Positions 1 to 32,000 of a stretch of DNA of 32,000 nucleotides are shown in pieces. The stretch comes from Micrococcus luteus NCTC 2665 (GTDB lineage: Bacteria > Actinomycetota > Actinomycetes > Actinomycetales > Micrococcaceae). Position 1 is the first letter of the stretch. Every line of letters begins with the position of its first letter. A model generated the notes under the pieces. It was not told the DNA's origin. It ran no database searches and was given only the letters and a program-made list of their open reading frames with translations. A program made the translations under genes and the position numbers. Location: NCBI RefSeq assembly GCF_000023205.1, contig NC_012803.1, forward strand, positions 450,001-482,000. Reading direction: 5' to 3'.

Positions 1-807
1 GCGGCGCATCTTGTCCTCGGAGATCTCCTTGTCCCGGAACGCGGACTCGATGTGCGCGAGCATCGCGTTGAGAGAGCGGGAGAGCCGGCCCACCTCGGTG
101 TCGGGCGCCGCGCTCTCCACGCGCTGGCTCAGGTCGCCGGCGGCGATCTTGGCGGCGGTGCGCTCCACGCGGTTCAGGGTGCGGAACGCGCGCTGGACCG
201 CCAGGTTGGCCACGATCACGGTGCCCGCCGTCGCGAGCAGGCCGATGGTCACGACGATCGAGGTGACGCGCTCGACGGAGGAGGTCACGCTCTGCAGGGG
301 AAGGGCCACGGCCATGGTGCCGTCGCCGCTGCTGAGCCCGTACAGCTGCACGCGCCAGCCGCTCGAGTCCGGCTGTGTGCCGGGCACCTCGAAGGAGGCG
401 GAGCCGCGCTCCAGGGCCTCGGCCGGGGTGATGTCCGGCAGGGCCGGCTCGTCCGCACCCGGCATCACCGGGGTCTGGACGACCCGCGCGCCCTCGTTGT
501 CCCACACGACGCCGTAGAAGCGCAGGATGGGCAGCTGCGGCATGTAGTACTCGCCGGTCTGGGCGACGTTGGCCAGGTACATCGAGACGGTGTCCCGGTT
601 GGCGGCCATGTCCTCGTCCAGCTGGCGCACCGCCTCCTGGCGGAACAGCACCGCGGTCGCCACGGCGGTGACGGCGACCAGGGCCAGCATGAGCGCCGCG
701 ATCATCACGACCAGCTTGGTGCGCAGGGACTGCCCCTGCCACGTGCCCCTCAGCCAGGCGCGCGGATGGCGGACGTGGGCCGCCGCGGCGTCGAGCCGCG
801 CACGCAC
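1..807 (-). CDS. Sensor histidine kinase, N-terminal part only (TM1, extracytoplasmic loop, TM2, HAMP linker). The gene continues beyond the left edge.
   Basis: Own translation of the minus strand in the frame ending at base 1. GTG at 807-805 lies 1 nt after the response-regulator stop (809-811). The product reads VRARLDAAAAHVRHPRAWLRGTWQGQSLRTKLVVMIAALMLALVAVTAVATAVLFRQ...SIVVTIGLLATAGTVIVANLAVQRAFRTLNRVERTAAKIAAGDLSQRVESAAPDTEVGRLSRSLNAMLAHIESAFRDKEISEDKMRR. It shows two hydrophobic helices followed by a HAMP-like P.TEVG.L..S.N.M segment. It is absent from the ORF track because it is open at the window edge. Confidence 0.8.
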   Translation of the reverse strand, partial: MRARLDAAAAHVRHPRAWLRGTWQGQSLRTKLVVMIAALMLALVAVTAVATAVLFRQEAVRQLDEDMAANRDTVSMYLANVAQTGEYYMPQLPILRFYGVVWDNEGARVVQTPVMPGADEPALPDITPAEALERGSASFEVPGTQPDSSGWRVQLYGLSSGDGTMAVALPLQSVTSSVERVTSIVVTIGLLATAGTVIVANLAVQRAFRTLNRVERTAAKIAAGDLSQRVESAAPDTEVGRLSRSLNAMLAHIESAFRDKEISEDKMRR

Positions 808-808
808 G

Positions 809-1519
809 TCAGCGCTTGTCCGCGGTGCGGAGCATGTAGCCGACGCCGCGCTTGGTGTGGATCATCTTCTCGTGGCCGCCGACGTCGATCTTGCGGCGCA
901 GGTAGGAGATGTAGGACTCGACGATCGAGGCGTCCCCGTTGAAGTCGTACTCCCACACGTGGTCCAGGATCTGGGCCTTCGAGAGCACCCGGTTCGGGTT
1001 CATCATGAGGTAGCGCAGCAGCTTGAACTCGGTGGGGGAGAGCTCCACGACCTCGCCGCCGCGGCGGACCTCGTGCGCGTCGTCGTCGAGCTCGAGATCG
1101 TCCACGCGCAGCACCGCCGCGTCGTCGTCGTCGAGGGAGGCAGTGCGGCGCAGCACGGCGCGGATGCGGGCGACCACCTCGTCGAGGGAGAACGGCTTGG
1201 TCACGTAGTCGTCGCCGCCGACCGTCAGGCCGGTGATCTTGTCCTCGGTGCCGTCCCGCGCGGTGAGGAACACGACGGGGAAGTGACGGCCGGCGGAGCG
1301 CAGGCGGCGGGTCACGGTGAAGCCGTCCATGTCCGGGAGCATCACGTCCAGCACGGCCAGGTCCGGCTGGAACTCCTCGGCGGCGTCCAGGGCCTCCCGG
1401 CCGTTGGCCGCGGCCGTGACCTCGAAGCCGGCGTAGCGCAGGGATGTGGAGAGCAGCTCGCGGATGTTGGGCTCGTCGTCCACCACCAGGAGGCGTGCTT
1501 CGGGGTTCTGAGGCTGCAT
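809..1519 (-). CDS. OmpR/PhoB-family response regulator (receiver domain plus winged-helix DNA-binding domain)
   Basis: 236-aa ORF. The receiver signature is LLVVDDEPNIRELL...DLAVLDVMLPDMDG...VVFLTARD...KITGLTVGGDDYVTKPF. The C-terminal trans_reg_C-like part is LSPTEFKLLRYLMMNPNRVLSKAQILDHVWEYDF...VESYISYLRRKID...IHTKRGVGYML. Confidence 0.92.
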   Translation of the reverse strand: MQPQNPEARLLVVDDEPNIRELLSTSLRYAGFEVTAAANGREALDAAEEFQPDLAVLDVMLPDMDGFTVTRRLRSAGRHFPVVFLTARDGTEDKITGLTVGGDDYVTKPFSLDEVVARIRAVLRRTASLDDDDAAVLRVDDLELDDDAHEVRRGGEVVELSPTEFKLLRYLMMNPNRVLSKAQILDHVWEYDFNGDASIVESYISYLRRKIDVGGHEKMIHTKRGVGYMLRTADKR

Positions 1520-1597
1520 GGGGCCCAGTCAACCGCTCTGACCTGGGAACACCCTGAAAGGGTGCTGGATGTCGCGGGGCGTCGTCGGCCCGGCGGC

Positions 1598-1861
1598 TCA
1601 GGGGCGCGAGCGTCGGACGGCACCCAGCACGACGTGCAGCAGCATCAGGCCGAAGCCGACGGGCAGGCCGAACAGCGCGAGCGCGAACAGCGCCGGGGAC
1701 GCCGGCCACGCCAGGAAGTACGCGACCAGCAGGACCACCAGGGCCAGAGCGGACACCGCCGTCACGGCCACGCCCAGCACCAGGACGACGCCACGACCGC
1801 CCCGGTGATCGGCGGGGTCGGCGGCGGGCGCGGAGGCGGGGAGGGTGGAGGTCCGAGGCAT
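1598..1861 (-). CDS. Small hypothetical membrane protein (2 predicted TM helices) upstream of the two-component operon
   Basis: Internal ATG at 1861 of the 1598..2092 ORF gives 87 aa: MPRTSTLPASAPAADPADHRGGRGVVLVLGVAVTAVSALALVVLLVAYFLAWPASPALFALALFGLPVGFGLMLLHVVLGAVRRSRP. The upstream part of the track ORF is Arg/Cys-rich and looks non-coding. No family was recognised. Confidence 0.45.
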   Translation of the reverse strand: MPRTSTLPASAPAADPADHRGGRGVVLVLGVAVTAVSALALVVLLVAYFLAWPASPALFALALFGLPVGFGLMLLHVVLGAVRRSRP

Positions 1862-2072
1862 GCCTGCCACTCTAGTCGGGCTATCCTGGGAGGTCATTGA
1901 CGACCACGTCCTCCGCCGTACCCTCCGGGCGCACGGCCAGGCTGGTCCCACCGATGCCGCGGCGCACCGCCACGCCGGTGCCGGACCCCGCCGACCCGAG
2001 ACGAGAGCACGGCCGCCCCTGCGGCGCCGGCCCGACGCGGAGGACCCACATGACGAGGAGCAGGTGACGCAC

Positions 2073-2456
2073 ATGCCCACCGGACGCATCAAGTTCTACG
2101 ACTCGACCAAGGGCTTCGGGTTCGCCCAGACGGACGAGGGCGAGGAGGTCCACGTGCCCGCCTCGGCCCTGCCGGCCGGGGTGACCGAGCTGCGCGGAGG
2201 CACCCGCGTGGAGTTCGGCGTGGCCGAGGGCCGCCGCGGCAAGCAGGCGCTCTCGCTGCGCGTGCTCGACGCCGCGCCCTCGGTGGTCCGCAACCACCGG
2301 CCGGGCGCCACCGAGATGGCCGTCCTCATGGAGGACCTCATCACGTGGCTGGACCAGGCCTCCAACGGCCTGCGCCGCGGCCGCTACCCCCAGCGCGCCC
2401 AGGCGCAGAAGATGGCGCAGGTGCTGCGCCGTGTCGCCGACGACCTGGAGGCCTGA
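2073..2456 (+). CDS. Cold-shock domain protein with a C-terminal extension
   Basis: ATG at 2073 is preceded by GAGGAG (2055-2060). The N-terminus MPTGRIKFYDSTKGFGFAQTDEGEEVHVPASAL carries the RNP1-like KGFGF motif of CspA-family proteins. A roughly 60-aa helical tail follows. The upstream 76 codons of the track ORF were rejected. Confidence 0.85.
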   Translation: MPTGRIKFYDSTKGFGFAQTDEGEEVHVPASALPAGVTELRGGTRVEFGVAEGRRGKQALSLRVLDAAPSVVRNHRPGATEMAVLMEDLITWLDQASNGLRRGRYPQRAQAQKMAQVLRRVADDLEA

Positions 2457-2459
2457 GCC

Positions 2460-2963
2460 ATGACCACCCACGAGGACGCCCCGCGCGTCGACCACCGGAG
2501 CCCCGACGCCGAGCCCACGCCCGCCGAGGAGAGGACGGCCGTGCCGCCCGCGCGTCGCCGGGCCCCGCGCCGCGACGAGCTGCTCGCCGCCGCCGTGGAC
2601 GCCGCCCGCGCGGGGCTGGATGGGCTGGCCGCCCCGGACGAGGTGGGGGAGCACGTGGACGTGCTCGTGGACGACGACCGCCTCCTGACCCACCGCTTCG
2701 CATGCCGCCTGCCCGGCTACGCGGGCTGGCTCTGGTACGTGACGATCGCCCGTGCCCCGCGTGCCAAGCAGGTCACCGTGTGCGAGACCGGCCTCATGGC
2801 GGGGGAGGGCTCGCTCGTGGCACCCCCGTGGGTGCCGTACGCCGAGCGCGTGAACGAGGAGGAGCGCGAGCGGCTGAAGGCCGTGGCCGAGGGCCGCGTG
2901 CCCGGCGCCCCGGCGCCCGAGGCCGAGGGGGACGGGACGCTCGGGGCCGCGGCCCTCGGCTGA
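2460..2963 (+). CDS. DUF3027-like protein (conserved actinobacterial partner of the cold-shock gene)
   Basis: Starts 3 nt after the csp stop. The central block FACRLPGYAGWLWYVTIARAPRAKQVTVCETGLMAGEGSLVAPPWVPYAERV matches my recollection of DUF3027 proteins, which typically follow csp genes in Actinobacteria. Family assignment is from memory and was not searched. Confidence 0.6.
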   Translation: MTTHEDAPRVDHRSPDAEPTPAEERTAVPPARRRAPRRDELLAAAVDAARAGLDGLAAPDEVGEHVDVLVDDDRLLTHRFACRLPGYAGWLWYVTIARAPRAKQVTVCETGLMAGEGSLVAPPWVPYAERVNEEERERLKAVAEGRVPGAPAPEAEGDGTLGAAALG

Positions 2964-2969
2964 CCCGGC

Positions 2970-4172
<1,203 letters not shown>

Positions 4173-4225
4173 TCACGCCTCGCTAGGATGTCCGGGACGA
4201 AGAGCCCGAGGGAAGAGGACGCGCC

Positions 4226-4948
4226 ATGACGGATCTGATCGACACCACCGAGATGTACCTGCGCACGATCCTCGAGCTCGAGGAGGAGGGCATCCCCCCG
4301 CTGCGCGCCCGCATCGTCGAGCGACTGGAGCACTCCGGACCCACCGTCTCCCAGACCGTGGCCCGCATGGAGCGGGACGGGCTGGTGCACGTGGGCACGG
4401 ACCGTCGGCTGGAGCTGACCGTGGCGGGCCGTGAGCGGGCCGTGTCCGTGCTGCGCAAGCACCGCCTGGCCGAGCGCCTGCTCGCGGACGTGATCGGCCT
4501 CGAGTGGGAACTCGTCCACGAGGAGGCCTGCCGCTGGGAGCACGTGATGAGCGACCAGGTGGAGCGCCGCCTGCTCACGCTGCTGGAGAACCCCACCGAG
4601 ACCCCCTACGGCACCCCGATCCCGCCCCGGCCCGAGCAGGCCTCCGCCGAGGACTGGAGCCGCGACATGGGCCTGGCGGGCACCCGGCTCTCCGAGGAGG
4701 CCGCCACCGCCGGCCGGTTCCGCGTCCGCGGGCTGGCCGAGGGCGTGCAGACCGATCCCGAGCTGCTGGCCCAGCTGGCCCGCGCCGGCGTGACCCCTGG
4801 CCGCGTGGTGCGTGCCGAGGCCGCCCGCGACGCCGGGTACATCCGGGTCGAGGGCGAGGCGGAGGACGGCGCGGCCGCGGACGGCGGGGCCCTCGAGCTG
4901 GCCGCGACCACGGCCGCGCACGTGTGGGTCGAGCGCCTCGACGGCTGA
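4226..4948 (+). CDS. ideR: Iron-dependent repressor of the DtxR/IdeR family with an SH3-like C-terminal domain
   Basis: The N-terminus MTDLIDTTEMYLRTILELEEEGIPPLRARIVERLEHSGPTVSQTVARMERDGLV is nearly identical in pattern to mycobacterial IdeR as I remember it. The metal ligands sit at the canonical positions: M10, H79, E83, H98, C102, E105, H106 (KHRLAERLL...VHEEACRWEHVMS). This is the Cys-containing iron type rather than the Mn type. Confidence 0.85.
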   Translation: MTDLIDTTEMYLRTILELEEEGIPPLRARIVERLEHSGPTVSQTVARMERDGLVHVGTDRRLELTVAGRERAVSVLRKHRLAERLLADVIGLEWELVHEEACRWEHVMSDQVERRLLTLLENPTETPYGTPIPPRPEQASAEDWSRDMGLAGTRLSEEAATAGRFRVRGLAEGVQTDPELLAQLARAGVTPGRVVRAEAARDAGYIRVEGEAEDGAAADGGALELAATTAAHVWVERLDG

Positions 4949-5059
4949 AACGCGGCGCGCCGCCATCGTGCGTGACGGGGGCGTGATGGCCCGGTGACGG
5001 GCCGGTGAACCTCTTCCGCCGCCGCAGGCGACACGCGGCGTGCCGCGGCGCCTGCGCCT

Positions 5060-5095
5060 AGCGTGGGGACACGACGCCCCCTGTGTCCCCACGCT
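5060..5095. terminator. 13-bp perfect stem-loop (AGCGTGGGGACAC / GTGTCCCCACGCT, 10-nt loop) between ideR and the HNH gene
   Basis: Read directly: left arm 5060-5072, right arm 5083-5095. It lies 112 nt after the ideR stop and ends 4 nt before the GAGG (5099-5102) that precedes the HNH ATG. No U-tract is present. Confidence 0.4.
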
Positions 5096-5108
5096 CTCGA
5101 GGCCCCCG

Positions 5109-5603
5109 ATGCGCACACTCGTCCTCAACGCCGGCTATGAACCCCTCTCGGTCGTCTCCGACCGCCGGGCACTGCTGCTCGTGGCCACCGGCAAGGCGAG
5201 CGTGCTCGAGGACGCCGGGGACCCGATGCGCAGTCCCACCCGCGCGTGGGGTCGGCCCCTCGTGATCCTGCTGCACCAGTACATCCGGGTGCCCCACACG
5301 GATGCGACCCCGGTCTCCCGCAAGGGCGTGCTGCGCCGGGACGGACACCGCTGCGCCTACTGCGGCGCCCCCGCCACCACCGTGGACCACGTGCGGCCGC
5401 GCTCGCGGGGCGGTGAGAACACGTGGGAGAACCTCGTGGCCTGCTGCCTGCGCTGCAACGGGGCGAAGGCGGACCGCTCGCTCGAGGCCCTGGGCTGGCG
5501 GCTGCGGGTGGAGCCGGTGCGCCCGCGCGGGGCCCAGTGGCGGATCCGCGAGCTGGAGCGGCCCGCCGAGGCGTGGCGGGGCTACCTGCGCCTGGCGGCC
5601 TGA
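5109..5603 (+). CDS. Small HNH endonuclease-family protein
   Basis: MRTLVLNAGYEPLSVVS...RKGVLRRDGHRCAYCGAPATTVDHVRPRSRGGENTWENLVACCLRCNGAKADR shows the CxxC...DH...N...CxxCN HNH signature. The start is the internal ATG at 5109, preceded by GAGG. Confidence 0.8.
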   Translation: MRTLVLNAGYEPLSVVSDRRALLLVATGKASVLEDAGDPMRSPTRAWGRPLVILLHQYIRVPHTDATPVSRKGVLRRDGHRCAYCGAPATTVDHVRPRSRGGENTWENLVACCLRCNGAKADRSLEALGWRLRVEPVRPRGAQWRIRELERPAEAWRGYLRLAA

Positions 5604-5679
5604 TGCCGGAAGCGGAATCGCGCCCGCCCGTGCCCGGCGGTTCCTAGACTCTCGAACGGTCGAGAGAGCGGAGGGGCCC

Positions 5680-7548
5680 ATGAGCATGGAGTCGGCGGCA
5701 CGGATGTCCATGATGCGGATGACCCGCGGGCAGTCCGACGCCCAGCAGAGGCTCGCCCGCGGCACGGTGCGCCGGACCATCGCGTTCGCGGGCCGGTACC
5801 GCACCCGCCTGATCGTGTTCGTCGCGGCGTCCATCGTGGGCGCGGTGCTCGGCGTGGCCTCGCCCGTGTTGGCCGGCGACGTCGTCAACGCGATCACCGG
5901 TGGCGCGGACCGCGGGCTCGTGGTGCGGCTGGCCCTGCTGATCGCCCTCGTGGCCGTGCTCGACGCGGCGCTGTCCGTGTTCACCAAGTGGCTCTCCGCC
6001 GGGCTGGGGGAACGCGTCATCTACGACCTGCGCACCGCCGTGTTCGACCACGTACAGCGCATGCCGGTGGCGTTCTTCCAGCGCACCCGCACCGGCGCGC
6101 TCGTCTCGCGCCTGAACAACGACGTGATCGGGGCGCAGTCGGCGATCTCGCGGACGCTCTCCGGCGTCGTCGCGAACGTGGTGTCCGTGGCGCTGACCCT
6201 GGGGGTGATGGTGGCCACCAGCTGGCAGGTCACCGTCCTGTCCCTCGTGATGCTGCCGCTGTTCCTGGTGCCGGCCCGGGCGGTCGGCTCGAAGCTGGCG
6301 GGCCTGTCCCGCGAACGGGCCGGGCACAACGCGGCCATGGGCGACCAGATGACCGAGCGGTTCTCCGCTCCCGGCGCCACGCTCATCAAGCTCTTCGGCC
6401 GCCCCGCCGCCGAGTCCGCCGAGTTCGCCCGCCGTGCCGACCGCGTGCGCGCCACCGGCGTGGACATCTCCGTGCGCCAGGCGGTCTTCACCACGCTGCT
6501 CACCCTGGTCTCCGCGCTCGCGCTCGCGGCCGTGTACGGCGTGGGCGGGCTCCAGGCGATCGCGGGCACCCTCGACGCCGGCGACGTCGTCACCCTCGCC
6601 CTCCTGCTGACCCGCCTCTACGCGCCCCTGACCGCGCTGGCGAACGCCCGCGTGGAGATCATGAGCGCGCTCGTGAGCTTCGAGCGCGTGTTCGAGGTCC
6701 TGGACCTGGAGCCGCTCATCACGGAGCCCGCGCGGCCCGCGGCCCTGCCGGAGGGGCCCCTGTCCGTGCGGCTGCGGGACGTGCGCTTCGCCTACCCCAC
6801 CGCGGAGCAGGTGTCCCTGGCCTCCCTCGAGGAGGTCGCGGTGCTGGACTCACGCGGCGGCGAGGAGGTGCTGCACGGGATCGACGTGGCCGTGCCCGCC
6901 GGGGCCACCGTGGCCCTCGTGGGCTCCTCGGGTGCGGGCAAGTCCACCATCGCCTCGCTCGTCACGCGCCTGCACGACGTCACCTCCGGCGCCGTCGAGA
7001 TCGGCGGCGTGGACGTGCGGGACCTCGCGTTCGCGGACCTGCAGCGGGCCGTGGGCATGGTGACCCAGGACGGCCACCTCTTCCACGAGACCGTGCGTGC
7101 CAACCTGACGCTCGCCCGCCCCGACGCGACGGACGAGCAGCTGTGGGACGCCGTGGAGCGCGCCCGCCTGCGCCCCGTGGTCGAGGCGCTGCCGGACGGG
7201 CTGGACACCGTGGTCGGCGAGCGCGGCTACCGCCTCTCCGGCGGCGAGCGGCAGCGCATGACGATCGCGCGGCTGCTGCTGGCGGCCCCGCGCGTCGTGG
7301 TGCTGGACGAGGCGACCGCGGCGCTGGACTCCACCAATGAACGCGCCATCCAGGAGGCGCTGGGGGAGGCGCTGGCCGGGCGGACCGCGATCGTGATCGC
7401 GCACCGGCTCTCCACCGTCCGCAGTGCGGACGAGATCCTCGTGGTCGAGGCCGGGCGGATCGTGGAGCGCGGCACGCACACCGCTCTGCTCGCGGCGGAC
7501 GGACGGTACGCGGAGCTCTACACCACGCAGTTCGCCGACGCGGAGTGA
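5680..7548 (+). CDS. ABC exporter, fused permease plus ATPase (type I exporter half-transporter)
   Basis: ATG at 5680 is preceded by GAGCGGAGGGG. A six-helix TMD (RLIVFVAASIVGAVLGV...) is followed by an NBD with Walker A GSSGAGKST, signature LSGGERQR and Walker B VVVLDEATAALD. The upstream 126 codons of the track ORF (5302) are Arg/Ala-rich shadow sequence. Confidence 0.88.
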   Translation: MSMESAARMSMMRMTRGQSDAQQRLARGTVRRTIAFAGRYRTRLIVFVAASIVGAVLGVASPVLAGDVVNAITGGADRGLVVRLALLIALVAVLDAALSVFTKWLSAGLGERVIYDLRTAVFDHVQRMPVAFFQRTRTGALVSRLNNDVIGAQSAISRTLSGVVANVVSVALTLGVMVATSWQVTVLSLVMLPLFLVPARAVGSKLAGLSRERAGHNAAMGDQMTERFSAPGATLIKLFGRPAAESAEFARRADRVRATGVDISVRQAVFTTLLTLVSALALAAVYGVGGLQAIAGTLDAGDVVTLALLLTRLYAPLTALANARVEIMSALVSFERVFEVLDLEPLITEPARPAALPEGPLSVRLRDVRFAYPTAEQVSLASLEEVAVLDSRGGEEVLHGIDVAVPAGATVALVGSSGAGKSTIASLVTRLHDVTSGAVEIGGVDVRDLAFADLQRAVGMVTQDGHLFHETVRANLTLARPDATDEQLWDAVERARLRPVVEALPDGLDTVVGERGYRLSGGERQRMTIARLLLAAPRVVVLDEATAALDSTNERAIQEALGEALAGRTAIVIAHRLSTVRSADEILVVEAGRIVERGTHTALLAADGRYAELYTTQFADAE

Positions 7549-7570
7549 GGGGCGGGCAGTTTCACGGGAC

Positions 7571-7640
7571 GTTCAGAATGTCCGAATGTTCATGAAAACT
7601 GAATGTTCAGGATAGATGAACATCGCGCTATAGTGGTCAC
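7571..7640 (+). promoter_or_regulatory. AT-rich repeat-bearing leader with a candidate leaderless promoter for the 7641 gene
   Basis: GAATGTTCA occurs at 7584-7592 and 7601-7609 as direct copies 17 bp apart. An inverted TGAACAT lies at 7617-7623 and a related GTTCAGAATGT at 7571-7581. TTCATGAA (7589-7596) is an 8-bp palindrome. TATAGT (7629-7634) fits the actinobacterial -10 pattern TANNNT and ends 6 nt before the A of the ATG at 7641. No Shine-Dalgarno sequence is present. Confidence 0.45.
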
Positions 7641-8657
7641 ATGAAGTGGCGGACGCCCGGGCCGGCGGAGTTGGCCCCGTACATCAGGGCACTGGACTCG
7701 ATAGGAGCGGACAGCGACCCGCCCGGCGAGGCCGCCCTCCTGCCGGACGGAAGCCGGCGGAAGCTGGCGCTGTGGGGTGATGTCGACGCCGTGGACCCGC
7801 GAGCCGAGGCGGTCGGACTGCTGGAGGAGCTCGATCGCCTGGACGGCGCCCAGGATTTCCTGGTCCTGGTGCCGACGGTGGACGCCGCCCTCGGTCACCG
7901 CCTGCGTGAGCGGGGCGTCGCCTATCTGGACTCCCATGGCAATGCCCGCATCCATGCATCGGGACTCCACGTCCACGTCGAAGGCCGCCGGTCGAGTCCG
8001 GCGAGGCGTCGGCCACGACGCGGCGGAGGGACCCCCGGCGCCCGCTCCGGTGCACTGAGCACGCCCGCCGGCCTGCGGGTGGTGTTCGCACTGTTGGAGG
8101 TCCCTGACCTGCGGCGCTCCACGGTCCGCGACATCGCGGGGGCCGCCCTGGTCTCCATAGGAACCGCTCAACAGGTCCTCCGCGTGATGCGGGACGAGGA
8201 GTATCTCCGGGACACAGCCGTACCGGCGCGCTCGCTGGGGCGCAGAGGAGACCTGGTCAGGCTGTGGGCCATCGGCTACCGGGAGCGGTTGGTGCGTACC
8301 CTGGAATCCCGGTTCATGACGGCGCCGGGCGCCGTGGCCGACCTCGTGGAGACCTTGCGCGGCGACGTGGGAGTGACGATGGCAGGCGACGCACTGGCCC
8401 CGGTGATCAGGAACGGGACCGGAGTGGTGGTCTTCGGAGAGCCGCCGTGGGGCGCCGCCATCCGGGCCGGCCGACTGCGTGCCGCGGTGGAGCAGACTGA
8501 GGTCGTGTTGCGACAGCGGTTCTGGGACGAGACCGCCCTGCGACTCGGACCACTGGCGCCTCCGCTCCTGGTGGGGGCCGAGCTGCTCTGCACTTCCGAC
8601 CCGCGGCTGCGCGAGGCCGGGGAGCAGATGGTCGCCGATGAGGCGCGCCGTGACTGA
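7641..8657 (+). CDS. Winged-HTH protein, AbiEi-like (type IV TA antitoxin/regulator family) with an extra N-terminal domain and an Arg-rich linker
   Basis: 338 aa. The central wHTH-like segment is GLRVVFALLEVPDLRRSTVRDIAGAALVSIGTAQQVLRVMRDEEYLRD. The C-terminal block PLAPPLLVGAELLCTSDPRLREAGEQMV resembles the conserved tail (..PLL.YADLL..GD.R..E.A..) that I recall for AbiEi_3-type antitoxins. Residues 1-115 form a separate alpha/beta-looking domain, followed by GRRSSPARRRPRRGGGTPGARSG. Family assignment is from memory. Confidence 0.5.
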   Translation: MKWRTPGPAELAPYIRALDSIGADSDPPGEAALLPDGSRRKLALWGDVDAVDPRAEAVGLLEELDRLDGAQDFLVLVPTVDAALGHRLRERGVAYLDSHGNARIHASGLHVHVEGRRSSPARRRPRRGGGTPGARSGALSTPAGLRVVFALLEVPDLRRSTVRDIAGAALVSIGTAQQVLRVMRDEEYLRDTAVPARSLGRRGDLVRLWAIGYRERLVRTLESRFMTAPGAVADLVETLRGDVGVTMAGDALAPVIRNGTGVVVFGEPPWGAAIRAGRLRAAVEQTEVVLRQRFWDETALRLGPLAPPLLVGAELLCTSDPRLREAGEQMVADEARRD

Positions 8658-8717
8658 CCCCTCGGGGACATCCTCCCGCAGCTCCGCTCCGTCTCGAATC
8701 GGCTTCAGTCCGAACTG

Positions 8718-9410
8718 ATGGTGATAGGGGCCCACGCGCGCGACGCCGTCCTGGTGGAGCTGGGGTCGTCCGCCGGGAAGGAGACTCAGGACGTCGACGT
8801 CGTCGTCGAACTTCCCCACGGGGTCTCATATCAGGAGGTGGTCAGGGCCCTCGGGCCCCCGGTCAACGACAAGGGGTTCACCTTCGAGATCGAGGGAGTC
8901 CCGGTCGATGTGCTACCGAGGATCGAACGACTCGACGAGGCCGCCACGTTCTCGCCGGGTCGGGGCATCGTGCTCGACGTCCGCGGGCAGTCCGAGGCGT
9001 ATCAGTCGGCGCGCCGGGTCGAGATCGAGCCAGGACTCTGCGTGCGGCTGCCGACGGTGGAGGGCCTGCTGCTCCTCAAGATCATCGTGTGGAACATCCG
9101 ACAGACGCAGACCGTGAAGGATGCTCGAGACCTGAGCATGCTCTTGGCCGCCATCGCGGGGGCGCGCCTCCGAGACGAGGAGGTCTGGGATGCCTCCCTC
9201 CTGGCGCAGACCGACCACGACGCGGAGGCCGCGGCATGGCTGCTCACCGGCGAGCAGGCCCGCTCTGACGCTCCCGAGGCCTCGGCCGTGTGCGCTGAGA
9301 TCATCGCGACGTCGGGCAGTGCTCTTCTTCGGGACATGGGCCTGACCGACACCTTCGGGATGTACGCACTCAGACTCGCGGCGCTCCGGCGCGGTCTCAT
9401 GGGATCCTGA
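8718..9410 (+). CDS. Minimal nucleotidyltransferase-fold protein, AbiEii/MenT-like candidate toxin
   Basis: 230 aa. MVIGAHARDAVLVELGSSAGKETQDVDVVVELP fits the G[SA]-x(n)-D-x-D polymerase-beta-type NTase signature, here at the extreme N-terminus. The later LLLLKIIVWNIRQTQTVKDARDLSMLL fits the K..A...R....D..DL pattern I recall for DUF1814/AbiEii. No SD precedes the ATG. The gene shares its reading frame with the upstream gene. Confidence 0.5.
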   Translation: MVIGAHARDAVLVELGSSAGKETQDVDVVVELPHGVSYQEVVRALGPPVNDKGFTFEIEGVPVDVLPRIERLDEAATFSPGRGIVLDVRGQSEAYQSARRVEIEPGLCVRLPTVEGLLLLKIIVWNIRQTQTVKDARDLSMLLAAIAGARLRDEEVWDASLLAQTDHDAEAAAWLLTGEQARSDAPEASAVCAEIIATSGSALLRDMGLTDTFGMYALRLAALRRGLMGS

Positions 9411-9413
9411 CGG

Positions 9414-9487
9414 TGCCCCAGGCCGGAATCGAACCGACGGCCTACCCTTTAGGAGAGGGTCGCTCTATCCAACTGAGCTACTGGGGC
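9414..9487 (-). tRNA. tRNA-Arg (anticodon CCT)
   Basis: Manual cloverleaf on the minus strand. Acceptor GCCCCAG/CTGGGGC, D-arm GCTC-AGTTGGATA-GAGC, anticodon arm ACCCT-CTCCTAA-AGGGT (anticodon CCT), variable loop AGGCC, T-arm GTCGG-TTCGATT-CCGGC, discriminator A. Total 74 nt. CCA is not fully encoded (the genome reads CCG). Confidence 0.9.
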
Positions 9488-9539
9488 GCGGACCGCGCGC
9501 CGAGCGCGCCGGTCCGGTGAGCGAGTCTAGCCGAGGCGT

Positions 9540-10208
9540 TCAGGCCCGCGGCGCGGCAGGACGACGACGGCGCCGCCCGGCCCACAGCATCACGGCCACC
9601 GCCAGCGCGATCAGCGCCAGCAGCACCCAGCGGGTGAACGTCAGCGCGGCGGCCAGCTCGGCGCCCGCACCGCCGGCGGCGATGGCCTGCTCGATGGCGA
9701 TGTTCTCCGCGATGTCCACCACGGCGAACAGGACGCCCACGCCGAGGGCCGCCCACTTGGCGGCCACGGGCCGCAGCCGCCAGGCGCCCACGGCGGCGAG
9801 GGTGAGGGCCACGGCCACCGGGAAGATCACGCCGGCCGTCTTGTGCACCCAGTTGAGCTGGCCGCGCGCGTCCTCGTCCATGGCCTCGGAGAGCGCGCGG
9901 ACGTGGTCCTGACCGTAGAAGAGCATCGAGTCCGGCATGGCCAGGCCGCCCGAGAGCTGGGTCATCTGCTGGAGGACCAGCAGGTGCAGGTACGCGCCCA
10001 CGAGCAGGGTGGTCACGATCAGCGCGCTCACCGGGATCGCCGGGCTGCCCTCCTGCTGACCGGCGGTCGCCAGGTCCTCGCGGACGTTCACGTCCCGCAG
10101 GGTGGGACGGGCGCGCTCCGCGCCGGCCTCCGGGCGGGCGGCGGACGAGCCGGCGCGCGCGGCGGGCTGCGACGCGCGGGGACGGGACTTGCGGGACTTC
10201 TGGGACAC
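9540..10208 (-). CDS. Hypothetical integral membrane protein with a basic, disordered N-terminus
   Basis: 222-aa ORF with a GTG start. MSQKSRKSRPRASQ... is followed by about 4 hydrophobic helices (PVSALIVTTLLVGAYLHLLVL, GVIFPVAVALTLAAVGAW, WAALGVGVLFAVVDIA, WVLLALIALAVAVMLWA). No family was recognised. Confidence 0.6.
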   Translation of the reverse strand: MSQKSRKSRPRASQPAARAGSSAARPEAGAERARPTLRDVNVREDLATAGQQEGSPAIPVSALIVTTLLVGAYLHLLVLQQMTQLSGGLAMPDSMLFYGQDHVRALSEAMDEDARGQLNWVHKTAGVIFPVAVALTLAAVGAWRLRPVAAKWAALGVGVLFAVVDIAENIAIEQAIAAGGAGAELAAALTFTRWVLLALIALAVAVMLWAGRRRRRPAAPRA

Positions 10209-10331
10209 GGGGCACCTCCGCCGACCATCATCCCAGACGGCGTGGATGGCTCAGTCCGCGCGCCGGCAGCGGGCCGTCGTCGTGCCCCCGCCCGCTGTCC
10301 CGTCCGGGACCCCGCCTAGACTGGATCCGCC

Positions 10332-12908
10332 ATGGCTGACCTCTTCTCCGCGCTCGGACGCTCGCCCCTGAACCCCTCCCGGACCCGCCGCGACGCGGAC
10401 CCGGAGACCGCCCTGCCCGGGCTCGTGCCCCCGGCCGTCACCCGCGCCGCGGCGGACCCGGAGGCGGGCGCGCGGGGGTGGGGCGACGACGCCGCCGGGG
10501 CCGCCGTGGCCCACACCCCGGACTCCCTGGTCGAGGGGCTGAACCCGCAGCAGTCGGCCGCCGTGACCCACACGGGCGCCCCGCTGCTGATCGTGGCCGG
10601 CGCCGGCTCGGGCAAGACGCGCGTGCTGACCCACCGGATCGCCTGGCTGCTGGCCACGGGCCGGGCGCGCCCGCACGAGATCCTCGCCATCACCTTCACG
10701 AACAAGGCGGCGGCGGAGATGCGCGAGCGCGTGGCCGGGCTGATCGGCCCCACCGCCCAGCGCATGTGGATCTCCACGTTCCACTCCTCGGCCGTGCGCC
10801 TGCTGCGCAACGAGGCGGCGAACATCGGGCTGAAGTCCACGTTCACCATCTACGACTCGGCGGACAGCCTGCGCCTGGTCACCACCGTCGCCAAGCAGCA
10901 CGAGCTGGACCCGAAGCGCTTCGCGCCCAAGGCCCTGCTGAACCGCATCAGCTCCCTGAAGAACGAGCTCGTGGAGGCGGACGACTACGCCGCCACCGTG
11001 GCCGAGGGGGACCCGTGGGGCCGCGCCGTCGCCGCCGTCTACCGGGACTACACGGCCCGCCTGCGCCAGGCCAACGCCCTGGACTTCGACGACCTGATCG
11101 GCATGACGGTCCACATGTTCGAGGCGTTCCCGCGCGTGCTGGACAACTACCGCCGCCGGTTCCGCCACGTCCTCGTGGACGAGTACCAGGACACCAACCA
11201 CGCCCAGTACCGCCTGATCCGGCTCCTCGCCGGCCCGGCGGGCGACCCCGAGGGCGTGGAGACCCCCGGCGGCGAGCTGACCGTCGTCGGCGACTCGGAC
11301 CAGTCCATCTACGCGTTCCGCGGCGCGGACATCCGCAACATCGTCGAGTTCGAGCAGGACTTCACGGACGCCGTCACCATCAAGCTCGAGCAGAACTACC
11401 GCTCCACGCAGACCATCCTGGACGCCGCCAACGCGGTGATCGAGCGCAACCCGGACCGCCGCCCCAAGCGCCTGTGGACGGCCGAGGGGGAGGGCCCGGC
11501 GATCGTCGGCTACGCCGCGGAGAACGAGTCCGCCGAGGCCGAGTGGATCGCCGCCACCATCGACCGGCTGCAGGACGAGGACGGGATCCGCCCGTCCGAC
11601 GTCGCCGTGTTCTACCGGACCAACGCGCAGTCCCGCGCCCTCGAGGAGCGCCTCGTCACCCGCGGGATCCCGTACCGCGTGATCGGCGGCACCCGGTTCT
11701 ACGACCGCAAGGAGATCAAGGACGCGCTCGCGTACCTGCGGGTGATCGTGAACCCGGACGACGACGTGAACGTGCGCCGCATCCTCAACGAGCCCAAGCG
11801 CGGCATCGGGGACCGGGCCGAGGGCGCGGTGGCGGCGTGGGCGCAGCGGAACCGCTCCACGTTCTCCGCCGCCCTGCGCGACGCGGAGCACGCCCCCGGC
11901 TTGGCCGCCCGCTCGCTCAAGGCCGTCAACGGGTTCGTGCAGATGATGGACGACCTGGCCCAGGTGGCCGAGACCGCCGGCCCCGCCACCGTGCTCGAGG
12001 CCGTGCTGGAGCAGTCCGGCATGCTCGCCGCGCTGCGCGAGTCCGAGGACCTGCAGGACGAGTCCCGCGCGGACAACCTCGGCGAGCTCGTGGCCGTGGT
12101 GCGCTCCTTCGAGAAGACCACGCCGGACGGCACGCTCTCGGACTTCCTGGAGCAGGTCGCGCTGGTGGCGGACGCGGACCAGCTGCCCACCGCCCCGGAC
12201 GTCGAGGGCGAGGCGCTCGCGGAGGCCCAGGGCCAGGTCACGCTCATGACGCTGCACACCGCCAAGGGCCTGGAGTTCCCCGTGGTGTTCCTCACGGGCA
12301 TGGAGCACGGTGTGTTCCCGCACGCCCGGTCCATGACGGACGAGAAGGAGCTCGCCGAGGAGCGCCGCCTGGCGTACGTGGGGCTGACCCGCGCCCGCCG
12401 TCGCCTGTTCCTCACGCGCGCCGAGGCGCGCTCGCTGTGGGGCCAGCACCAGTTCAACCCGCCCAGCCAGTTCCTCGGCGAGATCCCGGAGGCGCTCATC
12501 GACTGGGAGCGCGAGGGCACCACGCGCTCGGCCGGCTCGCTGAGCCTCACCGGCGCCGGCACCTCGCGGTACGCGGGCCGGTTCGGCGGCGGGCGACCGG
12601 CCTGGCGGTCCCGGGACGACGACGACGGCGCGCGGCCCCAGCGCCTCACCCGCGGGGACGAGCCGGCGGACCTGACGGTGCCCTCCGCCGTGGTGCGGGG
12701 GAAGGCGCCGAGCCGGGTGCAGCCGCAGAAGGAGATCGTGGCGCTCAGCCCGGGCGACCGCGTCTCCCACGCGACCTTCGGCGAGGGGCGCGTGGACGCC
12801 GTCGCGGGCGCCGGGGACAAGACCGTCGCGACCGTCACCTTCGACGCCACCGGGGCGCAGAAGCGGCTGCTGCTGCGCTACGCGCCGCTGACGAAGGTCG
12901 AGGGCTGA
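10332..12908 (+). CDS. pcrA: ATP-dependent DNA helicase PcrA/UvrD (SF1A) with a long disordered N-terminal extension and a C-terminal Tudor-like tail
   Basis: LNPQQSAAVTHTGAPLLIVAGAGSGKTRVLTHRIAWLL (Q motif plus Walker A), VLVDEYQDTNHAQY (motif II), GDSDQSIYAFRGA, LEQNYRST and TLHTAKGLEFPVVFL...RRLAYVGLTRAR. It is syntenic with sucCD, as UvrD1 is in mycobacteria. Confidence 0.92.
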   Translation: MADLFSALGRSPLNPSRTRRDADPETALPGLVPPAVTRAAADPEAGARGWGDDAAGAAVAHTPDSLVEGLNPQQSAAVTHTGAPLLIVAGAGSGKTRVLTHRIAWLLATGRARPHEILAITFTNKAAAEMRERVAGLIGPTAQRMWISTFHSSAVRLLRNEAANIGLKSTFTIYDSADSLRLVTTVAKQHELDPKRFAPKALLNRISSLKNELVEADDYAATVAEGDPWGRAVAAVYRDYTARLRQANALDFDDLIGMTVHMFEAFPRVLDNYRRRFRHVLVDEYQDTNHAQYRLIRLLAGPAGDPEGVETPGGELTVVGDSDQSIYAFRGADIRNIVEFEQDFTDAVTIKLEQNYRSTQTILDAANAVIERNPDRRPKRLWTAEGEGPAIVGYAAENESAEAEWIAATIDRLQDEDGIRPSDVAVFYRTNAQSRALEERLVTRGIPYRVIGGTRFYDRKEIKDALAYLRVIVNPDDDVNVRRILNEPKRGIGDRAEGAVAAWAQRNRSTFSAALRDAEHAPGLAARSLKAVNGFVQMMDDLAQVAETAGPATVLEAVLEQSGMLAALRESEDLQDESRADNLGELVAVVRSFEKTTPDGTLSDFLEQVALVADADQLPTAPDVEGEALAEAQGQVTLMTLHTAKGLEFPVVFLTGMEHGVFPHARSMTDEKELAEERRLAYVGLTRARRRLFLTRAEARSLWGQHQFNPPSQFLGEIPEALIDWEREGTTRSAGSLSLTGAGTSRYAGRFGGGRPAWRSRDDDDGARPQRLTRGDEPADLTVPSAVVRGKAPSRVQPQKEIVALSPGDRVSHATFGEGRVDAVAGAGDKTVATVTFDATGAQKRLLLRYAPLTKVEG

Positions 12909-13093
12909 CAGGACCGGCCTGCCGACCCCCCCGGTCTCTCCGGGGTGTGGACTAGAGTGAGCCGTGGAACGCCGCCGTCCGCCGCCCTGCTGTGCCTCCG
13001 TGCCCGGCCTGGCCACGGAGGGGGCGTCGACGTCGGCCGTGCCCGCGGGCGAGGCCGGCAGACCCTGTCTTCGACCAAGAAGGACACACCACC

Positions 13094-14263
13094 GTGGACC
13101 TGTATGAGTACCAGGCGCGCGATCTGTTCGAGGCGCACGGCGTCCCCGTGCTGGCCGGCATCGTTGCGCAGACCCCGGACGAGGCCAAGGCGGCCGCGGA
13201 GAAGATCGGCGGCGTCACCGTCGTCAAGGCGCAGGTGAAGGTCGGCGGCCGTGGCAAGGCCGGCGGCGTGAAGGTCGCCAAGACGGCCGACGAGGCCTAC
13301 GAGCACGCCAAGGCCATCCTGGGGATGGACATCAAGGGCCACACCGTGCACCAGGTCATGATCGCCCAGGGCGCCGACATCGCCGAGGAGTACTACTTCT
13401 CCGTGCTGCTGGACCGCGCCAACCGCACCTACCTGGCCATGTGCTCGGTCGAGGGCGGCATGGAGATCGAGCAGCTCGCCGAGGAGCGCCCCGAGGCCCT
13501 CGCCAAGGTGCCCGTCTCCGCGCTGACCGGCATCGACGCCGAGACCGCCCAGAAGATCGTCGCCGAGGCGGGCTTCCCCGAGGAGCTGCGCGCCGACGTC
13601 GCCGAGGTCATCCAGAAGCTCTGGGAGGTCTTCGAGAAGGAGGACGCCACCCTCGTCGAGGTGAACCCCCTGGTGAAGACCGGCGACGGCAAGATCCTCG
13701 CCCTGGACGGCAAGGTCTCCCTCGACGACAACGCGGAGTTCCGCCAGGAGGGCCACGCCGCCCTCGTCGACGAGCGCACCGAGGACCCGCTGGAGGCCAA
13801 GGCCAAGGCCAACGACCTCAACTACGTGAAGCTGGACGGCCAGGTCGGCGTGATCGGCAACGGCGCCGGCCTCGTGATGTCCACCCTCGACGTCGTCGCG
13901 TACGCCGGCGAGAAGCACGGCGGCGTGAAGCCCGCCAACTTCCTGGACATCGGCGGCGGCGCCAACGCCGAGGTCATGGCCAACGGCCTCGACGTCATCC
14001 TGGGCGACGAGCAGGTCAAGTCCGTGTTCGTGAACGTCTTCGGCGGCATCACCGCGTGCGACGCCGTCGCGAACGGCATCGTCAAGGCCCTCGAGATCCT
14101 GGGCGACGCCGCCACCAAGCCGCTGGTCGTGCGTCTGGACGGCAACGCCGTGGAGGAGGGCCGCCGCATCCTGCAGGAGGCGAACCACCCGCTCGTCACC
14201 CTGGCCGCCACCATGGACGAGGGCGCCGACAAGGCCGCCGAGCTCGCCCACACCGCGAACTGA
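13094..14263 (+). CDS. sucC: Succinyl-CoA ligase (ADP-forming) beta subunit
   Basis: GTG at 13094 gives [22 protein letters not shown]...[20 protein letters not shown]...NPLV...[11 protein letters not shown]...[24 protein letters not shown]...GGGA...[13 protein letters not shown]. Confidence 0.95.
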
Positions 14264-14290
14264 CCGTTCGGAAAGACTGAGGAAACAGCT

Positions 14291-15211
14291 ATGTCGATCT
14301 ACCTGAACAAGGACTCCAAGGTCATCGTCCAGGGCATCACCGGCGGTGAGGGCACCAAGCACACCCGCCTCATGCTCAAGGCCGGCACGAACATCGTGGG
14401 CGGCGTGAACGCCCGCAAGGCCGGCACCACCGTGTCCCATGAGGACAAGGACGGCAACGCCGTCGAGCTGCCCGTCTTCGGCACCGTCAAGGAGGCCATG
14501 GAGAAGACCGGTGCGGACGTGTCCGTGGCCTTCGTGCCGCCGGCCTTCGCCAAGGACGCCGCCATCGAGGCCATCGAGGCCGAGATCCCGCTGCTCGTGG
14601 TCATCACCGAGGGCATCCCGGTGCAGGACACCGCCAAGTTCTTCGCCCTGTCCCAGTCCAAGACCGGCGAGGACGGCAAGCCGAAGACCCGCATCATCGG
14701 CCCGAACTGCCCCGGCGTCATCACCCCGGGCGAGGCCCTGGCGGGCATCACCCCGGCCACCATCACCGGCTCCGGCCCCATCGGCCTGGTCTCCAAGTCC
14801 GGCACGCTGACCTACCAGATGATGTACGAGCTGCGTGACTTCGGCTTCTCCACCGCCATCGGCATCGGCGGCGACCCGATCATCGGCACCACCCACATCG
14901 ACGCCCTCGAGGCGTTCGAGGCCGACCCGGACACCCAGGCCATCGTGATGATCGGTGAGATCGGCGGCGACGCCGAGGAGCGTGCGGCCGAGTTCATCAA
15001 GGCCAACGTCACCAAGCCGGTCGTCGGCTACGTGGCCGGCTTCACCGCCCCAGAGGGCAAGACCATGGGCCACGCCGGCGCCATCGTCTCGGGCTCCGCG
15101 GGCACCGCGCAGGCCAAGAAGGAGGCCCTTGAGGCCGCGGGCGTGAAGGTCGGCAAGACCCCGTCCGAGACCGCCCAGCTGATGCGGGAGATCCTGCAGG
15201 CCCAGGCCTGA
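14291..15211 (+). CDS. sucD: Succinyl-CoA ligase alpha subunit
   Basis: [25 protein letters not shown]...[13 protein letters not shown]...SKSGTLTYQ...GIGGDP...GEIGG...[27 protein letters not shown] (phosphohistidine loop). The RBS GAGGAA lies upstream. Confidence 0.95.
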
Positions 15212-15265
15212 TCCCGCGGTGCGGGGCGCCGATGCCGGTGCTCCGCACCGGCAGGCGGAGGCACC

Positions 15266-15302
15266 GCGGCCCCTGTCCCTCGTCGTGAGGGGCAGGGGCC
15301 GC
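15266..15302. terminator. 16-bp stem-loop between convergent sucD and the VIT1-family gene (candidate bidirectional terminator)
   Basis: GCGGCCCCTGTCCCTC (15266-15281), loop GTCGT, GAGGGGCAGGGGCCGC (15287-15302). There is one T:G wobble position. No U-tract is present. Confidence 0.6.
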
Positions 15303-15337
15303 GTGCCGTGCGGGGCAGAGCAGGCGGCGGACGTCGC

Positions 15338-16468
15338 TCAGCCCACGTTCGCCCCGAAGAGCAGGCCGAGCACGTACGTCACGGCGGCGGCGCCGTAGCC
15401 GATCGCGAGCTGGCGCAGGCCCCGGGCCAGCGGTGAGGAGCCGGACAGCAGCCCGACCACGCCGCCGGTGAACAGCAGGGCCGCGCCCACCATCGCCGCC
15501 GCCAGGCCCAGGGCCCACGGCCCGGACATGCCGAAGATGTACGGCAGGATCGGGATGAGCGCGCCGGAGGCGAAGAACGCGAAGCTGGACAGGGACGCGC
15601 TCCACGCCGAGCCGATCTCCGCGAAGGAGTCCGAGTGGTCCACGGGCCCCTGGGAGCCGTCGGGGCGGGCGGAGAACTTCGGGTTGCAGTCGCACGTGAG
15701 ATAGCCGAGGCGCTCGAGCGCGCGGTGCTCGGCGTCCTCGGGCGTCATGCCGCGGGCCAGGTAGACGAGCGTGAGCTCGTTGTGGTCCAGGTCGAGGTGC
15801 TGGGCCGCCTCGAGGGTGATCTGGGTGGGGGAGGAGGCCTCGAGCAGCTCCCGCTGGGACCGCACCGAGACGTACTCGCCGGCCGCCATGGACAGCGCGC
15901 CCGCCAGCAGGCCGGCCACGCCCGTGAACAGCACGACGGACGGCGCCACGCCCGTCGCGCCGATGCCCATCACGAGCGCCAGGTTGGAGACCAGCCCGTC
16001 GTTCATGCCGAAGACCGCGGCGCGGAAGTTGCCGGCCAGCTGCTCGCGACCCCGGGCGGCGAGGCCGCGCACGACCTCCTCGTGGATGGCCTCATCCGCC
16101 ACCATGCCCTCGGGGGCGTCCTGGTCCTCCGCGTAGGGAGTGTCCGACTCGGCGCGCTGGGCCAGGGCCAGCACGAACACGGAGCCGAAGATCCGCGCGA
16201 GCCAGCGCAGCAGGATGCGGTGTAGGGAGGGGCGCGGCGGGTTCTCGGCGTGCCCACCCAGGAGGGCCCGCCAGTGCTGTTCGTGGCGGCGCTCGGCCTC
16301 GGCGAGGCCGAGCAGGATGTCGCGCTCCACGCCGTCCTTGCGGGCGGCGATGTCGCGGTAGATCTGACCCTCGGCGATCTCGTCGGCGAGGTAGCGGCGC
16401 CAGCGTCGGACCTGTTCGCGGGTCGGCTCGGGGCGTGCCGCAGGAGTGGCGGTGTGGGCGGGGCTCAT
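15338..16468 (-). CDS. Ferritin-like (erythrin) domain fused to a VIT1/CCC1 iron/manganese transporter domain (MbfA-like)
   Basis: The N-terminal domain has paired E..H motifs (LAEAERRHEQHW and ADEAIHEEV). The C-terminal domain has VIT1 signatures AAVFGMNDGLVSNLALVMG, SMAAGEYVSVRSQRE and terminal TM helices. Confidence 0.8.
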   Translation of the reverse strand: MSPAHTATPAARPEPTREQVRRWRRYLADEIAEGQIYRDIAARKDGVERDILLGLAEAERRHEQHWRALLGGHAENPPRPSLHRILLRWLARIFGSVFVLALAQRAESDTPYAEDQDAPEGMVADEAIHEEVVRGLAARGREQLAGNFRAAVFGMNDGLVSNLALVMGIGATGVAPSVVLFTGVAGLLAGALSMAAGEYVSVRSQRELLEASSPTQITLEAAQHLDLDHNELTLVYLARGMTPEDAEHRALERLGYLTCDCNPKFSARPDGSQGPVDHSDSFAEIGSAWSASLSSFAFFASGALIPILPYIFGMSGPWALGLAAAMVGAALLFTGGVVGLLSGSSPLARGLRQLAIGYGAAAVTYVLGLLFGANVG

Positions 16469-16571
16469 GGGGCTCCATCGGATGGGCGGGCGGAGACGGG
16501 CGGCGCCGTCGCGGACCGCGTCGGCCGGGCGCGCTCGACCGGCCAGTCTACGCCGCCGTTACCATGGCCGC

Positions 16572-16991
16572 ATGGACGCAGCGGAGACCCCCGAAGGCCC
16601 CGAGGCCACCGCGCACGACGGCGGCCGGCCGGCCTGGCAGCACCGCCTCCTGGCGGGCGGGGTGGAGCCGGACCCCCGGTTCACGCTCGCCAACGAGCGC
16701 ACGTTCCTGGCCTGGGTCCGGACGGCGCTGGCGCTGCTGGCCGGCGGGGTCGCGGTGGAGGCGTTCACCGGCGACCTCTTCGCGCCGCCGGTCCGGGTGG
16801 TGCTGAGCACGGTGCTGCTCGTCCTGGCGGCGCTGCTCGCCCTGGGCGCGGGTGCGCGCTGGCTCCGGGTGGAGCGGGCGATGCGCCGCGGCCGTCCGCT
16901 GCCGCTGCCGCTGATCGTCCCGGTCCTGGCGGGGGGCGTCGTGCTGGCCGTCGTGGTGCTGATGCTCGCCGTCGTCCTGCCGCGGGGCTGA
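16572..16991 (+). CDS. DUF202 (YidH-like) membrane protein
   Basis: Internal ATG at 16572 (MDAAETPEGPE...). The signature is DPRFTLANERTFLAWVRTALALLAGGVAV, followed by two further TM helices. Confidence 0.7.
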   Translation: MDAAETPEGPEATAHDGGRPAWQHRLLAGGVEPDPRFTLANERTFLAWVRTALALLAGGVAVEAFTGDLFAPPVRVVLSTVLLVLAALLALGAGARWLRVERAMRRGRPLPLPLIVPVLAGGVVLAVVVLMLAVVLPRG

Positions 16992-16995
16992 GGCG

Positions 16996-17319
16996 ATGCG
17001 TCTGCATCACGACCCGGGGCTGCAGCCCGAGCGCACCGTGATGAGCTGGGGCCGCACGGTCCTGGCGCTGAGCGTCCTCAGCCTCACGTTCCTGAGGTGG
17101 TGGCCGGCCGTCGGCGCCTGGGCGTTCGGGCCTGCGGTGGTGGCGGCCGTCGGCGGGGCGGCCGTGCTGGCCACGCAGCGCCGGCGCTACGTGGCGCAGG
17201 CGGACGGGATCACGCGGGAGCAGGCCCGGCCGGCGCTGGCGTCGGTGGCCTGCATGGTCGCGCTGGTGGTGGGCCTGGCGGCCCTCGGGATCACCGCCAC
17301 GCTGCTGCACGCGGCCTGA
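16996..17319 (+). CDS. Second DUF202-family membrane protein (YidG-like partner)
   Basis: Starts 4 nt after the previous stop. MRLHHDPGLQPERTVMSWGRTVLALSVLSLTFL is followed by two TM helices. Confidence 0.65.
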   Translation: MRLHHDPGLQPERTVMSWGRTVLALSVLSLTFLRWWPAVGAWAFGPAVVAAVGGAAVLATQRRRYVAQADGITREQARPALASVACMVALVVGLAALGITATLLHAA

Positions 17320-17329
17320 GCCGCGGACG

Positions 17330-17375
17330 ACGACGGCGCCCCTCACCTGCGCGGGCAGGTGAGGGGCGCCGTCGT
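17330..17375. terminator. 21-bp perfect stem-loop between convergent genes (candidate bidirectional terminator)
   Basis: ACGACGGCGCCCCTCACCTGC (17330-17350), loop GCGG, GCAGGTGAGGGGCGCCGTCGT (17355-17375). Pairing was verified base by base. Confidence 0.65.
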
Positions 17376-17394
17376 GCCTGCGGAGGTGGACCGC

Positions 17395-18588
17395 TCAGCG
17401 GGCGATCATGCCGTGGGGGTCGATGACGAACTTCTCCAGGGAGCCCTGGTCGAACTCCGCGTAGGCCTGGGGTGCCTCGTCCAGGCTGATCACGCGCGGG
17501 TTGACCATCTCCGTCAGGTACGGCATCCGGTCCCACAGGATCGACATCATCAGCTGGCGGTTGTAGCGCATGATGGGCGCCTGCCCGCCGATGATGTGGG
17601 GCGACTTGATCCAGGCCTTGCCGAAGTCCACCGGGAAGGTGCCCTCCTGCTCGGCCTTCGTCTCCGCGATCGGGTCCGGCCCGTAGATGCCGATGATGCC
17701 CGTGGCACCGCCCGGACGGGTGACGTCCAGGACCTGGTTCACGGCGGCGATCGGCTGCATCTCATCGGATGCGGAGCCCAGGCCATGGGCCTCGGAGCCG
17801 ACGCAGTCCACCGCGCAGTCCACCATCGGCTCGCCGAGGATGTCGTTCACGGCGTCCTGCAGGTTCTCCGTGGTGGAGAGGTCGATGGTCTCGCAGCCGT
17901 GCTTGCGCACCAGCTCCAGCCGCGAGGCGTCTTGATCGCCCACGATGATGCACGAGGCGCCCAGCAGCCGAGCGGCGGCCGCGGCGCACCGGCCCACAGG
18001 GCCGGCGCCGGCGATGTAGACGGTGGAGCCGGGCTTGGCGCCGGCCGACATGAGACCGTGGAACGCCGTGGGCAGGATGTCCGAGAGCACGGCGAGATCC
18101 AGGATCTTCTCCATCGCCTGCTCCTGGTCCGGGAAGCGCAGCAGCTGGAAGTCGGCGTAGGGCACGAACAGGTACTCGGCCTGTCCGCCCTGGAAGTCGC
18201 CCAGATTGAAGCCGTAGGCGGCGCACGCCTGCTCCGGGTTGGCGGTCTCACAGACCTCGGTGCGGCCGGCGCGGCAGTTGCGGCAGCGGCCGCAGGCCAC
18301 GTTGAACGGCACGGAGACGAGGTCGCCCTCCTGCAGGAACTGGACGTCGCTGCCGACCTCCAGCACCTGGCCGGTCATCTCGTGACCCAGCACCATGCCC
18401 TCGGGTACGGGGAAGGAGCCGCGGTAGATGTGCAGGTCGCTGCCGCAGATGTTGGTGGCGACGATCTTGAGGATGACGCCGTGCGGGGCGGCGGAGCCGT
18501 TGGGCATCTCCAGCTTGGGGAAGTCCAGCTCGTCGACGCGCACGTCCTTGATGCCGTGGAATGCCACGGCGCGGTTCTTGGTGGTCAT
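17395..18588 (-). CDS. Zn-dependent medium-chain dehydrogenase of the glutathione-independent formaldehyde dehydrogenase (FdhA) type
   Basis: Internal ATG at 18588 gives 397 aa. MTTKNRAVAFHGIKDVRVDELDFPKLE...ATNICGSDLHIYRG...GHEMTGQVLEVG..., structural-Zn cluster CGRCRNCRAGRTEVC, Rossmann motif IAGAGPVGRCAAAAARLLGA and the tail WDRMPYLTEMVNPRVISLDEAPQAYAEFDQG. The 1242-aa track ORF that contains it is a shadow artefact. Confidence 0.8.
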   Translation of the reverse strand: MTTKNRAVAFHGIKDVRVDELDFPKLEMPNGSAAPHGVILKIVATNICGSDLHIYRGSFPVPEGMVLGHEMTGQVLEVGSDVQFLQEGDLVSVPFNVACGRCRNCRAGRTEVCETANPEQACAAYGFNLGDFQGGQAEYLFVPYADFQLLRFPDQEQAMEKILDLAVLSDILPTAFHGLMSAGAKPGSTVYIAGAGPVGRCAAAAARLLGASCIIVGDQDASRLELVRKHGCETIDLSTTENLQDAVNDILGEPMVDCAVDCVGSEAHGLGSASDEMQPIAAVNQVLDVTRPGGATGIIGIYGPDPIAETKAEQEGTFPVDFGKAWIKSPHIIGGQAPIMRYNRQLMMSILWDRMPYLTEMVNPRVISLDEAPQAYAEFDQGSLEKFVIDPHGMIAR

Positions 18589-18797
18589 GAAACCGTTGCC
18601 TTTCTGTCTCCAGTGAGGCCCCAGGGGGGCGAGAGACGGGGCGAACCCGAGGGGGGCCCAGTCCCGGGCTGTACGCACACAGTAGGGGGCCGGGAAGATC
18701 CCGGCCAAGGGGTGGCCCGCCACCGCACCGCCTGGCCTCGGCCATCGTGCGGGCGTCGGAGGATCACAGGCCCCGGGGTCATCGGCCAGGGGCACTC

Positions 18798-20291
18798 TCA
18801 GACCGCGGCGTCGACGCCGTGGCGGGAGCGCACCCGCCAGGCCTCGAGGACCGCGGGGTCGGTGGGCCGGGTCATCAGGCTGAGGAGGACGTACACGACG
18901 GCGGAGGCGGCCAGGCCGACGTAGATCGGCTCGTTCGCGAAGACGCCCTCGAAGGGCTCGGCCGCGTTCAGCTCGAGCCAGCCCATGGTGCCGAGGGTGC
19001 CCACCGTCCCGACCACCATGGACCACAGCGCCGCCGTGCCGGTGCCGCGCTTCCACACGAGGCCGCCGACGATCGCGACGAACAGGCCGCCCACGAGGAT
19101 GTCGTACGCGATGGTCAGGGCCGCCACCACGTCTGGGACGACGATCGCCAGCCCCAGCACGACGGCGCCGAGCAGCAGCACCCAGCCGCGGTTCGAGGCG
19201 AGCTCCGCCGCGGTCTCCGGAGCCTCGTCCTCGGAGGCGGCGGCCTCGGAGGCGGCGGCCTCGCCGCGGAGGATCGGGAGGATGTCGGTGCGCATCACGG
19301 TCGAGGCCGCGATGATCGCCCCCGAGGCGGTGGACATCATGGCCGCGACGGCGGCCGCCAGTGCCACGCCGCCCACGCCGACGGGCAGCAGGTTCTGGGC
19401 GACCCACGCGAACACGTCGTCCGTGGTGGCGATGTCCGCGGTCACCGTGCGCGCGGCCATGCCGATCAGCGCGCCGGCGACGCCGTACACGATGCAGTAC
19501 AGCCCCGCGGTGGCGCCGCCGATCTGGGCCACGCGCGGGGAGCGGGCCGTGAAGACGCGCTGCCAGACGTCCTGGCCGATCAGCAGGCCGAGGGTGTAGA
19601 CCACGAAGTAGGTGACGATCGACTGCACGCCGATCCCGTCCCAGCTGAAGAACTCGGCGCCCAGGCGCTCCTGCATGGCTCCCCAGCCGCCGGCGTTGGC
19701 CAAGGAGAGGGGGAGCATGAGGGCGAACATGCCGATGGTCATGATGAGGAACTGGGCCATGTCCGCCAGGGTGATGGACCACATGCCGCCGAGCACGGAG
19801 TAGGCCAGCACGATGCCGCCGCCCACCAGGACGGACAGCCAGCGGTCCCAGCCGAAGAGCACCACGAAGATCGACGCGTAGGCGCCCGTGGAGGTGGCGG
19901 CGAGCATGAGCGTGTAGGCGAGCATCACGAAGGAGGAGGCGTGGGAGGCCCCGCCGCGGCCGTACCGCAGGCGCAGCATCTGCGAGACGGTGTAGATCTT
20001 CAGACGGGCCAGGATCGGGGCGAACGCCACCGACAGGATGAGCACGCCGACGCCGATGGCGGCCACGAGCCACGCGCCGGAGAGCCCGAACTCGTACCCC
20101 AGGCCGACGCCGCCCACGGTGGCGGCGCCGCCGAGCACGACGGCGGCCATGGTGCCGGTGAACAGCACCGGCCCGAGGCGGCGGCCCGCCACGAGGTAGT
20201 CCTCCGAGCTGGCGGCGCGGGTCTTGCCCCACCAGCCGAAGGCGAGCATGCCGACCAGGTAGACGGCGACGATGGTCAGGTTGAGGGTCAC
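18798..20291 (-). CDS. Sodium:solute symporter family (SSF) transporter
   Basis: 497 aa with a GTG start. MTLNLTIVAVYLVGMLAFGWWGKTRAASSEDYLVAGRRLGPVLFTGTMAA...GGAATVGG..G is typical of PutP/SSF N-termini. About 12-13 hydrophobic helices run through the protein. Confidence 0.8.
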   Translation of the reverse strand: MTLNLTIVAVYLVGMLAFGWWGKTRAASSEDYLVAGRRLGPVLFTGTMAAVVLGGAATVGGVGLGYEFGLSGAWLVAAIGVGVLILSVAFAPILARLKIYTVSQMLRLRYGRGGASHASSFVMLAYTLMLAATSTGAYASIFVVLFGWDRWLSVLVGGGIVLAYSVLGGMWSITLADMAQFLIMTIGMFALMLPLSLANAGGWGAMQERLGAEFFSWDGIGVQSIVTYFVVYTLGLLIGQDVWQRVFTARSPRVAQIGGATAGLYCIVYGVAGALIGMAARTVTADIATTDDVFAWVAQNLLPVGVGGVALAAAVAAMMSTASGAIIAASTVMRTDILPILRGEAAASEAAASEDEAPETAAELASNRGWVLLLGAVVLGLAIVVPDVVAALTIAYDILVGGLFVAIVGGLVWKRGTGTAALWSMVVGTVGTLGTMGWLELNAAEPFEGVFANEPIYVGLAASAVVYVLLSLMTRPTDPAVLEAWRVRSRHGVDAAV

Positions 20292-20357
20292 GGGTGGTCC
20301 TTGGGGCGAGGGGATCCAGGGCGCCGGGATGCGGGGGCGCCGCGAGCGGGACAGGAG

Positions 20358-20452
20358 AGATCGGCGTGTTGCCGATCACACGATCTGGGTCTACGGTAAA
20401 CATATGTTGTCCATCGGGCAACATGTCATGCAGGATGACATCGCGACGTCGC
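20358..20452. promoter_or_regulatory. Divergent promoter/operator region with nested palindromes between the symporter and the XRE-cupin regulator
   Basis: GATCGG/CCGATC (20359-20364 / 20372-20377). TTGCCGAT (20369-20376) versus ATCGGGCAA (20413-20421). AACATATGTT is a perfect 10-bp palindrome (20399-20408). ATGTTG/CAACAT (20404-20409 / 20419-20424). ATGTCAT-N5-ATGACAT (20423-20441). GCGACGTCGC is a perfect 10-bp palindrome (20443-20452). The patch is locally AT-rich in an otherwise GC-rich genome. Confidence 0.5.
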
Positions 20453-20473
20453 ACGACGCGAGGAAGGAACGCG

Positions 20474-21043
20474 ATGAAGGCCCTCCCGCTCGAGACCGCG
20501 CCGGGCCAGGCGCTGATCGGCCGCCGGCTGCGTGCGCTGCGCGAGGCGCGGCGGCTCACCGTGGCCCAGCTGGCCGAGGCGGCCGGCGTCAGCAAGGGCT
20601 TCCTCTCCCGCCTCGAGCGGGACCTGACGAGCCCGTCCGTGAGCACGCTCGTGACCCTGTGCCAGGTGCTCGGTGCGAGCCCGGGCGACGTCCTGGACGC
20701 GCCCGAGGTGACGGTCGTGCGCCTCGCCGACGCCCCCGCGGTCAGTCTCGGCGGTGAGGGCATCCGCGAGCGCCTGATCACCCCGCGCGGCAGTCGCGAC
20801 CTGCAGATCCTGCGCGCTGACATCGCACCGCATGGCCGCGGGGAGGCGGAGCTGTACACCGTGGACTGCCGCGTGGAGGCGGTGCACGTGGTCACCGGCC
20901 GCCTCGAGCTGCGGACCACCGAGGCCGTGCACCTGTTGGAGGAGGGGGACACCGTCACCTTCCCCGGCCGCGAGCCCCACTCGTGGGCCAATCCGGACGA
21001 GCGCCCCGCCGTCGTGCTGTGGACCCTCGTGGGCCACGCATGA
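20474..21043 (+). CDS. XRE-family HTH plus cupin-domain transcriptional regulator
   Basis: ATG at 20474 is preceded by AGGAAGGA. The HTH is [40 protein letters not shown]. The C-terminal cupin is [12 protein letters not shown]...[16 protein letters not shown]. Confidence 0.8.
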
Positions 21044-21068
21044 CCCCGTGCGGCACGCCCGCACCGCA

Positions 21069-21109
21069 CAGACCAGACAGACCAGACAGAACCGAATCGA
21101 ACCGAACCG
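21069..21109 (+). repeat. C/A-rich tandem repeat tract in the leader of the ureohydrolase gene
   Basis: CAGACCAGA (21069-21077), CAGACCAGA (21078-21086) and CAGAACCGA (21087-21095), then ATCGAACCGAACCG. GAACCGA-type units recur 3 times. The tract contains a single T. Confidence 0.5.
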
Positions 21110-21128
21110 CCCCGAGAGGACATCCCAG

Positions 21129-22145
21129 ATGCTCGAGATCCCCCGCGTCGAGGACAACGGACGCCTCGGCCCCGTGAACTCCGCCCTCGTGCCCCGCTAC
21201 GGCGGTGCCCCCACCTACGCGCTGCTGTCGCGCCTGGACGAGGCGGCCGCGGCCGGCGTCGCCCCGGAGATCAAGGTGGTCGGCGTGCCGTTCGACGCCG
21301 GCGTCTCCTACCGCCCCGGTGCACGCTTCGGGTCCGGCCACGTGCGGCAGTCCTCGCGGCTGCTGCGCCCGTACAACCCGGCCACGGACACCTCGCCCTT
21401 CGCACAGGCTCAGGTGGTGGACGCCGGCGACATGGCGGTGAACCCGTTCAACATCGGCGAGGCCATCGAGGCGATCCAGCAGGACGCGATGGACCTCACC
21501 GAGGACGGCTCCTCACTCATGACCATCGGCGGCGACCACACCATCGCGCTGCCGCTGCTGCGCGCCGCCTCCGCCCGGGCGGGTGAGCCCGTGGCCCTGC
21601 TGCACTTCGACGCCCACCTGGACACGTGGGACACCTACTTCGGCGCCGAGTACACCCACGGCACGCCGTTCCGCCGCGCCGTGGAGGAGGGGATCCTGGA
21701 CACCGAGGCCATCTCGCATGTGGGCACCCGCGGTCCGCTCTACGGCAAGAAGGACCTCGACGACGACCACCGCATGGGCTTCGGCATCGTCACCTCCTCG
21801 GATGTGTTCCGTCAGGGCGTGGACGAGATCGTGGACCAGCTGCGCCAGCGCATCGGGGGCCGGCCGCTCTACATCTCGGTGGACATCGACGTCCTCGACC
21901 CCGCGCACGCCCCGGGCACCGGAACCCCCGAGGCCGGCGGCATCACGAGCCGCGAGCTGCTCGAGATCCTGCGTGGGCTGCGCGGGCTGGACATCGTGGG
22001 CGCGGACCTGGTGGAGGTGGCCCCGGCCTACGACCACGCCGAGCTGACCGGCGTCGCCGCCTCCCATGTGGCCTATGACCTCATCTCCCTGATGGCCGAC
22101 CGCCGCGCCACCCGCGCGGCCGCCGGTGAGGAGCCGGGCCGATGA
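21129..22145 (+). CDS. Agmatinase-family ureohydrolase (agmatinase / guanidinobutyrase / guanidinopropionase type)
   Basis: ATG at 21129 is preceded by GAGAGGA. The arginase-fold Mn motifs are present: [40 protein letters not shown] and [10 protein letters not shown]. Substrate cannot be assigned from sequence alone. Confidence 0.85.
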
Positions 22146-23857
22146 CAGACGAGCAGACGACGACGGCGGCCCCGCGGCGCAACGGCGGCGACCTCGCCGT
22201 CGAGACGCTCCACGCCCTGGGAGCACGGACGGTCTTCGGCATCCCGGGCCAGCACGCCCTCGGCCTCTTCGACGCCCTGTCCCGCTCCCCGCTGGAGTTC
22301 GTCTCGAACCGCGTGGAGAACAACGCCGCCTTCGCCGCGGACGGATACGCCCGGGCCACCGGCGAGGTCGGCGTCCTGTTCCTGTCCACCGGCCCGGGCG
22401 CGCTCACCTCGCTGGCCGGCCTGCAGGAGGCCTACGCGACCGGTGTGCCGATGCTGGTGATCGCCTCGCAGATCCCGTTGTCCGGGCTCGGTGCCCGGCG
22501 CAAGGGCATGCTGCACCAGCTGGACGACCAGAAGGCCTCGGCCCGCAACGTCACCAAGGCCCAGTTCACGGTGCACCACGCCTCGGGCATCCCCTCCGCC
22601 ATCCAGGACGCATGGGCCGAGGCCATCACCGTGCCGCAGGGGCCGGTGTGGGTCGAGATCCCGCAGGACGTGCTGCTCGGCGAGGTCATGGTGCCCCCGG
22701 TCGAGGACGCCCTGGCCGTGCCCTACGACCACCCGCCGCGCGCCGAGCTCGTGGCCGAGTCCGTGCGCTGGCTGCGCGGGGCCGGGCGGGTGGCGATCGT
22801 GGCCGGCGGCGGTGTGCGCCGCTCCGGCCGGGCCGCGATGGCGAGCCTGCGGGAGGTCGCGGAGCTGCTCCAGGCGCCCGTGGTCTGCTCGCCGGGCGGC
22901 AACACCGCCTTCCCGTGGGAGCACCCGCTCAGCCTCGGCGGCTGGGTGGAGGACCGCCTCGTCACGGACCTGCTCGAGGACGCGGAGGTGCTGCTCGTGG
23001 TGGGCTCCTCGCTCGGCGAGGTCACCTCGAACTACTTCACGCTCGAGCCGCGCGGCCGCCTCATCCAGGTGGACGCGGAGCCGCGTGTGCTGGAGACCAA
23101 CCACCCCACGCTGGGTGTGCGCGCCGACGCCGGCCAGGCGCTCGACGCCCTCGCCGCGGCGCTGCGCGAGTCGGGCTCGGTGGCGCAGGACGCCGCCGTC
23201 TGGCACGGCCGCACCCCGGCCGAGGTGGTCGCCGACGTCAACGCGCGGATCGGCTCCCGGCTCGACGCCCAGGACCTCGGCGTGGAGCGCCGGCTCCTGG
23301 CGGACATCCGCGCCGCCGTCCCGTCGACCATGCAGACGTACTGGGACATGACCATCGCCGCCTACTGGGCGTGGAACTGCTGGGACGCGCAGGACGGCGA
23401 GTTCCACTCGGCGCAGGGCGCCGGGGGGCTCGGCTACGGGTTCCCGGCCGCGTTCGGCGGCGCGGTGGGCCTGGCCCACCAGGGACGCACCGGGATCGAC
23501 GGGCGCGTGCTCGCCGTCGCCGGCGACGGCTCGGCGATGTACTCCATCGCCGAGCTCGCGGCCGCCAGGCAGCACGGCGCGGCGGTGACGTGGCTGATCA
23601 TCGACGACGGCGGGTACGGCATCCTGCGCGAGTACATGGAGGGCGCGTTCGGCAAGGCCACGGCCACCGAGCTCGACCGGCCGGACTTCCAGGCCCTCGC
23701 CGCCTCCTTCGGCGTGCCCGCCGAGACGGTGGGAGTGGAGGACGTGCGCGGCGCGCTCGAGCGCTCGTTCCAGGCGGACGGGCCGAACGTCGTCGTGGTG
23801 CAGACCCGCCTGGCGATGTGGGCGCCGAGCCACCTGGGGGAGGCCCCGGAGGTCTGA
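22142..23857 (+). CDS. Thiamine-diphosphate-dependent enzyme of the acetolactate-synthase-like superfamily (candidate 2-keto-acid decarboxylase)
   Basis: 571 aa. The ATG overlaps the upstream stop (ATGA at 22142-22145). N-terminal PYR domain: [26 protein letters not shown]...[15 protein letters not shown]...STGPGALT. ThDP-binding motif: [19 protein letters not shown]...[12 protein letters not shown]. Confidence 0.8.
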
Positions 23858-23888
23858 GGCGGCCCGGCGCGGTTCAGCGGGGGCCGCC
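23858..23888. terminator. Weak stem-loop immediately after the ThDP-enzyme stop
   Basis: GGCGGCCC (23858-23865) pairs with GGGCCGCC (23881-23888) over a 15-nt loop. No U-tract is present. Confidence 0.3.
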
Positions 23889-24322
23889 GGCCTCGAGCGG
23901 CTCGTCGTCCTGCCCCGCCCCGGCGGCCCGACGTTCAACACTCGTGCCACGAGCGCGGTGGCGCAAGGCCGCCCGGGGTGGGGTTGGCGTGCACCTGTGG
24001 CAACTCGAGTTGCGGGCGGTGCGTGCGCAGCGCGGTGACGAGGTGGACCACGGCCACGGAGCTGTCTCCGTGGCGAAGAAGCCGGACTCGGGCGTCAAGG
24101 GAGCCGGGCCGAGGGTCCGCGCGGACCGACCCGGTCACCAGGGACATGGCCCTCCATGTCGACGGCGCCGGGGCAGTTGCGGGCGTCCCGGCCGTGTCAG
24201 AAACCTCCCAGAGGACGTCCTGGAACCATCCCGCCGATCTCACGGAAACGTCTGGCGTTCGTTGCCATGCTGGCCTCTCGACGCGGCCCGCCACCCGGCG
24301 GGCACCCCACGAGAGGAACTCC

Positions 24323-25372
24323 ATGGCCCCCTGGCTCCCGACCCGCTCCCGCCGTCCCTTCCCCCAGGTCACCGAGGGAGGCGGGGCCCCCGCCGTCACG
24401 CCCACCTTCGAGGGCCGGGCCTTCCACCGCCCGGCCGAGGACGTCGAGGACCAGGGCGCCGCCTTCGACGTCGGCACGCTCGTCTCCCGCCGCAACGCGC
24501 TGGGCATCTTCGGCGCGGGGGCGGGGGCCCTCGTCCTCGCCGCGTGCGGCGTCCAGGAGGGCGCCTCGTCCTCCTCCAGCTCGACGTCGGCGAGCGCCGG
24601 CTCCTCGTCACCCGCGGCCTCCTCGTCGGCGGCGAGCGCCTCGCCGTCCGCCACCCTGACCGAGATGGTCACCGAGACCGCAGGCCCGTACCCGGGCGAC
24701 GGCTCCAACGGCCCGGACGTGCTCGACGCGTCCGGCATCGAGCGCTCCGACCTGACCACGAGCATCGACACGGGCACCGTCGCCGAGGGTGTCCCGCTCA
24801 CGGTGACGATGAACGTGATCGACATGACCAACGGCGACGCCGCCATGACCGGCGCCGCCGTGTACCTCTGGCACGCCGACGCGCAGGGCCGCTACTCGAT
24901 GTACTCGGACGGCATCACGGAGGAGACCTACCTGCGCGGCGTCCAGGTGGTGGGCGACGACGGCACGGTCACCTTCACCACGGTGTGGCCCGGCTGCTAC
25001 GACGGCCGGTGGCCCCACCTGCACTTCGAGGTGTTCCCGGACAAGGCGTCCATCACGGACGCGACGAACAACGTCCTCACCTCCCAGATCGCCATGCCCG
25101 CGGAGCAGTCCTCGCAGGTCTACGCCACCTCGGCCTACGACGGGTCGACGGCGAACCTCGCCCAGGTCAGCCTCGAGACGGACAACGTCTTCTCGGACGG
25201 CTATGAGACGCAGCTGCCGCAGATCACGGGCTCCGTGGCGAAGGGCTTCGCCATCATCATCGACGTCCCGATCGACACCACCACCGAGCAGGAGCAGGGC
25301 GGGATGGGCGGGCCCGGCGGCGGGCAGCCCCCGGCGGGCGGCGAGGGCGGGCAGCCCCCGGCGCGCCCCTGA
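24323..25372 (+). CDS. Secreted intradiol-dioxygenase-like protein with a Tat-type signal and lipobox
   Basis: ATG at 24323 is preceded by GAGAGGA. The twin-arginine/lipobox region is LVSRRNALGIFGAGAGALVLAACG, followed by a Ser/Ala-rich linker. The dioxygenase-like core includes ETAGPYPGDG...VYLWHADAQGRYS...WPGCYDGRWPHLHFEV and is followed by a Gly/Pro-rich tail. The start is uncertain. No ATG/GTG/TTG exists between 24323 and the RR motif. Confidence 0.7.
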   Translation: MAPWLPTRSRRPFPQVTEGGGAPAVTPTFEGRAFHRPAEDVEDQGAAFDVGTLVSRRNALGIFGAGAGALVLAACGVQEGASSSSSSTSASAGSSSPAASSSAASASPSATLTEMVTETAGPYPGDGSNGPDVLDASGIERSDLTTSIDTGTVAEGVPLTVTMNVIDMTNGDAAMTGAAVYLWHADAQGRYSMYSDGITEETYLRGVQVVGDDGTVTFTTVWPGCYDGRWPHLHFEVFPDKASITDATNNVLTSQIAMPAEQSSQVYATSAYDGSTANLAQVSLETDNVFSDGYETQLPQITGSVAKGFAIIIDVPIDTTTEQEQGGMGGPGGGQPPAGGEGGQPPARP

Positions 25373-25395
25373 GCCTTCCCGGCCCGGTCACCGGC

Positions 25396-25920
25396 TCAGT
25401 CGGTCTGGGACTCGTTGCGCTCGGGGTGCGGGCCGAACACGAAGTGGCGGCCGGACACGCGCTGGACGTCCACGCGGACGTAGAAGTCCTTCAGCGTCGG
25501 CACCCACGGCTCGATGCCGAGGGACTCGGCCTCCGCGATCTCAGCCTCCGTGTCCAGGCGTCGCGCGGTGCCGTGCACGAGCACGGACCAGGCCTGGTCG
25601 GCCAGGATCCCGTCGGCCTGCACCACGACGCGCGGGTTCACCGTGAGCTCGGCGAGCTTCGAGCCGGGCGCGGTGCGGAAGTAGATGGCGCCGTCGTGGG
25701 CCCGCACGTTCACCGGCACGATGTCCGGCCGCCCGTCCACGGCCAGCCCGAGGCGCGCGTGGCGCACGCGGCGCAGCAGTCGCCAGACCTGGTCCTCGTC
25801 CAGCACCAGGACGGCCTCGCCGTCCGGGTGCTCGAACATCAGGTGGTCCCCGGGCTCCGCGACGGGATCGGGGCGCTGCATCGACGGGGCGTCGGCGGTG
25901 TCGTGGTGCTGCGGGGTCAT
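25396..25920 (-). CDS. Pyridoxamine 5-prime-phosphate oxidase-family (split-barrel flavin/F420-binding) protein
   Basis: Internal ATG at 25920 is preceded by AGGAGG. RHARLGLAVDGRPDIVPVNVRAHDGAIYFRTAPGSKLAEL...VVVQADGILADQAWSVLVHGTARRL is typical of PPOX-like split barrels. Confidence 0.65.
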   Translation of the reverse strand: MTPQHHDTADAPSMQRPDPVAEPGDHLMFEHPDGEAVLVLDEDQVWRLLRRVRHARLGLAVDGRPDIVPVNVRAHDGAIYFRTAPGSKLAELTVNPRVVVQADGILADQAWSVLVHGTARRLDTEAEIAEAESLGIEPWVPTLKDFYVRVDVQRVSGRHFVFGPHPERNESQTD

Positions 25921-25987
25921 CGGGGCCTCCTGGCGTGCCGGGACGGGCGCCGTCGGGCGCGGCGCTGAGATCGGGCTCACCCCCACT

Positions 25988-26893
25988 CTAGACATGGTCG
26001 GCCGCCCGCGAGGCGACGATGTCGCCCAGCACCGCTGCCGTCGTCGGCGCCTCGCGGCCCGGGGCGACGGCGAGCGCGAACGGGCACGTGTGGGCGCGCG
26101 GGCCGTCGTCGACGAGCCGGCCCGACGACGGCGCGGCCGGGTCCGGCGTGAGCCACCTGCCCCCGGCGCGGCGCAGGATCAGCTGCCCCGCCGCGACGTC
26201 CCAGGGCTTGGTGTCCACGTACAGCGCGGCGTCGGCCCAGCCCGCCGCCGTGTGGGCGAGCTCGAGGGCGCCGGAGACGGTGCGGCGCACGGTCGCGTGG
26301 GCGGTCACGAGCCGCCCGAAGCGGCGCAGCGCGTCCTCGCCCTCGCGCGCGAGCGCCTCGCCCGCCGGATAGGAGGTCACGAGGTTCTGGGCGCGCTCGC
26401 CGCCGGCCGGCGCCGGCCGGGCGACCTCGGCCAGCGGGCGCTCCGGCCCGTCGCCGCGGGTGAGGTAGGCGCCGTCCGCGTCGGCGGAGAACGCCAGCCC
26501 GCCCACGGGGTCCAGCACGACGCCGGCCACCACCTCGCCGTCGACCTCCGCGGCCAGGGACACCGAGAACATCGCGAAGCCGTGCGCGAAGTTGGAGGTG
26601 CCGTCGATGGGGTCGACGATCCAGGTCAGCCGGGCGGCCTCACCGGTGCCGGCCTGCGCCCCGAGCTCCTCGCCGAGCACGCCGGAGCCGGGGACCGCCG
26701 TCGTGAGCGCGGCGACGAGCCGGGCCTCGGTGCGTCGGTCGTGGACGGTGACGAGGTCGTGGTGCGTGGTCTTGGCCTCGGGCCCGGTCGCGGCGGGGGA
26801 GCGGAAGGCGGCGGCGAGGTCGCCGACGACCGCGCGGGCGGCGTCGAGGGCGATCGCGCGGAGCTCGGCGGGGCAGGGCAGGGCTGGGCTCAT
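25988..26893 (-). CDS. Inositol monophosphatase-family phosphatase (SuhB/ImpA/CysQ-like)
   Basis: The motifs are HDLVTVHDRRTE, GEELG, WIVDPIDGTSNFAHG and the C-terminal KPWDVAAGQLIL. Confidence 0.85.
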   Translation of the reverse strand: MSPALPCPAELRAIALDAARAVVGDLAAAFRSPAATGPEAKTTHHDLVTVHDRRTEARLVAALTTAVPGSGVLGEELGAQAGTGEAARLTWIVDPIDGTSNFAHGFAMFSVSLAAEVDGEVVAGVVLDPVGGLAFSADADGAYLTRGDGPERPLAEVARPAPAGGERAQNLVTSYPAGEALAREGEDALRRFGRLVTAHATVRRTVSGALELAHTAAGWADAALYVDTKPWDVAAGQLILRRAGGRWLTPDPAAPSSGRLVDDGPRAHTCPFALAVAPGREAPTTAAVLGDIVASRAADHV

Positions 26894-26974
26894 GCCCCGA
26901 GCCTAGGCGGGGGTCCGGACACGCCGGACCGCACGCGAGACAATGGGGCCGACCCCCCGAGCAGAGGAGCCGCC

Positions 26975-27421
26975 ATGACCGAGCACCCCCTCCCGACCCC
27001 CGACGACGACGCCACCCTCACCGGCCCGCAGACCCCCACGCCCCAGCGCGTGGCCGCCGTGCGTGCGCTGCGCGAGCTGCTCGCCGCCGGCTACGGCACC
27101 GAGGCCCGGCCGATCGCCTCCTACGGCGCCCCCGCGCCCGGCACCCTCGGCGGCGTCTACCCGGACTACGACGACCGCGTGTTCCCCGGCCTCGTGGCCG
27201 CGCAGGAGCTGGCGGGCATCGACGTCGACTACCTGCGGAACGTGGACCGGGCGAGCGAGGCCGGCATCGCCGAGGCGTCCCTGGCCGACCTCGGCACGCT
27301 GTTCACCTACCTGGTGCGCGGCGAGCGGTTCGCGGACGGGCACGTGGCCGCCGCGATCGAGAACGGCAAGGTCGGCCGCATGCTGGACCGCCTGACCGCG
27401 CTGGTCCCCGAGATCCGCTGA
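26975..27421 (+). CDS. Hypothetical protein (possibly the DUF6508-like family), first gene of a 3-gene operon
   Basis: ATG at 26975 is preceded by GAGGAG. 148 aa. The segment LGTLFTYLVRGERFADGHVAAAIENGKVGRMLDRL resembles a conserved ..RGERF.DG... motif I associate with DUF6508, but with low certainty. The much longer track ORF (25685) is shadow sequence. Confidence 0.45.
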   Translation: MTEHPLPTPDDDATLTGPQTPTPQRVAAVRALRELLAAGYGTEARPIASYGAPAPGTLGGVYPDYDDRVFPGLVAAQELAGIDVDYLRNVDRASEAGIAEASLADLGTLFTYLVRGERFADGHVAAAIENGKVGRMLDRLTALVPEIR

Positions 27422-27448
27422 GAGCGCACGGTGCGGAATACTGGACGC

Positions 27449-28669
27449 ATGCCCGCAGCCTCCGACGCCCCCACGCCCGCGCCCCGGCGCGGCCGCCTGG
27501 CCCCTCCCGGTGACCCCACCCCCGTGGAGAACGTCGCCACGCACCTGCAGGAGGGGTGGAACCGCTGGCACCGCGCCCGCGCGCTGCGTGCCGGCAACGT
27601 GCCGACGGTCATGGCGTTCACGGGCTACGGCAGCACCAGCTGGGTGCGGATCCTCTCCCGGGTGGTGATCGCCTCCGACGAGGAGTTCATGAACGGCCGT
27701 CGGCTGTCGAAGGTGGTGGCGGACGGCATGCGCGGCTGGCGCAACTTCGTGGCCCCGCCCATGGCCTACGCCGAGGTGGAGGTGCAGGTGGGGGACCTGC
27801 GCACCACGGTGCGCACGGACCGGATGGGCGTCGTCGACGTCGTGCTGGACGTCGAGCTGGAGCCCGGCTGGCAGACCGCCACCCTCCACGTCGGCGGCCA
27901 GGAGGAGCACGCCGTCATGGACCTGTACATCTGCGAGCCGGGCGCGCGGATCGGCCTGGTCTCGGACATCGACGACACCGTGGTGGTCACCTCGCTGCCC
28001 CGCCCCCTGCTGGCGGCCTGGAACTCGTTCGTGATCGACGAGCACGCCCGCACGCCCACCCCGGGGATCGCCGTGCTGCTGCGCCGGATCGCCGAGCTCG
28101 AGCCGAAGGCCCCCGTGCTGTACCTGTCCACGGGCGCGTGGAACGTGGCGCAGACCCTCACCCGCTTCCTGGGCCGCAACCTCTACCCGCTCGGCGCCCT
28201 GCTGCTGACCAGCTGGGGGCCCACGAAGGACCGCTGGTTCCGCTCCGGTCAGGAGCACAAGAGGGTCCAGCTCGAGCGCCTCGCCGAGCAGTTCCCGGAC
28301 ATCCAGTGGATCCTGGTGGGCGACGACGGCCAGCACGACCCCGAGATCTACGCCGAGTTCGCGCAGCGCCACCCCGACCGGGTCAAGGCGATCGTCATCC
28401 GGCAGCTGACCCCCTCGCAGGCGGTGCTCGCGGGCGGCCGGGCGGAGGACACCCGCCATTCCACCCCGGGCATCCCGTGGTGCTACGGCCCGGACGGGGC
28501 CACGCTGTCCAATCAGCTCGAGGACCTGGGCATCCTGCCCGTCGAGTTCGTGGACGTGCAGCCCGAGGCCTGGCGCGAGGACATCCTCGGTGACGACGAG
28601 GCGCCGGCGACCCTCGACGCCCCGGCGCAGCGCGACGGTCGGTCCGCGGACGAGGAGGCCGCCCGATGA
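27449..28669 (+). CDS. App1-family (DUF2183) phosphatidate-phosphatase-like HAD/DxDxT phosphatase
   Basis: VSDIDDTVVVTS (DxDxT), LSTGAWNVAQTLTRFL and ILVGDDGQHDPEIYAEFAQRHPDRVKAIVIR. The start is either ATG 27449 or GTG 27431. Confidence 0.7.
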   Translation: MPAASDAPTPAPRRGRLAPPGDPTPVENVATHLQEGWNRWHRARALRAGNVPTVMAFTGYGSTSWVRILSRVVIASDEEFMNGRRLSKVVADGMRGWRNFVAPPMAYAEVEVQVGDLRTTVRTDRMGVVDVVLDVELEPGWQTATLHVGGQEEHAVMDLYICEPGARIGLVSDIDDTVVVTSLPRPLLAAWNSFVIDEHARTPTPGIAVLLRRIAELEPKAPVLYLSTGAWNVAQTLTRFLGRNLYPLGALLLTSWGPTKDRWFRSGQEHKRVQLERLAEQFPDIQWILVGDDGQHDPEIYAEFAQRHPDRVKAIVIRQLTPSQAVLAGGRAEDTRHSTPGIPWCYGPDGATLSNQLEDLGILPVEFVDVQPEAWREDILGDDEAPATLDAPAQRDGRSADEEAAR

Positions 28670-29112
28670 CCGCCTCGCGCTCCGTCGAGGTCCGCATCCC
28701 GCTGCGCTGGGCGGACATGGACGCCTACGGCCACGTGAACAACATCGCCGTGGTGCAGCTGCTGGAGGAGGCCCGCGTGGCGGCCTTCGGCGTGCCCGCG
28801 AACACCGGCGCCGGTGGCGGGCAGGCCCCGCCGATCGACCTGCTCGAGGGGGTGGCCCCCGGTGTGCGGACGTTCATCTCCGAGCACACCGTGAAGTACC
28901 GGGCCCAGATGCCCTACCGCCCCGTGCCGCTGCGCGTGGTGGTGAGCGTGGACGCCGTGAAGGCCGCCTCGGTGCACGTGGGCTACGCCCTGCACGACGG
29001 CGTCGACGACACCCTCTGCGCCACCGCGACGTCCGTCATGGTGTTCGTCGACGGGCAGACGGGCCGCCCCGTGCGCATCAGTCCCGAGCAGCGGGCGGCC
29101 CTGGCCGGCTGA
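28666..29112 (+). CDS. Hotdog-fold acyl-CoA thioesterase (4HBT/YbgC-like)
   Basis: The ATG overlaps the upstream stop (ATGA). RIPLRWADMDAYGHVNNIAVVQLLEEARV carries the D..GHVNN catalytic motif. Confidence 0.75.
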   Translation: MTASRSVEVRIPLRWADMDAYGHVNNIAVVQLLEEARVAAFGVPANTGAGGGQAPPIDLLEGVAPGVRTFISEHTVKYRAQMPYRPVPLRVVVSVDAVKAASVHVGYALHDGVDDTLCATATSVMVFVDGQTGRPVRISPEQRAALAG

Positions 29113-29140
29113 GGTGGGCTGAGGTGGCCTGCGGCGGGCT

Positions 29141-29212
29141 GCGACCGCCCGACAGCCGCCCAGCGACATCACCGCCGTGCAGCACGGCTGCGATGTCGCA
29201 GAGCGGAGGTCG
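29141..29212 (+). repeat. Copy A of a roughly 70-nt element containing an imperfect 37-bp palindrome
   Basis: GCGACCGCC...GCCCAGCGACATCACCGCCGTGCAGCACGGCTGCGATGTCGCAGAGCGGAGGTCG. The palindrome spans 29163-29199 (centre 29181, 2 mismatched positions). It sits between the convergent thioesterase and DUF559-like genes. Confidence 0.7.
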
Positions 29213-29262
29213 AACGCTCGGGCTCGCGGAGGTCGGGACCGGGCCCGTGGGACGGCCGCGGA

Positions 29263-30321
29263 TCAGACCGAGCGGGGGACGCCCGCGGCGGTGAGGATCC
29301 GCGCCAGCCGGTCCGGCCGCAGGAGGTCTCCCCACGTCCAATGCGCGCCGGCCCGGGCGACCAGCTGCAGGGCCACCTCCCGTTCCTTCTCCCGGCGGAT
29401 GCTGGCGCGGCGGGCCGTGTCGTCACCGTCGAAGAACGACAGGTCGTACTTGCCCAGCCCGTCGAACTCCCCGTACACCCGCACCTGCTCCCACCAGAAG
29501 TCCGTGCGGGCCACCTCGCGACCGTTCGCATCCCGGTGGCGATGCTGCAGCGCCGTGGGCGGGACGAAACCGAGCTCGTGGAGGATGGCACGGCTGTAGG
29601 ACTCGCCGGCGGATTCCGCCCGCGCGTCCGCGAAGTGCCAGGCCCGCTCGAATCGGCGGAGGGCGGCCGCGGATCCGAGTCGGCTCTCCGCCTGCCTCGC
29701 CCAGCGTGCGGCCTCCTCGGGCCGGGCTCGGACGAGCGCGTCCAGCGGGGCCACGGCGTCGCGGAACGGGGTGGCCCCGCCGAGGACCAGCAGCACCGTG
29801 GGCAGCGGATCCGCCAGGACGGTCCCGAGGCTCTGCCCGTCCGACAGGACGGCCTCGACCGGCTGAGGCGCGGCGTGGGCCGCCTCCGGCGGCCCCCACC
29901 GGGGTCGGCGGCGCGGCGGGACGGGAAGCCGGCGGTCATGGGCCACCAGGGAGGGGGCGAAGGGACGGCGGGTCATCGGACCGGCGCCGTGATGCCCGGG
30001 TGAGGGGGCGCGCAGCTCGAGCGCGGGCGGCTCGACGGCCGGCCCGAGACCGTGCAACCGGGCCGCGGTCAGGCCCGTGAACACCGTCTCGGGGCGGGCG
30101 ATCGAGAGGGCGACGGCGGACACGACCGTCCTGTCCCACGGACGCAGCGCGGCCCAGTCGCCGACGCTGATGTAGACGCGCGGGCAGAGCCGCACGAGGA
30201 CCCCGCGGGTCCAGGCGCGTTCGAGACGGCGCCGCGCCGCCCCGTCGTGAGGGTCCGCCGCGCTGAGCAGGGGCCCGCGTCCCGGGAGCAGCGCACGCGA
30301 GTGGTCGGAGAGCGGGGTCAT
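29263..30321 (-). CDS. AbiEi_4-like N-terminal domain fused to a DUF559/Vsr-like (PD-(D/E)xK) endonuclease-type C-terminal domain
   Basis: 352 aa. The N-terminus RRLERAWTRGVLVRLCPRVYISVGDW...ETVFTGLTAARLHGL matches the ..G.L.R...GVY...S..TAA.LHGL pattern. The C-terminus AESAGESYSRAILHELGFVPPTALQHRHRDANGREVARTDFWWEQVRVYGEFDGLGKY matches the S..E......G.P.P..Q......G....R.DF.W......E.DG..K pattern of the multi-copy actinobacterial DUF559 family. No SD precedes the ATG. Confidence 0.6.
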   Translation of the reverse strand: MTPLSDHSRALLPGRGPLLSAADPHDGAARRRLERAWTRGVLVRLCPRVYISVGDWAALRPWDRTVVSAVALSIARPETVFTGLTAARLHGLGPAVEPPALELRAPSPGHHGAGPMTRRPFAPSLVAHDRRLPVPPRRRPRWGPPEAAHAAPQPVEAVLSDGQSLGTVLADPLPTVLLVLGGATPFRDAVAPLDALVRARPEEAARWARQAESRLGSAAALRRFERAWHFADARAESAGESYSRAILHELGFVPPTALQHRHRDANGREVARTDFWWEQVRVYGEFDGLGKYDLSFFDGDDTARRASIRREKEREVALQLVARAGAHWTWGDLLRPDRLARILTAAGVPRSV

Positions 30322-30425
30322 GCGGCCCAGTGTCGTGGGCCCGTCCGGGGCGCGAGGGGCCGACCGCGCCGACGGTGGAGGGCACCCGCCGTCGGGGGGC
30401 CTGTGCAGGAGTCGGGTGCCCTCGA

Positions 30426-30492
30426 GCGACCGCCGCCCTGCGACATCACCGCGCGTCAGAACGGCGGTGATGTCGCAGGGCGGCGGAGGATC
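30426..30492 (+). repeat. Copy B of the same roughly 70-nt element containing a 41-bp palindrome (15-bp perfect arms)
   Basis: GCGACCGCCGCCCTGCGACATCACCGCGCGTCAGAACGGCGGTGATGTCGCAGGGCGGCGGAGGATC. The arms are CTGCGACATCACCGC (30438-30452) and GCGGTGATGTCGCAG (30464-30478). Its orientation matches copy A. It lies between the gdhA stop and the DUF559-like gene start. Confidence 0.7.
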
Positions 30493-30514
30493 ACGGAAGG
30501 GGCAGGGCCGGGAC

Positions 30515-31969
<1,455 letters not shown>

Positions 31970-32000
31970 TCACCGAAATGAGACGCGGGCCACCCCGGGC

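Follow-up and report, generated by a model that had tools for sequence, protein, structure and literature searches.

The two genes between an ABC exporter and tRNA-Arg(CCT) in Micrococcus luteus NCTC 2665 are best explained as a chromosomal COG4861–COG4849 (AbiEi_2/DUF1814) toxin–antitoxin (TA) module of the AbiE/MenAT superfamily, in which the antitoxin-regulator gene is intact and the toxin gene has been split by a single-nucleotide deletion. We put the probability of this explanation as a whole, including the disabling of the toxin, at about 0.7. The module falls into the MenA2–MenT2 subtype, a placement that follows the published COG and Pfam mapping and not a direct sequence comparison with Rv0837c/Rv0836c. 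Since the toxin gene is disrupted, we doubt that the pair works as a defence or TA system in this genome. The coordinates in Table 1 refer to the window, by which we mean the whole stretch of 32,000 nucleotides that was analysed.

Table 1. Features of the exporter–tRNA interval and its surroundings, in window coordinates.
Feature	Position	Strand	Details
ABC exporter, left neighbour of the pair	stop codon 7546–7548		
Leader, in which the promoter and operator are presumed to lie	7549–7640	+	92 nt, 49% GC
Candidate operator, GTTCAG/CTGAAC-type half-site array	7571–7622		Inverted repeats, clustering
TATAGT, −10-like hexamer	7629–7634	+	Ends 6 nt before the gene 1 ATG; read from sequence
Gene 1, COG4861/AbiEi_2 antitoxin-regulator, 338 aa	7641–8657	+	Pfam PF09952; ACS29964.1
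Divergent block (pair, tRNA flanks, membrane-protein gene, pcrA 5′ end)	7650–10800 (∼3.2 kb)		Sliding identity versus L008 and empty-site L015
Ancestral gene 2 start codon	8650–8652	+	GTG here, ATG in L008; junction alignment
Out-of-frame 22-codon ORF left by the frameshift (MTDPSGTSSRSSAPSRIGFSPN*)	8650–8718	+	Read from sequence
C4 run where 1 nt has been deleted (intact alleles have C5); frameshift at gene 2 codon 4/5	8658–8661	+	Junction alignment
Stranded coding remnant of the NTase N-terminus (helix α1), 60 nt	8658–8717	+	In frame with genes 1 and 2; no start codon
Gene 2 residual ORF, COG4849/DUF1814 MenT1-like NTase, 230 aa, lacking the first ∼23 residues	8718–9410	+	ACS29965.1
tRNA-Arg(CCT)	9412–9487	−	Core gene outside the module; ARAGORN; Rfam 68 bits

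As the original prediction had it, exactly two same-strand ORFs lie between the exporter and the tRNA, and the ORF listing agrees. Both are exact database matches to M. luteus NCTC 2665 proteins, and NCBI records label gene 1 as DUF2186 or as an AbiEi family antitoxin. The 3′ end of the tRNA (9412 by ARAGORN, 9414 by Rfam) adjoins the stop codon of gene 2, and the tRNA was the sole match in an Rfam scan. An antisense ORF of 409 aa (7590–8819) was considered as a gene and set aside; without a Pfam match, it is an artefact of the kind usual in high-GC DNA. The composition of the pair had been called foreign by eye, and this stands in part. GC3 is 0.835 for gene 1 and 0.853 for gene 2 against 0.909–0.993 for 12 neighbouring genes; the leader is richer in AT, and rare arginine codons are in excess (six AGG and two AGA in the pair, compared with two in the 12 neighbours combined). 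The A/T-ending codons that had been described as frequent are instead few: ATA 3, CTA 1, TCA 1, TAT 4, CTT 3, AAT 1 and CAT 2, with GGA at 14.

Gene 1 matches Pfam AbiEi_2 over residues 202–333 with 27.7 bits (gathering cutoff 21; E = 3.8e-6), and the C-terminal tail that had been likened to AbiEi falls within this match. All eight gene 1 relatives match the same model (best 2.9e-35), two of them matching MarR_2 as well. The protein is laid out as an N-terminal domain (residues 1–115), an Arg-rich linker (∼116–135), a winged helix–turn–helix (wHTH; ∼136–200) and the AbiEi_2 domain. The N-terminal ∼115 residues had been listed as a departure from AbiE; a profile search gave 434 matches, nearly all of 355–370 aa, and both the domain and a length of ∼340–360 aa are normal for this family. 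The N-terminal domain of COG4861 proteins is conserved. In the AlphaFold2 model of gene 1 it has a pLDDT of 72–84, the wHTH region has ∼73 and the C-terminal domain is poorly modelled. Fold searches and profile searches of the PDB gave weak MarR/AsnC-type HTH matches at E > 0.1 and none for the N-terminal domain. A PD-(D/E)xK-like reading of this domain (D97…E114-G-R116) was considered and found no support. The gene 1 family had no match among the PADLOC models. Gene 1 has a dN/dS of 0.25.

Membership of gene 2 in COG4849/DUF1814 comes from its family profile (1,218 clusters) and not from the single sequence: single-sequence scans of Pfam, NCBIfam and PADLOC gave nothing usable, the window protein alone having no Pfam match and only a weak one to PADLOC PDC-M21B (E = 0.028). 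Pfam AbiEii/DUF1814 (PF08843) matches 46 of 60 family members (best 2e-13), and P0003, an orthologue with 60% identity to gene 2, passes the AbiEii gathering threshold (25.4 versus 22.5). The best structural relative is MenT1, both by PDB search with the family profile (8an4, E = 7.7e-8) and by Foldseek with the predicted fold (8an5/8an4); a shallow early profile had returned noise only from the PDB sequences. The nucleotidyltransferase (NTase) signature and the K…R….D..DL motif that had been picked out by eye are borne out: the residues are present (G4-A5, T23, D25xD27, D64, K121-W125-R128 and D135/D138-L in ORF numbering), and G4-A5, D25xD27 and K121…R128…D135..D138 occupy invariant columns of the 60-member family alignment. 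Likewise, T39, D41xD43, K137 and D149/D152 of MenT1 align with the invariant T43, D45xD47, K141 and D155/D158. All four motifs by which COG4849 NTases are defined (hG[G/S], DxD, motif III KLxAaxxR and the acidic residues of motif IV) are present in gene 2, motif I with Ala in place of Gly or Ser and motif III as KIIVWNIR, in which the fourth position is Val rather than the Ala of 90% of members. A dN/dS of 0.40 indicates that gene 2 is still under overall constraint.

These assignments correspond to a published pairing. PF09952 (AbiEi_2, formerly DUF2186) is equivalent to COG4861 and PF08843 to COG2253/COG4849; COG4861–COG4849 pairs are widespread, with Rv0837c–Rv0836c (MenA2–MenT2) of M. tuberculosis as the example. 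MenA2–MenT2 shares with the window an operon in which a gene for a large COG4861 wHTH protein precedes one for a shorter DUF1814/COG4849 NTase, as well as an actinobacterial host; it differs in that the toxin gene of this Micrococcus genome is frameshifted. The description of the pair as 'atypical AbiE/MenAT-like' is supported as to the superfamily and unsupported as to 'atypical', since the combination of a larger antitoxin and a shorter COG4849 NTase has been published as the COG4861–COG4849 (MenAT2-type) arrangement. MenT1 (Rv0078A; PDB entries 8AN4, 8AN5 and 8RR5), itself stated to be COG4849, comes closest to gene 2 both among solved structures and in the sequence-profile search and shares the four NTase motifs and the position of the Thr phospho-acceptor, but is only ∼20% identical to gene 2. 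Its antitoxin, MenA1, is a helical peptide of 68 aa that lacks a DNA-binding domain, in contrast to the 338-aa regulator here. Canonical AbiE (Streptococcus agalactiae and Lactococcus lactis; COG5340–COG2253) and MenAT3/MenAT4 are also bicistronic, with a wHTH antitoxin gene first and a DUF1814 NTase gene second; their promoter inverted repeats for autorepression and antitoxin-induced auto-phosphorylation of the toxin would likewise have counterparts here. The antitoxin of these systems is a COG5340 protein (Pfam AbiEi_1, AbiEi_3 or AbiEi_4) of ∼200 aa with an N-terminal wHTH and no sequence identity with COG4861, and their toxin is larger and of the COG2253 subclass; gene 1 has AbiEi_2 as its sole match, and its wHTH is central, behind the 115-aa domain. 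Among the PADLOC models, PDC-M21B of the candidate system PDC-M21 matches 32 of the 60 gene 2 family members (best 1.4e-7), the AbiEii models being weak for this family; the resemblance is limited by the score of the window protein itself and by the lack of any match to the gene 1 family. PDC-M21 is itself a candidate and is not known to have a validated defence phenotype.

The 230-aa ORF is the remnant of a gene for 253–257 aa that has been split by the 1-nt deletion. In the junction alignment the run is C4 in the window and in L005, L006 and L007 but C5 in L008 and L001; C5 is also required by P0168, in which the window allele, at 98% identity, is intact and encodes 257 aa. Gene 2 orthologues begin MTDP(L/F)(G/A)D. 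Gene 1 and gene 2 share one reading frame in the window, and the segment between them translates to PLGDILPQLRSVSNRLQSEL, identical to the N-terminus of P0168; the ORF is an interrupted gene because this segment still encodes the conserved NTase N-terminus in frame. The start codon is also stranded: GTG 8650 overlaps the stop codon of gene 1 in GTGACTGA and no longer shares the frame of the enzyme, so that the coupled toxin start of the orthologues, whose junctions overlap (by the 8-nt ATGACTGA in L008, and also in L024 and L026), is lost. We nevertheless read the window as a mutated member of the COG4861–COG4849 pairs rather than as a non-member. The short NTase with its catalytic motif at residue 4, which the original prediction listed among the deviations from textbook AbiE, is a product of the C5-to-C4 frameshift and not a distinct architecture; the remnant between the two genes had been overlooked. 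The C4 state is identical across several independent assemblies, and the exact 230-aa protein is found on 134 contigs; the frameshift allele is the commonest form. Within the lineage, gene 2 has acquired four non-synonymous and two synonymous changes since the frameshift, too few to show relaxed selection.

The system could still be functional if the 230-aa enzyme without α1 were made by reinitiation at TGATG (8716–8720), where the TGA of the 22-codon ORF overlaps ATG 8718, and acted as an active toxin under the control of gene 1. Termination–reinitiation may occur at this site, and the residual ORF keeps every catalytic motif and is free of additional stops or indels; the prevalent allele has diversified by ∼1% without further disruption, and three of 150 family representatives also start, as called, at the same Met. 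We nonetheless consider a functional truncation unlikely. In each of the 60 aligned family members the G-motif is preceded by 23 or more residues, and the one seemingly short plasmid copy has a mis-called start. The AlphaFold2 model of the NTase has a helix at residues 3–16 (pLDDT ∼89–93) that is confidently predicted to pack on the sheet, and in MenT1 residues of α1 contact MenA1 and form part of the antitoxin-binding pocket. The window protein also has the A144V change at a nearly invariant position of motif III, and ATG 8718 is not preceded by a Shine–Dalgarno sequence. We therefore retain the reading of a gene interrupted at its fifth codon or the one before it, with a toxin that is probably disabled or weakened.

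It would be quite another matter if the C4/C5 tract were an expression switch and not a site of simple decay, a reading to which we give very little weight. A single allele lineage, 98% identical, contains both states of the C-run (C4 in the window, C5 in P0168), which was counted toward it. A −1 slip of tRNA-Pro on C-CCC (8658–8661) would restore MTDPLGD exactly; the deletion has put the enzyme in frame with gene 1, and readthrough of TGA 8655 would therefore yield a 589-aa antitoxin–toxin fusion. If a switch did operate, a lethal NTase would be held at a very low, recoding-dependent level by slippage or readthrough.

The leader contains an array of half-sites (GTTCAG at 7571–7576, TGTTCA at 7587–7592 and TGAACA at 7617–7622) with a palindrome, CTGAAT.GTTCAG, at 7599–7610. 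Clustering of the half-sites is statistically supported: TGTTCA has 12 matches in the 32 kb, three of them within 36 bp, where ∼3 would be expected across all of the window. In M. luteus L008 the leader is conserved but for one mismatch, and the array is retained across four different leader alleles; the M. lacusdianchii allele contains CTGAACGTTCAG as a perfect palindrome, and the L020 allele has TTCAGAA.G.TTCTGAA. The array overlies the presumed −35/−10 region and is a candidate operator for the wHTH of gene 1. A scan for consensus σ70 promoters and terminators found no full promoter and no terminator; the spacing of the TATAGT hexamer to the ATG suggests a leaderless transcript.

The pair is present in only some M. 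luteus strains, among them those of the NCTC 2665 type. Empty sites are seen in strains whose HNH neighbour protein is identical and whose left flank is 99.97% identical, and there the tRNA is kept and the flanking genes are core and syntenic. When filled and empty sites are compared, homology resumes exactly at GGTGCCCC, and the tRNA is the right boundary of the presence/absence polymorphism. The same exporter–tRNA site is filled in three diverged Micrococcus lineages, with pair proteins that are only 60% identical. A contig search that needed two exact peptide patterns, in a collection that can mask stretches, matched M. lacusdianchii alone; given these limits, the lack of M. luteus among its matches is not counted as evidence. 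The divergent block lies inside flanks of 97–100% identity, and dS is 0.33–0.34 for the pair versus 0.03–0.05 for the HNH and ABC genes; we interpret the block as a homologous-recombination tract through the core flanks. The comparison shows that the module is accessory, occupies one fixed site and has spread among Micrococcus lineages by homologous recombination and not through an integrase. Close relatives lack the module at this junction, and the proposed insertion of an island at the tRNA 3′ end is not supported. Site-specific integration of a genomic island into the 3′ end of tRNA-Arg(CCT) would account for the adjoining tRNA, for a GC3 below that of the neighbours and for the polymorphism, but we find it scarcely credible: there is no integrase, the tRNA 3′ segment is present in a single copy and no direct repeat was found at the boundaries (the lack of integrase and att repeats had been recognized from the outset, and a search for a duplicate of the tRNA 3′ end and for boundary repeats upheld it). 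Nor does such integration fit the core, syntenic genes of the empty sites, the filling of one site by such dissimilar pairs or a divergent tract that runs 1.4 kb past the tRNA into pcrA; phage matches are absent, and there is only one remote plasmid match. Distant family members are not beside tRNAs, which speaks against an island and is also the ground on which we rejected a link between the AGG codons and tRNA-Arg(CCT), as well as one between a toxin that modifies tRNA and the tRNA next to it.

A gene of the NTase family also sits downstream of distant AbiEi_2 genes, in L022, in L023 and on an Arthrobacter plasmid. The window, L022 and L023 represent three lineages, unrelated to one another, in which the NTase gene is specifically disrupted beside an intact AbiEi_2 gene, a decay expected of a costly toxin. 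This bears on whether the pair is a TA or defence locus at all, or a transcription factor and an NTase with a non-toxic regulatory or housekeeping role. MenT2, the only studied toxin with a COG4861 partner, is non-toxic in two hosts, M. smegmatis and Escherichia coli, and in PADLOC the NTase family appears solely under the candidate PDC-M21B, with the gene 1 family unmatched. The homology to the toxic MenT1 and AbiEii, the dispensability of the pair given the empty sites and the NTase-specific disruptions make such a role improbable in our view.

Under the preferred explanation of a disrupted TA module, the central winged helix of gene 1 would most likely bind the GTTCAG/CTGAAC array over its own promoter and repress the operon, and the AbiEi_2 domain would most likely neutralize the partner enzyme. 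By analogy with AbiEi–AbiEii, MenA1–MenT1 and MenA3–MenT3, neutralization would consist of binding and triggered auto-phosphorylation of the invariant Thr (T23, two residues before DxD); AbiEi-induced auto-phosphorylation of AbiEii has been reported. The homology of intact gene 2 suggests a MenT1-like NTase that would extend tRNA 3′ ends by added nucleotides and so halt translation. In the window, the deletion in the C5 run detaches the enzyme from its start codon, and at best a product without the universally conserved helix α1 might arise from reinitiation at ATG 8718. The toxin has thus probably lost all or most of its activity, the antitoxin-regulator probably being intact. For this subtype both TA behaviour, given the non-toxic MenT2, and phage defence are presumptive, and in this genome a shortened gene 2 product may be translated and could retain activity.

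The pair is another case of a known kind of TA, and the finding is real but ordinary. For annotation, the type-strain entry ACS29965.1 is a 5′-truncated remnant. Beyond this point and the series of alleles, we regard the site as an ordinary accessory TA locus. The alleles, however, form a natural series for the least-studied branch of AbiE/MenAT (COG4861–COG4849), with intact, frameshifted and empty sites in near-identical M. luteus backgrounds, and this series could be used to test the toxicity of the subtype, phage defence and the role of the COG4861 N-terminal domain.

The two plus-strand ORFs lying between an ABC exporter gene and tRNA-Arg(CCT) form a pair of a known, already annotated subtype, COG4861–COG4849. 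Dy et al. (2014) reported COG5340–COG2253 (canonical AbiE) and COG4861–COG4849 (STRING 99%) as two strongly associated pairs; the Pfam equivalent of COG4861 is PF09952, and that of COG2253/COG4849 is PF08843. The proteins match ACS29964.1 ('DUF2186' in the NCBI annotation) and ACS29965.1 ('predicted nucleotidyltransferase') of Micrococcus luteus NCTC 2665 exactly. Gene 1 passes Pfam AbiEi_2 (PF09952; 27.7 bits, cutoff 21, residues 202–333), as do 8/8 relatives (best 2.9e-35), two of which also match MarR-type wHTH models. The gene 2 protein alone matched no Pfam model. Among 60 aligned members of its family, 46 match Pfam AbiEii/DUF1814, 32 PADLOC PDC-M21B and 19 PADLOC AbiEii, and orthologue P0003 exceeds the Pfam AbiEii gathering score. 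The profile of gene 2 orthologues (1,218 representative clusters, typically 255–295 aa) finds Mycobacterium tuberculosis MenT1 in the PDB (8AN4; E = 7.7e-8). The AbiE/MenAT-type assignment of the original prediction was essentially right. In Foldseek, the AF2 model of the nucleotidyltransferase (NTase; pLDDT 80–93 over residues 1–160) came closest to MenT1, with ANT(2'')-Ia and CCA-adding enzymes next. Of the invariant NTase columns (G24, R28, T43, D45, D47, G110, W145, R148, D155 and D158), several align to MenT1 T39, D41xD43, K137 and D149/D152.

Features of the pair, its leader and its neighbours (window coordinates)
Feature	Position	Strand	Remark
ABC exporter gene	TGA at 7546-7548		left neighbour of the pair
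GTTCAG	7571		leader half-site
TGTTCA	7587		leader half-site
CTGAAT.GTTCAG	7599-7610		leader palindrome
TGAACA	7617		leader half-site
Gene 1 ORF	7641-8657	+	338 aa
Gene 2 ORF	8718-9410	+	230 aa
tRNA-Arg(CCT)	9412-9487 (ARAGORN) or 9414-9487 (Rfam, 68 bits)	-	right neighbour of the pair

The features that had made the pair look atypical are each either the family norm or the result of a frameshift. The N-terminal domain of gene 1, taken to be an extra one, is the norm because its relatives share length, full-length homology and invariant residues: almost all of the 434 proteins found by the gene 1 profile (E ≤ 1e-5) are 355–370 aa long and PF09952-positive, with scores that imply homology over the full length, and a 46-member alignment has invariant L74, P78, D97, G100, N101, G108, V113 and G115 in this domain. 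It is modelled by AF2 with pLDDT 72–84; Foldseek and PDB profile searches with gene 1 gave nothing beyond weak HTH matches.

The short NTase, with its motif near the N-terminus, is a frameshifted remnant. Genes 1 and 2 share one reading frame, and the 60 nt 3' of the gene 1 TGA encode PLGDILPQLRSVSNRLQSEL, continuous with MVIGAHARD of gene 2. Orthologues P0002 (78% identity, 253 aa), P0003 and P0004 begin with MTDP(L/F)(G/A)D, ∼23 residues upstream of the gene 2 ATG. At the junction, M. luteus GCA_900452945.1 and a second contig have ATGACTGACCCCCTC, with five C residues (C5), whereas the window and three independent SRA assemblies have GTGACTGA-CCCCTC (C4). Across the pair, five more contigs match the window at 99.9–100% identity and another (L020) at 98.8%, the exact 230-aa product is present on 134 contigs, and the window's own allele survives intact as P0168 (257 aa, 245/250 identical). 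The C5-to-C4 deletion is thus real, lineage-fixed and recent. The ancestral GTG start at 8650, which overlaps the gene 1 stop, now opens an out-of-frame 22-codon ORF whose TGA overlaps ATG 8718 (TGATG), and a reinitiated truncated NTase product may be made. At 8655–8661, speculatively, TGA readthrough in the single frame would yield a 589-aa gene 1–NTase fusion, and MTDPLGD would be regained exactly if tRNA-Pro slipped by -1 on C-CCC.

What is lost is the N-terminal helix α1. At least 23 residues precede the G-motif in 60/60 aligned members, α1 (residues 3–16) is confidently modelled in AF2, and its MenT1 counterpart forms part of the pocket that binds the antitoxin. Motif III, KLxAaxxR in COG4849 (Dy et al., 2014), is KIIVWNIR in the window's gene 2, with the substitution A144V (position 9088 of the window, in codon 124 of gene 2; numbered 144 in the full-length protein) at a nearly invariant position that is Ala in the intact sister allele and about 90% of the family. 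The window's toxin is therefore probably disabled or attenuated. Distant AbiEi_2 genes (30–34% identity) are also followed by NTases of this family on contigs L022 (E = 1.5e-47) and L023 (1.8e-24). The L022 NTase (3188–4100) is split by a frameshift and that of L023 (1094–1757) has an in-frame stop after α1; each is a single metagenomic contig in which assembly error is possible, and toxin decay is only suggested. The conjugative plasmid of Arthrobacter sp. U41 (NZ_CP015734.1 53451–55302) carries such a pair (NTase 1.7e-56) beside an IS3 transposase and a recombinase. Its NTase, WP_069953023.1 ('hypothetical protein'), was rejected as an α1-less copy: the start set in RefSeq seems to lie ∼22 codons too far downstream, and α1 is encoded in frame ahead of it.

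The pair does deviate in composition, as was originally noted. In a window of about 0.72–0.78 GC, GC3 is 0.835 for gene 1 and 0.853 for gene 2 versus 0.909–0.993 across 12 neighbouring genes, AGG/AGA codons number eight versus two in all 12 neighbours (genes as called on a contig that matches the window exactly), and the 92 nt leader is 49% GC. A/T-ending codons, described as frequent, are present, but several of those listed occur just 1–4 times. A 409-aa antisense ORF (7590–8819, minus strand) overlapping gene 1 and the gene 2 start has no Pfam match and was rejected as a typical high-GC shadow ORF.

Island insertion at the tRNA 3' end had been proposed for the pair. M. luteus L008 and M. 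lacusdianchii-like genomes share the order HNH–ABC–pair–tRNA-Arg–membrane protein–PcrA. Empty sites with an identical HNH protein are found in GCA_002863375.1, GCA_004117015.1 (CP026366.1) and one SRA contig, where the ABC stop is followed by 24 nt and the tRNA 3' end; homology between filled and empty sites is lost right after the ABC stop and regained exactly at the tRNA end. No tRNA duplicate or boundary repeat was found at the pair. Against L008, flank proteins are 96–99% identical (dS 0.03–0.05) and the pair 83% and 78% (dS 0.33–0.34), within a divergent tract of ∼3.2 kb (∼7650–10800; 80–90% identity to other M. luteus strains, flanks 97–100%) that runs past the tRNA. In the left flank, identity to the empty-site contig L015 is 99.97%; the right flank diverges until ∼10750 and then matches at ∼100%. 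All three lineages show a low GC3 for the pair (0.78–0.85). There were no phage matches and one remote plasmid match only. The pair is thus an accessory module of long standing whose site is a fixed hotspot, and its gain, loss and exchange proceed through homologous recombination rather than site-specific integration.

No Pfam model matches the predicted membrane protein (9540–10208, minus strand; 222 aa, but 216 aa in other strains), which is evolving rapidly (it shares 84% identity with its L008 counterpart, versus 96–99% for ABC and PcrA); the stretch between its gene and pcrA, especially 10200–10330, is hypervariable (31% identity, 119 gap columns versus L008). P0162, P0171 and P0172, partial sequences that share at least 90% identity with the AbiEi_2 protein of M. 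luteus, are filed under Xanthomonas citri pv. citri (on 278–317-nt contigs) and Kaistella montana, likely through Micrococcus contamination of those assemblies.

The leader holds an array of half-sites, with three of the 12 TGTTCA matches in 32 kb lying within 36 bp. The array is kept in four different leader alleles, and the M. lacusdianchii leader has a perfect CTGAACGTTCAG. A third allele (L005, L006; L020 4713–4832) differs at ∼18 positions and keeps the array. L005 has AAG in place of the gene 1 start ATG, giving a 328-aa call; the variant occurs in P0174 and P0181 on at least nine contigs. TATAGT ends 6 nt before the gene 1 ATG, a position that suggests a leaderless mRNA.

By homology, the proposed mechanism of the pair would be that of MenT1, MenT3 and AbiEii. 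MenT1, a COG4849 enzyme, adds CMP to tRNA 3' ends, and MenT1, MenT3 and AbiEii are neutralised by antitoxin-induced auto-phosphorylation of a Thr/Ser before the DxD motif. The M. tuberculosis COG4861–COG4849 example is Rv0837c–Rv0836c (MenA2–MenT2), whose antitoxin is 'much larger' than its toxin; MenT2 showed no toxicity in M. smegmatis or Escherichia coli, yet it has been reported to play a part in infection of guinea pigs. The value of the locus is modest: it offers a natural series of intact, frameshifted and empty sites for the poorly studied COG4861–COG4849 branch.
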